Shown here: piece after piece, positions 1 through 64,000 of the stretch | Numbering within the stretch: position 1 is the first letter of the stretch | How the letters are laid out: every line of letters starts with the position of its first letter | Origin: an uncultured cyanobacterium | GTDB lineage: Bacteria; Cyanobacteriota; Cyanobacteriia; PCC-9006; JAAUQQ01 | DNA: 64,000 nt | Assembly: GCA_963718615.1 (NCBI GenBank) | Contig: OY970368.1 | Coordinates: 4,896,001 to 4,960,000 of the forward strand | Direction of reading: 5' to 3' | Made by a program: the position numbers and the translations under genes | Notes under the pieces: model-generated | What the model was told of the DNA's origin: nothing | What the model saw: only the letters and a program-made list of their open reading frames with translations | The model's database searches: none

Positions 1-92
1 ATGCCTCGGGCTCAAGCGGTTAAGGTCCTTCGTCGTCCACAATAGAACTTTAAATAGAACTGTTCTGTTGGCAACGATGAGCCGGTACGTCC

Positions 93-683
93 ATGGATTT
101 GCGATTTTCCCAGGAGCTAAAGGCATTACTGTTACAACTTGAAGCGGAACCTTTGTCGTTGGAAGATTTGCTACAACGGGGTTCCGAGCAGGCCACAAGC
201 GTGATGATTGTGCTGCTGACGTTGCCCTTTCTGCTGCCCATGCCGCCGGGGGCGGCAGGACCGTTTGGGGCGGTGGCGGCTTTACTGGGATTGCAAATGG
301 CCCTGGGGCGATCGCCTCGGCTCCCTCGCCGTCTGGCCCAGTATCGCTTTCCCAATATCCTTATCCGTCCCCTCTTGCTGCTGCTGCATCGGTTGAGTCA
401 TTGGGTTGAGGGCATCAGTCGGCCCCGCATGCTAAACATTGCTCACCATCCTTGGTGTGAGCGCTTAACAGGCCTTTGCATTGCCTGGTTGGCATTGCTG
501 CTGATGTTGCCGATTCCGTTTACCAATCCGATTCCGGCGATTGGGATTTTGCTGATGGCGATCGCCACCATTGAATCCGATGGACTGCTGCTCTGTTTCA
601 GCTATGGCCTGACCTTAGCCATTAGCATCTTCTTCCTTGGGCTGTTTTATGGCCTATCTAATCTTCCAATTAGTTTTGGTTAA
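93..683 (+). CDS. exoD: Exopolysaccharide synthesis protein, ExoD family
   Basis: 196-aa hydrophobic ORF with LPFLLPMPPG and LPIPFTNPIPA motifs and terminal ESDG, as in ExoD proteins. Confidence 0.85.
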   Translation: MDLRFSQELKALLLQLEAEPLSLEDLLQRGSEQATSVMIVLLTLPFLLPMPPGAAGPFGAVAALLGLQMALGRSPRLPRRLAQYRFPNILIRPLLLLLHRLSHWVEGISRPRMLNIAHHPWCERLTGLCIAWLALLLMLPIPFTNPIPAIGILLMAIATIESDGLLLCFSYGLTLAISIFFLGLFYGLSNLPISFG

Positions 684-1388
684 AACAGCGCAGATTTCAC
701 CACGTTCTGAATTTCTTGACGGATCAGCCGCATCTCAGATCGTGACCATACTCAACCAAAACTGAATCAGTTAAGAGTTTACATTTTGAGTGATATTGCT
801 GATTTGAGCGACCGTTCGTGGACAAATCACAAAGAAACAGCAAGGGCATCCTAGCTGCTGCGCATCGTTCAGCGCAGGTACTCTTAGCAGGCAATCCTTA
901 AATACAGCATTTCGTCAACAACCATCAGATGGTGTAGTATACAAGAACTAGAAAAAGGGAAAGAGAAGTCGTGTAAATGAACCTGCCCATAAGTTGCCAA
1001 AAATCTTATGTCTAGACGCACTACTCGTACAGGTCAACAGTATTCTGGATCTACCCCATACAAGCTTAAGGGATTTCGTTACCTTATGGCTTATCACGCT
1101 GCTGTATGCAGACTAATTCAGGATAAACATCAACAGCCATACATATATGTAGATTTAAATTGTGGAGCCGGGTATCAACCTGAGTACGAAGAGGTAGGTG
1201 ATGAGTTACTTGGTTCTCCAATCATTGCACTGCAAGAGTTGAACAAGCAGAAAATTAAACCAATATGTCACTTTTGCGACACTAGTGAAGAATCATTAAA
1301 GGTAGTGCCTTTAGCTGGGGGATGAGTATGTTGTGGCCATTAGAGAAAGAAAAAGCAAACTGGGTAAGACCCTTCTGTGCCAATTGCG

Positions 1389-1700
1389 ATGACTCAAGAG
1401 CTGATTCATTGTCCTAACTGTCTATCTGAAGATATCAGCCGTAACGGCTTCAACGATCGCGGTACTCAAAGCTATAAATGTCGAGATTGCCGTCGCCGGT
1501 TTGTCCTGACTCCGAAATCCCTTCCCTTGAGCGATGAAGAGATAGCCTTGCTCGAACGTTTATTGCTTGAAAGGCTGGCCATCGCTGGAATTGCTCGGGT
1601 GATGCAGCGCTCCGAGAGCTGCATTCAGACCTACGTCAACGCCAAAGCTAAAACCGTTGCTCGGGAGGTGGAAGTGACGAAGAAAGTAAAAAAGCTCTGA
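1389..1700 (+). CDS. insA: IS1 InsA-like protein (zinc ribbon + HTH), N-terminal part of the transposase
   Basis: CPNC..CRDC zinc ribbon followed by HTH-like IAGIARVMQRS; ends just after slippery site A AAA AAG (1688-1694). Confidence 0.85.
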   Translation: MTQELIHCPNCLSEDISRNGFNDRGTQSYKCRDCRRRFVLTPKSLPLSDEEIALLERLLLERLAIAGIARVMQRSESCIQTYVNAKAKTVAREVEVTKKVKKL

Positions 1701-1708
1701 CGGTCCAG

Positions 1709-2149
1709 ATGGACGAACTCTGGTCGTTCGTGGACCATAAAGGAAATAAACAGTGGGTTTGGATTGCTCTAGATGCGGACACTCGCGAAATCATTGGCCT
1801 TTATATCGGGGACCGAAGTGCTAAATCTGCCGAAGCTTTATGGCGGTCTCTACCGGGAGTGTACCGCCAATGTGCAGTCATCTACACCGATTATTGGGAG
1901 AGCTATGCCTGTGTGCTTCCTAGCCAACGCCACCGAGCGGTTGGGAAAGAAAGCGGGCTGACGAGCTACATCGAGAGGTTCAACTGCACCCTGCGGCAAA
2001 GGGTGTCGCGCTTGGTCCGAAAGGCTCTCTCGTTTTCAAAGAAACAAGAGAACCACGAGGCTGCGATCTGGAATTTCGTTCACCATTACAACCAGCAATT
2101 GCGCCTTAAGCAGGCTCATGCCGCTTCATTCTCTCCAGCACCCACATAA
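1709..2149 (+). CDS. insB: IS1 InsB-like DDE catalytic domain, reached by -1 frameshift
   Basis: MDELWSFV, YTDYWESY and IERFNCTLRQRVSRLVRKALSFSK motifs; -1 frame relative to insA and open back to the slippery site. Confidence 0.9.
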   Translation: MDELWSFVDHKGNKQWVWIALDADTREIIGLYIGDRSAKSAEALWRSLPGVYRQCAVIYTDYWESYACVLPSQRHRAVGKESGLTSYIERFNCTLRQRVSRLVRKALSFSKKQENHEAAIWNFVHHYNQQLRLKQAHAASFSPAPT

Positions 2150-2743
2150 TTGGACTACCTCATTAAAAACATTAGAGAGGGCTATCTCAGAGTTGAAGCT
2201 GCAATGTCAAGCTCACTACTGGTCAGGCGAAAATAAGGACTCTTTGCAACAGATATCTCAGAATCTAAATCATCCTCGTTTTCAAGGACTCGTTTACTCA
2301 GACCCTAACGGGAAACAAGATTTTCCCGTTAGAGAGATTCATGCTGTATTTCAGTTACCTCAAATGCAGAAGGTGGACCTACTGATGAATGTGGCCACTA
2401 ATTATGTAAAACGCTGGGAATCAAATCCTAAAGCGACTTGGGAGGCTTACTCATTAGAGGAGATAGTCTCAGGTCACGGGAAAAAGTATGTCTTTGTCCG
2501 TGAGCCAGACAATCCATCCTTAAAGTGGACTTTTATCTACGCAACGAACTGGCCCAAACAGAAAGATTTGAACAAAATTAGACTTTATAGTATTGACAGA
2601 GATATTGGGAAAAGCATTTTAGATCATTTATTTAATCCAAAGTCAAATCCTCTCCCACATATAGGAGATGATGGCTCAATTTCGATCCAAGGCAATCTAT
2701 TCGATAACTTTAATTCAGGCTCAGATGCATTAGGGGATTAGCA

Positions 2744-3580
2744 ATGACTCAGAGCATGACGATCAAGGTAAGGAACCAAGAAACAATTCAAGAACTAACC
2801 ACTGATGATGGCCGTAAAATCTATATCGTCAACAGTGATAGAAAAGCTCAATTTAATAGTACGAACGAAATGGTTGATTGGGCATGGTGGACTTGGAATC
2901 CTGTAACAGGATGTTGGCATGGATGCCCGTACTGCTATGCAAGAGATATTGCACATAGATTTTACAATACTGAATTTGAGCCAACATTTTATCCAGGCCG
3001 ATTGGATGCACCTAAAAATATGAAACTTATGTCTGCTGAACGAGTTGCAAAAGAAGCAAAAAAAAGGAGAGTGAGCTTTGATAATGCTCTTGTCTTTTCT
3101 AGAAATGTATTTACCTGCTCCATGGCTGACTTATTTGGAAAATGGGTTCCAGAAGAGTGGATTCTTCAAGTTTTTTCGTCTGTCCAAGAATCTCCAGATT
3201 GGAATTTTCTATTTTTGACTAAATTTCCACAACGACTACAAGATATTAACGATACTCTCGGTGGGTTTCCGGATAACGTATGGGTAGGTACGACAGTGGA
3301 TACTCAAGCTAGAGTTGCACTTGCTGAAAAATCTTTTAGAAATATTCAGGCAAAGGTTAAATGGCTTTCCATTGAGCCGATGTTGGAGCCTTTGTCATTC
3401 AATAGTTTAAAAATGTTTGATTTGATTGCTGTAGGTGGGCAAAGTCGGACCACTCAAGAACCCGAGTTTCAGCCCGAATGGTCATGGGTAGAGAGCTTAT
3501 TGCAACAAGCACGAGAATCTGGTACGGCAGTGTATTTTAAAGAGAATTTGAGAGCTAGGCCAAAAGAATTACCGTGGTAG
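2744..3580 (+). CDS. DUF5131 (phage Gp37/Gp68) family protein with radical-SAM-like CxxxCxxC motif
   Basis: WNPVTGCWHGCPYCYA, FTCSMADLFG, FLFLTK, NVWVGTTV and WLSIEPML are DUF5131 hallmarks. Confidence 0.9.
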   Translation: MTQSMTIKVRNQETIQELTTDDGRKIYIVNSDRKAQFNSTNEMVDWAWWTWNPVTGCWHGCPYCYARDIAHRFYNTEFEPTFYPGRLDAPKNMKLMSAERVAKEAKKRRVSFDNALVFSRNVFTCSMADLFGKWVPEEWILQVFSSVQESPDWNFLFLTKFPQRLQDINDTLGGFPDNVWVGTTVDTQARVALAEKSFRNIQAKVKWLSIEPMLEPLSFNSLKMFDLIAVGGQSRTTQEPEFQPEWSWVESLLQQARESGTAVYFKENLRARPKELPW

Positions 3581-3853
3581 CGTGAATAGGAGTCAGGGAA
3601 TTCCAACGCCCAAAAACGCAAAGCATACAAAAGCCCATAGCATGGACGATAACATCAGATAAAGACACCTCAAAGTCGAGCACTTTCTCGACGAACGTAG
3701 CTCGACTGAAATCGGCAATAATATAATTGCTGTCCTTGTCCGCAGCTACGGCAAAGACAACATCATAATCTATGTGGATTTCTTGGACCTTTTTTACACA
3801 CTCTCCAAACAACTTTAATTACTGATGGGGCATCACGTTATATTCTGACCCGT

Positions 3854-4171
3854 CTACAAATATTTATTCAACGTTTCCTCAAAAACCGAATAGGGCTTCA
3901 CCCCCACTAGTGTCTCCGCCAGGGCTCCATCCTTAAAAAACAGCACCGCCGGAATACTGCGAATGCTGTAGGTCTTCGCCAGGGACTTATTGGCATCCAA
4001 ATCGACTTTTACGACCTTTGCTTTGCCGGTGAACGCCTCTCCTAACTGATCCATTAAAGGGGCTACCAATTTGCAAGGTCCGCACCAAGAGGCCGTAAAA
4101 TCAGCCACCACAACGGTTTCTTGGGCAACCAATGCTTCAAAATCCTCAGCTTGCACATATTCAACAGTCAT
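3854..4171 (-). CDS. Thioredoxin
   Basis: WCGPC active site and SIP cis-Pro loop; 105 aa from ATG 4171 (the longer ORF start at 4321 is unlikely). Confidence 0.95.
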   Translation of the reverse strand: MTVEYVQAEDFEALVAQETVVVADFTASWCGPCKLVAPLMDQLGEAFTGKAKVVKVDLDANKSLAKTYSIRSIPAVLFFKDGALAETLVGVKPYSVFEETLNKYL

Positions 4172-4449
4172 CGGTCGCTCTGGGGTAAAGGCTGTCAGCA
4201 GTTTAAAGCAATCGGCGACCGCCGGGACAGGGCGATCGGGTTGATCGGTCGGGTTCATCTGTAGGTCGTCAGGCCAAGGTGGCGATCGCCCTCTAGCCTC
4301 TTCTGGCATCGACCCTTGCAAATGGGAATGAATCTGTTAATGTTTAAGCGCAATCCTGCGGCAAACCCCAAAAAGCCTGCTAGGATTGGGTGCAAATTTT
4401 GGCGCAACCGCTGAAACCGTAAGCCGTTCAAGACTTTTGAAAAACCGGC

Positions 4450-5754
4450 ATGTCTCACGATATGAACCCCACCATGAAAAACATCAATGACCAGCACATG
4501 GACCGGAATATCGACCGGAGTGAGGTTCAGGCTGCGGGCAACACAGCGGTAATGGATCCAGAATTCCATCCTGAGACCTTTTCGGTCGATGGCTATGCCG
4601 ATCGCCTCATGGATGAACTGTTTGTGGGCGTCGAGTATCTCTTAGAAACCGGCACTGAACCAGAAACAGCGGCGACAGAGCCCGAGTACATTTCGATGAA
4701 AACCATCGAAATGCCCGATTTTGCCCTGCCCATCTCCCTAGAACCAGCGGGAGAATTGGTCACGGCCCCCGCCCGAACGGATGCGGCAGAAGCAGGGGAC
4801 ACGACAGCTACAACGGCAGCTACAACGGCGATCGCTCCGCCCTCCCAAGCCCGACCCGATTGGTCATTCCGGATTTTGTGGGGTTTATCGCTGATCTCCC
4901 TTGCCGGAGCCACCGCAATGGTCATGACCCAGTGGCAAAGTTATCGCAGCCTCCTGATGCAGCTCAGCGGTCAAGCCCCCGTCGCAGAAACCGTGGCGCT
5001 GGCCCCTACATCCCTGGAGTCTCCCAATCAGCAATTCGCAACCTATGTCCAGCGATCTCTCGAAGTCCTAAAGGATCAGCAAGCCATTAATCAAGCCAAT
5101 CAGGCCCTCAATCCCGGAACAGTGGCGATCGTGCCGCCGACCTCCCTACAGATTCCCAGCACCTCTGCCCTGCCCGCTGTTCCCGCCGCCCCCAGCGCTG
5201 CGACGGCGACCCCCTCTCAGCAGCAAGAAACCGGGACCGTCCTAGAGCGCATTTATATTCCGGTGTATCAAACCCCGAATGGTTTTATTCCGGTGGTTCC
5301 CGGCGTGCCGGTGCCGCCGTCCATGGCAGCTTTACCGGGGGGGGCGATCGCCACCAACCCATCCAGCCCCGCCAGCCCTTCAGCGCCCAGTACAGCCCCG
5401 GCCCCAGCGGCAGCAGCCAAACCCTCGTCCCCTGCGGCTAAATCCAGCCCAAGCCAGACGCAGTCCAGCCCAGCCAACCCGTCTAGCCAACCCGCATCAA
5501 CCAACCCAACCGTCGCCGCCGCTCCGCCCGCCGCGCCACAACCTGAGGCTGCCGCTGTGCAGACCCTCGTAGGGTTGTTAGAATTAGGCGATAGCTCGGC
5601 GGCGTTATTTGAAGTCAATGGGGTCACCCGTCGCTTTAGTTTGGGTGAAAAAATCGGCAACAGCGGCTGGAGCTTGGCAGAGATCAAAGCGGGTGAAGCA
5701 GTCATCCGTCGAAATGGGGAAGTGAAGTCGGTCTATGTCGGTCAAACTTTCTAG
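4450..5754 (+). CDS. Membrane-anchored Pro/Ala/Ser-rich protein with C-terminal GspC/PilP-like beta domain
   Basis: One TM helix (ILWGLSLISLAGATAMVM), long low-complexity linker, C-terminal LVGLLELGDSSAALFEVNG..GEKIG..GW..AVIRRNGE. Confidence 0.6.
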   Translation: MSHDMNPTMKNINDQHMDRNIDRSEVQAAGNTAVMDPEFHPETFSVDGYADRLMDELFVGVEYLLETGTEPETAATEPEYISMKTIEMPDFALPISLEPAGELVTAPARTDAAEAGDTTATTAATTAIAPPSQARPDWSFRILWGLSLISLAGATAMVMTQWQSYRSLLMQLSGQAPVAETVALAPTSLESPNQQFATYVQRSLEVLKDQQAINQANQALNPGTVAIVPPTSLQIPSTSALPAVPAAPSAATATPSQQQETGTVLERIYIPVYQTPNGFIPVVPGVPVPPSMAALPGGAIATNPSSPASPSAPSTAPAPAAAAKPSSPAAKSSPSQTQSSPANPSSQPASTNPTVAAAPPAAPQPEAAAVQTLVGLLELGDSSAALFEVNGVTRRFSLGEKIGNSGWSLAEIKAGEAVIRRNGEVKSVYVGQTF

Positions 5755-5828
5755 GGTGGTGAAACTTTCTAGAAATGCGCGCTCCCTGTTCAAGGTGACG
5801 ATTGCACGACGATACGGAGTTTGAGGCC

Positions 5829-6416
5829 ATGGGTCTGTTTGACGATCTTAGTCGTTTTTTGGAGATGCGCCTGGAGGAGTTCCTGCGCAATAATCCCCAT
5901 TTGGAATTGCAAGCGCTGGAAGAACAGCTTCAGCAGCAGGAGTCAGATGCGATCGGTCTCTTGGCAGACTTGCAACGCCAGGAACGACAACTCAAGGACA
6001 ATATTCTGGGCACCGCAAAAGAGGTCCAGCTTTGGCACGAACGCATCGAAAAAGCCAAACGGGCCAATCGTCAGGATCTACTAGAACCAGCCCAGGAGCG
6101 GGAAGCGGCGTTGCTACGCCAAGGCAATATGCTCTGGGGACAAATGCAGGGAGTCAAGGAGCGTATCGAGCGCACGAAGGATTTAGTAAAGCAGATTCAG
6201 GTGCGGCGGCAGGAGGTGCGAGCCAAGGTCATGGCAGCCCAAGCAGAACGAACTGCAGCCCAAGCTCAGCAATCGACGCAGAATACCTGGGAAACAACCG
6301 GTTGGAACCAGAGTGTGAGCCAACGGTCTTCGGCAGGGGATGATTTGGAAGAAAAATTCCGCCGATGGGAACTCGAAGAGGAAATTGAGCAACTCAAGCG
6401 AGAAATTCGGCCCTAA
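5829..6416 (+). CDS. TIGR04376-family coiled-coil protein (PspA/IM30-like)
   Basis: N-terminus MGLFDDLSRFLEMRLEEFLRNNPHLELQALEEQL and C-terminus LEEKFRRWELEEEIEQLK. Confidence 0.8.
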   Translation: MGLFDDLSRFLEMRLEEFLRNNPHLELQALEEQLQQQESDAIGLLADLQRQERQLKDNILGTAKEVQLWHERIEKAKRANRQDLLEPAQEREAALLRQGNMLWGQMQGVKERIERTKDLVKQIQVRRQEVRAKVMAAQAERTAAQAQQSTQNTWETTGWNQSVSQRSSAGDDLEEKFRRWELEEEIEQLKREIRP

Positions 6417-6440
6417 GACATGCCATTGACATAAGACCAA

Positions 6441-6478
6441 CCCTCTGAGTGATTTCATTCTACCAATCACTCAGAGGG
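6441..6478. terminator. Hairpin between convergent genes, likely bidirectional terminator
   Basis: Perfect 14-bp stem CCCTCTGAGTGATT / AATCACTCAGAGGG with 10-nt loop. Confidence 0.7.
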
Positions 6479-6506
6479 CGTCTTTGTCAAATTCGGTTGT
6501 TGGCTT

Positions 6507-7691
6507 CTAACGATCCACCGACCCCATAATCACATCCACACTCCCCAGAATCGCCATAATATCCGCAACCTTCACACCCCGCAAAAGCTGGGGAAGAATT
6601 TGCAGATTGTTGAAGTCCGGAGCCCGAATCTTCCAGCGCCAGGGATAGACATCACCATTACCCTGAATAAAGATTCCCAACTCACCTTTGCCGCTTTCCA
6701 GGCGGACATAGTGTTCCCCCTCAGGCATCTTGAAGGTTGGGGCAACCTGCTTGGCAATGTACTTGTAGTCTGGACCGTTCCACTCTGACTTTTTGCCCTC
6801 CACTAGGCGCTTGGCTTCTAGGTTCTCAAAGGGACCCCCTGGTAAACCTTTCAGCGCTTGGCGAATAATCTTCACCGACTCACGCATCTCTGCAATGCGC
6901 ACCCGATAGCGAGCAAAACAATCCCCTTCGGTGGCTGTGGGTACATCCCATTCAAAGTCGTCATAGCATTCGTAATGATCGACCTTGCGCAGGTCCCACT
7001 TGATGCCTGTGGCCCGCAGCATTGGCCCCGAAAGGCTCCAGTTAATGGCCTCTTCCTGGGTAAAACCACCAACCCCCTCAACCCGGCGGCGGAAGATAGG
7101 GTTATCGGTGATTAGCTTTTCGTACTCGTCAATTTTGGGGTCGAAGTAATCACAGAAGTCTTCGCATTTATCCACCCAACCGTAGGGCAAATCTGCCGCG
7201 ACGCCACCAACCCGAAAATAGTTGTTGTTAATCAACCGCTGCCCCGTGGCGGCTTCCCAAAGGTCATAAATCATCTCCCGTTCCCGGAAAATATAGAAGA
7301 ATGGCGTTTGGGCTCCAACGTCGGCCATGAAGGGGCCAAGCCAGAGCAAATGGTTGGCGATGCGGTTGAGCTCCAGCATAATCACACGAATATAGCTGGC
7401 CCGCTTAGGCACAGGGATATCCGCCAATTTTTCCGGTGCATTCACCGTGATGGCTTCGTTGAACATGCCGGCGGCATAGTCCCAACGGCTGACGTAGGGC
7501 ACGTACATGACCGTCGTGCGGCTTTCGGCGATTTTTTCCATGCCCCGGTGGAGGTAGCCAATCACCGGCTCGCAGTCGATGACATTTTCTCCGTCGAGGG
7601 TCACGATTAACCGCAACACCCCATGCATCGAAGGGTGGTGTGGCCCCATGTTGAGGACCATGGGTTCGGTTCTGGTTTCGAGTTGGGCCAT
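6507..7691 (-). CDS. ndhH: NAD(P)H-quinone oxidoreductase subunit H
   Basis: [31 protein letters not shown] and C-terminal DVIMGSVDR; 394 aa. Confidence 0.98.
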
Positions 7692-7816
7692 GGATGAGGC
7701 GTCTCTTCAGTGCGGTGACTAGTGCAGTGACTGTAGCATTGTGAGTCTTTGCTCACCCTATAGCTTATCGGAATTGGACGGAGGGTGCAGCCGTTTCCTG
7801 AGGTTATTTGGGTTGT

Positions 7817-8962
7817 TTACGTCATGGCGAGGGCCTGGTGCAACACCTCAATGACATGGGTTTGCTGTGCGGGGGTGAGTCCAACCCAAAGGGGTAGGCG
7901 AATTAATCGGTTGGCAATGGACTCCGTGACCGTAAGCGGGGCTTGGAATCTACCGTAGCGCTGCCCTGCGGGTGAGTTATGGAGAGGGACGTAGTGGAAA
8001 ACAGCCCAGATTCCGTTTTGCTTAAAGGTTTCGAGGATCAGCTGACGCTCGATCTCGGGGGCTAGCAGAATATAGTACATATGAGCATTATGTTGGCAAT
8101 CTGGGGGGATGATGGGGCGGCGAATCATGCCTTCGGCTTCGAGCTGGGCCAAGTTTTTATGGTAGTACTGCCAAGTGGCTAGGCGTTTGGCCGTGATCTG
8201 GTCTGCTTCTTCCAGTTGTGCCCAGAGAAATGCGGCAATCAATTCCCCTGGCAAAAATGAGGATCCCACCTCCTGCCAGGTGTATTTATCCACTTCACCT
8301 CGGAAAAAACGGCTGCGATCGGTCCCTTTTTCCCGAATGATTTCGGCGCGTTGGCTAAATTCTGGATCATTCACCAGCAAGCAACCGCCTTCTCCTGAAA
8401 TGACGTTCTTGGTTTCGTGAAAACTATAGGCTCCCAGATGGCCGATGCTGCCCAGGGCTCTGCCTTTGTAGGTGGCCATCATGCCCTGGGCGGCGTCTTC
8501 GATGACTTTGAGTTTGTGGGTTTGGGCGATCGCCATAATCACATCCATCTCACACCCGACCCCTGCATAGTGGACAGGGGCGATCGCCTTAGTCCGAGGG
8601 GTAATCGCAGCTTCAATCAACGTTTCATCTAGGTTCAGTGTGTCTTCCCGCACATCGACAAACACGGGCACGGCCCCCCGCAGCACAAAGGCATTGGCGG
8701 TGGAGACGAAGGTATAGGAGGGCATAATCACCTCGTCCCCTGGCTCTAGATCGAGCAGCAGGGCGGAGAGTTCGAGGGCGGCGGTGCAGGAGTGGGTGAG
8801 GAGGGCTTTGGCACAGCCGCTGCGTTGTTCTAGCCAGGTGTGGCAGCGTTGGGTGAAGGGTCCGTCTCCGGCGAGGCGACCTTGGAAGTGAGCTTCGGCA
8901 ATGTAGTAAAGCTCTTTTCCCGTCATATGGGGCCAATTGAATGGAATAGAATTTTTGTTCAT
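7817..8962 (-). CDS. rffA: dTDP-4-amino-4,6-dideoxyhexose transaminase (RffA/WecE, DegT/DnrJ family)
   Basis: LLTHSCTAALE, PLP lysine in SFHETKNVISGEGG, REKGTDRSRFFRGEVDKYTW; ATG 8962 overlaps the upstream stop codon (ATGA). Confidence 0.92.
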   Translation of the reverse strand: MNKNSIPFNWPHMTGKELYYIAEAHFQGRLAGDGPFTQRCHTWLEQRSGCAKALLTHSCTAALELSALLLDLEPGDEVIMPSYTFVSTANAFVLRGAVPVFVDVREDTLNLDETLIEAAITPRTKAIAPVHYAGVGCEMDVIMAIAQTHKLKVIEDAAQGMMATYKGRALGSIGHLGAYSFHETKNVISGEGGCLLVNDPEFSQRAEIIREKGTDRSRFFRGEVDKYTWQEVGSSFLPGELIAAFLWAQLEEADQITAKRLATWQYYHKNLAQLEAEGMIRRPIIPPDCQHNAHMYYILLAPEIERQLILETFKQNGIWAVFHYVPLHNSPAGQRYGRFQAPLTVTESIANRLIRLPLWVGLTPAQQTHVIEVLHQALAMT

Positions 8963-10593
8963 GTTTCGCAATTCAATCGCTGTATTTGGATTGACTGAGT
9001 TGCCTGTTCGACTTTTTGCTTGAAGCTCCCTTCGAAAGATTCTTGGCAATAGAGCCGAAGCATTTCGGTCTGTGCCGGAGAACTCATAACGAGCACTCCA
9101 TTCGGTTGCCTTAGCCGTTCAATCATCCCGTTCTCACTCTGTTGCTGCTGATAAGAAACTGAAAAAGGAGCATGAGTGAACACACCTAAAGGATAGAGCT
9201 GAATGTGGCTGAAGGCTAAAGGCCTAGCGAGCACCGGATAGGCAAATTCAAAGGGAAATTCGGCCCCCCAGATTACAACAGGTTCATTCGGGAAATGGGT
9301 CAAGTCGGCTTGAACTTGCTGGGTCTTTTCCTGGGATGCAGCTTGCTCTGGCACTAAAATCACAAAATTCCACGCACAAACAATCAATAAAGTAAAGACC
9401 ATCATCGATTGACGGAGTCGTTTAGAAGAAAATTTTAGATTGTAGGACGATTGAGATGATTGCAACAAAGAAAAGGCAAGTAAAAGGATCAATAATGGAA
9501 TATAAACCCGTAAGATGCCAGGACGCCCCAGGATTCCAGTACTGAAACTAGCCCCAAGAAAGAGAAACCAGGCAATCGCAGTTGGCCATTTCGGATTGAT
9601 GCAAAACAGAAAGATAGCCGAAAACGAAAGGGGAAGAATTATGGGATGGGTAATTGCTTTCACCGCAGCCACACCCTGAAACCAGCTAGCTACCAGGAAA
9701 GGGATTGATCCCAATTCATTTAGCATGCTCATTAAGGTTTGGGGATTTGCAATGTGAGGATCTGCAAAAAACCAATGGGTGACTAAAGCCAAATCGTTAT
9801 CAGAGAAACCGTAACGAGCCATAATGTCGGGGCGTTGTCTGAGGTGCTCCGATGCACCAAAGTCTGTGAAGGGTGCCCGAGCAGTATTGAGTTGATTAAA
9901 ATATTGCCAGATCTGGCCCGTATAGCTGTGAGCCTCAAGCATGCTTGCTAAGAGGATACCTAGCCCCAGAAACAAGAGGCCAACTTGTAGCGATCGCTGT
10001 TTCCCAATAGCAGCCCAAGGCAACAGTGGCAGGGCAACAAATATCACAAGCATGAATTCCTGACTTCTCACAAGAAAGCCCAGAAAAGCTAAAATTAAAG
10101 CGCTGATTAGAAGAAGAAGAGATTTACATTGCTGGCTTGTATAGGCTCGAAGGCCAAGAATTGAAGCAACGGTGAGCAATCCTGAATTAATTGTAAACTG
10201 GGGGAACAGCATGGGTCGCGAAAAAATAAGCAGAAGACCCAACACAGCGATAGTTTTGCTTACTCTTAATTTTAATAGTGAGTAGAGGATGAGCCAAGCT
10301 GATAAACCCAGGCAAAGGAGGGTTGCAGATGAATAACCAACAATGCCATTAAAGTCAGGAATAACGCGGACGATATATCCCCAAATCGGATTTGAGAAGA
10401 TTAAGTAGGGTGAGCCGTAGGTTGCCAAACCATAACCATGAGCAACCATAGACATACCTACATCATCATTGGTTTCCCAGCGTGGCTCAAAGAAAAAGGA
10501 AAATACAACAAGAATTAAAATAGCTATACTAAATGACAGTAAGCCCTCGTATTTTCGAGTTATTCGAGTGAAGGATGGTAAACGGTTAAGCAC
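8959..10593 (-). CDS. Multi-TM membrane protein, probable GT-C-fold glycosyltransferase
   Basis: About 10-12 hydrophobic segments; acidic motif WETNDD in the first external loop; inside a sugar-modification operon. Confidence 0.6.
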   Translation of the reverse strand: MLNRLPSFTRITRKYEGLLSFSIAILILVVFSFFFEPRWETNDDVGMSMVAHGYGLATYGSPYLIFSNPIWGYIVRVIPDFNGIVGYSSATLLCLGLSAWLILYSLLKLRVSKTIAVLGLLLIFSRPMLFPQFTINSGLLTVASILGLRAYTSQQCKSLLLLISALILAFLGFLVRSQEFMLVIFVALPLLPWAAIGKQRSLQVGLLFLGLGILLASMLEAHSYTGQIWQYFNQLNTARAPFTDFGASEHLRQRPDIMARYGFSDNDLALVTHWFFADPHIANPQTLMSMLNELGSIPFLVASWFQGVAAVKAITHPIILPLSFSAIFLFCINPKWPTAIAWFLFLGASFSTGILGRPGILRVYIPLLILLLAFSLLQSSQSSYNLKFSSKRLRQSMMVFTLLIVCAWNFVILVPEQAASQEKTQQVQADLTHFPNEPVVIWGAEFPFEFAYPVLARPLAFSHIQLYPLGVFTHAPFSVSYQQQQSENGMIERLRQPNGVLVMSSPAQTEMLRLYCQESFEGSFKQKVEQATQSIQIQRLNCET

Positions 10594-10963
10594 GACTTAC
10601 TAATACTGTTCCTAATACAATAAAACTCACCCCAATTGCCTTCAGGACGGATATTGACTCTCCTAAAATAACTATACTTAGAAGCATGACGAGCACAAAA
10701 TTTAAGCTCATAAAGGGATAGGCATAACTCAACTCAAACTTTGTCATTGCAGCCATCCAAGCCAAGGAAGCCAAAAAGGCTGCTGCAAATCCTGAAAATA
10801 TTGCGGGGTCTAGGAGAAGAGAAAGAAGGAATTTCAGTTTGTCTAGGGCTTCTGTGGGTAATGAACCAAAATTTTCAATTCTCCACTTAAGAATTAGCTG
10901 ACCATATACAGTAAAAATAATGGTAGCTAGAATATAGAGATAATCAAGAATTCTGTGCGTCAC
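10586..10963 (-). CDS. EamA/SMR-type small membrane protein (ArnE/ArnF-like flippase candidate)
   Basis: 125 aa, 4 TMs, GQLILKW and ELSYAYPFMSLNFVLV..LGE motifs. Confidence 0.8.
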   Translation of the reverse strand: MTHRILDYLYILATIIFTVYGQLILKWRIENFGSLPTEALDKLKFLLSLLLDPAIFSGFAAAFLASLAWMAAMTKFELSYAYPFMSLNFVLVMLLSIVILGESISVLKAIGVSFIVLGTVLVSRA

Positions 10964-10968
10964 TTTAA

Positions 10969-11883
10969 TTACTCCAGAATGGCGATACCAAAGCCTGTTT
11001 CACCATAATTGTTGCCATTGTAAAGCATAAATCGCTGGTCTTTATGATCAAAAATAAAGGGATATTCAATCATTTCAGAATCCCAACCCGACGCGGAGAC
11101 ATTGATGCCAGCGATATCATCCTCTCGCTTCCAATTTCGCCCATCTTCTGACTCCGCATACCCAATGCGATAGGTCTTACCTCGAAATGAATACCACATT
11201 TTCCAGCCCTTTTTATCCTTAATAACAGACGGACGAGAAATGGCATATTCCTCTTCATTGAGGTAATCAATCGCAACATGTCCATCTCTTTTCCAATAAA
11301 CTCCATCTTCTGACTCCGCATACTTAATATGATAAGAATGTCTTGGATGACCATCTTGCATTGACCAGCCGGTGCATGACAAGTACCACATTCGCCAAGA
11401 ATCTTCAGTGGGTACAACAGCACAGCTAGCACAAAAATGAGGTTCTTGAGGTGAGCGATCGATAATAGGGCCAGGTGCAAACCGTTTAAACTCAGGTTCT
11501 TGCTCGACATTTGAATTGCTAATTGCTAAGCCGATTGAATTTCGAAAAGGAACTGTCACACCTAAATTCCATCCAATATAGTACAAGAGTCTATGTTTTT
11601 CTGTGCGAACCAACCAAGTTGCCATCGCTCCACTATCATCAAATTCACCTAATTTTCCAGGCGACAATACTGGAAAATGTGAAATCTGAAGAATTTTCTG
11701 AGGGGTGTTGATGTCTATTATGACAAAAGCTGTATGAGATCGATTCTTAAAGTCCCGAGTGCTAAAATAGATTCGAAACAAATCATCTTTAATGTGCTCG
11801 GCAATGGGGACAGCAGCATGGGATTGCATCCATTTCTTTTCTCCTGTAGGACAAAAGATTAGTCCCAGTTTCTTCCATTTCAT
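10969..11883 (-). CDS. Beta-propeller glycosylase/hydrolase-like protein
   Basis: MKWKKLGLIF start, repeated YAESEDGxxWKR blades, C-terminal MLYNGNNYGETGFGIA. Confidence 0.65.
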   Translation of the reverse strand: MKWKKLGLIFCPTGEKKWMQSHAAVPIAEHIKDDLFRIYFSTRDFKNRSHTAFVIIDINTPQKILQISHFPVLSPGKLGEFDDSGAMATWLVRTEKHRLLYYIGWNLGVTVPFRNSIGLAISNSNVEQEPEFKRFAPGPIIDRSPQEPHFCASCAVVPTEDSWRMWYLSCTGWSMQDGHPRHSYHIKYAESEDGVYWKRDGHVAIDYLNEEEYAISRPSVIKDKKGWKMWYSFRGKTYRIGYAESEDGRNWKREDDIAGINVSASGWDSEMIEYPFIFDHKDQRFMLYNGNNYGETGFGIAILE

Positions 11884-11891
11884 AACGCCAC

Positions 11892-12557
11892 TCAAATCCT
11901 TTTCAGCCTACTACTAGGAACACGCGATCGCTCCGTCGTCGCCCCAATATAAACCCCATCCGGCTCAGCATCCTTCAACAACAACGCCCCCGCCCCAATT
12001 ACACAACGTTCACCAATCGTAATATGATCCCGTAACGTTGCATTCACGCCAATAAAACAGAAAGATTTGATCTCAACCCCACCCGAAACCACTACATGGG
12101 AAGCCAAAAAACAGTGATCCTGAATCACAGAATGATGACCAATATGATTCCCACTCCACAACGTCACATTATTTCCAATCTTTACAAAAGGCTGAATTGT
12201 ATTGTCCTCTAAGATAAAACAATTATCACCAATACAACTCTCATTCAAAATCGTTGCATGAGAACTCACATAACTAGCAAGGTCATAGCCCAACGCCTTC
12301 ACCAGATCATACTTCTCCTGACGCAATCGATTTAGCTTGCTATAACTCAGTGCCACAAATAGCTCATACTCACCCGGCGGATAGTGTTCCGTAATTGCTT
12401 CAAAAGGCACTACAGGCAAGCCACAAAATACAGGCTCCGTTAAGTAAGCCGTATCAACAGTAAAGGCAATGACGTCATAATCAGAATCATGGCAAAAGTA
12501 ATAATGGGCCAGTTGCGCAATCTCTCCTGTACCAAAAATCACCAAAGGCTTCTTCAT
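11892..12557 (-). CDS. Sugar O/N-acyltransferase, hexapeptide repeat (NeuD/PglD-like)
   Basis: N-terminal LVIFGTG Rossmann-like domain plus left-handed beta-helix repeats (IGDNCFI, IGNNVTL, IGHHSVI). Confidence 0.88.
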   Translation of the reverse strand: MKKPLVIFGTGEIAQLAHYYFCHDSDYDVIAFTVDTAYLTEPVFCGLPVVPFEAITEHYPPGEYELFVALSYSKLNRLRQEKYDLVKALGYDLASYVSSHATILNESCIGDNCFILEDNTIQPFVKIGNNVTLWSGNHIGHHSVIQDHCFLASHVVVSGGVEIKSFCFIGVNATLRDHITIGERCVIGAGALLLKDAEPDGVYIGATTERSRVPSSRLKRI

Positions 12558-13201
12558 CCAGCTTTCCTCACCAAAATTGTAAACTCATATAGTCCATAGT
12601 CATGAAGCAAAGCCACCTGTCGTGAATAGGATCGCTTACATCGATCAAACCAAAAACAAGGATCGGCATAATGTAAATTATCCCGCATCTTATCCACATC
12701 TGAATAGGAGGTTAAGCAATTAAAGGCAAAGCCAAAACGACTGGTTTGATTGAGAATGTCAACGGTGGATTCAATATAGGATTGCCACTCCGCATAACTC
12801 CGCTCCATTTGCACATTAAAAATACCGCTGGCAATGCCATAGTCTGCGATTTCTAAGGGCTCAGAGGCAACGTGAAACCTGCGATTAGAATCCGGATAAG
12901 ATCTAGCGCTGAAACGCGATCGCGCCACTTCAACCATCTCCCGAGAAACATCATAACCAGCATAGTCAAAATTACGATACCGTTCAGCTAAATAATCCAA
13001 TAAAGCACCATAGCCACAACCCAGATCGTTGAGAGAGAAACCGTTTGATTGTGGCAGAATCCGAGTGAGTTGTTCAAACCGAAGCACTTGGCTTTCAGAT
13101 CCATTCCAATCTACCCCTTGGGGAGTATCACCATGCACAGAAAGTTTTGCCGCATAGTAGCTAGCGACTTCAGACAATAAATCAGTCATATGATTTTCCA
13201 T
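12554..13201 (-). CDS. Class I SAM-dependent methyltransferase
   Basis: LNDLGCGYG motif I, YAGYDVS, ASGIFN; start at 13201 or 13189. Confidence 0.88.
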   Translation of the reverse strand: MENHMTDLLSEVASYYAAKLSVHGDTPQGVDWNGSESQVLRFEQLTRILPQSNGFSLNDLGCGYGALLDYLAERYRNFDYAGYDVSREMVEVARSRFSARSYPDSNRRFHVASEPLEIADYGIASGIFNVQMERSYAEWQSYIESTVDILNQTSRFGFAFNCLTSYSDVDKMRDNLHYADPCFWFDRCKRSYSRQVALLHDYGLYEFTILVRKAG

Positions 13202-14111
13202 AGATTCGTCGCACAATCGTATAGGGTCGTTGCTTTGTTTCTGAAAAGATCTTAGAAAGATAAATGCCAATCACACCAATAAACGAAATAACTAATCCAC
13301 CCAAAAGCCAGATCGAAGCCATTACAGAAGTCCAGCCACTAAGAGGCTTGGCAAAAAATAATCGATTGACAACTAAGTAAAGCGTGAACAAACTGGCAAT
13401 TAGAAATATGGTTAAACCAACATAAAAGATTCCAATCAAGGGCGTATTACTAAACGAGGTGACTGAATTGATCAGCAACGACATCTTGCGGCGGAAAGTA
13501 TATGTGGTCTCGCTAGTGCTTTGTTTAGTGACATGTTGAGGTCGCTGAAAAAAACCCGTAATATGCCATAGTCCTGCCATGAAAACCTCCCGCTCTCGGT
13601 GACTTAGCAATGCTTTAACATAACGATGGGTCATCAGTCGTGCTGTCACAACATTACGAGGCAGGGCTAATCCTGTTAGTGCCTGAAATAGTGTATAAAA
13701 CCATTGTCCTGTTAGCCGTTCAAACAAATTGCCTTTGCGTTGATACTGTACACCATAGACCACATCACAATCTTCAGCTTTGAGCTGGGGGTAGAAATCC
13801 AAGAGCCATTCTGGCGCTTCTTCCAAATCGCTATCGATTAGAAAAATATAGTCTGCATCCGCATAGGTAAGCCCCGTCATCATGGCTTTGTGGTGACCAA
13901 AATTACGAGAGAGATCGATGACTTTCAGATGCGGATCTTCCTGACTCAGGGCCACCGCAACTGCCAAACTCTGATCCGGTGAGCCATCATTAACCAAAAC
14001 TATCTCATAGTCTTCGCCCACGAGCTGTTTTGCTGCCTCGGCAGAGCGATCGCAAAACTCGTGAATATAGGGCTCAGACCGATAGAGCGTTGCAACGATA
14101 GATAGCTTCAT
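13182..14111 (-). CDS. Glycosyltransferase family 2, GtrB/ArnC-like (polyprenol-phosphate glycosyltransferase)
   Basis: [23 protein letters not shown], two C-terminal TMs and KQRPYTIV tail. Confidence 0.92.
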
Positions 14112-14803
14112 GGCCGCACATACCGCATGTACTGAGGGGTTTCAGGGCCACAGTTAAACAGCATGTCCAGAATAGTAACACCGTGGACGAACTCTCCCCA
14201 AAGCTGAGGATATTCCCCGTAGCCCCCGTAATCAAACCAGGTCACCTTGATATTTTGGGCCGCAAAGATCGACTCGTCTAAGTACTCTTGGGCGGCTGGT
14301 CCTGAGAAATATTCCGATGCTTGGGCTTGACGACAAAGGTACGCTAGACGCTCGGTCTTGCCCTCAATCAGCTGATAGTCCCAGGAATTGCGAATCGTTG
14401 TCGTGATACCCAAATAGCGGCACACGGCCTCAATCAAATCTCGGTTGAGGGCTGATAGATGGCTGTAGATGCGATCGCGATAATAGGGCTCTAGCCATTG
14501 GGCAACCTCGGTGAAATAGGGCGATCGCCCATAATTACACACCAAAGCCTTCCAATGATCCGCCGCCCAAGCCGTATCCCGAATCTCGGTCTCACGAATG
14601 GTTTGCAGATATTTACCCTTCACCTGCACCGGCACGGTTAACCATTGTAGTCCTTGAGGCGTTTTGATCTTATTACGGTTGCGCCAATCCCGCCGCGTGT
14701 ATTGCATATCGTCGTAGAGAATGAACTCATCGACTGCCGCAATCAAGTCAAAATAGCCCTTCCAAGGAATGTAGTTAGACTGAAGAATAGCAACCTTTTT
14801 CAT
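14108..14803 (-). CDS. WbqC family protein
   Basis: [47 protein letters not shown]. Confidence 0.9.
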
Positions 14804-14870
14804 ACCCCTACTCACTCACATTTAGCGATCAACAGCATTCCAGAGCCCTGACGCCAGAGTCCTAACCAGA

Positions 14871-16454
14871 TCATTTACTTTTGAACAGTTGGTAAGGCGA
14901 ATTGGGTGGCTGGTTACTGACTGACTCTAAGGTAGTCTGGATATACTGATAGATCAGAGGATTCGTTTGCGAAAAGCGCAATTCTTCCCGCCCATCGAGG
15001 GGAAGATCAAGCACCACCGCAAAACCCGGATCTGCCGCTTTTATCCGTTCAATTTCCGCTTGCTGGAATGCCTGATTACGAGGAAACAGCGCATAGATCG
15101 ACCACATGGGAGATTTACGCTCCAGCAGTGCCGGAGCTCCGGGCCAAAATGGGGTGGCGATAAAAGGACGATCGCCCGGTGCAAACTCAGCCGCGAGGGA
15201 CTGTAAGAGCTGAATTTCTGCGGCGGTTCCTTGATGAACAGTGAGGCGATCGCCCACCACTTCAATCTCGGTGCATTGCCCCAAACGACATTGAGACCCT
15301 AAAAGCCAACCGAGCTGATGGGGAGCAGCGGTGAGCAAGCTGGCGATCGCAAACATCGAGAGACAAACCCACTTTACTTTGCTGGTCTGCCGCGCCAAAA
15401 CCGCAAAACAGAAAATCAGCCAGGGAAACGCCCCCAAGGCCAAATGCTCAAAGTCAGCACGGGAAAAGGCATAGTGGGCATAGGGTAGAGCCGTAAAAGC
15501 CGTGGCAACTTCCAGGGGGGCAATAGGCTTCCGTCTGACCACGCCTTGCCAGAGAACCCAGGGAATTGCGAAGACACCATACAACGCGACGGCTAAGAAG
15601 AAACAGCCCACCAAAACCTTAACTAAAGCATCAAAACCGCTCAATTCGGCAAAGGGAACCCGCCAAGGCCAAGGAACCGGCAAGGGCAAATTAGTCGATT
15701 TCAGCTCGAACAAGATAAAGCGAACACTTTCCACAAAAGCCGGAGCAAAGTCTTTCACCAGGGCCAGCATGAACAAAATCGGCAAATAGCCGTTGAGCAC
15801 CCCAATGGCACTGGACAAACAAGCCTTGGAAAAATGAACCCAGCTCCTGCGGGTGAGTGCCAGATAAACCGTGACACCCAACCCAGCCGCCACCCCATAA
15901 ACCCCATGGTTGCGGCCAAAAACCGCCACAAGACCCACTACGATTCCGGTAAAAAAGTAGCGATAGTAGGTCGGGCGCTGCACCAAAAACGCCAAGGCCC
16001 CCACCAAAAAGATCGAGAGCGCCGTATCGACAACTTTATAAAACGGAAACATCCAAAACCCAAGGACCAGGGCCGCGATCGCCAAAAAAAGAATTTTGGC
16101 TTTAATAGTTTCCGGCTTTGACCAGGCTCCAGCAATCAGCCCCATTGCAACCGCTAGCCCAAGGGCTTGGAAAATTGCCAGCGAACGCCGCAGCGCCATA
16201 ATGCCATGGCTGCCCTCCCAGTTCATCCAAAGGGCTGACCAGTAATAGCGCCCCGGATCGTAGGCCATAAAATCCCGAATCGGGACTTCGCCCGCCTGAA
16301 CCCGCTGAGCGCCATACCACAGAAACCCTTCATCTGCCAAGCTGAGACCGTAGCGTCCCTGCCACAAAAACAGGCCCATCACAACTGCGATCGCCCAAAC
16401 GGAGCAAAGGAATTGAGGGATAAGTCCTGAACGACGAAGCTGCATAAACACCAT
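14871..16454 (-). CDS. Multi-TM membrane protein, probable GT-C-fold glycosyltransferase
   Basis: ADEGFLWYGAQRV..GEVPIRDF..YDPGRYY loop after TM1; many TMs and a soluble C-terminal domain. Confidence 0.65.
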   Translation of the reverse strand: MVFMQLRRSGLIPQFLCSVWAIAVVMGLFLWQGRYGLSLADEGFLWYGAQRVQAGEVPIRDFMAYDPGRYYWSALWMNWEGSHGIMALRRSLAIFQALGLAVAMGLIAGAWSKPETIKAKILFLAIAALVLGFWMFPFYKVVDTALSIFLVGALAFLVQRPTYYRYFFTGIVVGLVAVFGRNHGVYGVAAGLGVTVYLALTRRSWVHFSKACLSSAIGVLNGYLPILFMLALVKDFAPAFVESVRFILFELKSTNLPLPVPWPWRVPFAELSGFDALVKVLVGCFFLAVALYGVFAIPWVLWQGVVRRKPIAPLEVATAFTALPYAHYAFSRADFEHLALGAFPWLIFCFAVLARQTSKVKWVCLSMFAIASLLTAAPHQLGWLLGSQCRLGQCTEIEVVGDRLTVHQGTAAEIQLLQSLAAEFAPGDRPFIATPFWPGAPALLERKSPMWSIYALFPRNQAFQQAEIERIKAADPGFAVVLDLPLDGREELRFSQTNPLIYQYIQTTLESVSNQPPNSPYQLFKSK

Positions 16455-16630
16455 GACAGGGCGTCTTCATCTGAGACATCGCACACTACTCTGCCATAGT
16501 TTCAATCGATGATGAACTCGCTGCAATACCGTCACCTCCCTTTGATAGGATTGAAAGTCGGGTAACCCGTCAAAATACCTATTGCTTTCGCTATCACATT
16601 CTAGAAACCGGCAGTCTGGAGGACCGCAAC

Positions 16631-17668
16631 GTGGAAAATACGCTTGGTTTAGAGATTATTGAGGTTGTCGAGCAGGCAGCGATCGCCTCAGCCCGCCTTA
16701 CCGGTAAGGGCGACAAAGATGGCGCAGACGAAGCTGCAGTAGAAGCCATGCGGGAGCGCATGAATAAAGTCCACATGCGCGGTCGCATTGTGATTGGGGA
16801 AGGGGAGCGCGATGACGCACCCATGCTCTTTATTGGCGAAGAAGTGGGTATCTGCACCCAGCCCGATGCAGCAAACTTCTGCACGCCCGATGAGCTGATT
16901 GAAATTGATATCGCTGTGGACCCCTGCGAAGGGACCAACCTTTGTGCCTATGGTCAGCCCGGTTCGATCGCGGTGTTGGCGATCGCCGAAAAAGGCGGTC
17001 TATTTGCAGCCCCCGACTTCTACATGAAGAAACTAGCGGCTCCCCCCCAGGCCAAGGGCAAAGTGGATATCGACAAGTCCGCCACCGAAAACCTCAAGAT
17101 TCTCTCCGAGTGTCTCGATCGCGCCATTGATGAACTCACCGTCGTGGTCATGAAGCGGGAGCGCCACAGCGATCTGATCAAGGAAATCCGCGAAGCTGGC
17201 GCTCGGGTGCAGCTCATTTCCGATGGCGACGTCGGTGCAGCGATCAACTGTGGGTTTGCTGGAACCAACATCCATGCGCTCATGGGTATCGGTGCGGCTC
17301 CCGAGGGTGTGATTACCGCTGCGGCGCTGAAGTGCTTGGGAGCTCACTTCCAGGGGCAGTTGATCTATGACCCGGCGATCGTCAAGACCGGCCTGATCGG
17401 CGAGAGCAAGGAAGCCAACATTGCTCGGATGAAGGAAATGGGCATCAACGACCCCGACAAGGTCTACTCCGCTGAGGAGTTGGCTTGCGGCCAGAACGTC
17501 CTGTTTGCGGCGACCGGCATTACCTCCAGCAACTGGCTTGAAGGGGTTCGCTTCTTTGGTGACGGCATCCGCACCCAGACCCTGGTCATCTCTAGCCAGT
17601 CCAAGACTGCCCGGTTTGTGGACACCATCCACATGAAAAACAACCCCAAACGCATCCAACTCAAATAG
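16631..17668 (+). CDS. glpX: Class II fructose-1,6-/sedoheptulose-1,7-bisphosphatase
   Basis: [40 protein letters not shown]; GTG start. Confidence 0.98.
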
Positions 17669-17676
17669 ATGCAACC

Positions 17677-17704
17677 GTAGGGACGAACGGCGGTTCGTCC
17701 CTAC
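17677..17704. repeat. GTAG-type REP-like palindrome
   Basis: GTAGGGACGAAC-GGCG-GTTCGTCCCTAC, a perfect 12-bp stem just after the glpX stop. Confidence 0.75.
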
Positions 17705-17818
17705 CACCTGCAAATCCTTCAAAAGATTAACTTTCCCCTGAGATCTTTACGTTTCAGAACACAATAAAGGACGGCTTTTTAATACACCATTAAATAGATT
17801 GCTTTAGGAAAGGGTTTT

Positions 17819-19138
17819 ATGCATATCGCAGTGGTTGGACTGACCCACAAGACCGCGCCGGTCAATGTCCGCGAGAAACTGAGTATTCCAGAGCCCCAGA
17901 TTGAGGGGGCGATCGCCCATCTCCTCTCCTATCCGCATATCAACGAGGTGGCCATCCTCAGCACCTGCAACCGCCTCGAAATCTATTTTGTCGCCAGTTC
18001 CCTCGACGCCGGAGCCCGCGAAGTCGTTCAGTTTTTATCGGAACACAGCAAGATTCACCTTGACGAGCTGCGCCCCCATCTCTTCACCCTGCTGCGTCAG
18101 GACGCGGGCTTACACCTCATGCGCGTGGCCTCAGGCTTAGATAGCTTGGTCCTGGGCGAAGGTCAGATTTTGGCCCAGGTCAAAACCATGCACCAGGTGA
18201 GCCAAAAGCATAAAGGCGTTGGCCGCATCCTCAACCGCTTACTCAAACAGGCCATCACCGCTGGAAAACGAGTTCGCACTGAGACGAGCATTGGCACCGG
18301 AGCCGTTTCCATTAGCTCTGCGGCGGTGGAACTGGCTCAAATTAAGGCCGCTGAGCGCGCTGCCTGCGGTGCGGGTTCCGGCTGTCTGTCGGATTATCAC
18401 GTTTGTATTCTGGGCGCGGGCAAGATGTCTCGCTTGGTCGTCAAGCATATGCTCTCTAAGGGCGGCACCCGGATTACGGTCCTGAATCGCTCCCTGGGAC
18501 GGGCAGAAAAATTGGCCCAGGAATTCAAGGACTTAGCAGACATCCAAGTGGGATTGCTGGATGACATGATGGCCCATGTGGGTCAAGTCGATATGGTATT
18601 TACCGGCACTTCGGCCACGGAGCCCCTGCTGGACCGGACCAAGCTGGAAATGCATTTGGCCGGAGACCGGCATTTGATGCTCTTCGATATCGCTGTCCCC
18701 CGCAATGTCCATGACGATGTGAAAGAACTGGCCTTTGTCCAAGCCTTCAACGTCGATGACCTTAAGGCTGTCGTCGCCCAAAACCAGGCCCAGCGTCGCC
18801 AAATGGCCATGGAAGCCCAGGGCATTTTAGAAGAAGAATGCGCGGCCTTCGATGCCTGGTGGCATTCCCTAGAAACCGTCCCCACGATTAACTCTCTGCG
18901 CGACAAAATCGAAACCATCCGCACCCAGGAGCTCGAAAAGGCCCTGTCTCGTCTGGGCACTGAGTTTGCCGACAAAAAACATCAGGAAATCATCGAAGCC
19001 CTGACCCGTGGCATTGTTAATAAAATTCTCCATGACCCCATGACCCAATTGCGGGCTCCCCAAGATAATGAAACCCGTCAACAGGCTATGGATACGCTGC
19101 GGCTGCTCTTTAACTTAGAAGAGGCCAAGGTGTCCTAG
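17819..19138 (+). CDS. hemA: Glutamyl-tRNA reductase
   Basis: [45 protein letters not shown]. Confidence 0.98.
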
Positions 19139-19155
19139 GAAACGGTCCTGAACAT

Positions 19156-20904
19156 TCACGCTGACGTCCCCTCTGCTCGCTTTAAGACCACAGAGTTCCG
19201 GCCTTGATGTTTGGCCAGGTAGAGCGCCTTGTCGGCCCACTCAATCAACCGCTCGGGCTCTCTTACGGCTTGGGCGGACGCGCTGCTGACGCCGCAGCTC
19301 AAGGTGACATGGGGAGCAGTCTTCGAGCCCGAATGCTCAATTTGTAGCTGGCTGACCCGTTCTCGAACGCGCTCCGCGATCGCCTGGGCCAACTCCGGTT
19401 CAGTATTGGGTAAAATCACCGCGAATTCCTCCCCCCCATAGCGCGCCACCAAGTCCGTTCGCCGCACGGCTTGACGCACCGCACTGGCCACCCGCACCAG
19501 GCAGTCATCCCCCGCTTGGTGCCCATAGGTATCGTTAAAGGGCTTGAAATAGTCAACATCACAGAGAATCAGCGCCGTGGGGCGCGGCTGAGCCAGCGTC
19601 GCCTCCAGGACGCGGTCAAACTGGCGACGATTGGCCACCTGGGTCAAGCCATCCAGCGTCGCTAAACCTTCCAAAATTTGGTTGTGGTAGGCCACCATGG
19701 CGATCGCCGACAGCCCCAAAGCCAACAGCGGCGTGGCAATCGGCACCCACCACCCCGCCAAGAACAACCCATAACCTGCGGCACTCAGGAGAATCCCCAG
19801 CCCCACCGAGCTACCCAGGACGACCCAGGCCGGATGCAACCCTCGGTGGAGCGAGCTAGATTGCAGAATAAACCAACTGAGACCCGACCCGGCGATCGCC
19901 CAAATCCCAATCCAAAGCCCTTCGCCCCCATCGGGCCAGTCCCGAATCAACGGTAAGCCCAGCATCGCCCCATCCAGCAATTGTCGGGCCAGTGTCGCAT
20001 GGATGTAGACCCCCGGCATTGATTCGCTTTGCTGGCTAAAACCAGTGTTATAGGGCGTCAAAAACAGATCATTAAGACTGGGAGCCGTTGCACCAATGAA
20101 GACAATTTTGTCCCGCAAGGCATGGGGTGGCAGCCGACCTTCCCACACATCCCGAAGGGGAAACGACTGGAAATTATCCGCACCCCGGTATTGCAATAAA
20201 ATCTGGTATCCGCCTGTATCGACATTGCGGTAGAGACCACTATTCGGTTGGAGAGACTGCAGCCTTGCTTTGCCAATTCGGACTTGATCGGGGTGGCGAT
20301 CGCTCATCTGAGGCGTAATCCCCTCCTGGGCCAAATAACTCAGCGCCAGGGATGCCCCCAAGCTTAGGGAAAGTTCACCCGAGGCAGACTGAATTGAGAC
20401 CAAGCCACGCCGTACCTTATTGTCTGGATCGAGAACCAAATCCGCCAGGGCAACCTGCCCTTGAGCCGCTAGCTGAGGCGGTGCAGCCACATGCTGTCCA
20501 ACGGCCTTTTCAACCCCAATCAGGTTGGGCATCGCTTGCAAGCGGGCTGTCAACTGATCTTGACCCGGAGGCACCGGCAAATCGCGATAGAGATCGAGAC
20601 CCACTATCCGAGGTCCTTGGGCTTGCACCTGGGTCAGCAAACGAGCCAATTTTTCATCGGATAAGGGCCACTGACCCAAAGCCGAAATATCCGCTTCTTC
20701 TATTTTGAGGATGACAATTCGCTCATCGACCGCAGCCTCTGGACGCAACCGAATCAGGAGGTCTAGGGCATTGAACTCAAGGACCTGTAGCCAACCGAGA
20801 TGACTGGTCAGCAAAACCATGCCGACAATCCCCGCCGAGACTTTAATCATGCCGGGATAATGTCGTAAGTTTGACCAAACCAATTTCAGTTGTGTCAACA
20901 TCAT
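19156..20904 (-). CDS. CHASE2-domain diguanylate cyclase
   Basis: CHASE2 motifs (GQWPLSD, VGLDLYRD, DKIVFIGATA, MPGVYIHA), 3 TMs, GGDEF domain with RRTD I-site and GGEEF active site. Confidence 0.93.
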   Translation of the reverse strand: MMLTQLKLVWSNLRHYPGMIKVSAGIVGMVLLTSHLGWLQVLEFNALDLLIRLRPEAAVDERIVILKIEEADISALGQWPLSDEKLARLLTQVQAQGPRIVGLDLYRDLPVPPGQDQLTARLQAMPNLIGVEKAVGQHVAAPPQLAAQGQVALADLVLDPDNKVRRGLVSIQSASGELSLSLGASLALSYLAQEGITPQMSDRHPDQVRIGKARLQSLQPNSGLYRNVDTGGYQILLQYRGADNFQSFPLRDVWEGRLPPHALRDKIVFIGATAPSLNDLFLTPYNTGFSQQSESMPGVYIHATLARQLLDGAMLGLPLIRDWPDGGEGLWIGIWAIAGSGLSWFILQSSSLHRGLHPAWVVLGSSVGLGILLSAAGYGLFLAGWWVPIATPLLALGLSAIAMVAYHNQILEGLATLDGLTQVANRRQFDRVLEATLAQPRPTALILCDVDYFKPFNDTYGHQAGDDCLVRVASAVRQAVRRTDLVARYGGEEFAVILPNTEPELAQAIAERVRERVSQLQIEHSGSKTAPHVTLSCGVSSASAQAVREPERLIEWADKALYLAKHQGRNSVVLKRAEGTSA

Positions 20905-20938
20905 CGATTTATCTAGACCTTAGTTCATCTAGGACTGT

Positions 20939-21724
20939 CTAGCGAGATAGGGGGACATCCTGCAAATCAGTCAAGCCGACGGAGCTCAGCAATTCCCGCC
21001 AGGCTTGGGTCGCGGCAGGCTGAGCATCCTGATTGCGCCAATCCGCCAAGGCTCTCGCGGTGTCGTACCACAGCCCTTGCTTGCCATAGAGCGAAGCTTG
21101 TTCGGCCAGGGAGGACACACCAGGGGTCGAGGCAGGAGCCGAATGGGCAACCCGCTTAATCCAGCCAGAGGCCCAAGGACTATCGGGGCCTAGCTTATTG
21201 CCACAGACCAGGGCAACCGACCACAAATATTCCTCCCCTTCAGTCAGACCGGGTGCATTTTCCGGGAGTTGAAATTTAATGATGCCAGATTGTTGTGGCA
21301 GCAGCATTGTCATTTCATAGAAGTAACTTTCATCGGGATTTTTGATACTAAAGAAAATTTGATGGGCAGCCATCTGCTCCACATAGGCCATAAAGACAGG
21401 ATGGCTCGCAGCGGTCAAACCACTATTGCCTGCTGGCGTCAGCAACCGAATGGCCTGACTATCTTGCCCTACATCTTGAAGACACCGACCTCGGGAGGCT
21501 CCCCCTTCAGTTACACGGGGAGCAGCAGCGCCCTTCGGTGCAAAAAAACCACCAAACCCGCTACTGGGCTTGGTTGAGCGAACGGTTGAATTAGCCGTTT
21601 GGCTGGAGTTGGCACTTTGGGCTTGGGCGAGTGCCATGGTGGGCAAGCCCAGGCCACTCAAACCGGCACCGCCAAGCAGAAGGGCTGCAAGCCAAAATCG
21701 TACAGAAGGAAAGGAGAATTTCAT
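20939..21724 (-). CDS. DUF928 domain-containing exported protein
   Basis: Signal peptide, GGASRG-C, GLTAASHPVF..YV, YLWSVALVC, SGWIKRV, GLWYDT..LL.SVGL. Confidence 0.88.
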   Translation of the reverse strand: MKFSFPSVRFWLAALLLGGAGLSGLGLPTMALAQAQSANSSQTANSTVRSTKPSSGFGGFFAPKGAAAPRVTEGGASRGRCLQDVGQDSQAIRLLTPAGNSGLTAASHPVFMAYVEQMAAHQIFFSIKNPDESYFYEMTMLLPQQSGIIKFQLPENAPGLTEGEEYLWSVALVCGNKLGPDSPWASGWIKRVAHSAPASTPGVSSLAEQASLYGKQGLWYDTARALADWRNQDAQPAATQAWRELLSSVGLTDLQDVPLSR

Positions 21725-21999
21725 TATTTACACTACCTGAGGAACAACAGCAGAGAAACAGCAAAAAAGAGAACTGGCTTAAATTTCAGCGAAATGCGTT
21801 AGAAAAGCAATTTTGGAGTTTTAGGAGGCTGAAATCAAAGCTGTAAAGTTATCTTCTAGTATGAAATAAGCCAGCGTAAAATTATTGACAAACGTTTGAT
21901 TTAGGTTTTTTTAATCGACTTTTTATATAGACATCAAGCTAACCTCCTAAGTCTGTAAAACTGCGTAAGTTATCTGGCGGGTTAGGAGAGGAATTAGAG

Positions 22000-24525
22000 T
22001 TAGAGCCAGTTGCCCACCAAAACAAACGGTGACCAATAGAAGGGATGGCTGTAGCGATCGCTATGCAAAAGTGCCAATTGAGCATTGCGCAGGGACTCGC
22101 CTCGGGAAACCTTGCTGAAATCCCCCAACTGTTCATAGAGTTCAGTCATTAACAACGCCGTAGATTGATCATTGACCGACCACAGGGTTGCTAGGGTGCT
22201 GCGAGCCCCCGACTGAACTGCTAAGCCTGCAAGGCCCAGAGCTGCATGGCGATCGCCCACCGCCGTCTGACATGCACTGAGCACCAGGAGTTCAATCGGA
22301 TGGGCTTTGCGGGTCCCTCGGGATTTCAGCAATTCACGAATATCCCGCACGGTGATGGTGTCATCCCAGGTGAGCAAAAAGGTTTGATCGGGATCGGAAC
22401 TAAATTGACCATGGGTCGCCAAGTGAACGATGGGGAAATTGCTGCTAGCCAACTGTTTGCGAAGATTGTCTTTGGTAAAGGCTTCATCTAGAACAACCCT
22501 GGCCGGAACATTGGCTTGAATTTGCTCCATTTCTTCCTTGACACCCGGCAGCGCCGCAAATCCCTGGCGGGCCTGGGTCAGGCCAAGACTGAGGGCTTGG
22601 ACCTCTGCGGGAGCGAGTTCACGCGGTTCTAGGAGCTGGAGTCCTGGGGTCAGTGCCACCTGATAATCTTCGATCAGATACCGTTGGCCATCGTAAAGGG
22701 CCGCTAGGGGTAAATTCCGAAAGGCTCCATCGGGTACAAACACCAGGGTTTCAATCTGATGCTGTTTCAACGACTCGGCGATCGGCTCAATTAACCAGCC
22801 ATAGGCTTCTCGGGCAAAGGCTTGTTGCCGTTTTTTGGAATAGGCCGGGTTCAGGGTTTGTAGCCAGGTATCAAGGGTCTTTTCAACCTCCGCCTGGGTC
22901 ACGGGAATCCTGTGGTGGGTGAGGGGTTGCCCCGAAATGGAAAGCAGCACTTCAAGGCGATCGCGCAGAATAATCGGATAAATCACCGCCGCTTTGGCAT
23001 CGATCTGATCGATTTTTTCGGTGCTGACTTCTAAACAAGCGGAGCGGAAGAAGTTCTCCAGTTCAGCCAATTGCAATTCCTCAATCGCGCCTCGGGCCTC
23101 TTGTAAGATTTCAGGGTTGGAATCGGGCTGGATGAGCAAACCCACAAATTCTCGGTAAACCGGCTCAATGCTCTCCTGAAAGGACGCTTGAATCTCTGGG
23201 TTGGTCGCCACTAGATCCCCGCGAATGGAGCGCAACGTCGTTATGGCCTCTCGATAGGCGGCGATCGCCTGCTGCCGGGATTCAGGCGCGAGGCTGGGTC
23301 CAGCCGCCGCAACGGTGATGCGGCCTTGCTGCCACTGCCAGCGATAGGCAATGTCGTCAGCTTGGGCCGTTTGGGCCAAAATCAAGGCGTCCTGGGTCAG
23401 CCGAGTCGCCTCCTGCCATTGCCGGGTCCGTTCGTAAAGATGACCCAATTCCCCCAGAGCATAGGATTCAGCGCGGCTGTCTTGCAGACCACGGGCCTGG
23501 GCAACGGCGGTACTCAGCACCTGGGCAATGCCTTGCGGAGTCGCCAGCGGAGTTGCCAAACCGAGCGTTGAGGGCAACTGACCGGACAAGAGCTGGGTCA
23601 AGCTCGCAGCCAGATTGACGCGGGCATAGACTGCACGGCGGCTGGGTGCAACGCTGTCAAAGTCGGCTTGAAGGGTCGGTAAGAGGTCATAGACTGCCCC
23701 AGGCTGGTTGGTATCGGCCCAGAGGCTTAGCAAATTGAGGCGGGCCTCCAATCGAACCAAGGAATCCGGAGCCGTGGCGACAGCCTGCTGATAGGCCGCC
23801 GTAGCCGCAGGCCAGTCCTGGCTCGCCCGTAGGGTATTGCCGAGGATAATCCGCGTGGTGCTGGTGTCGAGCTGGTGCTGCTCGGCCAGTGCCAAACTGG
23901 TCTTGAGAGCAGATTGAGCATCCTTGAGATAGCCGGTCGCTTGCAGCAACCTCCCCAGGCTTTGATAGCCCAACGCCTGAACTTCGGGGTTCGCTTGCTG
24001 GGTGAGCTGGGCTTGGATTTGATCCATGAGCGATCGCGCCCGCCGATAAAGCCCCAAGGCTTGCAACGCTTGGGCCTGATTAATCTGGGTACCGAGAATT
24101 CCAACCGGGTCTTGCGCCTGACGGTATTGGGTTTCAGCCCGTTGCCAAGTTTCAAGGGCTGCCTCGGTTTGCCCTTGGTCAAACTGTTGAATCGCCTGAC
24201 GATTGAGCGATTGCGCCGCTTGCGCCGCTTGCACTGCTTGCGCCGACGATACTGCTTGAGGGGTCTTTAGGGCCAGTTGAAGCGCGTCAGGCGGATAGAG
24301 GGGAGCTACAGATCCTACAGACGGATGGGCAGGGCTCACGAGAGGAGGCGAGGCTGGGGCCATCCAGGCCATCGCCCGCTCTCCCCCCACGCTCCCCACA
24401 AAGGTCAAAATCGCCAATCCCCAGGTCAGCCAACGGCGCAGCCATGGACGGATCGGCCACAATCGCAACAGTCGTGATCGTCGTGATGAACAAAGGGATA
24501 ACCAACGTTGACTCACAGTCTTCAT
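22000..24525 (-). CDS. TPR + CHAT (caspase-like protease) domain protein
   Basis: TPR-like helices, LVFVPDGAFRNLP, intact dyad in VHLATHGQF (His) and LVLSACQTA (Cys), C-terminal HPFYWSPFVLVGNWL. Confidence 0.93.
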   Translation of the reverse strand: MKTVSQRWLSLCSSRRSRLLRLWPIRPWLRRWLTWGLAILTFVGSVGGERAMAWMAPASPPLVSPAHPSVGSVAPLYPPDALQLALKTPQAVSSAQAVQAAQAAQSLNRQAIQQFDQGQTEAALETWQRAETQYRQAQDPVGILGTQINQAQALQALGLYRRARSLMDQIQAQLTQQANPEVQALGYQSLGRLLQATGYLKDAQSALKTSLALAEQHQLDTSTTRIILGNTLRASQDWPAATAAYQQAVATAPDSLVRLEARLNLLSLWADTNQPGAVYDLLPTLQADFDSVAPSRRAVYARVNLAASLTQLLSGQLPSTLGLATPLATPQGIAQVLSTAVAQARGLQDSRAESYALGELGHLYERTRQWQEATRLTQDALILAQTAQADDIAYRWQWQQGRITVAAAGPSLAPESRQQAIAAYREAITTLRSIRGDLVATNPEIQASFQESIEPVYREFVGLLIQPDSNPEILQEARGAIEELQLAELENFFRSACLEVSTEKIDQIDAKAAVIYPIILRDRLEVLLSISGQPLTHHRIPVTQAEVEKTLDTWLQTLNPAYSKKRQQAFAREAYGWLIEPIAESLKQHQIETLVFVPDGAFRNLPLAALYDGQRYLIEDYQVALTPGLQLLEPRELAPAEVQALSLGLTQARQGFAALPGVKEEMEQIQANVPARVVLDEAFTKDNLRKQLASSNFPIVHLATHGQFSSDPDQTFLLTWDDTITVRDIRELLKSRGTRKAHPIELLVLSACQTAVGDRHAALGLAGLAVQSGARSTLATLWSVNDQSTALLMTELYEQLGDFSKVSRGESLRNAQLALLHSDRYSHPFYWSPFVLVGNWL

Positions 24526-24975
24526 CCTGGGACAGCAGTAGAGGATCAGAGGGGGGCGATCGCCGGAGATCTTCGGGAGATCTTTACCGTACCTATCGCG
24601 CTCTAGATATCCTCAGACTTCCCAGAGAAACCTTGAGATCGTCTATCTCAGTAAAAAAGAGTTCCTGTTAGTAAGAAATCAAACAGTCACTCGACCAAAA
24701 GTATGAAATTTTCTGTGCAAATCTAGAGAAATTAAACTTTTCCCGATATGTTACTGCTGAGTATTTCTATTAGCAATGCTCTCGCTTCTTGGCCCATGTT
24801 TGAAGCACAGTGGTGACTACACAGCTTCTGTCGCTCTAAGTGTTACATCGCTCAATTCTGAAGATGAAATGCTAGGGGTTTCTGCGAAGTCAGTCAGTGC
24901 GCGATCGCCCGCAACAAACTCCGGTGCCAATAGCAGTCTCCGTTTACCTGGTTTAGGATTTTTGAGGAAGCAAAC

Positions 24976-25341
24976 ATGATTATCGGCTTAATTGTGACAA
25001 CGTTGGTGACCGCACTAGCCCTTGTGGTTTTGTCGAAAATTCCGGGGTTAGGGATTGAAATTGATGGTTTTGGCAAAGCCATCGCGGCGGCCATTGCCTT
25101 TGGTCTCCTGAACGCAGGGGCGAGCTGGTTAACCTGGTTACTCAAGCTGGGTCCCTTAGAATGGCTAACTTGGCCCATTCTGCTCTTGATCAACATCATC
25201 ATCTTCGGCTTAGCCGCTTGGTTGATTCAAGGCTTCCGCCTCCGCAGCATTTGGAGCGCGATAGTTGGGGCGATCGGCCTCACGATCCTGACTAATCTTC
25301 TCACCGCTCTGATTCAAAGTTCGGGTCTGCTGCCTGTGTAG
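24976..25341 (+). CDS. Phage-holin-4/YvlD (DUF360) family membrane protein
   Basis: 121 aa, 4 TMs, IPGLGIEIDGFGKAIAAA..FGLLNA and LIQGFRL..WSAIVGA. Confidence 0.8.
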   Translation: MIIGLIVTTLVTALALVVLSKIPGLGIEIDGFGKAIAAAIAFGLLNAGASWLTWLLKLGPLEWLTWPILLLINIIIFGLAAWLIQGFRLRSIWSAIVGAIGLTILTNLLTALIQSSGLLPV

Positions 25342-26341
25342 GAGTAGCGTCTGATCTAGGGGCTTCGGTTCCTAATCTTGTGTCCAGGGTTGTATCAATG
25401 GCCGGACAGTCACGGTTTTCGAGCTGGCCGTCCGGCATTGTTGTATTACAGAACAACGTATGCTGAAAGTTAGCATCTAGGGTGTTGCTTTGGCTAAGGT
25501 CAGCGCCCTGAAGCTGCGCGCCTTGAAGATCCGCTTCCTTAAGCTTTGCGCCCATGAGTTTGGCCCCCATGAGATTGGCGTTTTGTAGATTAGCGCCCTT
25601 AAGATTGGCCCCTTGGAGCTTGGCTCCCATAAATTTTGCGTTGCGAAAATCGGCCCAACGCAGATCCGCTCCCCGCAGATCCGCTCCCATCAAATTGACC
25701 GACATCGCTTTGGCCCCTTGCAAACTGCTCTCCCGCAAATTGGCCCACTGGAGATCCGCCTCCGGCAAGCGGGCAAAGGAGAGATTGGCCCCCCGCAGAT
25801 TGCTGCTTTTGAGATTGATATGGAGCAAATTGGCATCCTGGAGAGTGGCCCCTTGCAAATTGGCCCCCTGAAAATTCGCCCGATGGAGATCCGCATGGGT
25901 CAAATCCACAAAGGGCAATTCAATGCCATTGAGATCGGCTCCGTTGATATCCAACCCTGTCATGGCAATGCCATCGGCATAGAGATCCTCTAGGGCCTTG
26001 CGGCGGGCATAGCTAATGGGCAGCTTCGCCGCAGCGGCATGGTCGATCACCTGCCAAGCTTCGTAGTGTTTTTGAGCTTTGCGATCGGGCGCTTCTTTGA
26101 TGTAGAGAATCACGGCAGTGGCGATCGCGATCGACTCCGCACTCTCAAATACCGCCCCAATGGCTTGGCGCGAAACCAGATCCCAGGGGGAGCGAATCGC
26201 CACATCCTCCGCCCACAGGGCAATCCCCGACAGCAATAGTACCGAAACCGCCACCACCCCAGCGGTAGGCATGGCTTGAATCGCCTGCTCATAGCGCAAG
26301 CGCCACCGTCCATAGCGTTGTCGGGCGCGGATTTGCCCCAT
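25301..26341 (-). CDS. Pentapeptide repeat protein with N-terminal membrane segments
   Basis: Long A(N/D)LxG pentapeptide array; ends TTMPDG..NRDC. Confidence 0.9.
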   Translation of the reverse strand: MGQIRARQRYGRWRLRYEQAIQAMPTAGVVAVSVLLLSGIALWAEDVAIRSPWDLVSRQAIGAVFESAESIAIATAVILYIKEAPDRKAQKHYEAWQVIDHAAAAKLPISYARRKALEDLYADGIAMTGLDINGADLNGIELPFVDLTHADLHRANFQGANLQGATLQDANLLHINLKSSNLRGANLSFARLPEADLQWANLRESSLQGAKAMSVNLMGADLRGADLRWADFRNAKFMGAKLQGANLKGANLQNANLMGAKLMGAKLKEADLQGAQLQGADLSQSNTLDANFQHTLFCNTTMPDGQLENRDCPAIDTTLDTRLGTEAPRSDATPTQAADPNFESER

Positions 26342-26361
26342 GGTTGTCCTGTCGAGTTGAC

Positions 26362-28167
26362 CTAGGCGGGAACTTCGATCCGTTGACTGCCTGCTAACGC
26401 AAAGGCCGCGTGGATGACTTGGAGCGCTTCGACGGCCTGCTCCTCCGCCACCAAACAGCTAATTTTGATCTCCGATGTGGCAATCATTTGAATATTAATC
26501 CGATGATCGGCCAACGCCTGAAACATGCAGGCAGCCACACCGGGCTGGTCAACCATGCCTGCACCGACGACGCTGACCTTGGCGATCGCCGGATTCACCA
26601 CAATTTCGCAGGGACCCATCTCCGCCGTAGCATCCTGGAGGACCTTGCGGGCCTGTTCCACATCGGCTTGAGCCACCGTAAAGGCAATATCCCGTGTAGA
26701 AAGTCCATCGATCACCCGACAGCGCTGGGACTGAATGATCATATCAACGCTGATCTGATGCTCCGCCAGCAGCGTGAACACACGGGCGGCCATACCGGGG
26801 CGATCAGGGACATGGCGAATGGCCAACTGGGCCTGGTTGCGATCGAGGGCAACACCGCGCACAGGCGGTGCATTTTTCTGGGCGCTGGCGGGCGTGGGCA
26901 CGGAGGAGCTGCTGACCCCAAAGGTTTGACAGAGGGCGGCGATGGCGCGATCGCTATCGGCCAAATCCACCACACAGCTCACCTTGACCTCCGAGGTCGA
27001 GATCATCTGAATATTCACCCCCGCATCCGCCAGGGACTGGAACATTTGCGCTGCCACGCCGGGACGGCCAATCATCCCCGCACCGGAAATACTAACCTTG
27101 GCAATTTGGCTGTCGCTGAGGACTTCGCTGGTCTCCGTCTGGTCGCGATCGCACAACGTCGGCAAAATCGCCGCCGCCACCGCCTCGGCCCGTTGCAGGA
27201 CGCGATTACCCACCGTAAAGGCAATGTCGTTGCTGTTGCCCTCGTGAATCGACTGAATAATCAGATCCACCGGCAATTGCTGCCCGGCAATTTCCCCAAA
27301 CAACGAAGCGGCGATACCGGGGCGATCGGGGACCCGCAGGAGGGCAACCTTCGCCTGGTCGGTATCAAGCTCGACGCCATCCACCGGATGGGCAATTTCC
27401 ATATTTTCGAGCGGACGGGGGGCGATCGCCTGATGGGGGCGAACCCAAGTTCCCGGTTCATCGCTCCAGCTCGATCGCACCACCAGGGGCACATTATAGT
27501 TACGGGCAATTTCTACGGCGCGAGGGTGCAGAACCTTCGCCCCCAAACTAGCCAGCTCTAGCATTTCATTACAGGTGATCTCGTCCATCAGCTGGGCCTC
27601 CGGCACCAGTCGAGGATCCGTCGTCAGAATGCCGGGAACATCGGTATAAATTTCACAATAGTCTGCCTGGAGCGCCGCCGCTAGCGCCACCGCCGAAGTA
27701 TCGGAACCGCCTCGGCCCAGGGTCGTAATTTCCAGATCGGCCCCATTGCTAATGCCCTGAAACCCAGCAACCACAACGACTTCGCCGCTGTTGAGCGATC
27801 GCTGGATCCGCTCCGGATTAATCGACAAAATCCGCGCCCGCGAGTGATAGGCCTCCGTGACGATCCCCACCTGCGCCCCGGTCATGGAGCGAGCCGGTTG
27901 CCCCAGGGTTTGCAGCGCCATGGACACCAGCGCAATGGAAATTTGTTCTCCCGTGGACAGCAGCATATCCATTTCCCGGTGGCTGGGAGAATCGGTGATG
28001 TCATGGGCCAGTTTGACCAACCCATCGGTGGTCTTGCCCATGGCCGAAACCACCACGACTACGCGATCGCCCGCCGCCGTCCGTTTGACAATGCGCTGGG
28101 CAACCGCCTGAATGCGCTCCACCGAACCCACCGAAGTACCACCGTACTTTTGAACCACCAGAGCCAT
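26362..28167 (-). CDS. lysC: Aspartate kinase (cyanobacterial four-ACT type)
   Basis: [42 protein letters not shown], duplicated ACT pairs; 601 aa. Confidence 0.97.
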
Positions 28168-28241
28168 TGCAGACCGTCCTCAAAGTCAGTGCCTACAGCT
28201 TATCAGAGCCCTTAGGCGATGGCGGGCTCTGGCGAGGTTGC

Positions 28242-28790
28242 TTAACGATTGCGGCAAAGGTTGGCGTCAATGCGGCAGGTTTCAGCTTGGACGCGATCGC
28301 GCAACTGGTCATCCTCACGCTGCATCAGCAAAATTTGATTAAAGCGCTCAATCGTCAGGGGTTTGAAGTTGGTTTCTACGATTCGCTTCGAGTCATTGCA
28401 GTAGTTAATCGCCACGCCCCGCACCCGAGGATCAAGACCATTAAAACTGTTGCGATCGTCACACCGAATGGCCGGGACCCGGCCCATCACCGCCTGGATA
28501 TCCTGAACCGCCTGCTTGCGCTTGGGTTCGATGGAGAGCGCCGCCCGCACAAAGTTAGCAATTTCTTCCGCCGTGGCCGGGGCCGGTTTCGTCTGGGCAT
28601 AGGCAACACTGCCCAAGGCCAAATCAAAACTCGGGGTCAGACCGGGAGCCCATCCCATCACAACCCCCACGCTGGCCAACGCGCTCGCCCAAAACCATCG
28701 AGATCCCGGTCGAGGTCCCGATCGAGACCCTGATCGCTGTCCCTTGGGCTCCATCGCGGTGTGTTCTATTGTTCGTGATTGGTTCATCAT
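28242..28790 (-). CDS. DUF4168-like exported protein
   Basis: Hydrophobic signal ending AYAQ; EEIANFVRAALSIEPKR..IRC..AINYCN..LTIERFNQI; start uncertain. Confidence 0.7.
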   Translation of the reverse strand: MMNQSRTIEHTAMEPKGQRSGSRSGPRPGSRWFWASALASVGVVMGWAPGLTPSFDLALGSVAYAQTKPAPATAEEIANFVRAALSIEPKRKQAVQDIQAVMGRVPAIRCDDRNSFNGLDPRVRGVAINYCNDSKRIVETNFKPLTIERFNQILLMQREDDQLRDRVQAETCRIDANLCRNR

Positions 28791-28989
28791 GTCAGCAGGG
28801 ATGAGAAAAGGGTAGGGACTGCACCCAGGTTCAATTACCCGTTCCAGCAGGGTCTGGGGCGGGAACAAGCTTATCCTGGATATAGAGCGTACCAGGCTCC
28901 CAAGTGATTTTGTGGTTCACCGGGTTAAATTCCTGGAGGCTTCAGCGCCCTGGAAAAGACCGATTCAAAGGCCCATTCCCAGGCTTATC

Positions 28990-30000
28990 TTATTGATGCT
29001 TTAACGGGGCAGAAGTTCCTTGGGCACAGAGCGTGCATAGTTCAATAATCTTGGTTTGCAGGGTAGCCAGTTCCTCTTGACCGAGCTTGAGTTCGGCTTC
29101 TAGGGCCAATAACAAGGGCAGAGCCTGCAGCAGTTGGGTTTGGGACAAATGACGGATTTCCTGCTGGAGAAAATAGATGCGGTTGGGGTTGCCAATGCCG
29201 GCGGCGGTGGCGATCGCCCGGTTATCCCGCTCCCCCGATTCCAGCATCACCTTAATCCACAGCCAGGTGCGAAATTGACTCACCAGCGTCGCCACAATCC
29301 GCAGGGCCGGTTCATTTCGTCCCAATAAATCCGACAACAGTTCTAGGGCTTTGGGGATTTGGCCCTGGCGAATGGCGCTGGCGAGTTGCAGGGTACTCTG
29401 GGTGCTCGTCGTCACCAAACTGGCAACGGTCGCTAGATCCAACGGTCCATCGGTCTGGCCCGCAAACAGCCGCAGTTTTTCGAGTTCGTTGTAGAGCTGG
29501 CGGGTGTCGTTGCCCACGGCTTCGACGAGAAATTCACCCCCCTCGCGACTCAGGCGAACCCCGAGGGTTTTGGCGAGCGATCGCAATCGCGCAGCCAGCT
29601 CCTCTGTTTTCCAAGGCGGAATCGGCGAGAACTCCTCAATCTCCGCATATTTTTGCAAGAGCTTCGTCGCCTTCAGTCGCCCGTTGGGCTTGGTGCTATG
29701 GGTCATCACCAACACCGTACTTTCAGGAACTTGGGGCAGCGTTCGGGCCAGCTCCTGGGTGAGATCCTCCGGACATTGCTGAAAAAAACTCGGATCCACC
29801 AACCACACCAACCGCTGACCGAGACCAAAGGGAGGCGTCATCGCCTGAGTCAGCGCGGCTTGGGTCCCATTGGGCTGATCGGCGGGGATGCGATCGAAAT
29901 TAAAACTAGCCCAATCCGGATCCAACACCGCTTGCTTGAGCTTGAGCACGGCCTGGTTGCGCGCAAAATCATCTTCTCCCCAATAAACATAAGTGGGCAT
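28990..30000 (-). CDS. holA: DNA polymerase III subunit delta
   Basis: MPTYVYWGEDDF, AMTPPFG, VGNDTRQLYNELEKL, IGNPNRIYFL. Confidence 0.93.
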   Translation of the reverse strand: MPTYVYWGEDDFARNQAVLKLKQAVLDPDWASFNFDRIPADQPNGTQAALTQAMTPPFGLGQRLVWLVDPSFFQQCPEDLTQELARTLPQVPESTVLVMTHSTKPNGRLKATKLLQKYAEIEEFSPIPPWKTEELAARLRSLAKTLGVRLSREGGEFLVEAVGNDTRQLYNELEKLRLFAGQTDGPLDLATVASLVTTSTQSTLQLASAIRQGQIPKALELLSDLLGRNEPALRIVATLVSQFRTWLWIKVMLESGERDNRAIATAAGIGNPNRIYFLQQEIRHLSQTQLLQALPLLLALEAELKLGQEELATLQTKIIELCTLCAQGTSAPLKHQ

Positions 30001-30102
30001 GGGTCCAGATCCACTATCGTCTGATGCCGTAAAATAATTTCAGAAAAGCCATAGGGCTTCTCAGCCTCTATTTTCGCCGTTTACCGGAGTAAACGATTTA
30101 GT

Positions 30103-30879
30103 TTGGACGATTCATATCAGGTCTATGTGAACCGGGTGGTTGGCATCACTCGGCTTGAGCACTACCGGCAACAACTTCAGGTCATCCATTCCTCTCCTAA
30201 GTACCAGCTCACTGACTCGGGTCAGTGGGAAGCAGTGCCCTTTCCGGGGACTACAATCGTTGCGCCCCCCAGCGGTGAGGATCCCGTCAATCAGGCGTTT
30301 TACCAGCAACTCCACGCGATCCATCAAACCCTCGTGGACAGCCTCCCCCCGGATTTACTGATTCCGCTGCCCTCCGACAGTCTGCATGTCACGCTGGCGG
30401 ATTTGCTCTGGGCAGATACCTACGTTCAGGCGCGGGAACAGCCAGGATTTGAGGAAAAGCTCAACGGCGAGATTGCCGACGTGTTTCAAACCTATCCCCA
30501 TTCTAAAAATGGACCGCTGCGCTTCCAGACCCTTGGGTATATGGTGATGCCGCGCGCCTTGGGAATTTGCCTAGTGCCCGACACAGAAGCCGCCTATGAA
30601 CGATTGATGTTGTTGCGGCGATCGCTCTATCAACAGCAGACCCTACTCGGCCTAGGCATTGAGCAACATTATCACCTGACCTTGCACATCACCTTGGGCT
30701 ATTTTGGCCGCGTGCCCGACGACCTAGACCGGGAGAGCTTGAGCGATCGCCTCGCTCAACTCAGCCAGACCGCCCTCGTCCCCTTACCAGAATTTGTGGT
30801 CCAACGGGCGGAACTGCGTCGATTTGACAACATGACCAGCTACGAACGCGAACCAGGTTGGCCAGTTCTAGAGTTCTAG
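30103..30879 (+). CDS. DUF1868-like 2H phosphoesterase-fold protein
   Basis: Two HxT motifs (LHVTLADL, LHITLGYF) and PFPG; TTG start. Confidence 0.75.
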   Translation: MDDSYQVYVNRVVGITRLEHYRQQLQVIHSSPKYQLTDSGQWEAVPFPGTTIVAPPSGEDPVNQAFYQQLHAIHQTLVDSLPPDLLIPLPSDSLHVTLADLLWADTYVQAREQPGFEEKLNGEIADVFQTYPHSKNGPLRFQTLGYMVMPRALGICLVPDTEAAYERLMLLRRSLYQQQTLLGLGIEQHYHLTLHITLGYFGRVPDDLDRESLSDRLAQLSQTALVPLPEFVVQRAELRRFDNMTSYEREPGWPVLEF

Positions 30880-31434
30880 ATCAATTGAGGCTCCAGCGTT
30901 CTTGGGCTCATAGGGGTAGCCATCGGGGTTAATCGTGTAGCGATCGCGAATTGCCCCCTCAAACACGCCTCCTTTACTACGGTAGAGATTGCAGCGGCTC
31001 AGGTTGGCCCCCTCCAGGGTGGCATTTTCCAGATTAGCCCCCGTCAAATCCGCACCGGTCAAATCCGCGCCAGTCAAGTTGGCATTCCGCAGATCTGCCT
31101 GGATCAAGTTAGCCCCCACCAAACAAGCCCGTTCCAGCAGGCCGAAGCGCAGGTTGGCCCGATACAGCAACCCTAAGCTCAGATCCGCCGCGTATAAATT
31201 TATGCCGTAGAGTTGACTATCAGATAGCACTGCCTGACTCAAACAAACCTGACTCAGATTTGCCTTACTAAACTGGACATAGGGCAGATAAGCAGCCGTG
31301 AGATCACTGCCTGTGAGATCAATCCCCATGAGTGAGGCTTCAAAAAGCGAGATTCCCCTCAGGTCTCGTCGTTGAAAATCGCGCTCCCCTAAACCGTACC
31401 GAATGAGCAACGCTTCACCAGTAAGTTTTTTCAT
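30868..31434 (-). CDS. Pentapeptide repeat protein
   Basis: LLIRYGLGERDF N-cap then ADLTG/ANL repeats; ATG at 31434. Confidence 0.88.
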   Translation of the reverse strand: MKKLTGEALLIRYGLGERDFQRRDLRGISLFEASLMGIDLTGSDLTAAYLPYVQFSKANLSQVCLSQAVLSDSQLYGINLYAADLSLGLLYRANLRFGLLERACLVGANLIQADLRNANLTGADLTGADLTGANLENATLEGANLSRCNLYRSKGGVFEGAIRDRYTINPDGYPYEPKNAGASIDLEL

Positions 31435-31615
31435 GTACAGCGTTGCGGCTGAAGTTCTTAGTGTCCGAGTTCCAACGTAACGGAATGTAAAGCGAAACCT
31501 GAGTTTACTTAACATTTTTTTTGGAGTCCTGACACTTCCGCTCCTGGGTTCCCCATTGGCCGGACCGAGGCCACTCGGCTTAAATGGAGAACAGAACTCT
31601 TTTCTGCTGTGGTCC

Positions 31616-33211
31616 ATGTCCCAACTTTCCTCATCAGTGGCAGAGCATTATCATGAGCGCACCAAGTACTCGCCGGAAAGCTTGACCCAGCAAGGCCGGG
31701 AGCTGGATTGGAGCCAACAGCCTATTCCCTTCAAGACCTACAAAATCGGGGCCGTCATTGATCTCAAGCCCTACTGGGAAACGGACAAAATAGGCAAGAC
31801 GGGGAGATCATCCGAGGTTGCCTCATTGTCCCCCGTGCTGCAACGCCTGTCGCGGCTGCTGTTGTGCAGCTATGGCTTAACCCAACGGGTTCAGCTCTGG
31901 GAGGGCAGCTTGATGTATCTGCGGGCGGCCCCCTCCGCTGGCGGGCTTTATCCGGCGGAAATTTATCTACTCTCCGCAGGGCTGCCGGATCTCCCCCCAG
32001 GGCTCTATAGCTATCAGGTCCAGAACCACACCCTAGTTCGATTCTGGGACTCAGACTGCTGGCCCCAGCTGCGGCAAGCTTGCCTTTGGCACCCGAGTCT
32101 GGAGCATACCCAGTTAGCGCTGATGGTAACGGCGGTGTTCCAGCGATCGGCTTGGCGATATCAGGCGCGGGCCTATCGGCGGATTTGCTTGGATACGGGG
32201 CATTTGCTCGGCAATCTTGAACTCGCCAGCGCCATGGCGGATTTTCGGCCCCATTTTATCGGGGGGTTTGTGGATCAAGCGCTGAATGATTTGCTGTATT
32301 TGGATCGTGACCAGGAGGGGGCGATCGCCGTCGCGGCTCTAGCGGATTTGCTGCAGGTTCAGCAAAACCTACCGGCCATCCGAGCTGCCCTCCCCTCAGA
32401 GGTCCATCGGGATTATGGTTCGTTGCCAGAGGATGCCTTGCTCCCGACCCTGCACCAGGCCAGTCAAATTTCGCAGGATTGGGGCGATCGCCTCAACTGG
32501 AAACCCGTCCCCACCTGGACCCCCCCCGGCCCAGACCAGCCAACTCAGGTCACGCCACCGGAACCCGAGGATAAGTACAATTTTCCGTTTTGCAGCCGCT
32601 TTTCCACCGAGACTAACCCAGTGCCCTGGGGAGAGAATCTGGCGGATCTGCGACAGACCATGCTCCAGCGTCGCTCTACCCGCGCTTACAGCGGCGAAAC
32701 CTTGACCCGCGACGAGCTCAATCAAATTTTGGATTTTACCTATCAGGGGGAACATTATCGGCTGCAGGGATTGAACGACAGTCCAGACTATTTTTCGCTG
32801 GAGCTGATCGAAACCTTTGTGGCGGTATCCGGCATTGAGGGTCTAGAGGCCGGTTGCTATTACTACGCCCCCAAGGCCCAGGAGCTGCGACAGGTGCGGT
32901 TCAAGAATTTTCGCCAGGAGCTCCATTACCTCTGCCTGAATCAAGATTTGGGGCGGGATGCGGCGGCGGTGGTGTTTCATACGGCGGACTTGAAACAGGC
33001 GGTGGAGGTCTATGGCGATCGCGCCTATCGCTATCTCCATCTGGATGCCGGTCACCTAGGCCAGCGGCTTAATCTCGCAGCCATTCGTCTTGGCCTCGGC
33101 GTCAGTGGCATTGGTGGATTTTTTGATGATCTGGTCAATGAGGTCCTCGGCATTCCCGCAGACGAGGCTGTCCTCTATATCACCACCCTTGGACGTCCTC
33201 GGCGAAACTAG
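31616..33211 (+). CDS. SagB/ThcOx-family double nitroreductase-domain dehydrogenase
   Basis: HYHERTKY, LRAAPSAGGLYPAEIY, RRSTRAY, YRYLHLDAGHLGQRLNLAA. Confidence 0.9.
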   Translation: MSQLSSSVAEHYHERTKYSPESLTQQGRELDWSQQPIPFKTYKIGAVIDLKPYWETDKIGKTGRSSEVASLSPVLQRLSRLLLCSYGLTQRVQLWEGSLMYLRAAPSAGGLYPAEIYLLSAGLPDLPPGLYSYQVQNHTLVRFWDSDCWPQLRQACLWHPSLEHTQLALMVTAVFQRSAWRYQARAYRRICLDTGHLLGNLELASAMADFRPHFIGGFVDQALNDLLYLDRDQEGAIAVAALADLLQVQQNLPAIRAALPSEVHRDYGSLPEDALLPTLHQASQISQDWGDRLNWKPVPTWTPPGPDQPTQVTPPEPEDKYNFPFCSRFSTETNPVPWGENLADLRQTMLQRRSTRAYSGETLTRDELNQILDFTYQGEHYRLQGLNDSPDYFSLELIETFVAVSGIEGLEAGCYYYAPKAQELRQVRFKNFRQELHYLCLNQDLGRDAAAVVFHTADLKQAVEVYGDRAYRYLHLDAGHLGQRLNLAAIRLGLGVSGIGGFFDDLVNEVLGIPADEAVLYITTLGRPRRN

Positions 33212-33367
33212 CGAATGAAGGTTACTAGTCCATTCTCGCAAGATTACCTTTGCCCCAGGAGGGGTATAGCGGTGCGTTAGACTGGATCAGACCTGGTGCG
33301 GTCAACTTAATCCTGTCCTAAACCCTGGTCTAAGCAATCGTTACGGTAGCGAAGAGGAAGCCCGTCC

Positions 33368-34487
33368 GTGGAGTTATTTGAGATTAAACGAGAGCTACAA
33401 ACGCTCACTGATCGCCTGGGTAAAACCCAGGACTATCTTTGACCTGCCTGCTCTGACTGCCAAGATCAAAGACCTGGAGCAGGTGGCAGCCCAACCCGAA
33501 CTTTGGGATGACCCAGCCCAGGCCCAGAGCACGCTGAAAGAATTGGATGAGCTCAAATCCCACGCCCAGCAGTTCAAAACCTGGAATCAGCAGGTGGAGG
33601 ATGTGAAGGCGATCGCCGAGCTCCTCGAACTCGAAGAAGACGACAGCCTACGCGAAGAAGCTGCAACCACGATCGCCACCCTCCACCGGGATCTAGAACA
33701 ATGGGATTTGCTCCAGCTCCTCTCCGGTCCCTATGACAAAGACGGAGCGGTCCTGACGATTAACGCCGGGGCGGGCGGCACCGACGCCCAGGACTGGGCC
33801 GATATGCTCCTGCGCATGTACACGCGTTGGGCCGAGGACCACAAGTACAAAGTCGCCCTGGCGGAAATCTCCGAAGGGGACGAAGCCGGGATCAAATCCG
33901 TCACGTTAGAAATCGACGGGCGCTATGCCTACGGATATCTCAAGGCGGAGAAAGGCACCCACCGGTTGGTGCGGATTTCACCGTTTAACGCCAATGGCAA
34001 GCGGCAAACCAGTTTTGCAGGCGTGGAAGTCATGCCCATCCTGGACAAAGGCGTAACCTTAGACATCCCCGAAAAGGATCTAGAGATCACCACCTCCCGC
34101 GCAGGCGGCAAAGGCGGCCAGAACGTCAACAAGGTGGAGACAGCGGTGCGGGTGGTGCATTTGCCCACAGGGCTCGCAGTGCGCTGTACCCAAGAGCGAT
34201 CGCAACTGCAAAACAAAGAAAAAGCCCTCGTCCTGCTCAAGGCCAAGCTCCTGATCGTCGCCCAGGAACAGCGCGCCCAGGAAATTGCCGACATTCGCGG
34301 CGACATAGTGGAAGCCGCCTGGGGCAATCAAATCCGTAACTACGTTTTCCATCCCTACCAACTGGTCAAGGACCTGCGCACCGGCGAGGAAACCACCGCC
34401 ATCCAGGACGTGATGAACGGCGAACTCGACCCCTTCATCCAGCGCTACCTCCGCCAAGAAAACCAAGTCATGACCGACAGTCCCTAA
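33368..34487 (+). CDS. prfB: Peptide chain release factor 2, translated through a +1 programmed frameshift (372 aa)
   Basis: GTG 33368 gives [24 protein letters not shown] then CTT TGA C (33437-33443); the +1 frame continues DLPAL..; SPF and GGQ motifs present. Confidence 0.97.
33428..33443 (+). promoter_or_regulatory. prfB autoregulatory +1 frameshift site
   Basis: CAGGACTATCTTTGAC: SD-like AGG just upstream of CTT-TGA-C. Confidence 0.92.
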
Positions 34488-34519
34488 TTTTTCACTTGAT
34501 TTTTTCATTTTTGTCACCC

Positions 34520-34696
34520 ATGACCAACACCCCCCCACCCCCCGCCCCCCCGACACCCCCCGCCCCCACCGACAGCTACGTCAAACTCGCCATGCGCAAC
34601 ATGGTCCGTAAAGGCGGCACCTCGCTCAAGCACTATGGCCTGACGGTCTTGGCACTGCTGGGCGTTTTGGTGGGTTTGGCCTATTTGACCCATTAG
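34520..34696 (+). CDS. DUF3285-family small membrane protein
   Basis: SYVKLAMRNMVRKGGTSLKH followed by one TM; lies between prfB and ybeY. Confidence 0.8.
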   Translation: MTNTPPPPAPPTPPAPTDSYVKLAMRNMVRKGGTSLKHYGLTVLALLGVLVGLAYLTH

Positions 34697-34713
34697 CAGC
34701 GTGTGAGTAGAGC

Positions 34714-35274
34714 TTGAGTGTGAAAGCCCATTTGACAACCGATTTTGAACTGGATTTGGCGGTGCAGATTGCCGAAGGATTGGCTGAGGCGATCGCCCCC
34801 TCCCTAACCATCTCCGCAGCCGAATGGACCACCTGGTTCGAACAATGGCTCCGCCAGCTCTATCCGGACCTCCCCGAAACCTGGCAACACAGCGCCTATG
34901 ACATGGCTCTCCGCCTCACCGACGATGCTGAGGTCCAGGCCCTCAATGCCCAATATCGACAGAAAGACGAACCCACCGACGTTCTTTCCTTTGCAGCCCT
35001 AGAGGTTGAAAGTCCCGAAATTCCCGACGCCGACTTTCCCCTGGAACTGGGCGACATCATTATTTCCCTGCCCACGGCCCAGCGCCAAGCCAACCAGCAG
35101 GGGCATTCGCTCAGGACCGAACTGGCTTGGCTGGCAGCCCACGGATTACTGCATCTTTTGAGCTGGGATCACCCCGACGACGAGAGTTTGCACCGTATGT
35201 TGCAGCAACAGGTGCTGCTCCTGGGTACCGTAGGGGTGGAAGCCCCCCGGTTTGATGTCAGCGAATCGGCTTAA
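34714..35274 (+). CDS. ybeY: rRNA maturation RNase YbeY
   Basis: LNAQYRQKDEPTDVLSF, LGDIIIS, HGLLHLLSWDH. Confidence 0.95.
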   Translation: MSVKAHLTTDFELDLAVQIAEGLAEAIAPSLTISAAEWTTWFEQWLRQLYPDLPETWQHSAYDMALRLTDDAEVQALNAQYRQKDEPTDVLSFAALEVESPEIPDADFPLELGDIIISLPTAQRQANQQGHSLRTELAWLAAHGLLHLLSWDHPDDESLHRMLQQQVLLLGTVGVEAPRFDVSESA

Positions 35275-35382
35275 ATGCGAACTCACGCGACCTAACCATT
35301 CAGACCAAATTTCCGAATTTCTAGGTTTGTAGCCTTGCATTGGATTCGCTATTCTTTAACGTGATTCCTATCAGAACCCCCT

Positions 35383-35844
35383 ATGTCCCAAGACACCCCA
35401 GCTACAGCTCCTCTCCGGCCTCTGTCAGCATCCGCAGCGGGAGGGGTGAAACGAGAACATGCCTGGCGTGTCGCCTCCAATTTATTTGTTAGCTTTGGGT
35501 TTGCCTGGGCCGGAATTACCTATGCTTTCCGAACCCAGCGCAACTTCAAAATCCATGTAGTCATGGGCACTTCTGCGCTAGCCCTGGCCCTCTACCTAGC
35601 CCTCGCCCCCGTCGAAGTCGCTGTGATTGGCCTCACCGTAGGGGCCGTGATGACGATGGAACTGCTCAATACGGCGCTAGAATCCGTCGTGGACCTCACC
35701 GTAGACCAGACCTACCACGAGCTCGCCAAAATTGCCAAAGACTGTGCTGCCGGGGCTGTTCTGGTCTCAGCACTCGTGTCGGTGATGGTTGCGGCCTCGC
35801 TGCTTTTGCCGCCCCTCATCGAACGGTTAGTCACTTTGCTCTAG
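35383..35844 (+). CDS. dgkA: Diacylglycerol/undecaprenol kinase family protein
   Basis: QRNFKIH, MELLNTALESVVDL, AKIAKDCAAGAVL. Confidence 0.9.
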   Translation: MSQDTPATAPLRPLSASAAGGVKREHAWRVASNLFVSFGFAWAGITYAFRTQRNFKIHVVMGTSALALALYLALAPVEVAVIGLTVGAVMTMELLNTALESVVDLTVDQTYHELAKIAKDCAAGAVLVSALVSVMVAASLLLPPLIERLVTLL

Positions 35845-35853
35845 GCTAGACCC

Positions 35854-36444
35854 ATGATCCTCGTCATCGATAACTACGACAGCTTTACGTACAACCTGGT
35901 GCAATATCTGGGGGAGTTGGGACAGACCTTTGCGATCGCCCAAGAGATCCAGGTTTACCGAAACGACCAAATCACCCTCGATCAAGTCAAGGCTTTAAAA
36001 CCGGATGCGATCGTCATCTCCCCCGGCCCCGGTCGCCCCGAAGACGCGGGCATTTCCCTGGAGCTGATCGAACAGCTCGGTCCTTCCACGCCGATTCTGG
36101 GGGTTTGCCTCGGTCACCAGAGCATCGGCCAAGTCTACGGCGGCGATATTGTTCGTGCCCCGGAGCTGATGCATGGCAAGGTTTCGCCTGTGCACCATAC
36201 CGATATCGGCGTTTTTGTAGGGGTCGAGAACCCCATGACCGCAACCCGCTACCATAGCCTGGTGATCGATCGCCACACTTGTCCTGAGGTGCTTGAAATC
36301 ACGGCCTGGGTGGAAGACGAAACGATCATGGGGGTTCGCCATCGGAACTATCCCCATATTCAAGGCGTCCAGTTTCACCCAGAGAGCGTCTTAACCGGAG
36401 CTGGTAAACAATTGCTCAGCAATTTCCTAGCTTCAATCTCCTAG
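35854..36444 (+). CDS. trpG: Anthranilate/aminodeoxychorismate synthase component II (glutamine amidotransferase)
   Basis: [31 protein letters not shown]. Confidence 0.93.
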
Positions 36445-36462
36445 TAATTTACGAACGACACC

Positions 36463-37227
36463 ATGAAACGGCGACAATTCTTGGGTGCAGCAGCAGGGTT
36501 TTCAGCGGGCTTGGGCGCAAGCTTTCTGCCTCGGTTCAGCACCGTCTCGGCCCAAACGTCGGGGCTCACGATCCAGGCTCTCGGCCATAGCTGCTTTCTC
36601 TTCAGCGGTGATGGTCAAAAGGTCTTACTCAACCCCTTCCGCCAAATCGGCTGCACCCAGGGCTATGCTGCGCCCAAGGTCAGCGCCAATCTGGTGATGA
36701 TTAGCAGTCGTCTGTTTGACGAGGGCTATGTGGAAGGGCTACCGGGCAACCCCCGCATTCTTTATGAACCGGGGGCCTACCAACTGGGCGACCAGCAAAT
36801 CCAGGGCATTCGCACCGAGCACGATCGCTTCAAGGGTCGTCGGTTTGGTCAAAACGTGGCCTGGCGCTGGAGCCAAGGCGGCCTAACGATTCTCCATTTG
36901 GGCGGGGCAGCGGCTCCGATTTCCGTGGAGCAAAAGATTTTGATGGGAACGCCGGATGTTTTGCTAGTGCCAGTGTCTGGGGGACCTAAGGCTTATACAC
37001 CGGAAGAGGCGAAGGCGGCGATCGCCACCCTCAACCCCAAACTCATCATCCCCACCCAATACCGCACCAGCGCCGCCGATCCCAACGCCTGCGATAGCGA
37101 AACCGTGGAGGCGTTCCTGAATGTGATGCAAGGGACCTCGGTCAAGCGAGCAGGCAACCAGTTGAGCTTACAGAAATCGTCTCTACCGACGGCAGGGTCG
37201 ATGATCCAGGTGATGTCAGCCACCTAG
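36463..37227 (+). CDS. MBL-fold protein with Tat signal peptide
   Basis: MKRRQFL twin-arginine signal; LGHSCFL, ILHLGG, LNPKLIIPTQY; the HxHxDH motif is replaced by SSRLFDE. Confidence 0.8.
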   Translation: MKRRQFLGAAAGFSAGLGASFLPRFSTVSAQTSGLTIQALGHSCFLFSGDGQKVLLNPFRQIGCTQGYAAPKVSANLVMISSRLFDEGYVEGLPGNPRILYEPGAYQLGDQQIQGIRTEHDRFKGRRFGQNVAWRWSQGGLTILHLGGAAAPISVEQKILMGTPDVLLVPVSGGPKAYTPEEAKAAIATLNPKLIIPTQYRTSAADPNACDSETVEAFLNVMQGTSVKRAGNQLSLQKSSLPTAGSMIQVMSAT

Positions 37228-37342
37228 GCACAGGCTTTGCTGGCGAAATCTTCAGGAAAACTTAGGGATCGATCGCCTGGGCGAAGGGGCGAGTTCTAGG
37301 CGGTTTTAGGGCCTGATGATCCCGCCGGGAGGCTGATTTGGG

Positions 37343-37375
37343 GTGGGTTTGGGCGATCGCCCAAACCCACTTTTT
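37343..37375 (+). terminator. Perfect 28-bp palindrome centred on HIP1, followed by a T-run
   Basis: GTGGGTTTGGGCGA|TCGCCCAAACCCAC then TTTTT, downstream of the prfB..MBL gene run. Confidence 0.65.
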
Positions 37376-37499
37376 ATTCTTCGTCAAAGTCAAAGTTTAA
37401 TTTCCACCCCCTGAGGGTCTAAAAAAAAGCACGCTAGTCTGATAGAGAAAAGCCCGACTGCCCCAGCACGGATTGAATTAGCACGGATTGAACTCTGCC

Positions 37500-38909
37500 A
37501 TGACACAGCAAAAATTTGGCGTGATTGGCCTCGCCGTCATGGGGGAAAACCTTGCCCTCAACGTAGAACGCAACGGTTTTCCCATCGCGGTCTATAACCG
37601 CAGCGCTGACAAAACCGACACCTTCATGGCCGAACGCGCCCAAGGCAAGCAAGTTAAAGCCACCTACTCCCTGGAAGAATTTGTTGCCGCCCTCGAACGC
37701 CCTCGCCGCATCCTCATCATGGTCAAGGCCGGTGCGCCTGTGGATGCGGTCATCCAACAGCTTCGGCCTCTGCTCGATGACGATGACATGATCATTGACG
37801 GTGGCAACTCGCTTTATACTGACACCGAACGCCGGGTCAAGGAACTCGAAAGCACGGGTCTCCGTTTCATCGGTATGGGCGTCAGCGGGGGTGAAGAAGG
37901 GGCACTCAATGGCCCTAGCCTCATGCCCGGTGGCACCAAAGCCGCCTACGAAGCCATCGAGCCCATCGTCACCAAAATTGCAGCCCAGGTGGATGACGGA
38001 CCCTGCGTCACCTACATCGGCCCCGGTGGCTCCGGCCACTACGTCAAGATGGTTCACAACGGCATTGAGTATGGCGACATGCAGCTCATCGCCGAAGCCT
38101 ACGACATCCTCAAAAACGTCGGTGGATTGAACCACACCCAACTCCACGAGGTCTTCGCCCAGTGGAACACCACGGATGAACTGGATTCGTTTTTGATTGA
38201 AATCACGGCAGATATTTTCACCCAGCTAGATCCGGATACCGGCAAGCCCTTGGTGGAGCTCATTCTCGATTCTGCGGGCCAAAAGGGCACAGGCCTCTGG
38301 ACGGCGGTGAATGCCCTGGAAATGGGTGTGGCGATTCCGACGATCGCCGCTGCGGTAAATGCGAGGGTAATGTCTTCGCTCAAGGCTGAACGCGTTGCCG
38401 CATCGAAGGAGCTCAGCGGTCCTAACCCCAGTCTCCATGGCGACACCCAGACACTGATTGCCATGGTCCGGGACGCCCTTTACTGCTCGAAGATTTGTTC
38501 CTATGCCCAAGGCATGGCGTTGATCAAGCGGGCTTCGGACGAGTTCAACTACAACATCGATTTGGGCGAAACTGCGCGTATCTGGAAAGGCGGCTGTATT
38601 ATTCGGGCAAGGTTCTTGAATAAGATTAAGCACGCCTATGATGAGAATGCAGGGCTGGCGAATCTGCTCTTGGCTCCGGAATTTAAGCAAACGATTCTCG
38701 ATCGCCAAAATGCTTGGCGGGAAATCGTCGCCCTCGCAGCCAAGAACGGCATCCCCATTCCAGCGTTCAGTGCCTCCCTGGATTACTTCGATAGCTATCG
38801 CCGTGCCCAACAGCCCCAAAACCTGACCCAGGCCCAGCGGGACTACTTTGGCGCACATACCTACCAACGCATCGACAAGGAAGGCACCTTTCACACCCAT
38901 TGGTTTTAG
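37500..38909 (+). CDS. gndA: NADP-dependent 6-phosphogluconate dehydrogenase (decarboxylating)
   Basis: GVIGLAVMGENLALN, GVSGGEEGA, VKMVHNGIEYGDMQLI, QAQRDYFGAHTY. Confidence 0.98.
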   Translation: MTQQKFGVIGLAVMGENLALNVERNGFPIAVYNRSADKTDTFMAERAQGKQVKATYSLEEFVAALERPRRILIMVKAGAPVDAVIQQLRPLLDDDDMIIDGGNSLYTDTERRVKELESTGLRFIGMGVSGGEEGALNGPSLMPGGTKAAYEAIEPIVTKIAAQVDDGPCVTYIGPGGSGHYVKMVHNGIEYGDMQLIAEAYDILKNVGGLNHTQLHEVFAQWNTTDELDSFLIEITADIFTQLDPDTGKPLVELILDSAGQKGTGLWTAVNALEMGVAIPTIAAAVNARVMSSLKAERVAASKELSGPNPSLHGDTQTLIAMVRDALYCSKICSYAQGMALIKRASDEFNYNIDLGETARIWKGGCIIRARFLNKIKHAYDENAGLANLLLAPEFKQTILDRQNAWREIVALAAKNGIPIPAFSASLDYFDSYRRAQQPQNLTQAQRDYFGAHTYQRIDKEGTFHTHWF

Positions 38910-38937
38910 GCAAACGCAACCATCGCGAAATGATTGC

Positions 38938-39022
38938 GTAGGTTGGGTTGAGGCACGAAACCCAACAAGCCAAGGGCAAATGCTTAGGCTTGTTGGGTTT
39001 CACTTCGTTCTACCCAACCTAC
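38938..39022. repeat. GTAG-type REP doublet (inverted pair)
   Basis: GTAGGTTGGGTTGAGGCACGAAACCCAACA...TGTTGGGTTTCACTTCGTTCTACCCAACCTAC between convergent gnd and ssrA. Confidence 0.75.
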
Positions 39023-39077
39023 TGCTCTACTTAGCTAATACAATTGATGCTGCCTAAGCAGATTTTGCAAGAATTAA

Positions 39078-39480
39078 TGGAGCTGAGCGGAATCGAACCG
39101 CTGTCCGCATTAGTTATTTACTCCTAGCTCGTTCACAGGTTTAGCCCCTCTAACCCTTGGGGCGGGAACCGTCTATTATCCCTGACGATGGGATTCTTTG
39201 ATGAGTTCTTAATTCAGGGCTGTACCAAAGACCTTCCCTGAAAGCATCCGTTGGGGTTGGTGCTCTAGATCCTTAACGGAGTCAAACCCAGAGCCTCACG
39301 GTCTACTAAAGAGAGTAGAGTTTTTTACGCAGCTGCTAGAGCAGGCGTGCGCACGCGAGAGAAGGATACGATGTTGTTCGCATTTACTTTTTTTTGAGCC
39401 ATTGATTTACGAGAGTTAGCTCGCTCTCGACCTGTATCACACGGTAGCTTTCACTAACACGTCGAAACCATTACAGCCCC
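39078..39480 (-). ncRNA. ssrA: tmRNA; tag peptide (A)ANNIVSFSRVRTPALAAA at 39381-39325
   Basis: 5' GGGGCTGTAATGGTTTCGAC and 3' GGACAGCGGTTCGATTCCGCTCAGCTCCA tRNA-Ala-like domain; ANNIV tag typical of cyanobacteria; CCA not encoded. Confidence 0.97.
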
Positions 39481-40065
39481 AGACGATAGTTATCTAGACG
39501 TTATCTAGGCTACGCTATGAATCTATTATAGCTTGACATTCAGCAACTGTCGGCCTGTCTCACCCGCATAAAAACATTTAATTAGAACTTGTTCGCAACT
39601 TTAAGTTTCTTGAGTAAGAATTCATCCTAAGTTCAACTTGCCAAGGGAACCATTCAGTATATTGGCCTATGGCCTTGCAAACTTGCCTTGCAAACTTGCT
39701 TAGTATACCCAAAAGATAACATCCTTCAACCCAAGCTTCTTCGTGGATTATTGTATTATGCAGTAGCCAGAGGAAATTAATTTTTAGGGTCAATATTGGG
39801 CTAAACAAGCAAACAGTGGGAGAGTCGGGGATGGGGGGTTATACCCATCAGGGTAAACTTTTTGAATTGGCAAAATGAGACGATGTTGAAGTCGTGGTGC
39901 AAAGAGGTCTAGGGCAAGACGATCTACTACAGGGAGATCATTGGTTTAGACGTTGATTGAGTCTTCAATGGACTCAATCCTAAGTCCCAGTAAGGTTTTA
40001 ACCCTTTATATCTACCCTTAAAATGACAGGGATTCGACCGTTAAGCACGAGATTTCAACTTGAGG

Positions 40066-40497
40066 ATGTGCCTGGATTGCTCATGTATGTTGGAGCAAAT
40101 AAAAAGCGGTCAGCTTCTGGTCGTCAGTCGCCGCCATCGCAATGGGCTAATTCTGTGCAAGCCTTACCATGCTGAATTTGCTGGCCCCGGAGCGGCAGTG
40201 GGCGGAGAAATTGACCGAGACTGCGCGTCGATTCTGCCGGTGGGAAATTTGCGATTAGCGCCACCGATTTCCTATCAAGAACGACAGGATTCCTATCTGA
40301 TTCGTCGCCAGTGGATTCGGCTAACCCAGCAATTCACCGAGCCTCAGGATTCCCTCGAACGGGCCCGGATGATTCTGAGCCAATTTGAAAACTATTTCGA
40401 TCCTGCAATCCTGGAAAAAATGCCCAACGAAGTATTTGCCCAGATGGTGGGGGTTTTTCCCTCAACGATTGAGCGAGTCCGGCACAAACTTGAGTGA
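40066..40497 (+). CDS. Cyanobacterial hypothetical protein (possible Crp-like C-terminal HTH)
   Basis: RRHRNGLIL..YHAEFAGPGAAVGG and IRRQWIRLTQQ motifs, recalled as conserved in cyanobacteria; start uncertain (40060/40066/40087). Confidence 0.65.
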   Translation: MCLDCSCMLEQIKSGQLLVVSRRHRNGLILCKPYHAEFAGPGAAVGGEIDRDCASILPVGNLRLAPPISYQERQDSYLIRRQWIRLTQQFTEPQDSLERARMILSQFENYFDPAILEKMPNEVFAQMVGVFPSTIERVRHKLE

Positions 40498-40523
40498 CTC
40501 AGCCCTAAAACCGACTGTTGAAC

Positions 40524-41711
40524 TCATGGGTTTATGGGTTTATGGGTTGAGGAGCCAAAGCATTCGACCAAAACCTGTTGAAGACGTTCCAGCAAGCGTT
40601 GGTTCTCGTCTGGCGTTCCGACGCTAATGCGTAGCCCTCCCCCCGTATGGCGGATCATCGTTCCCTTGGCCTTGAGGCGCTGGAGAATTTCGGCCAAGGT
40701 GGCCTGGGGGTCGTCACTAAACCCCGGCTGGAGCTGAACAAACACCAGGTTAGCGCTACTGGGATAGGGTTTCAGCGGGGCAAACGTTTGGAGGGCTGTC
40801 TGGAGGCGATCGCGCTCTGCCAAAATCTCCGGGACTACCGCCAATAGAGGTTTACGATTCGCCAATGCCACCCGCGCCGCCGCCTGGGACAGACTGGGCA
40901 GATTATAGGGCAGACGTAATTTTTCAAGTACAGCCGTTAGTTCAGGCGAGGCAACGCTGTACCCCACCCGATGGGCCGCAAGGCGAAAGGCTTTGGAGAA
41001 GGTACGGGTAATAATCCAGTTGGGCCGGGTCAGCACTTCTGCCGCAAGGGTCTGGCCACTAAATTCGTAATAGGCTTCATCGACGACCACGAGAATCTGC
41101 TCGGGCACGGTCTGGAGCCAAGCAATTTCGGCGGCGGTGAGGGGATTGGCCGTGGGGGAATTGGGGTGGACCACGAAAATGACGCGAACCGGCGGCTGAC
41201 CCGGTTGACCGGGAGCTTCGATCGCCCGCTGGGCCGCTGCCAAATCTATTTCTAAGGTTTCAGGATTACGCCCTGCATCCACAACCTTAATTCCCAGGGT
41301 TTGGGCCAGGATCGCGTACATCGAGAAGGTGGGAGAAGCCACAAGAATCGAGCCCTCCCCCCCGAGACAGGTGGCGATCATCAGCGATCGCAACAGCTCA
41401 TCCGACCCATTCCCCACACTGATATGCGCCTGCGTGATGGCTCCCTTGGCCCCAGGGATTGCGCCTAGGGTTTCGTTGACGTAGGTGGCGATCGCTTCCC
41501 GCAGTGCCACCGGGTCCAGGGTGGGATAGCGGTTAAATCGAATCTCCTGCTCCAACTCAAACGCCAGCTTTTGCTTGAGCTCAACGGGCATGTCGTAGGG
41601 GCACTCGTTGGCATCAAGCTGATCGTACTGCTGGCCGTGGTTCTCGTCGCCGTGGGCACTGGTTTGGTAACTAGAAAATTGGGCGAGGTCGGAACGCAGG
41701 AAAGACAGCAT
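40524..41711 (-). CDS. hisC: Histidinol-phosphate aminotransferase
   Basis: LDANECP, VGNGSDELL, PNSPT, VVDEAYYEF, RTFSKAFRLAAHRVGY. Confidence 0.93.
   Translation of the reverse strand: MLSFLRSDLAQFSSYQTSAHGDENHGQQYDQLDANECPYDMPVELKQKLAFELEQEIRFNRYPTLDPVALREAIATYVNETLGAIPGAKGAITQAHISVGNGSDELLRSLMIATCLGGEGSILVASPTFSMYAILAQTLGIKVVDAGRNPETLEIDLAAAQRAIEAPGQPGQPPVRVIFVVHPNSPTANPLTAAEIAWLQTVPEQILVVVDEAYYEFSGQTLAAEVLTRPNWIITRTFSKAFRLAAHRVGYSVASPELTAVLEKLRLPYNLPSLSQAAARVALANRKPLLAVVPEILAERDRLQTALQTFAPLKPYPSSANLVFVQLQPGFSDDPQATLAEILQRLKAKGTMIRHTGGGLRISVGTPDENQRLLERLQQVLVECFGSSTHKPINP
40526..40548. repeat. Short tandem repeat (ATGGGTTT) x~3
   Basis: ATGGGTTT ATGGGTTT ATGGGTT forms the hisC 3' end; resembles cyanobacterial STRR-type repeats. 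Confidence 0.7.
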
Positions 41712-41769
41712 GGCGATCGCTCGGTCTAAAGATCGAGAAACAGGTCAGGCTCTTATTATCCAACCCTGG

Positions 41770-42408
41770 TTACGGGATTGAGCAGAAGGTTTGAATTTCT
41801 TTCCAGATGCGGGAAACAACATTGCCCAGACTGTGATCACTGTTCAGTTCCCGCAGGCTGACCCAAGGCCGAGTTTCGGCATAACGACGGCTGGTGTCGA
41901 TGGGGATGACTGGGTCCTGAAGACCGTGAATAATCCGCGTGGGCAGGGTTCGTGTCAATTTGAAATCGGAATAGAGCGAGAGATCTTCAACGATGCCGTA
42001 ATGGATGGCCATCATTTTTTGATAGGCATGATGATAGATGGGAATGCTGCCGGTGTCTCTCCAGACCCGCACTTGGCGATCGCCAATACTCCGCAGCCAG
42101 AGGGACAAAAACTCAAAGGCAGGGGCCAAGAGCACGAGCCGCTCCACCTGGACATGCTGCTCCGCGACCCAAGCTGCCGTTAAACCGCCAAAGCTTGAGC
42201 CGATCAAGGTAACAGGCTCTGATTCTGACTCTAGAATTAAGGCGCTCACCTGGTCGATCTGACGGGTGAGGGTCAGGCGAAAAAAATTGTCTTGATTGAA
42301 ATCCACGACGTTCAGTGGTAGGCCCCGACGCCGAAAGCGAGCGCGAAAGTATTTGGCCTTTGCGGACTCGGGACCCGAAGCGAAACCATGCAGGTAGAAA
42401 TAGCGCAT
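41770..42408 (-). CDS. YqiA/YcfP-family alpha/beta hydrolase (esterase)
   Basis: YLHGFASGP, nucleophile elbow GSSFGG, IIHGLQD, SDHSL. Confidence 0.9.
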   Translation of the reverse strand: MRYFYLHGFASGPESAKAKYFRARFRRRGLPLNVVDFNQDNFFRLTLTRQIDQVSALILESESEPVTLIGSSFGGLTAAWVAEQHVQVERLVLLAPAFEFLSLWLRSIGDRQVRVWRDTGSIPIYHHAYQKMMAIHYGIVEDLSLYSDFKLTRTLPTRIIHGLQDPVIPIDTSRRYAETRPWVSLRELNSDHSLGNVVSRIWKEIQTFCSIP

Positions 42409-42414
42409 TGAGCG

Positions 42415-43044
42415 TTAACGGGGGCTAAACTCCACCATATTTTCGCGGATCCGGATGTCAAAACGCCCAAAGAAATCGTGACCGAGGAGGCCAATTTCCA
42501 TGTCGGAAGCGATCGCCACATCCACATTTTCGACTTTGGCGGTCTGGATGGCGATGGACTTCATCCGTCCTACGGGAAACTCAACGCTGCTGCCATCGGC
42601 AATCTGGGCCTTGACGAGGCCCTCTGGCTGAATCTGGAGTTCCTTGGCCATGGCACTCGTAATTAGCGTTCCGCTTGCTCCGGTATCCAAAATCATTTCG
42701 TAGGTTTTGACGCCATTAAACGTCACCTCAATCACGGGCGTCATCCCGCTGCGCCGCTTAATCGGCACCTGGACTACCCCATTAGCAACACTACCGGCAG
42801 CACTACCGGAGCCTGAGGCGCGGGCGCTGCCCGAGGTGCTGGGATCGCTGTAACCGCAGAGCTTACCCAGGCTGATAGTTTTACCCGAAGCGTCGATCAT
42901 AAAACAGCCCGTGGAGTCCTGGGCGATCGCCCGTTGGCTGCCCCCTCCAAGGCTCAATCCAAGGCCCAGTCCTAGACTGGCAACCAGTCCTGTAATCAGA
43001 AAGCTGCTGATGGTAAAGGAGCGCTGAATGCTGGGTATCTTCAT
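42415..43044 (-). CDS. Exported retropepsin-like (clan AA) aspartic protease
   Basis: Signal peptide, CFMIDASG..LGKLC N-domain, MILDTGAS catalytic motif, GLLGHDFF. Confidence 0.9.
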   Translation of the reverse strand: MKIPSIQRSFTISSFLITGLVASLGLGLGLSLGGGSQRAIAQDSTGCFMIDASGKTISLGKLCGYSDPSTSGSARASGSGSAAGSVANGVVQVPIKRRSGMTPVIEVTFNGVKTYEMILDTGASGTLITSAMAKELQIQPEGLVKAQIADGSSVEFPVGRMKSIAIQTAKVENVDVAIASDMEIGLLGHDFFGRFDIRIRENMVEFSPR

Positions 43045-43070
43045 GGGTCGAATAGAGTGCGAAATGACCG

Positions 43071-43118
43071 AGAGTTGACTTAGAGAAGCGTTAACTCAGA
43101 CAAGAGCTAACTTAGACA
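43071..43118. repeat. Three degenerate 16-bp tandem repeats
   Basis: AGAGTTGACTTAGAGA / AGCGTTAACTCAGACA / AGAGCTAACTTAGACA upstream of the aspartic protease gene. Confidence 0.65.
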
Positions 43119-43190
43119 AAGTGTTCCCACTGGATACAATCACCGGCACCGATTTTTCCTAGACCGACCGAAGACCGACTGAAAACCGAC

Positions 43191-44042
43191 CTAGGCCGCC
43201 TCTCCATTGGCCTGCATCATTGCTTTGAGCATGGCCTGCTGGCTCACATCCCGATACACCTCCCGCAAATAGGTCATGGTTTGAGCTGCGGTCGAAGCCC
43301 CTGACTCATCCTGGGCGGCTCCGGCTAACGGAATCGTATCCAAAACATCCAAGACGGTTTCCCCGGCGGAGGGCACAATCACCACTAGCCCCGATTCTAG
43401 AGGTTCCTCGTAGCGCCAGAAGTTTTCTAGGGATGGACTGGGACTGGAGCGCAAAAGCTCGGGCTTTGCTTCAACCTGGGCTTGGCCCTGTCGCTTGTGG
43501 CGTAGGGCTTCGAGCACCTGTTCGCGGGTGCGGCCTCGCAATTGGAAGAGGACAAAGGGATCCTCACTAAAGCGATCGCCCAATAAATAATAAACCGCAC
43601 TAATGTGCTTACAGGGATTGGCCTTATCGGGACAGCTACAGCGGGAATGCACCTCGGACAAACTAAAGGGAAAAAGCCGCAACCCATTCACCGCAAAGAC
43701 TTCTTCAATATTCGCGGGCATTTCCCCCGCCAGCAGCTTCGCCGAAAAAATGGCCTTTTCCGAAAGCGTCGCAATCACATAATCCCAGTCTTCATCCGTC
43801 AGGGGATCCAGCCAAAGCGATAGCCGATAGGGCTTGGGATCCGTGCCCTGGACCGTGGCGAGCACCTTTTGTGCCCTGAAGCGGATTGAGAGCACATTGC
43901 CCTGCCGCGCATAGCGCCAGCCCCGCTCCAGTCGTTTTTTGAACCGGTAGGAATTAATCAGATCTAGCCATTGCTGGGCCCACCAACGACGGCTAGAGGG
44001 AGGAGATTCTGGAGAAGGAGCACTCAGTTGCGGCGTCGCCAT
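43191..44042 (-). CDS. SWIM zinc-finger family protein
   Basis: RLERGWRYARQGNV, CSCPD..NPCKH SWIM motif, DPFVLFQLRG. Confidence 0.92.
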   Translation of the reverse strand: MATPQLSAPSPESPPSSRRWWAQQWLDLINSYRFKKRLERGWRYARQGNVLSIRFRAQKVLATVQGTDPKPYRLSLWLDPLTDEDWDYVIATLSEKAIFSAKLLAGEMPANIEEVFAVNGLRLFPFSLSEVHSRCSCPDKANPCKHISAVYYLLGDRFSEDPFVLFQLRGRTREQVLEALRHKRQGQAQVEAKPELLRSSPSPSLENFWRYEEPLESGLVVIVPSAGETVLDVLDTIPLAGAAQDESGASTAAQTMTYLREVYRDVSQQAMLKAMMQANGEAA

Positions 44043-44123
44043 GGGAAAACAGAGACCAATTGCTACGGTGGCGTTCAGCCCAAGATAGGTTTCGTCATCC
44101 CTGGGCTAGACCGCTGCTCTATT

Positions 44124-44381
44124 CTAGGCAGGAAGCGGGATAGACTGCACAAACCAAGCGCTCTGGGTCCGCAGTAAATCGCGAATGAGAAGCGATCGCG
44201 ACTCGATATAATCCCTCACCGCTTCCCGTTCTTCTCCGGTTAAGGACTGTTTGTTTTGCACTCGGGTAATCAGCGTATTGGCCAAATCCTGTCCATTGAG
44301 CCCAAGCAACGTGGAACTGGGTGCCTCGTCAATGGTGGCCCAAAGCTGGCGAAGTAAAACGGGGGACATAAGATTTTCCAT
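44124..44381 (-). CDS. Small cyanobacterial hypothetical protein
   Basis: MSPVLLRQLWATID..LLGL..YIESRSLLIRDL pattern recalled as conserved in cyanobacteria. Confidence 0.7.
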   Translation of the reverse strand: MENLMSPVLLRQLWATIDEAPSSTLLGLNGQDLANTLITRVQNKQSLTGEEREAVRDYIESRSLLIRDLLRTQSAWFVQSIPLPA

Positions 44382-44570
44382 CGAACCTCGTCACTGTCGA
44401 ACCGGTGATAGCATCTTTCCTAAGGGCAATGCCAGGACTATCAACGATTGTTTCAGCGGAATCCGGCAGGAACTCAGTGCAGTTTCCAGCCTCTCTGCAA
44501 CAGTTCTTTAAAGCTCGATCAGAAAAGCAGCAGTTCTATTAGAAAATAGTCACCATTTTAGCGACGTACC

Positions 44571-45161
44571 TCAACGGAGCTGAATGGTCGCTTTGATATC
44601 CCGCAGATCAACATACACATCCGCCACATCCAGCAGGCGATCGCTCACGCTATCGCTTAAACTCACCACTTCACTGCGTACACCGCGATCGCCCACCACC
44701 TTGAGGGCATAGGCCAAAGCCTCATCGCTACTAACCAATACCAGCGTGTCGCAAACCTCCGAAAATCGCATCATATCGATGGCCATCTCCACATCGATAT
44801 CCAGCTTCTTGCTGCCATCGGGAAAGTGCTGCACATCCTTCGTAATCACCCGATAGCCCTGGTGCCGCAGCCAAGGGAGAAATCCCCGGCGATCGCCCGA
44901 CGGCACCTGACGATGGTGCACATCCACACCGGTATAGAAGAGCGCGTGAACAAGCTGCCCATCCCGCGCCAAGAACCGCAGCAACGCCCCATAGTCCAAC
45001 GTAATGTCAAGCTGGAGCGCAGCATAGAACAGGCTCAAACCATCGATCAGCACCGCAATCCGACCCCGTGGGGAAAGGGAAGCTGGAAGTTTATAGTGAG
45101 GGTCAAGCCGCTCAGAGCGAGGAGCACGAATTGCTGTCGAGGCCAACCGAGGTCGCTGCAT
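44571..45161 (-). CDS. NYN (LabA/DUF88) domain protein
   Basis: IAVLIDG..LFYAA, FYTGVD, GYRVITKD..PDGSKK..DVEMAIDM, LVLVSSD. Confidence 0.88.
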   Translation of the reverse strand: MQRPRLASTAIRAPRSERLDPHYKLPASLSPRGRIAVLIDGLSLFYAALQLDITLDYGALLRFLARDGQLVHALFYTGVDVHHRQVPSGDRRGFLPWLRHQGYRVITKDVQHFPDGSKKLDIDVEMAIDMMRFSEVCDTLVLVSSDEALAYALKVVGDRGVRSEVVSLSDSVSDRLLDVADVYVDLRDIKATIQLR

Positions 45162-45493
45162 TCAATGACGAGGAATCAACAAAATTTAAAGAAAACAACC
45201 CCAGCTGGGGCAACAAACGTTAAACAACTTTATAAAGCAAAGCTCTGTTTCAAATTCTAACTTGCCTGTATTTCAGGGTAAATCGCAACACTGCTTGATA
45301 TTTTGTTTCACAAATTTAAACTTACTCGCAGCACAAAAGGGGAGCCAGCGCCAAAGAGGGGATGGGGCCGCCAGCCCCTGCGAACTACCGAAGAGAAGGA
45401 CTTGAGCGCAGAACTGGGCTTCCCATGTCAATATTCACATCACTGATTAAGATTGGGATGACCTTTTCAATCAGCCCTATCCCGTAATTCGCC

Positions 45494-46489
45494 ATGAGAC
45501 GTCGTCGCCAAACTTCTTGGATCCATCGTCGGTCCCGTTATCTCATCGGTGGCATTGCGACCACAGGTGCAGTTCTAACCGGCTATCTGACCGCAGTGAA
45601 GTTTGCCCAGGCAGAGGCAGCTTGCCCCATCAGCGGTTGTGAGCAAGTCCTCTCCAGTGACTACGCCACCGTATTGGGTCTACCCCTGACCTTGTTCGGC
45701 TGCTTGGCTTACCTATCCATGGCAGCGATGGCATTGGCCCCCCTAGCCCTGCGTTCAGAAAAACAGCAGGAGCTACGGCTAACCCTAGAAAACTGGACCT
45801 GGAATCTGCTGTTCTTAGGGGGAACCGCAATGATGATTTTCAGCGGATATCTAATGTATCTGCTGACCAGCGAAATTAAGTCCTTTTGTCTCTACTGCGT
45901 GGGTTCCGCACTCCTCAGCACGTCGCTCTTTGTGCTTAGCGTGTTCGGCAAGTCTTGGGAGGATACCGGTAAGCTGATCTTCAACGGCATCTTGGTTGGA
46001 TTGGCAACCTTAATAGCCACCTTAGGCGTTTATGCATCCCCCAGCGGCGACACCGGCGGTGCCACCAATGAACCCACGGTGCAGATCATCGACCCAGCAG
46101 GCAATAACGCACCGCCCCGTGCCACCACCCAATCCGGCGAAGCTGAGCTGGCACTGGCAGATCATCTACAAAAAATTGGAGCAAAATCGTTTGGAGCTTG
46201 GTGGTGTCCCCACTGTTTTGAACAGCGGCAGCTTTTGGGTCAGGCCGCTTACAAGAAAATCACCTCCATCGAATGCGACCCAGGCGGAGTGGATCCCCAA
46301 CCCCAGGTTTGCCAAGCATCAGGGGTGCAAAGCTATCCCAGTTGGGAAATTAACGACAAACTCTACGCAGGGGTTCAAGAGCCCCAAGAACTCGCTGCGG
46401 CTTCCGGCTACAAAGGTCCAATGAACTTCAAATACACACTGGCCAATATTCCACAGACGATGCCAAAGTTTGAGGAAAAGAAAAACTAA
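45494..46489 (+). CDS. Vitamin K epoxide reductase-thioredoxin fusion (thylakoid disulfide formation)
   Basis: CPISGCEQVLSSDYA loop cysteines, CLYC in TM, C-terminal Trx-like GAWWCPHC..YPSWEIN. Confidence 0.93.
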   Translation: MRRRRQTSWIHRRSRYLIGGIATTGAVLTGYLTAVKFAQAEAACPISGCEQVLSSDYATVLGLPLTLFGCLAYLSMAAMALAPLALRSEKQQELRLTLENWTWNLLFLGGTAMMIFSGYLMYLLTSEIKSFCLYCVGSALLSTSLFVLSVFGKSWEDTGKLIFNGILVGLATLIATLGVYASPSGDTGGATNEPTVQIIDPAGNNAPPRATTQSGEAELALADHLQKIGAKSFGAWWCPHCFEQRQLLGQAAYKKITSIECDPGGVDPQPQVCQASGVQSYPSWEINDKLYAGVQEPQELAAASGYKGPMNFKYTLANIPQTMPKFEEKKN

Positions 46490-46500
46490 GGTTTTAGAAA

Positions 46501-46545
46501 GCCCAGTTAGACAACCCAACTAGATAGCCCAGTTAGATAACCCAG
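46501..46545. repeat. 13-bp degenerate tandem repeat x3.5
   Basis: GCCCAGTTAGACA / ACCCAACTAGATA / GCCCAGTTAGATA / ACCCAG. Confidence 0.7.
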
Positions 46546-46549
46546 AAAT

Positions 46550-46580
46550 AAGGCACACTCCCTCCCCGGAATGTGCCTTT
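46550..46580 (+). terminator. Probable terminator of the VKOR gene
   Basis: AAGGCACA-C-TCC ... GGA-A-TGTGCCTT stem followed by a short T-run. Confidence 0.5.
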
Positions 46581-46684
46581 GATTTGGAACATCAACAACC
46601 CTTCAAAACATGAAGAATTGCCCTTTAGGGATGTCCCCTCAATCTTCGTGTTGTTGGGTAACCTGCGAATCTACAAAATCAAAC

Positions 46685-46860
46685 CCTAAGGTTTCAAACT
46701 ATCACGAGAGGATATACAAAGATCGAAGTCTGCACACGCTGCGCACAGGCAGGCAGGTTCGAATCTCGCTGGATCCTAGCGTTCAGAACCGCGCCACTGC
46801 TGTTCCTTTGCAGGACGCTCAATTGCAACGGTTAGGAGGGTAGAAAGTTGAGACATACGC
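46685..46860 (-). ncRNA. ssrS: Probable 6S RNA
   Basis: The minus strand folds by eye into a ~175-nt rod: terminal stem GTCTCAACT/AGTTTGAAAC, pyrimidine-rich central bubble, then ATTGAG-GTC-TGCA/TGCA-GAC-TTCGAT, ACAG/CTGT, GGTTC/GAACC and CGCT-GG/CCAGCG. The core GGAACAGCAGTGGCGCGGTTC resembles cyanobacterial 6S from memory. Ends approximate. Confidence 0.72.
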
Positions 46861-46971
46861 ATAGTGAATGACTTAATCTTTCACAAGAGGTTGACACCCC
46901 TAGGGTGCCCGACCCCCCAAGAGAACTAACACCGTAATTTTCAGATTTACGAACTGAACCACAATCCCAAA

Positions 46972-47013
46972 AGGCCAGAGAGGCCGATGGTTCACCATCG
47001 GCCTCTCTGGCCT
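46972..47013 (-). terminator. Perfect 19-bp-stem hairpin, probable terminator of the 47125-47379 gene
   Basis: AGGCCAGAGAGGCCGATGG-TTCA-CCATCGGCCTCTCTGGCCT; followed by a short T-run on the minus strand. Confidence 0.65.
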
Positions 47014-47124
47014 CTAATCTCTCAACTCTAACCCTAGGGAATATACGAGGAAAAAATTATTCTCCGAGCAAGAATCCTCGGGGAAACCCCCTAGAGAGCA
47101 TGGGCAAAGATCCCGAAAAGAGCT

Positions 47125-47379
47125 TTAGAAATTAGCCTCACAGATGCTTTCCTCTAACGCATCATGTTCCTCAGGCGTTAGTTGTCCAGAATCTTCCATT
47201 TCGTCTAGCCAATAGTACAGAGCCTGCCGAGCCGACTCCACAGGGGCAAGATGGGCCTCGCTGAGATCGTGGGTGCGCATGCAGTCGTGACAGAAGAACT
47301 GCGAAATGCCAAAGGCATCCATGCCAAGGTGGGACAAATTGGTACTGATGCAGTAAGGGCAGCGTTGAGTGGGTTCCAT
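47125..47379 (-). CDS. Small zinc-ribbon protein with acidic SHOCT-like C-terminal helices
   Basis: CPYC-x19-CHDC; C-terminal LDEMEDSGQLTPEEHDALEE; strong hairpin downstream. Confidence 0.6.
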   Translation of the reverse strand: MEPTQRCPYCISTNLSHLGMDAFGISQFFCHDCMRTHDLSEAHLAPVESARQALYYWLDEMEDSGQLTPEEHDALEESICEANF

Positions 47380-47558
47380 CTTGAGCGTTTATGGGATCGA
47401 AATCGCGTAGCAGTCAGCGCCCCTGAGTTTTTATCTCTAGAGATTATTAGACGCCAGAATGGCGCGCGCAGTGATCTGGGTTGCTTTTACCTAGGTAAAA
47501 AATGAATCCTCCCGATCGCAGCTTAGACCCGTAGGATGGTTTATAAATTGAAATCAAT

Positions 47559-47598
47559 GTCCAGAAGCTTAGTCCAGAAGCTTCATGTCCAGAAGCTT
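47559..47598. repeat. Three exact copies of GTCCAGAAGCTT
   Basis: Copies at 47559-47570, 47572-47583 and 47587-47598, ending 20 nt upstream of the LysM/M23 start. Confidence 0.85.
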
Positions 47599-47618
47599 GC
47601 CGTCTCTAACATTGGCCT

Positions 47619-48578
47619 ATGTCTTTTCTCCGTTTAATCCCATCCCGAGCCCGAATTGGGCTAGGTGTTTTCCTCGGACTGTTGCCCAGTGGTGTTTTAG
47701 CCAGTGGGATACTTGGGATAGCGCCTGCGATCGCCCAATCTCCTAACCCGAACCCAGTCGCCGCTAGCAGTGGTGAGGGACTCTGCGGTCTACCTGCCCT
47801 CGCCCGTCTGCGCAACCATTCCGTCACCGCTGGCGAAACCCTGGCCAGCATCGCCAATCAATATGGCCTCACCCCGGCCACGCTCAAAGGGTTTAACCCA
47901 GCCGTGCGCTCGGGTACGGTGCAGCCGGGCAACACCTTGCAAATTCCGCCCTACAACGGCATTCGCGTCGCCACTGGCGGACAATCCTGGAAGGACCTGG
48001 CGACCCGGTATCAGGTGCGATCAGATGTGTTGTTTGAGGTCAATGGCTGTGTTAATAGCCCAGCCACCGCTTTTATTCCCGGCATCAACTGGGTACCGGG
48101 CATTGAAACCAGTTCCATCACCCTCACGAAAGCCCCCTCAGACCAAGGGGTGCTGCTGGGCTTTCCTCTGATGCAGGGCAATCGCATTCTGCTGGGCTAT
48201 GGTTGGCAGATGGACCCTCAGCTCAATCAAGTGGTCTTCCATGGCGGCGTTGACCTCGCTGCGTCCCTGGGAGACAGCGTCTTTGCCATCGGCCAGGGCA
48301 CGGTTGCCTATGCGGGTAAGCAAGAGGGCTATGGCCTGTTGGTGGTGGTGAACCACGCTAATGGTCTACAAACGCGGTATGCCCAGCTCAGGGAAATTAA
48401 CGTCCGTGCGGGAGAAGATGTCTCTCGCAATACAGTTTTGGGGCTAGTCGGACAAACGGGCATTCCCAGCTCGAAGGCCCCCCACCTGCATTTTGAAGTC
48501 CGGCTCAATTCCGATGTGGGTTGGGTAGCCCAGGATCCCACCGGCTACTTTGATGAAAAGGTCGTGTTGGGCAACTGA
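47619..48578 (+). CDS. LysM + M23-family peptidoglycan peptidase
   Basis: Signal peptide, LysM HSVTAGETLASIANQYGL, M23 motifs HGGVD, GYGLLVVVNH and PHLHFEVR. Confidence 0.92.
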   Translation: MSFLRLIPSRARIGLGVFLGLLPSGVLASGILGIAPAIAQSPNPNPVAASSGEGLCGLPALARLRNHSVTAGETLASIANQYGLTPATLKGFNPAVRSGTVQPGNTLQIPPYNGIRVATGGQSWKDLATRYQVRSDVLFEVNGCVNSPATAFIPGINWVPGIETSSITLTKAPSDQGVLLGFPLMQGNRILLGYGWQMDPQLNQVVFHGGVDLAASLGDSVFAIGQGTVAYAGKQEGYGLLVVVNHANGLQTRYAQLREINVRAGEDVSRNTVLGLVGQTGIPSSKAPHLHFEVRLNSDVGWVAQDPTGYFDEKVVLGN

Positions 48579-48612
48579 GGTCAGGTCTTTACTGGCTGAA
48601 CTGACTGATCTT

Positions 48613-49500
48613 TCACTTGCTGGTTTTGGCAAGGGCGGCTTGGCTGTTCTTGCCATATTGGATGACCCGATCCTGAGCGGTGGGATAGCGAGGGTCATTG
48701 GCCGGAACCTCTGCCATTAAGTCAGCGGCCTTCTGCCAGCGGGCAGCGAGATCTAGCCACTCGGCATTGGTGCTGGCGGTTTGGCCGGCGGCTGCGGCTT
48801 TTTCGGCCATGCGCACTGCTACCACAAAGGGTTCTTCTGAAGCGTTTTCAGCTTTTCCAGCTTGACCTGGAGAGGCATTGGGACGATGGGTAGAGGTGCG
48901 ATCGCCCTCCCCCTGAGCCCGTCGCTCCGCCCATTGGTTCCACAGCAACCAACCTCCCATGACCACCACCGCCACACTCAGCCCACCCAAAATGGCCGAG
49001 GGCCAGGAACGCTGACTGCGAGACCAATCGCCAATGCGGCTGGGCTGTTGATGGGCTTGGGATTTGAGGTCAGCGATGCGTTTGGCCCGTTGACGACTGT
49101 AGTGCCAGTCTTCTGTGAGCTGCTTGAAGAACGGGGGCTTTTTGAGTTTGAGATCAGCTGTCCACAGCACCTGATCGTCCTTATTCTCTTGAACTTCCTT
49201 CAGCCACAGCAGTTGTTGCTCCCGGTTGATGCGGCTAAAAACCCGCACCTGAGCAATATTACGGGGCGAAATTTCCTCCAAGATAGCTTGAACCTGGGGA
49301 AGTAATTCTGTCTGATCTAACCCCGCAGGATTGGAGGCTTCACAGAGCAACTGCAGGATTCCAGCTTCCAAAACGGCACGGGTCCGGATTCCAGCTTCCG
49401 CCAAGCGCGTGTTCAGAATTTGGATAATGGCTGTAATGCTGCCCGTTCGGGCTTGGCCAAAGACTTCTTCAGTCATTGACGTGGGCTGAGATGTGGTCAT
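48613..49500 (-). CDS. Cyanobacterial hypothetical membrane protein
   Basis: QARTGSITAIIQILN..GILQLLCEA N-domain, one TM, C-terminal helical WLDLAARWQKAADLM..Y..AQDR. Confidence 0.75.
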   Translation of the reverse strand: MTTSQPTSMTEEVFGQARTGSITAIIQILNTRLAEAGIRTRAVLEAGILQLLCEASNPAGLDQTELLPQVQAILEEISPRNIAQVRVFSRINREQQLLWLKEVQENKDDQVLWTADLKLKKPPFFKQLTEDWHYSRQRAKRIADLKSQAHQQPSRIGDWSRSQRSWPSAILGGLSVAVVVMGGWLLWNQWAERRAQGEGDRTSTHRPNASPGQAGKAENASEEPFVVAVRMAEKAAAAGQTASTNAEWLDLAARWQKAADLMAEVPANDPRYPTAQDRVIQYGKNSQAALAKTSK

Positions 49501-49629
49501 GACTCAAACGCTACTCTCAATACGCAAGAAGCACGGACTTCGCTCACCACTCACTAAAATACCGTGGCGCTGTAGAAGTTGGATAATTCCGACGCATTAC
49601 TTACGCGCTTAACCCGGAGAGCTTAATTA

Positions 49630-49702
49630 CGAGCATGGCAGGATTCGAACCTGCGACCCTCAGAACCGGAATCTGATGCTCTATCCACTGAGCTACATGC
49701 CC
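49630..49702 (-). tRNA. tRNA-Arg(CCG)
   Basis: GGGCATGTAGCTCAGTGGATAGAGCA-TCAGA-TT-CCG-GT-TCTGA-GGGTC-GCAGGTTCGAATCCTGC-CATGCTCG; 73 nt, CCA not encoded. Confidence 0.97.
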
Positions 49703-49787
49703 TCTCAGACTTTCCCAGTATATCAGGATAGGCGTGAATCGGTGCTAGATTCGCTATGCGTCTTTTGGCCCCACGAAGCCGACCTGC

Positions 49788-50945
49788 ATGTTTTTGTCTG
49801 CTCTCCACCTCCGTCAGTTTCGCAACTATGCCGAGCAATCGGTGGAATTTTCAGCCCCGAAGACAATTTTGGTGGGGGAGAACGCCCAGGGAAAGTCAAA
49901 TTTGCTGGAGGCGGTGGAGCTGCTTTCGGCGCTGAAGTCGCACCGGACCAGTCGCGATCGCGATCTCGTTTTAGATGGCCATGACCTTGCCCAAATCAAA
50001 GGACAGGTTGAGCGCGGAGCCGGTCCCCTAGAGCTAAAAATGACGCTGCGCACCAGTGGTCGCCGCACGGTGGTCTTGAATGGAGAAACCCTACGGCGGC
50101 AGATGGATTTTCTGGGGATGCTGAATACAGTGCAGTTTTCGAGCCTGGATCTCGAGCTGGTGAGGGGAGGACCGGCCTATCGACGGGACTGGCTAGATGG
50201 ATTGCTGATTCAGCTAGAGCCATTTTATGCCCACTTGCTCCAGCAGTATGGGCGGGTTCTGCGACAGCGCAATGCTCTGCTGCGCCAGGCGGCTTCGGAG
50301 GGAGAACCGGGTATAGCTCCATTCTCGACAGATCCGCTGGCCGGTTTGGCGATTTGGGATGCGCAGCTCGCGGCTCTGGGCACCCGCCTGCTGCGGCGAC
50401 GCGCCCGCGCCCTAGAGCGGCTAACGCCCTTGGCCCAGCATTGGCATGGGCTGATCAGCGGCAGTCGGGAAGACTTACAGATGGTTTATCGCCCCAGCGT
50501 GGCGCGGGAGGAACCGGCCCTGTGGGACCAGCCCGAGGCGTTGCAGACGGCCTTTCTGGAGAGGATTCGTCAGCGGGCGATCGCCGAACAGGTCAACGGC
50601 ACCACCCTAGTCGGACCCCATCGGGACGAAATCGACTTTCTCATTAACGAAACCCCAGCGCGCCAATACGGTTCTCAAGGTCAGCAGCGAACCCTGGTGT
50701 TGGCGCTCAAACTAGCGGAGCTAAAACTGATTGACGAGGTTATCGGCGATCCCCCGCTGTTGCTCTTGGACGATGTCTTAGCAGAGCTCGATCTCAACCG
50801 CCAGAACCAGCTCCTGGAAGTCATTCAAGACCGCTTTCAAACCCTGATTACCACGACCCATTTGAGCGCCTTTGAGGCCCAGTGGCTGCAGTCCTCGCAA
50901 ATTTTGACCGTGCAAGCAGGCCGGATCGTCTCGCTAGCCCTCTAA
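49788..50945 (+). CDS. recF: DNA replication/repair protein RecF
   Basis: FRNY, Walker [39 protein letters not shown]. Confidence 0.98.
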
Positions 50946-51060
50946 GCTTTATCCCTCAAGGCTTTTCCTGAAAATAGGGTCGCAGCCAGTTACAGATCTG
51001 TCTTTCCACGCTGTTATGTAGAGAAACATTGCTCTATGATGGTTAGCTGTTGTTAATTGG

Positions 51061-51250
51061 AAGCCTTCTGTCATTTAGGCTAGGCTTATCTGCTGATTTG
51101 GGGGGTGGGAGCAATTCGCTCAACACGTCTGATTGGAACTACTGCCAAATGGGCTGGGAATCGTCGCTTGCGGCGCTTCACCTGGCCTCCTGCGGAAACG
51201 TAGCGTCGCGGACGGTCCTAACCATCCGAAATCTCGGCTAGGCTTGCCTG
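51061..51250 (+). promoter_or_regulatory. Candidate structured cis-regulatory leader RNA of speD
   Basis: Several hairpins capped by GCAA, CUUG and GAAA tetraloops plus a three-way junction in the recF-speD spacer (see findings); no known family recognised. Confidence 0.4.
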
Positions 51251-51294
51251 CCTGGAGAAGCGGAAAGCGTCCTACTAATTGGGGATAGAGAACC

Positions 51295-51720
51295 ATGTCT
51301 TACTCACTATCTAGCCAGTTGGGGGATCAGTTTTTTGCTCCCGTTGGAACCCACTGCATCCTTGAACTCTACGGCTGTCCAGCTGAAGCGCTAAATGATG
51401 CAGATCGAATACAGCAAGCATTACGCGATGCTGCTCGGGTTGCTGACTCAACGCTTCTATCCGAAGTGTGTCACCAGTTTCAACCCCACGGGGTAACGGC
51501 TCTCGCTCTGTTAGCCGAATCCCATATTTCTGTTCATACCTGGCCTGAAACCGGCTATGCAGCAGTTGATGTCTTTACCTGTGGAGAACACACAAAGCCT
51601 GAAAAGGCCTGTGTTTACCTGGTTGAAGCGCTCCAGGCAGGAGATTATACGCTCCAAACCGTAGCGCGACGTCCGCCCGCTGTCCCCAGTATTAAACAGG
51701 AGCCAGCGATCGCCTGCTAA
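51295..51720 (+). CDS. speD: S-adenosylmethionine decarboxylase proenzyme
   Basis: GTHCILELYGC, HQFQPHGVT, self-cleavage site LAE|SHISVHTWPE, DVFTCG. Confidence 0.95.
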   Translation: MSYSLSSQLGDQFFAPVGTHCILELYGCPAEALNDADRIQQALRDAARVADSTLLSEVCHQFQPHGVTALALLAESHISVHTWPETGYAAVDVFTCGEHTKPEKACVYLVEALQAGDYTLQTVARRPPAVPSIKQEPAIAC

Positions 51721-51805
51721 CTTCGGCAGTCAATCACAATCGGACAACTTGTGAATTCTATGGATTGGAATTCTAATTTTGGAATTCTGGTCATAGAATT
51801 TTTTT

Positions 51806-51833
51806 AGGGAGTGGCGATCGCCACTCCCTTTTT
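51806..51833 (+). terminator. Perfect 24-bp palindrome centred on HIP1, followed by a T-run; speD terminator
   Basis: AGGGAGTGGCGA|TCGCCACTCCCT then TTTT. Confidence 0.7.
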
Positions 51834-51901
51834 ACAGTTTTTTCACCACTTATGTCCCTGAATTGAGAAAATAGAACACAGCGACAGAAACCTTACACAG
51901 A

Positions 51902-52864
51902 TTACTGGCCTGGATTACACCCCGCAAAACCCGTTTTGTACGCAATAGCCGCTCTGGCTGCAACAGGAAGATCGTCGTAAGAAGAACACGCGACTCTTAT
52001 GTTCTCATTAATTCTCCTTAAACTTGCATCAAAGCCCGTTTCTCCATGTTGACCAAGATAAACATCCAGCTTCCAAACATATCTTGCGACATCACCAACG
52101 TTCTCTCGAAAAATATCCCTTGTCTTGCTCGGGCAGGTGGGATCCCAAGTCCCACAAGCAGTAGAAATATCGTACTTATTTGAAGTAAAAAGAGTGCGAC
52201 CTCTTCTATCTATTGCCACAACAAAGGTACTAGCTCTCGTAGCTGTATTTTTACTATTGCTCTCAGCGGCACCTTCTATAATAAGCAGACCATCTCGATT
52301 CAGAGTCGCTGTCACAATTCCTTTGCCACCACCCATAGGCGCAAAATTATGTCCTATAACCTGTGGACTGGTCTCTGGAGACAAAAGGTCACCTGGTTGT
52401 GGTTGCGGTTGCGGTTGCGGAGAATAGGGGGATTGAAGTCCAGAAACTGATATCTGGTTTGAGCCTGATAGAGTAACTGTATATACTTGGGAATTATAAA
52501 TCCCGACTTCTCCAACATAAAATATGCAGCCTCCATCAATTTGAATTCCCCAATCATCTCCTACGTAAAAAGGCTGGTTGTTGTAAACTAAAAATGTTCT
52601 GTTTGAAGCCCCAATTGTCCAGTTAGCGAATTGTGAGGCAGAATCAGAATGAATCAAATTGATCCGTACAGGATTTGAGCGTTTATTGTCAATTAAAACT
52701 CGACCAGTTCTGTTGAGTTTTCGCCAACTAAAATCTTGAGAATAAGAACTGCGGCAAGGAATCGCGGCTATGGCAGAAGGTGTTTGAGAAGGAAGAACGC
52801 TCCAAACAGTAGCCGTAAACGCGCCAGCCGTCAAAAAGCCAACCATTCTTGAAAGGGTTTTCAT
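51902..52864 (-). CDS. Secreted two-domain hypothetical protein with (PQ)n linker
   Basis: Signal peptide ending AIA, SPQPQPQPQP linker, six Cys; AT-rich coding sequence; GAGGAG RBS upstream. Confidence 0.75.
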   Translation of the reverse strand: MKTLSRMVGFLTAGAFTATVWSVLPSQTPSAIAAIPCRSSYSQDFSWRKLNRTGRVLIDNKRSNPVRINLIHSDSASQFANWTIGASNRTFLVYNNQPFYVGDDWGIQIDGGCIFYVGEVGIYNSQVYTVTLSGSNQISVSGLQSPYSPQPQPQPQPGDLLSPETSPQVIGHNFAPMGGGKGIVTATLNRDGLLIIEGAAESNSKNTATRASTFVVAIDRRGRTLFTSNKYDISTACGTWDPTCPSKTRDIFRENVGDVARYVWKLDVYLGQHGETGFDASLRRINENIRVACSSYDDLPVAARAAIAYKTGFAGCNPGQ

Positions 52865-53226
52865 GGCTTTGCTCCTCTGTGCTCGAACTTTTCTGAAGCT
52901 GATTCAACGTGCATAGATAGCACTCTGAACTAACTAGAGGAATTAATTAAGCATTTATGCTTAAATCCATGCTAGCTTTTGAAGTCAAAAATTGAGATTC
53001 CATATGAATTACTTTTAATAAAATGCTAAAAAACTTTATCGATTACAAAAGACTTGTTGCAAAACAATCATAAAAATCCTTACAATCTAGTCTTAGCAAG
53101 TATTTCAGCAATTTTTGTTCTGCTATCACAACAGCCCTCAAGTTCAGCAAGGGAACAACAGTCTAATCTAATTTGTACTTTATGGGGGGAAGCAGAGAAA
53201 TAGCAATCCCCCCAAAGCTTCTTCCT

Positions 53227-54648
53227 CTAACGGACAATCAAACGCTCGGGCAACCGTTGTTCGACGGGCCAAGCCTCAGGATCGAGATTGAGTTCAGGAA
53301 ACATTTGAGGATTAAAGAGGGGTTGCTTTTCGCCAACGTTCATTTGCGAATCAAAGTCTCGCATCACCCGTAGGCCAACTTTAAACAGCAGCACCAGGGC
53401 AAATAAATTGACTAACGCCAACAGCCCCATGGTGACATCGGCAAACCCAAAGACAGTGCCCAAGTCCTGAGCCGACCCCCAAACCACGAGAGCCAGGGTC
53501 AAGACACGAAAGCCAGTAAACAGCGCTTTGTTTTCTTCGCTAAAGAAATTGAGGCTATTTTCGCCTAGATAGTAGTTATAGATCATGGAGGTGAACGCAA
53601 AGAGAAATAGCGCGATCGTCACAAACGCTCGTCCCCACTCCCCGACATGCTCTGCCATGGCAGATTGAGTCATGGTAATGCCCCCTACATCACTGCCGGG
53701 TTGATAAACCGTTGAGAGCAGAATAATTGCCGCCGTGCAGGAACACAGGACAATTGTATCAATGAAAACGCTAAAGGCTTGTACGATGCCCTGATTGACC
53801 GGGTGTTTCACGTAGGCAACGGCAGCCACATTGGGAGCACTCCCCAAACCCGCCTCATTGGAAAATAGACCTCGTTTGACCCCAAAAATAATCGCAGTGC
53901 CAATGCCTCCACTCACGGCCTGCTCTAATCCAAAGGCGCTGTTGAAGATCAGCGCAAATACCCCCGGCACGAGACTCAGATGGGTCACAATGACAAATAA
54001 TGCCATGGCGAAATAGCCCACAGCCATAATCGGAACCACAAACTCGGCCACTTCAGCAATCCGCTTGATGCCTCCGAAGATAATGAGTCCCAAAACAAGC
54101 ATCAATATTACGCCTGTCACCGGAGTCGGTATCCCAAAGGTGTCGTTGAGGGATGTGGCGACCGTGTAAGACTGCAAAGCATTAAAGCCAAAACCAAAGG
54201 TCACAAGTAACAGCAATGAGAACAGGGAAGATAACCACCGCTGACCCAAGCCTCGGTTGATGTAGTAAGCAGGGCCACCGCGATAGGTCCCATCAGGTTC
54301 AGCATTCTTGAAAAGTTGTGCGAGGGTGCATTCAAAAAAGCTGGTAGACATCCCAATCAGACCGATCACCCACATCCAAAACACAGCGCCAGGTCCCCCT
54401 AAGGTGATGGCGACAGCAACGCCAGCAATGTTACCGGCCCCAACCCGACCCGCAACACTCAACACTAGGGCTTGAAATGAACTCAATTTGCCTGCCTCAT
54501 GGTGGGTAGCATCCTTAAAGATGCCGAACATTTGGCCGAAGTAACGAAACTGAACAAAGCGCGAGGCGATCGTGAAAAGCAGTCCCACCGAGATTAACGC
54601 GACAATGAGGATTTTTCCCCAAAGCAGATCATTGAGAAAATCGAGCAT
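53227..54648 (-). CDS. Alanine/glycine:cation symporter (AGCS family)
   Basis: AGRVGAGNIAGVA, GGPGAVFWMW, YRGGPAYY, RGLFSNEAGLGSAP. Confidence 0.95.
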   Translation of the reverse strand: MLDFLNDLLWGKILIVALISVGLLFTIASRFVQFRYFGQMFGIFKDATHHEAGKLSSFQALVLSVAGRVGAGNIAGVAVAITLGGPGAVFWMWVIGLIGMSTSFFECTLAQLFKNAEPDGTYRGGPAYYINRGLGQRWLSSLFSLLLLVTFGFGFNALQSYTVATSLNDTFGIPTPVTGVILMLVLGLIIFGGIKRIAEVAEFVVPIMAVGYFAMALFVIVTHLSLVPGVFALIFNSAFGLEQAVSGGIGTAIIFGVKRGLFSNEAGLGSAPNVAAVAYVKHPVNQGIVQAFSVFIDTIVLCSCTAAIILLSTVYQPGSDVGGITMTQSAMAEHVGEWGRAFVTIALFLFAFTSMIYNYYLGENSLNFFSEENKALFTGFRVLTLALVVWGSAQDLGTVFGFADVTMGLLALVNLFALVLLFKVGLRVMRDFDSQMNVGEKQPLFNPQMFPELNLDPEAWPVEQRLPERLIVR

Positions 54649-54915
54649 GGATTATGTCCCTGAAATCTATACTTTTGGGTTTAGTCAGAAAAGTCTAAGA
54701 GGCAAGAATATGTAGAACCACGTTCTCTACGGAAGAAACAACAAAACTTTTGAATTTGTTATGATTTTTGAAAATCAGATACTCTGTCTCGCCATTCTAT
54801 CCGACATCTCATTATCAACAGAGCTGGTTAACAGTTGACACTTTATAGCACTTCAGTCAGAGCGGAACAATGAGATATTTAGCTGACAGTATCTATGGAC
54901 TAAACGATTAACGCT

Positions 54916-54929
54916 GTATCTTTCAACAC
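54916..54929 (-). promoter_or_regulatory. Possible NtcA site upstream of the AGCS transporter
   Basis: Minus strand GTG-N8-TAC (one mismatch to GTA-N8-TAC), with TACTGT (TAN3T) 24 nt downstream. Confidence 0.3.
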
Positions 54930-55228
54930 GGTTTAGCAAGCGATCGCAGATTGGATTTACTTGGATTTACAACGATTTTGAGCGGAGATAAGCTATATTT
55001 TTCCGAGGGATTTTTCGTTTGGAGAAGCTAATACTTTGAAGTGCTTTGATTTGCAGTTCTTTGAAGTGTGCAATATTAACTTTTCGCGATCCATCCTTTG
55101 CTCCCTTTGCTCTTTGATCCTGGAGTGAGAATATTCACCCACACTCTACTCCATAATCCTTTAGCTGCTTTAAAAATCGCCTCCCTCCCCCATAATAGAA
55201 ACCGTCCCCTTAGGAACAGCCTAGCCCC

Positions 55229-56122
55229 ATGCCAGCCTTCGATTCCTACAGCGGCGCAGTCGCCAAACTACTCACCCATAGCCGCCCCATCCCCAAACAC
55301 CATACCCCTAGCGACTGGCCCGACTACATCGAAGAACTCGGCCTCACCGACGCCGATATCCCCGAGCTCATCCGCCTCGCCACCGATCCCGCCATCGCCA
55401 ACGCCCCCAGCGACCGGATCGAGGTTTGGTCTGCTGTGCATGCTTGGCGATCGCTGGCCCAACTCCAAGCCCCTGCCGCAGCCGAGCCCCTGCTCAGTCT
55501 TCTCGGCAACGAAGCCGACGACTGGATCACCGAAGAAATGCCCTGGGTTTATGGCTTGATCGGTCCCAGCACCATTCCTATCCTTGCCCAATATCTCCAG
55601 AGTGCTGCCCAAAACCTGTGGGGACGGATGACTAGCGTAAGCTGCTTGCGGGCCATTGCAGAGGAACATGCCGAAGGACGAGAAGAGGCCATCACAGTAT
55701 TGATCACACAACTCAAAAGCCACCATCAAAATGGTGAAGAACTCAACGGCCTCTTGATTACCGAACTCATCGAACTCAAAGCCACAGAAGCCGCACCCAT
55801 CATCGAACAGGCCTACCGATCAGGCGAAGTTGATGAACTCATGGCTGGAACCTGGCCCGATTGCCAAGTGAGCCTGGGACTCAAAAACCGTTCCGAATTT
55901 TCTGAAGCCGATTTTCAACCCCAAATGCCACCAGAACTGGAGGAAATTAAGCGATTAGGCCGCTGGGCCGATGACATCAAAGCGGCTGAAGGCGAAGCAG
56001 AAAACCTGGGGGAACTGTTATCTGATAGAAGCTTGTCTGACGCGCTCCCTAGGGCATCACAGGGGTTTAGCCAAAATGGCCATCGGGGTCCTAAGCAGAA
56101 AAAAGGAAATAATAAAAAATGA
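55229..56122 (+). CDS. HEAT-repeat-like (DUF1186-type) protein
   Basis: DIPELIRLA, VHAWRSLAQL..AAEPLL, IGPSTIP.L, ATEAAPIIEQAY; basic C-terminal tail. Confidence 0.6.
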   Translation: MPAFDSYSGAVAKLLTHSRPIPKHHTPSDWPDYIEELGLTDADIPELIRLATDPAIANAPSDRIEVWSAVHAWRSLAQLQAPAAAEPLLSLLGNEADDWITEEMPWVYGLIGPSTIPILAQYLQSAAQNLWGRMTSVSCLRAIAEEHAEGREEAITVLITQLKSHHQNGEELNGLLITELIELKATEAAPIIEQAYRSGEVDELMAGTWPDCQVSLGLKNRSEFSEADFQPQMPPELEEIKRLGRWADDIKAAEGEAENLGELLSDRSLSDALPRASQGFSQNGHRGPKQKKGNNKK

Positions 56123-56634
56123 CAACTTTGATCGGTTCCAGCGATAAGCCAAGTGACAAACCCAGTGACAAGTCAGGCGACAAACGCGACTACAGTGCTG
56201 AAGTGGCGGTTGCGATTTTGTATCAAGGAAATCAGTTCTTACTGCAACTTCGCGATGATATCCCCACGATTATTTATCCAGGTCATTGGGCTTTTTGCGG
56301 GGGCCATTTGGATCCCGGCGAAGATGCAGATACAGCCGTACGGCGAGAATTGCAGGAAGAGATCGGGCATATACCGCTGAGCCTTGAATTGTATCAACGA
56401 ACGATTGGCCCGACGCAAGACAACAAAAGAATTCTAAGAAATTTCTACCACGGGCCATTGACAGTACCCGTGGCATCACTTGAGATCAATGAAGGGCAGG
56501 AGCTAGCGCTGTGTTCTATCACCGATATTGACCGGGGCTTTCGGTTTTCGGAGCTCCTGCAAGAGGATCGCCCCATCGGGCCTCCCCATCAACAAGTTTT
56601 ACAAGCATTCATCACCGCAAAAAGCCTGCGATAG
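56119..56634 (+). CDS. NUDIX hydrolase
   Basis: LLQLRDD..IIYPGHW and Nudix box GGHLDPGEDADTAVRRELQEEIG; SDKP tandem repeat at the N-terminus. Confidence 0.92.
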   Translation: MTTLIGSSDKPSDKPSDKSGDKRDYSAEVAVAILYQGNQFLLQLRDDIPTIIYPGHWAFCGGHLDPGEDADTAVRRELQEEIGHIPLSLELYQRTIGPTQDNKRILRNFYHGPLTVPVASLEINEGQELALCSITDIDRGFRFSELLQEDRPIGPPHQQVLQAFITAKSLR

Positions 56635-56654
56635 GTGACCGAGGATTGAATCCG

Positions 56655-57149
56655 TTATAGGCTCAAGTTAGCATTTTTCATCGCGGTATTGGGATCAACG
56701 CCCATCGGACCGACGATCTCGCGAAATAGGGTGATCTGAGACTGAAAGTCTAGCCCAACAATCGTGTGAAACAATGATTCAGCCTCAGAATTTAGAGTGT
56801 AATCCTCTGGAAAGGGTACAATCACGGCTTCATCCATCCCTTGTGCCAAAAGGTACCAAAATAGCAACTTAGTCGTATCACTCATTGCGCCATATTCACG
56901 CGAAATTAACGAATTTTTTTGCTCAATCAGATCACGCTGCATCTGGAGCTGTTCCTCCTGGGAGAGTGCTTGTAACTGTTTGTAGAGGCCATTCGCGATC
57001 GGCTCAGCCGCAGTGCTGGCACCGGGCGCAGCAGGGGTAATCGACTCACCCATCTCCTGGTAAATAAACCAGAGTAAAGCAAGCTTTTGATCGGTTTCTA
57101 AAACCTGAAATTTTTGAGTTTCTGAGGTATGCAGATTAGCAGCAACCAT
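56655..57149 (-). CDS. Helical carotenoid protein (OCP N-terminal-domain homolog, HCP)
   Basis: DQKLALLWFIY.EMG.SITPAAPG, EQLQMQRDL, ISREYG..TKLLFWY.LAQGM, QITLFR..V.PMG. Confidence 0.93.
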   Translation of the reverse strand: MVAANLHTSETQKFQVLETDQKLALLWFIYQEMGESITPAAPGASTAAEPIANGLYKQLQALSQEEQLQMQRDLIEQKNSLISREYGAMSDTTKLLFWYLLAQGMDEAVIVPFPEDYTLNSEAESLFHTIVGLDFQSQITLFREIVGPMGVDPNTAMKNANLSL

Positions 57150-57305
57150 AGAATTTGATCCTCGTTATACAACTGTAGATACGCTAACGAGCTCTGAGCA
57201 TCTACGAATCCAACCCTAGACAGAGAGGGCCTAGCTATAAAGTCCATAAGAATAGAATTGCTTGTTCATGGCTTGAATCATTTCTTAAATTCTTTGGGTT
57301 TAACT

Positions 57306-57740
57306 ATGCCAACGCCTTATTCTCCAAACCAGCAAAACAGCACTGTGGCATCTCCCTCTTTCGACAGAGCCGAACCCGTCATTGAGCAGTATTTTAACTA
57401 CATGAATATCGCAGCCTACGACCAGGTTGTAAAATTATTTGCTAATTCAGGCTTGCTCATTGCACCGTTTACTAAGCCTCTTCAGGGTCATCTTGCTATT
57501 CTTGAGTACTTGCAAGCAGAAGCTAAAGAGATGAAGCTTGTACCAATCGGAATAGAGCGTTTAGCGGCACCAGAAACTACGTCCCTGACCCAATATCGAG
57601 TACAAGGTAAAGTTGAAAGTTCCCTCTTTACGGTTAATGTCACCTGGAGCTTTCAGCTCAACAATGACTCTGAAATAGAAACCGTCGAAGTCAAACTGTT
57701 AGCCAGCTTCGCGGAGCTATTGCCCTTAGCCTCCACATGA
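57306..57740 (+). CDS. OCP C-terminal-domain homolog (CTDH, NTF2-like)
   Basis: EPVIEQYF..MN, APF..P..G..AI.EYL..EA, VQGKV..FTVNVTWSF.LN, KLLAS..ELL. Confidence 0.88.
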   Translation: MPTPYSPNQQNSTVASPSFDRAEPVIEQYFNYMNIAAYDQVVKLFANSGLLIAPFTKPLQGHLAILEYLQAEAKEMKLVPIGIERLAAPETTSLTQYRVQGKVESSLFTVNVTWSFQLNNDSEIETVEVKLLASFAELLPLAST

Positions 57741-58471
57741 GCATAGGGCAAGTCAAACCAAGATAGGGTAGGGTGTTGGTGATGCGCTTGATGATAGCCA
57801 AAGTGGTAACAGCTCAAAAACGAGAGCCAAATTGGATAATCCAGGCTGAAGATTTTATTGCTCTGGCCCACCCTGGGACAATGGGGAAGGTAGGTACCAA
57901 ACAAAAAGAGCTGTAGAGAACTTAGCAAAATTGGTAAGATCCAGTACAGCAGAAACTGAGCGATCGACCCCCCAAATCCCCAATAAAAAATCTGTTGAAT
58001 CAATAACCAAGATCCCACTAATCGAATTAGCTCGTACTCCGAAATATAGTTTTTGAGAAAGCTGAAATACCAGCAAACAATGGATCGCGATCGCTCCATC
58101 CATCCCCTCCCAGCATACTGCTCGTCATCAGCATACCCGCTATAAAAATCAGGATCCTGCGATTGCGAGGGAAACTGATGATGTAATCGATGATTGCGAC
58201 GACACTTAGAATAAGAGAGAAACGCATACAAGCTTAAGGATAGCTGACCCAGGATTCGATTGCTTTTAGCATTCGGAAAAACGCTGCCATGCATGGCATC
58301 GTGGGCAATAATAAAGAGCCCAGTATGGCAAAAGGTTCGAGTCAGAATAATAGCAATACTTACGGCGATCGCTTCAACCGGCACAAGCATGAGGGCTAAG
58401 CTCAAGCTCCAAGCCACTAGAATCGTCGCAGCAACTACCTGAGCCTTATCTAAAACAAGATAAAAACGCAA
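57653..58471 (-). CDS. crtW: Beta-carotene ketolase (CrtW type, fatty-acid-desaturase superfamily)
   Basis: His boxes HTGLFIIAHDAMHG, HRLHH..DPDF and CYHFGYHQAHH, plus QLFLFGTYLPH; TTG start. Confidence 0.88.
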   Translation of the reverse strand: MRFYLVLDKAQVVAATILVAWSLSLALMLVPVEAIAVSIAIILTRTFCHTGLFIIAHDAMHGSVFPNAKSNRILGQLSLSLYAFLSYSKCRRNHRLHHQFPSQSQDPDFYSGYADDEQYAGRGWMERSRSIVCWYFSFLKNYISEYELIRLVGSWLLIQQIFYWGFGGSIAQFLLYWILPILLSSLQLFLFGTYLPHCPRVGQSNKIFSLDYPIWLSFLSCYHFGYHQAHHQHPTLSWFDLPYAHVEAKGNSSAKLANSLTSTVSISESLLS

Positions 58472-58602
58472 TCCAAGCCTTCCTAAACCGCTGTAAACGG
58501 AATTTCACAACTAGTTCCTCTCAATCTAAAAAGGATTAGAAAAGTTAAACGCTATCGGAAGGCAGAAATTGCTATAGCGAGTCCCGCAAGACTAGTCGCC
58601 GA

Positions 58603-59988
58603 TTAAGGTAGGGGGACAAAGCTGTAGCCACCGGGGCCATTGCCCGGTTCGACATCAACCAACTGGATAGTGGCATTGCGATCGCCCGAAGGCAAAAATC
58701 GAATCGTTCCCGAAGCCCCATTGGTCTGAAAGTTGGGATCAGCCAACGCTTTTTGTACCCCTTCCCGGCTCGGGGAAATCCTTGCGGCGGCGGCGATCGC
58801 CTCCACGGCGTCATAGCTCAGCGCCGTCCGCCAATTGACCGGAGCCCCCCAAAGCTGATTAGACCGTTGGGGAAAACTCGCATCCGGTGAAGCATCAATA
58901 TGCCAAGGAATTGCAACCACTAAGCCCTGAGCCGGAGCCCCTCCCACCTCCAAGGTAGTCGGACTATACACATCATCTCCCCCCAGCATAGGCAACTCAT
59001 TCTTGTTCACGGCTACGACCTGTAGAGCCTGGTTGAGTGTCCCAGAATTAGGTAGCAAAACCACCACATCAGCCCCTTGCTGACGAGCCGTTTGTAAGCT
59101 TTGACTAGCGCTAAAACCACCCTGGGACAAATCGGTTTCGCTCACAACCTGGCCACCCCCGAGGGAGAAGGCGGTGGTAAATTCCCCCTTGAGCGACTGG
59201 CTATAGGGGCTTTGAGGATTGAAATAAACAGCCGCCTTTTTGCGTTGGATCTTATTGAGTGAATATTCTGCCAAGGCACGGGCAGCAATGTAATCACTAG
59301 GAACTGTACGAAAGAAATAGGGACTTTTGTTGCTCAGTTCTACAGACGTGCTCACCGGTGAAATCGCAGCTAGTTTGCCATTTTTGTAGACCTCTGAAGT
59401 GGCAAGGGAGACGCCGCTAGAATAGGGGCCTACTACAGCAACAATGGATTGATTTTTGCTAAACTCTTGGGCTACTTTTTCAGCCGTAGGCCCATTATTT
59501 TGATCATCGGCCAGCCAAACAAACAGCTTTTGACCATTGATTCCCCCAGCGCGATTAATTTCATCCTGAGCTTGGGCAATGCCCCGCATCATTTCCAACG
59601 CAGCATTTTGATCCGTCGCCACCGGTAGGGAAGCCCCAATCTCGATGGAAGCACCTCCCGCTGCCAGGGCATTGTTCTTAAAAATCAGGGTTTCTGGGTC
59701 ATTGCGCTGTTGCTGCAGAGAAGCCTCAAACTGCTGCGCCGCTTCCGCATAATTGCCCCGACCATAGGCATCCATTCCAGCCTGCTTTTGATTCGTTGCA
59801 GGGGTAGAAATCAAGCTTTTGCTACCCTTGCTAAGGCCTGGATCTGACGATCGACCTGAAACCGATGGTCCACTTACATCCCCCGGCCAGAACTGATGGA
59901 TGACCCACCAAGCGCCTCCCCCTAACAATCCCAGCGTGACCAGCAAGGCCAAAATCAAAGCAGGGGTATCATTCTTTTGTTTTGCCAT
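58603..59988 (-). CDS. Membrane-anchored branched-chain-amino-acid-type substrate-binding protein with TPR
   Basis: N-terminal TM, TPR with NDPETLIFKNNA, then INRAGGING, VVGPYSS, FFRTVPSD, SYDAV. Confidence 0.85.
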   Translation of the reverse strand: MAKQKNDTPALILALLVTLGLLGGGAWWVIHQFWPGDVSGPSVSGRSSDPGLSKGSKSLISTPATNQKQAGMDAYGRGNYAEAAQQFEASLQQQRNDPETLIFKNNALAAGGASIEIGASLPVATDQNAALEMMRGIAQAQDEINRAGGINGQKLFVWLADDQNNGPTAEKVAQEFSKNQSIVAVVGPYSSGVSLATSEVYKNGKLAAISPVSTSVELSNKSPYFFRTVPSDYIAARALAEYSLNKIQRKKAAVYFNPQSPYSQSLKGEFTTAFSLGGGQVVSETDLSQGGFSASQSLQTARQQGADVVVLLPNSGTLNQALQVVAVNKNELPMLGGDDVYSPTTLEVGGAPAQGLVVAIPWHIDASPDASFPQRSNQLWGAPVNWRTALSYDAVEAIAAAARISPSREGVQKALADPNFQTNGASGTIRFLPSGDRNATIQLVDVEPGNGPGGYSFVPLP

Positions 59989-60139
59989 GGCAGTCTCCCA
60001 AACGACCTCAGGTGATGAGCAAAGCGGACTCGATACAGAAAGTCTAGGCGAAAGCTGATGTTCGCAATTCTATAAGGGTTCATCTGCGATTTTGCCGGAG
60101 TTTATTGAGAAAACCCCAATTTGTTTGGGAATCGCAACG

Positions 60140-60171
60140 ATTACCCCATTACCCCATTACCCCATCACCCC
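60140..60171. repeat. Short tandem repeat (ATTACCCC) x4
   Basis: ATTACCCC x3 + ATCACCCC; STRR-like. Confidence 0.8.
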
Positions 60172-60177
60172 CTTTCC

Positions 60178-61035
60178 CTATTCCCTTTCCCCTTCTTCCA
60201 CCCGAATCCTCAACTCGTACTCCATCTCCGACGTCACCCCACTTCCCTGAAACCCTCCCTGCACCGGAGCCGCCGAGGCCGGATAGGGCGTTGCCACCAA
60301 TGCCACATGGTCATCGGCCACCGCCAAACCATGGGTTGGGTCAAAGCCACGCCAGCCCGCCCCCGGTAAATAGACCTCCACCCAGGCATGCAAATACCGC
60401 TGCTCAAACTCCGGGTCTCCCTTCTGATAACCACTGACAAATCGCACCGCTAATCCCACCGTGCGGCACACCTCCATAAACAAAACCGCCACATCTCGAC
60501 AGGACCCTGATCGCTTCCGCCAAGTCACCCCCGCTGGCCAAGGCGAACCCATTTCTCGCATCTGGTAGCTACATTCTTGATAAAGCAATTGATTGAGCTT
60601 CGTGAGGAAAGTCACGACATTACCCTGGGCCTCAACGGACAAATCTTCTGCGATCTGCACCGCTTCAGCCGCCAAGGGATTGTCCTTGAGATAGGGCTGG
60701 AGCTGACCTTGTAGTGAGGCGGGGTAGTCTACGGGAAACTCGGTAGCCCAGAGTTCTAGCAAAAAGTCAAAGGGATTGTTACGCAGCGTTTCGACCCTAG
60801 AGGTTGCGGTGAGGATCAGTTGGTCTGTCGGGCCTTGAAAACTCAGCCGAGTTAAATTGTTACCATCCAAATCTAGACAGTCTGTACGCTGACTGGGTTC
60901 GGGAGCAACCTGTAGGGCAAACTCTACCAGCCGTTGCGTCAGGTCACAGCGGGGCCGGAGCCGCACCCAGTGGGGGGTGAGCTGCACCGGCTGGCTGTAG
61001 CGGTAGGTGAGGCTGTGTTGGATCGAGAAGCGCAT
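60178..61035 (-). CDS. Transglutaminase-like protein with bacterial N-terminal domain
   Basis: IQHSLTYRYSQPV..RLRPR N-domain; Cys-His-Asp triad in GSCRD, HAWVEVY and FDPT. Confidence 0.93.
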   Translation of the reverse strand: MRFSIQHSLTYRYSQPVQLTPHWVRLRPRCDLTQRLVEFALQVAPEPSQRTDCLDLDGNNLTRLSFQGPTDQLILTATSRVETLRNNPFDFLLELWATEFPVDYPASLQGQLQPYLKDNPLAAEAVQIAEDLSVEAQGNVVTFLTKLNQLLYQECSYQMREMGSPWPAGVTWRKRSGSCRDVAVLFMEVCRTVGLAVRFVSGYQKGDPEFEQRYLHAWVEVYLPGAGWRGFDPTHGLAVADDHVALVATPYPASAAPVQGGFQGSGVTSEMEYELRIRVEEGERE

Positions 61036-61106
61036 GGCAATGAACCGCTTGAGCGGAGTCTGAGGAACGACGCTAAGGTCGAAGCGTTCTGAGCGATAAG
61101 TCTGTT

Positions 61107-62066
61107 CTACACCGGCTCTAGGGCAAAAAATGTATCGAACATATGGTTGCCAACCTCGTTGACGCCGAGCTGTACCTCGTTGAGGAATTCGTGGAGCCCC
61201 TGTTCAATAATCTCGTCGATGGTGACATAGTCCAGCTCTGAGCAGAGTTTACCGAGAGCACGCTCTGCCGGGTTGCTCCAGGAGCGATTGGGGGTATCGG
61301 TGATGCGGTACAGACATTGCTGAGCCCGAATCAGACAGCTACGAATGGCGCGGGGAAATTCCCCATCCAAAATCAAGAACTGGGCGACGCCGCTGGGCCG
61401 GATGCGGTGATCGCCTTGACCTTTACGATACATTTCGTAGGCACTGGCGGATTTGAGCAGCGCCATCCACTGGATTTCGTCGATCGCGGTCCCCACGTCT
61501 TCCACGGAAGGTAGCAAAATAAAATACTTCACATCCAAAATCCGCGAGGTTTTGTCGGCCCGCTCTAGCAGCCGTCCCACCTGACCAAAGTGCCAGCCCT
61601 CGCCATGGCTCATGGTGCTGTCCATAATTCCCGCAAACAGATGGCTGGCGAGCTTCACCTCATTAAAAAAGTCCGAAGACTCCATCAACGACTCTAGGGG
61701 CTGCTTCGAGGCATCCCGCACCATCATGTAGAAATCATTCACCTGCTCCCACATTTCCGAGGAGATGATCTCCCGAACCGATCGCGCATTTTCCCGCGCC
61801 CGCTGCAAACAGGACAAAATCGAGTTGCCATAGTCGGGATCGAACGTCAGAAACTTTAGCGCCGTTTCTGTATCGAACTCCCCATAGCGCTCTTGAAACA
61901 GCTCCATATCCCCTGTGGTTCGAAGAATGGGCTGCCATTGCTGGGTAAAGCCGGGGGGCGAGTCGAGCAGCAGATTGACGTTGACATCAATGAAGCGGGC
62001 AACGTTCTCGGCCCGTTCAACGTAGCGGTTGAGCCAGTAGATGGAATCGGCAACGCGGCTGAGCAT
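61107..62066 (-). CDS. Alpha-E domain protein (DUF403)
   Basis: Duplicated ER motifs MLSRVADSIYWLNRYVERAENVAR and GRLLERADKTSRILDVKY; FPRAI. Confidence 0.93.
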   Translation of the reverse strand: MLSRVADSIYWLNRYVERAENVARFIDVNVNLLLDSPPGFTQQWQPILRTTGDMELFQERYGEFDTETALKFLTFDPDYGNSILSCLQRARENARSVREIISSEMWEQVNDFYMMVRDASKQPLESLMESSDFFNEVKLASHLFAGIMDSTMSHGEGWHFGQVGRLLERADKTSRILDVKYFILLPSVEDVGTAIDEIQWMALLKSASAYEMYRKGQGDHRIRPSGVAQFLILDGEFPRAIRSCLIRAQQCLYRITDTPNRSWSNPAERALGKLCSELDYVTIDEIIEQGLHEFLNEVQLGVNEVGNHMFDTFFALEPV

Positions 62067-62175
62067 GGCGGTATGGGTGCAGAAAATGGCAAGCGGTCAG
62101 TCTAGGCTGGCTTTAGCTTACAGAATTTCTTCCAGAATTTCTTCCAGAACTTCGGGTCTTGGGTGCAGAGAGGGG

Positions 62176-62400
62176 GCGATCGCTCCAACCCCCTTGCCCT
62201 CAGACGTCGTGCAACGGCTTATCGAAGATGGCAGAATCACTATGCCAAAGTTATGGAGGGATTACAGAGAGCTTTGAATGTGCAGAGATTAATACACAAC
62301 TGGGTCAGACCTCATGGTCGCTTTACTCAGAAGAAGACCACCCCTGCCATGGCTATGGGATTGATCGATAGGCCGCTGGCGATCGCAGAGATCCTTACCC
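62176..62400 (+). pseudogene. C-terminal fragment of an IS1-like transposase
   Basis: ALRRRATAYRRWQNHYAK..GLQRAL.VQRLIHNWVRPH..TTPAMAMGL..RPL; no N-terminal or DDE part, no IS ends seen. Confidence 0.7.
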
Positions 62401-62518
62401 CAATGGCAGCGGCAGCCTTTATTCAGCAGCCCTATGCCCCAGAGGCGGTGCTTTTGCGGAGGTGGGATGATTTAGCCAAGGAGCCCCAGGCCCCAACCCC
62501 AGTCCTTGAGCATTTCAT
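62401..62518 (+). pseudogene. 3' fragment of a PhnZ-like HD-domain oxygenase, interrupted at 62518/62953
   Basis: AAAFIQQPYAPEAVLLRRWDDLAK..PTPVLEHF; the frame continues IPILQTCL once 62519-62952 is removed. Confidence 0.6.
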
Positions 62519-62952
62519 CTAATCCTCCGAGAGACCCCTGGCTTTAGCCATGGGGAGGGATAGGAGCGCGACCGTGAGGGAGCAATTTGTGTTTCGCCCC
62601 AGAAGCTAAGACCTAAATCTACAAAATTTTTATGGAGCATAGCTTTCAACTATTCTAGAGTGGGTATGGAAAGCAAAAACCAAGCTTTCCCTTGCACCTT
62701 GAAAACTGAAGTTATGGGGTTCTGGTCAGGAATGCTTGGCCAGGTAAAAACTTCAAGCAACGAGTAGATGTCTTAGAGACACCGTACCGTGGGGCTCACG
62801 GAATCGGACCTCTGCAAAGGGGTGAAAGCCTGTGGACTTGAGTAAGACGGGAACATAGCAACGTTTGTTGTGGTGTACGCATCGTGAATGAAACAGGAAA
62901 TCTTTGGAGCGATCCGGAGAATCCCCCGGTTTCAACCGTGGGGAGTAGTCAA
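62519..62952 (+). mobile_element. Non-autonomous IS200/IS605-family element (434 bp, PATE-like) with probable omegaRNA scaffold
   Basis: Left end: target TCAT (62515-62518), guide GAGA, hairpin CCCCTGGCTTTAGCCATGGGG. Right end: guide GAAT, hairpin CCCCCGGTTTCAACCGTGGGG, terminal TCAA. No tnpA or tnpB ORF, no target duplication. Confidence 0.88.
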
Positions 62953-62967
62953 TCCCATTCTCCAAAC

Positions 62968-63444
62968 ATGTCTGCAAACCCCTCAGCCTCGCTCGATGCC
63001 GAAGCGCTAACGCTACGCCCTGCCACCCCAGACGATTTGCCCCTGTTGATCGAGCTTTATGCGGCCATGGATGGCGAAGCGCCCTTGGCCCTAGGAGCGG
63101 TTGAAGCAGTTTTTCAGCAAATTCAGGCCATTCCCCACGCTCAAATTTATCTGGCTGCTTTGGGTCCAGACGTGGTGGGAACGTTCACGTTGTTACTGGC
63201 CCCGACCATGATGCACCGGGGAATTCATCGGTTTGCCTTGCTGGATGCGGTGACGGTTTTACCGCAGTTTCGCGGTCAAGGGATGGGCAAGGCGATGGTT
63301 GTAGCCGCACTCCATTTGGCCCAGGAGGCGGGTTGTTATAAGTTGATGTTGTCGTCGAATTTGCAACGCGATCGCGCCCACGCGTTCTACCGTTCCCTTG
63401 GCTTTGAACAGCACGGTTGGAGTTTTAGTCTAACAATATTCTAA
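62968..63444 (+). CDS. GNAT family N-acetyltransferase
   Basis: LRPATPDDLP, acetyl-CoA motif V.PQFRGQGMG, GCYKLMLSSN..R..AHAFYRSLGF; ATG 62968 (the ORF-track start lies inside the mobile element). Confidence 0.9.
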   Translation: MSANPSASLDAEALTLRPATPDDLPLLIELYAAMDGEAPLALGAVEAVFQQIQAIPHAQIYLAALGPDVVGTFTLLLAPTMMHRGIHRFALLDAVTVLPQFRGQGMGKAMVVAALHLAQEAGCYKLMLSSNLQRDRAHAFYRSLGFEQHGWSFSLTIF

Positions 63445-63473
63445 ACGGGCCAGGGATTCTAAATGGGCCGGGA
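63438..63473. repeat. 18-bp tandem duplication
   Basis: ATTCTAAACGGGCCAGGG / ATTCTAAATGGGCCGGGA overlapping the GNAT stop. Confidence 0.6.
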
Positions 63474-63736
63474 ACAGTAAACGTTTTCAGTCCAAACGGA
63501 TGTCTGAATCGTCCCTACCCTTTTGCTTGACGCAGATTGTTCTAAGCCTCACCCAGAGAAGGTTTGGCCCAATTCAGCAAGCAGTTTATGCCGAAAACCT
63601 GAGCATCCGCGTCTCCCGATGGGTACTTTAGATACAGTATCGTTTTCCAACCTTGATCACAAACTTCTGAACCGCAAACCTCTGACCGCAAACTTCCTTA
63701 GCCACATCTATCCTAAGCAATCCCCAGGGTGGCATC

Positions 63737-64000
63737 ATGACAGCTTTGGTGCAGCTTCCAGACCATTCAAACTCCAACTCATCCCCCATTGTCCAAGCCG
63801 TAGTGCGGCAAATCCAGCGGGCTGCCAGTGATCAAATCACAGGGAGCCTCAACTTTGATACGGTGCATGTGCCGCGCATGCGACTTTTTTTTGTCATGGG
63901 ACGGTTAATTTGGGCCGGGGGTGGCGTTCATCGTTTGCGTCGCTGGAATCGCCTGCTCAAAACCTTTTGTCCGGAGGCGATCGCCCACATCACCGCCCTT
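63737..64000 (+). CDS. PatA-family response regulator, N-terminal PATAN domain (partial, runs off the window)
   Basis: Not in the ORF track; ATG 63737 is open to the window end and reads ..ITGSLNF..MRLFFVMGRLIWAGGGVHRLRRWNRLLKTFCP, a PATAN-like signature. Confidence 0.8.
   Translation, partial: MTALVQLPDHSNSNSSPIVQAVVRQIQRAASDQITGSLNFDTVHVPRMRLFFVMGRLIWAGGGVHRLRRWNRLLKTFCPEAIAHITAL

What the first reader, a model, noticed from the sequence alone, without database searches (positions are those of the whole stretch)
62519..62952. Non-coding IS605-type element that looks like a mobile, stand-alone TnpB guide-RNA cassette
Seen: both ends follow the IS608-type guide/cleavage pairing rule (GAGA with TCAT on the left, GAAT with TCAA on the right) and have intact subterminal hairpins. 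Excision restores an open frame (..EHF|IPILQTCL). The 434 bp encode no TnpA or TnpB. The right ~200 nt keep a tnpB-3'-end-like stretch (ACCGTGGGGCTCACGGAATC..GCCTGTGGA..ATGAAACAGGAA..GAATCCCCC) with hairpins such as CCTCT-GCAA-AGGGG. The left part carries a further hairpin, CTGGTCAGG-AATG-CTTGGCCAG. Established: in IS605/IS1341 elements the omegaRNA overlaps the tnpB 3' end and right end, and its guide is the 3' flank. Inference: the element moves using TnpA in trans and expresses an RNA with guide TCCCATTCTCCAAACATGTC, programming a trans-encoded TnpB against the empty TCAT-adjacent allele. That would matter in a polyploid cyanobacterium. The guide also spans the start codon of the downstream GNAT gene.
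Basis: partly seen in the sequence, partly recalled or inferred. Interest (0 to 1): 0.8.

Follow-up and report, generated by a model that had tools for sequence, protein, structure and literature searches.

The report
Protein-less transposon carrying a guide RNA
This 434-base mobile element encodes no protein but carries a conserved structured RNA related to the guide RNA of the TnpB nuclease, so it probably borrows both its transposase and its nuclease from other elements in the genome.

Summary
Window 62519-62952 is a non-coding IS200/IS605-type element. A second copy (98.4%) has other flanks; both follow TCAT and end in TCAA.

Its right 254 nt (62699-62952) form a structured RNA. It is shared by protein-less elements in 12 cyanobacterial genomes: 42 predicted pairs, 26 with compensatory changes, 0 of 500 shuffles as good.

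A covariance model built only from these protein-less elements finds six firm places in this genome:
- the two copies;
- the 3' ends of two intact tnpB genes;
- two tnpB remnants.

The RNA is therefore an omegaRNA homologue. The two intact tnpB-only elements share its TCAT flank, TCAA end and left end.

Contigs from RNA libraries of three studies hold 97-99% identical copies. One runs 71 nt past the right end. This is weak evidence of expression.

Still inferred:
- use of TnpB in trans;
- mobilisation, since no TnpA element with matching ends was found;
- the transcription start.

The idea of omegaRNA-bearing protein-less elements is already in print (Meers 2023). What is new is a widespread, old cyanobacterial lineage with a remodelled 5' domain. 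Interest is moderate.

The parts
62515..62518 (+). TCAT flank: insertion site, and presumed TAM of the empty site
   Evidence: Precedes both E copies and both T copies. The X8 contig's identity to the window starts at 62515.
62519..62952 (+). Element E: a 434-bp non-coding IS200/IS605-type element
   Evidence: Second copy at 98.4% with other flanks. No TnpA or TnpB match. The ends are a direct repeat, with no TIR or DR.
62531..62555 (+). Left-end DNA guide GAGA (62531-62534) and bulged hairpin (62535-62555)
   Evidence: DNA fold. 59 of 68 left-end bases match the resident tnpB element T, with a different but still pairing stem.
62699..62952 (+). 254-nt structured RNA scaffold, an omegaRNA homologue
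   Evidence: Alignment A1 of 13 protein-less elements: 42 pairs, 26 compensatory. Controls. Model R1 gives 222 bits here and hits tnpB 3' ends.
62707..62755 (+). 5' domain of the RNA: helix 62707-62713/62749-62755 enclosing hairpin 62721-62729/62736-62744
   Evidence: Helices 2 and 3: 5 of 7 and 6 of 9 pairs changed on both sides. In tnpB-encoded relatives, coding sequence stands in this place.
62782..62823 (+). Central hairpins (62787-62791/62797-62801 and 62808-62812/62819-62823)
   Evidence: Helices 4-6, 8 of 13 pairs compensatory. The first is also present in tnpB 3' ends.
62919..62952 (+). Right-end DNA guide GAAT (62919-62922), bulged hairpin (62923-62943) and terminal TCAA (62949-62952)
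   Evidence: DNA fold. Helix 8 (5 of 6 pairs compensatory). All 13 relatives end in GTCAA.
62953..62972 (+). Flank that would serve as the guide (16-20 nt)
   Evidence: By position, as in omegaRNAs. Unique in the genome; the nearest other site has 1 mismatch and no TCAT. Spans the ATG at 62968.
62968..63444 (+). GNAT acetyltransferase gene, 15 nt downstream of the element
   Evidence: Pfam PF00583, E 5.5e-14.
62163..62522 (+). Upstream ORF, a gene remnant whose stop codon lies inside E
   Evidence: No Pfam match. Its last 41 aa match positions 131-171 of 179 of TIGR03276, E 7e-9. The X8 contig's homology breaks at 62395.

Best explanation
E is a non-autonomous IS200/IS605-family element, a protein-less 'PATE'. 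Its only cargo is a gene for a roughly 254-nt structured RNA that is homologous to the omegaRNA (guide RNA) encoded at the 3' end of tnpB.

Shown:
- It has transposed. There are two copies, after TCAT, with the family's end architecture.
- Its RNA structure is kept by compensatory changes across protein-less relatives in 12 genomes.
- The RNA is homologous to tnpB 3' ends.
- The genome holds two intact copies of a tnpB-only element (T) with the same TCAT flank, the same TCAA end and a near-identical left end.

Inferred:
- The RNA is transcribed towards the right end and runs 16-20 nt into the flank.
- It is loaded by a TnpB made elsewhere, most likely that of T.
- If E is excised, the complex cuts the rejoined TCAT-plus-flank site, so that recombination with another chromosome copy puts E back.
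- A Y1 TnpA supplied in trans does the excision and insertion.

E therefore depends on two borrowed proteins.
For: 1. Boundaries, TCAT and TCAA.
2. End architecture: direct repeat of guide plus hairpin; hairpins.
3. Flank and left guide vary together across relatives. In some searches, TCAT goes with G-A-x-A before the hairpin in E, T, P, G139, G089, G248 and G214. TTAC goes with AAAG in G177, G290, G105, G154, G232, G033 and F. In the resident tnpA element, CTAC goes with AGTG.
4. RNA structure: 96.6% of cells paired against 77.8% in shuffles. 26 pairs are changed on both sides, against 16.0 +/- 2.1 in shuffles and 5-10 in slid controls. 0 of 500 shuffles reach any of the five measures.
5. 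Homology to omegaRNA: R1 was built from protein-less elements only. It matched seven places in this 6.1-Mb genome: E1, E2, both T tnpB 3' ends (30.7 and 30.5 bits, whole-genome E about 2e-5), two truncated tnpB remnants (56 and 48 bits) and one weak site. All alignments cover model positions 1-265.
6. In other genomes, 11 of 29 best-hit loci have a tnpB ORF ending inside the hit. Five of these are at 56-78% identity to T's TnpB.
7. T's TnpB is intact: Pfam OrfB_IS605 and the Cas12f1-like TNB domain, NCBIfam guided_TnpB, and E 1.7e-86 to a solved ISDra2-type TnpB chain. The DLG, EDL and DRD motifs are kept in the alignment printed, which was with 9yyg.
8. RNA-library contigs at 97-99% identity cover 62681-62952 plus 7 nt (X1), 62598-62820 (X2), and 62776-62952 plus 71 nt of another flank (X3).
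9. TnpB works with an omegaRNA supplied in trans in E. coli (figure legend seen). PATEs 'often encode omegaRNAs' that would need TnpB in trans (Meers 2023 discussion).
Against: 1. No RNA data exist for this organism. The laid contigs come from other samples, and the tool warns that DNA can be present in RNA libraries.
2. No consensus promoter or terminator lies in or around E. The extended -10 seen in relatives is not intact in E1. The X2 contig starts upstream of the expected start.
3. T's own omegaRNA region is a distant match to E's RNA: 30.7 against 222 bits. It matches 21 of 90 and 35 of 99 bases in the 5' and middle RNA segments. It lacks E's 5' domain. Cross-loading is therefore uncertain.
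4. An intact T-clade TnpB (68% identity or more, no stop) was found in only 6 of the 11 genomes that hold high-scoring protein-less elements.
5. No TnpA-bearing element in the genome has a TCAT flank or E-type hairpins.
6. The two copies differ at 7 sites, so the last transposition is not very recent.
7. The helix joining the 5' end to the last bases before the guide is invariant, so it is unsupported by covariation (helix 1).
Confidence: 0.65

Rival explanations
1. Relic. E is a non-autonomous transposon whose internal RNA gene was once functional in the lineage. In this genome it is silent or unusable, with no matching TnpB and a decayed promoter. It persists only as selfish or neutral DNA.
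For: - No promoter-like site, and the -10 of relatives is disrupted in E1.
- Only two copies, which differ at 7 sites.
- The resident TnpB's own RNA is a distant relative.
- Decayed relatives exist in the same genome: F, P and a solo right end.
Against: - All eight helices are intact in E1 and E2.
- None of the four E1/E2 differences inside the RNA (positions 244, 354, 375, 393) falls in a predicted helix.
- Near-identical copies occur in RNA-library contigs of three studies.
Confidence: 0.17
2. TnpB-independent role. The conserved RNA, or transcription leaving the element, has been taken over for something else. It might be a regulatory small RNA, or a mobile promoter for the gene downstream of the right end.
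For: - Both copies sit just upstream of a co-directional gene, at 15 nt and 42 nt.
- 5 of 11 genomes with such elements lack an intact T-clade TnpB.
- The copy in G031 has no recognisable left end and no GAAT before its right hairpin, so it looks immobile, yet it scores 211.8 bits.
Against: - Across 13 loci there is no consistent orientation towards a downstream gene.
- The RNA keeps the omegaRNA layout up to the exact transposon end.
- No Rfam family matches.
Confidence: 0.1
3. The conserved helices serve transposition as single-stranded DNA (extra TnpA-binding or folding signals). On this reading there is no RNA gene.
For: IS200/IS605 transposition uses folded single-stranded DNA (passage seen). 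Helix 8 is the right-end hairpin itself.
Against: - Seven further helices lie up to 250 nt from the end.
- The resident tnpB element T and the tnpA elements lack the 5' domain.
- The same region is the omegaRNA in tnpB elements.
Confidence: 0.05

Closest known systems
omegaRNA-encoding palindrome-associated transposable elements (PATEs) of IS200/IS605, as noted in Geobacillus stearothermophilus (Meers et al. 2023, bioRxiv 10.1101/2023.03.14.532601; passages seen)
   Same: - No protein gene, with left and right ends of the family.
- Carries an omegaRNA that would have to be used by a TnpB encoded elsewhere.
- Mobilised by TnpA in trans.
   Different: - The paper gives one sentence and an extended-data figure that I could not see; no structure or distribution is described in the passages seen.
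- Here the RNA lineage is old: 12 genomes across many families.
- It has a compact two-helix 5' domain where tnpB elements have coding sequence.
- In 6 of 12 members it has a TGnTAnnnT motif just inside the left end.
- E is not a deletion derivative of the resident tnpB element.
omegaRNA (reRNA) of IS605/IS1341 TnpB, e.g. ISDra2 (Nakagawa et al. 2023, PMC10097598; passages seen)
   Same: - Lies at the right end and ends at the transposon boundary, with the guide taken from the flank.
- Multi-stem scaffold.
- The bases just before the guide are predicted to pair with the 5' part, as in the ISDra2 pseudoknot.
   Different: - The scaffold is 254 nt, against 116 nt resolved in ISDra2.
- It does not overlap a tnpB ORF.
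- The pseudoknot-like helix is only predicted and is invariant.
- No Rfam family matches.
The resident tnpB-only IS (T), 1,321 bp, two copies (genome 4763344-4764664 and 1852035-1853355)
   Same: - TCAT flank, TCAA end and GAGA/GAAT guides.
- 59 of 68 left-end bases and 50 of 65 right-end bases match.
   Different: - T encodes a 395-aa TnpB.
- Its hairpin stems differ in sequence.
- Its RNA region matches E's only distantly (30.7 bits).
Stand-alone omegaRNA loci reported for IscB/IsrB systems (Altae-Tran et al. 2021; recalled, not read here) and the hypothesis that a stand-alone tracrRNA arose by splitting an omegaRNA
   Same: A guide-RNA gene physically separated from its nuclease gene.
   Different: - Those are IscB-type RNAs at the other end of the element.
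- E is of the TnpB type and is itself a mobile unit.
Classical cyanobacterial MITEs such as Nezha (Delihas 2011, PMC3184786; passages seen)
   Same: Short, non-coding and multi-copy, moved by a transposase in trans.
   Different: Nezha has terminal inverted repeats and direct repeats. E has neither.

Membership tests
IS200/IS605 non-autonomous element (PATE) | Inserts 3' of a fixed tetranucleotide, with no terminal inverted repeats and no target duplication | tested here: met
   Both copies follow TCAT and their flanks are otherwise unrelated. The ends form a direct repeat, not an inverted one, and no flanking repeat was found.
IS200/IS605 non-autonomous element (PATE) | Imperfect subterminal hairpins on the same strand at both ends | tested here: met
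   Minimum-energy DNA folds show 8-9 bp stems, each with a one-base bulge. The energies are not better than shuffles. The right hairpin has 5 of 6 pairs with compensatory change. The left stems of E and T differ but both pair.
IS200/IS605 non-autonomous element (PATE) | A four-base DNA guide 5' of each hairpin matches the cleavage site (IS608 rule; the rule itself is recalled, not read here) | tested here: met
   Under the recalled pairing scheme, TCAT/GAGA and TCAA/GAAT fit at 3 of 4 positions. Flank and guide change together across relatives.
IS200/IS605 non-autonomous element (PATE) | No transposase or nuclease gene | tested here: met
   PF01797 and the T TnpB searches of the genome give no match inside either copy. 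The ORFs are short.
IS200/IS605 non-autonomous element (PATE) | Mobilised by a Y1 TnpA in trans | not testable with these tools
   Seven strong Y1 TnpA genes are present. Their elements have CTAC-type flanks and other hairpins.
TnpB omegaRNA | Homologous to the 3' end and right end of tnpB elements, on the same strand, ending at the transposon boundary | tested here: met
   R1, built without tnpB sequences, aligns over its full length to the T tnpB 3' ends and to two tnpB remnants. It also hits 11 of 29 loci in other genomes where tnpB ends inside the hit.
TnpB omegaRNA | Conserved secondary structure | tested here: met
   26 of 42 pairs are compensatory; 0 of 500 shuffles reach the observed values; slid controls give 5-10 pairs.
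TnpB omegaRNA | Pseudoknot-like pairing of the bases just 5' of the guide with the 5' part of the scaffold | tested here: inconclusive
   A three-pair helix between columns 2-4 and 322-324 is predicted and kept in 12 of 13 sequences, but it never covaries.
TnpB omegaRNA | Transcribed across the right end into the flank | tested here: inconclusive
   One RNA-library contig (X3) runs 71 nt past the end of a 97.7% identical copy, and X1 runs 7 nt past. These are contigs only, from other samples, and DNA carry-over is possible.
TnpB omegaRNA | Bound by TnpB and directs TAM-dependent DNA cleavage | not testable with these tools
   No tool here models RNA with protein.
Any Rfam family | Reaches a family's score | tested here: not met
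   Four matches, E 2.2-8.6, all far below gathering scores.

The most novel reading that the evidence does not exclude
E belongs to an ancient lineage of transposons made of guide RNA only. These elements carry their own promoter and a streamlined omegaRNA freed of coding sequence. They live as hyperparasites on both the TnpA and the TnpB of other insertion sequences. They would then be a natural, free-standing, mobile guide-RNA gene, a living analogue of the step from omegaRNA to a separate tracrRNA or CRISPR guide. Immobilised copies, such as the G031 locus without a left end, may have been taken over by the host as fixed guides.
Probability: 0.3. Interest if true: 0.75.

Novelty: new variant of a known kind. 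Interest (0 to 1): 0.52.

Why it matters
- It shows that selection keeps a guide-RNA structure for long periods without the nuclease gene in cis. This bears on how guide RNA genes became separated from TnpB/Cas12-type nucleases.
- It gives a natural example of a shortened, non-coding omegaRNA design. The segment that in tnpB elements codes for the zinc-finger region is replaced by two short helices. This is of practical interest for engineering compact TnpB guides.
- It flags an unannotated RNA family. Model R1 hit 63 of the 151 class genomes searched, and no Rfam family covers it.
- For this genome, it predicts a testable dependence of one selfish element on two others.

Tried and rejected
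- Rfam scan of 62300-63200 at E up to 10: only four chance-level matches.
- Consensus promoter and terminator scan of 62400-63100: none.
- A −10-like hexamer in E at the place seen in relatives: not intact.
- Reading the RNA region as a small protein: rejected. E's frame stops after 35 aa. Relatives differ by gaps that are not multiples of three. The changes are compensatory in stems.
- Preferred orientation upstream of a gene: no pattern in 13 loci.
- Off-target sites of the four guides (E1, E2, T1, T2): each has one exact site, its own flank. The only one-mismatch site of E1's guide has no TCAT.
- E as a simple deletion derivative of T: rejected.
- E as a Nezha-type MITE: rejected.
- Thermodynamic support for the end hairpins: not significant. 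The whole RNA gives z -2.17, with 6 of 200 shuffles as good.
- A first motif scan for left ends was too loose: 932 hits, mostly GCGATCGC-like. It was replaced.
- Parts of 62300-63300 without cover in the RNA runs (both flanks), and the runs with small shares that I did not lay, say nothing.
- Literature: I found no description of this cyanobacterial family in the searches. Supplements and extended-data figures, for example the PATE figure of Meers 2023, were not seen and may bear on novelty.

Full report
**What is there.** Window 62519-62952 (genome 4958519-4958952) is a discrete 434-bp unit.
- A second copy at genome 637246-637679 differs at 7 positions. It shares nothing with the window outside the unit except the TCAT just before it, and both copies end in TCAA.
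- A 1,344-nt contig of run X8 holds the unit with both flanks different, breaking at 62515 and 62952. A contig of X3 leaves the window at 62952.
- The two ends are a 29-nt direct repeat (76%) made of a four-base motif plus a hairpin. There are no terminal inverted repeats and no target duplication.
- As single-stranded DNA, both ends fold into 8-9 bp stems with one bulged base. The energies alone are not better than shuffles.
- No TnpA (PF01797) or TnpB match lies inside either copy.
- This is the anatomy of a protein-less IS200/IS605 element.

**Relatives in the same genome.**
- Two copies of a 1,321-bp tnpB-only element (T) differ at 9 positions. They have the same TCAT flank, the same TCAA end and the same GAGA and GAAT motifs. 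Their left end matches E at 59 of 68 bases.
- Their hairpin stems differ from E's but still pair.
- T encodes a 395-aa TnpB with all three Pfam domains. It matches a solved ISDra2-type TnpB chain at E 1.7e-86, and the three acidic motifs are kept in the alignment printed, which was with 9yyg.
- The genome also has six copies of a tnpA-plus-tnpB element with a CTAC flank, a further tnpA/tnpB element, a diverged protein-less element F with a TTAC flank, a 147-bp mini element P, and a solo right end.
- Across these and the relatives below, the flank tetranucleotide and the four bases before the left hairpin change together. This is what the IS608 guide rule predicts. I recall that rule and did not read it here.

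**The RNA.**
- BLAST and nhmmer found the inner part of E in other cyanobacterial genomes.
- Twelve loci were taken. None has a TnpB match by tblastn with four TnpB queries from this genome at E up to 1e-3.
- Eleven of the twelve were aligned with E1 and E2 from the first conserved base to the transposon end (A1, 13 rows). The G232 locus was left out because an insertion interrupts it.
- RNAalifold predicts 42 pairs in eight helices, and 26 pairs have changes on both sides.
- For that structure, 96.6% of cells pair, against 77.8% in shuffles. No shuffle of 500 reaches any of the five measures. Sliding the partners by 1-3 columns leaves 5-10 compensatory pairs.
- The structure was derived from the same alignment, and the sequences are related. 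These controls therefore overstate the case somewhat, but the margin is large.
- The last bases before the flank are predicted to pair with the first bases of the RNA. This resembles the pseudoknot of the ISDra2 omegaRNA (passage), but the helix never varies, so it is unproven.

**Is it an omegaRNA?**
- Model R1 was built only from the protein-less elements.
- In the whole 6.1-Mb genome it matched seven places: E1, E2, the last 217 nt of both T copies (30.7 and 30.5 bits), two truncated tnpB remnants (56 and 48 bits) and one weak site. Each alignment covers the whole model.
- In 151 genomes of the class, 63 had a match at E up to 0.001.
- Of the 29 best-per-genome loci fetched, the 7 scoring 94 bits or more have no tnpB. 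Of the other 22, 11 have a tnpB ORF that ends inside the match, five of them at 56-78% identity to T's TnpB.
- The RNA is therefore homologous to the omegaRNA region of this TnpB clade.
- The alignment of E with tnpB-encoded versions shows shared parts: the start, the central hairpin, the block before the right end, and the right end itself.
- E's two-helix 5' domain stands where tnpB elements have 60-90 nt of coding sequence.

**E is not a fresh deletion product of T.**
- By segment, E's left end is closest to T.
- Its RNA is closest to protein-less elements of other genomes: 70-78 matches of 90-99, against 21 and 35 for T.
- Its right end is about equally close to both.
- Protein-less copies are multi-copy elsewhere: at least 8 identical-scoring copies in G105 and 5 in G139.
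- This looks like an old RNA-only lineage whose ends track those of the resident tnpB element.

**Expression.**
- No run of this organism's RNA was on offer.
- Contigs from RNA libraries of three studies match E at 97-99%: 62681-62952 plus 7 nt (X1), 62598-62820 (X2), and 62776-62952 plus 71 nt of a different flank (X3).
- This is compatible with an abundant small RNA that crosses the right end.
- However, contigs cannot show starts, ends or strand. DNA can be present in such libraries, and X2 begins upstream of any proposed start.
- In 8 of 12 family members a TAnnnT hexamer lies about 40-60 nt before the RNA, just inside the left hairpin. Six of these are preceded by TGn. E1 has no intact version, and the consensus scan finds no promoter.

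**Partners.**
- T's TnpB is the only intact TnpB in the genome whose own RNA region is recognised by R1.
- An intact T-clade TnpB was found in 6 of the 11 genomes with high-scoring protein-less elements: G000, G031, G139, G214, G154 and G248.
- G105 has one with a stop codon. G089, G033 and G177 reach only 41-43% identity. G017 has nothing at E up to 1e-60.
- No TnpA element with E-type ends was found.

**Flanks.**
- E1 ends 15 nt before the ATG of a GNAT gene.
- E2 ends 42 nt before a co-directional ORF.
- Across 13 loci there is no rule.
- The upstream ORF ends in a stop codon supplied by E. Only its last 41 aa match a known family, the C-terminal part of an HD-domain profile. The 'restored frame' therefore concerns a gene remnant.

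**Known or new.**
- Meers et al. (2023) state that PATEs 'often encode omegaRNAs' that would need TnpB in trans.
- Zedaveinyte et al. (2023) show TnpB working with an omegaRNA supplied in trans (figure legend).
- I found no description of this cyanobacterial family, its structure or its 5' domain. Supplements were not seen.

**Verdict.** The finding is real and correctly read in outline. Mechanistically it is ordinary for the field, but it documents a widespread, structurally distinct and unannotated RNA-only branch.

Noticed in passing
genome 4121375-4121521 (- strand), outside the window: A 147-bp mini element P. It is 80% identical to E positions 1-146, is flanked by TCAT, and ends in a right-end-like hairpin plus ...GCAGTCAA. 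It has no RNA part. It may be an even smaller mobile derivative.
   Followed up: partly
genome 4259915-4260359 (+ strand), outside the window: A diverged protein-less element F of similar length, with a TTAC flank and AAAG before its left hairpin. nhmmer gives E 1.5e-5 over E positions 7-428. It is not hit by R1 at E up to 1.
   Followed up: partly
genome 2238587-2238625, outside the window: A solo perfect palindrome made of an E-type right-end hairpin and its terminal bases.
   Followed up: no
genome 366868-366897, outside the window: An 18-nt exact identity with the junction of E1's right end and its flank, in otherwise unrelated sequence. About 2e-4 such matches are expected by chance in this genome. 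Unexplained.
   Followed up: partly
window 62163-62522: The upstream ORF is a composite remnant. Its last 41 aa match the C-terminal part of the HD-domain profile TIGR03276 (E 7e-9). The homology of an X8 contig breaks at 62395. E's first bases supply its stop codon.
   Followed up: partly
L046 (G033:C125), about 1496-1560: A 65-nt stretch like the RNA's 5' domain lies at the start of a truncated ORF that looks like a group II intron reverse transcriptase (YADD motif).
   Followed up: no
L032 (G031:C1), 1505-1756: A high-scoring copy of the RNA (211.8 bits) has no recognisable left end and no GAAT before its right hairpin. It is possibly an immobilised copy.
   Followed up: partly
genome 799777-800332 and 4300678-4301117 (- strand), outside the window: Two 5'-truncated tnpB remnants (44% identical to T over 104-142 aa). 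Their RNA regions score higher with R1 (56 and 48 bits) than those of the intact T copies.
   Followed up: partly
window 62897-62909 and 62960-62972: 13 nt of the RNA scaffold are 85% complementary to E1's own guide region, which could compete with target pairing.
   Followed up: no
whole genome: GCGATCGC occurs 8,800 times against about 93 expected. I recall that this is typical of cyanobacteria.
   Followed up: no
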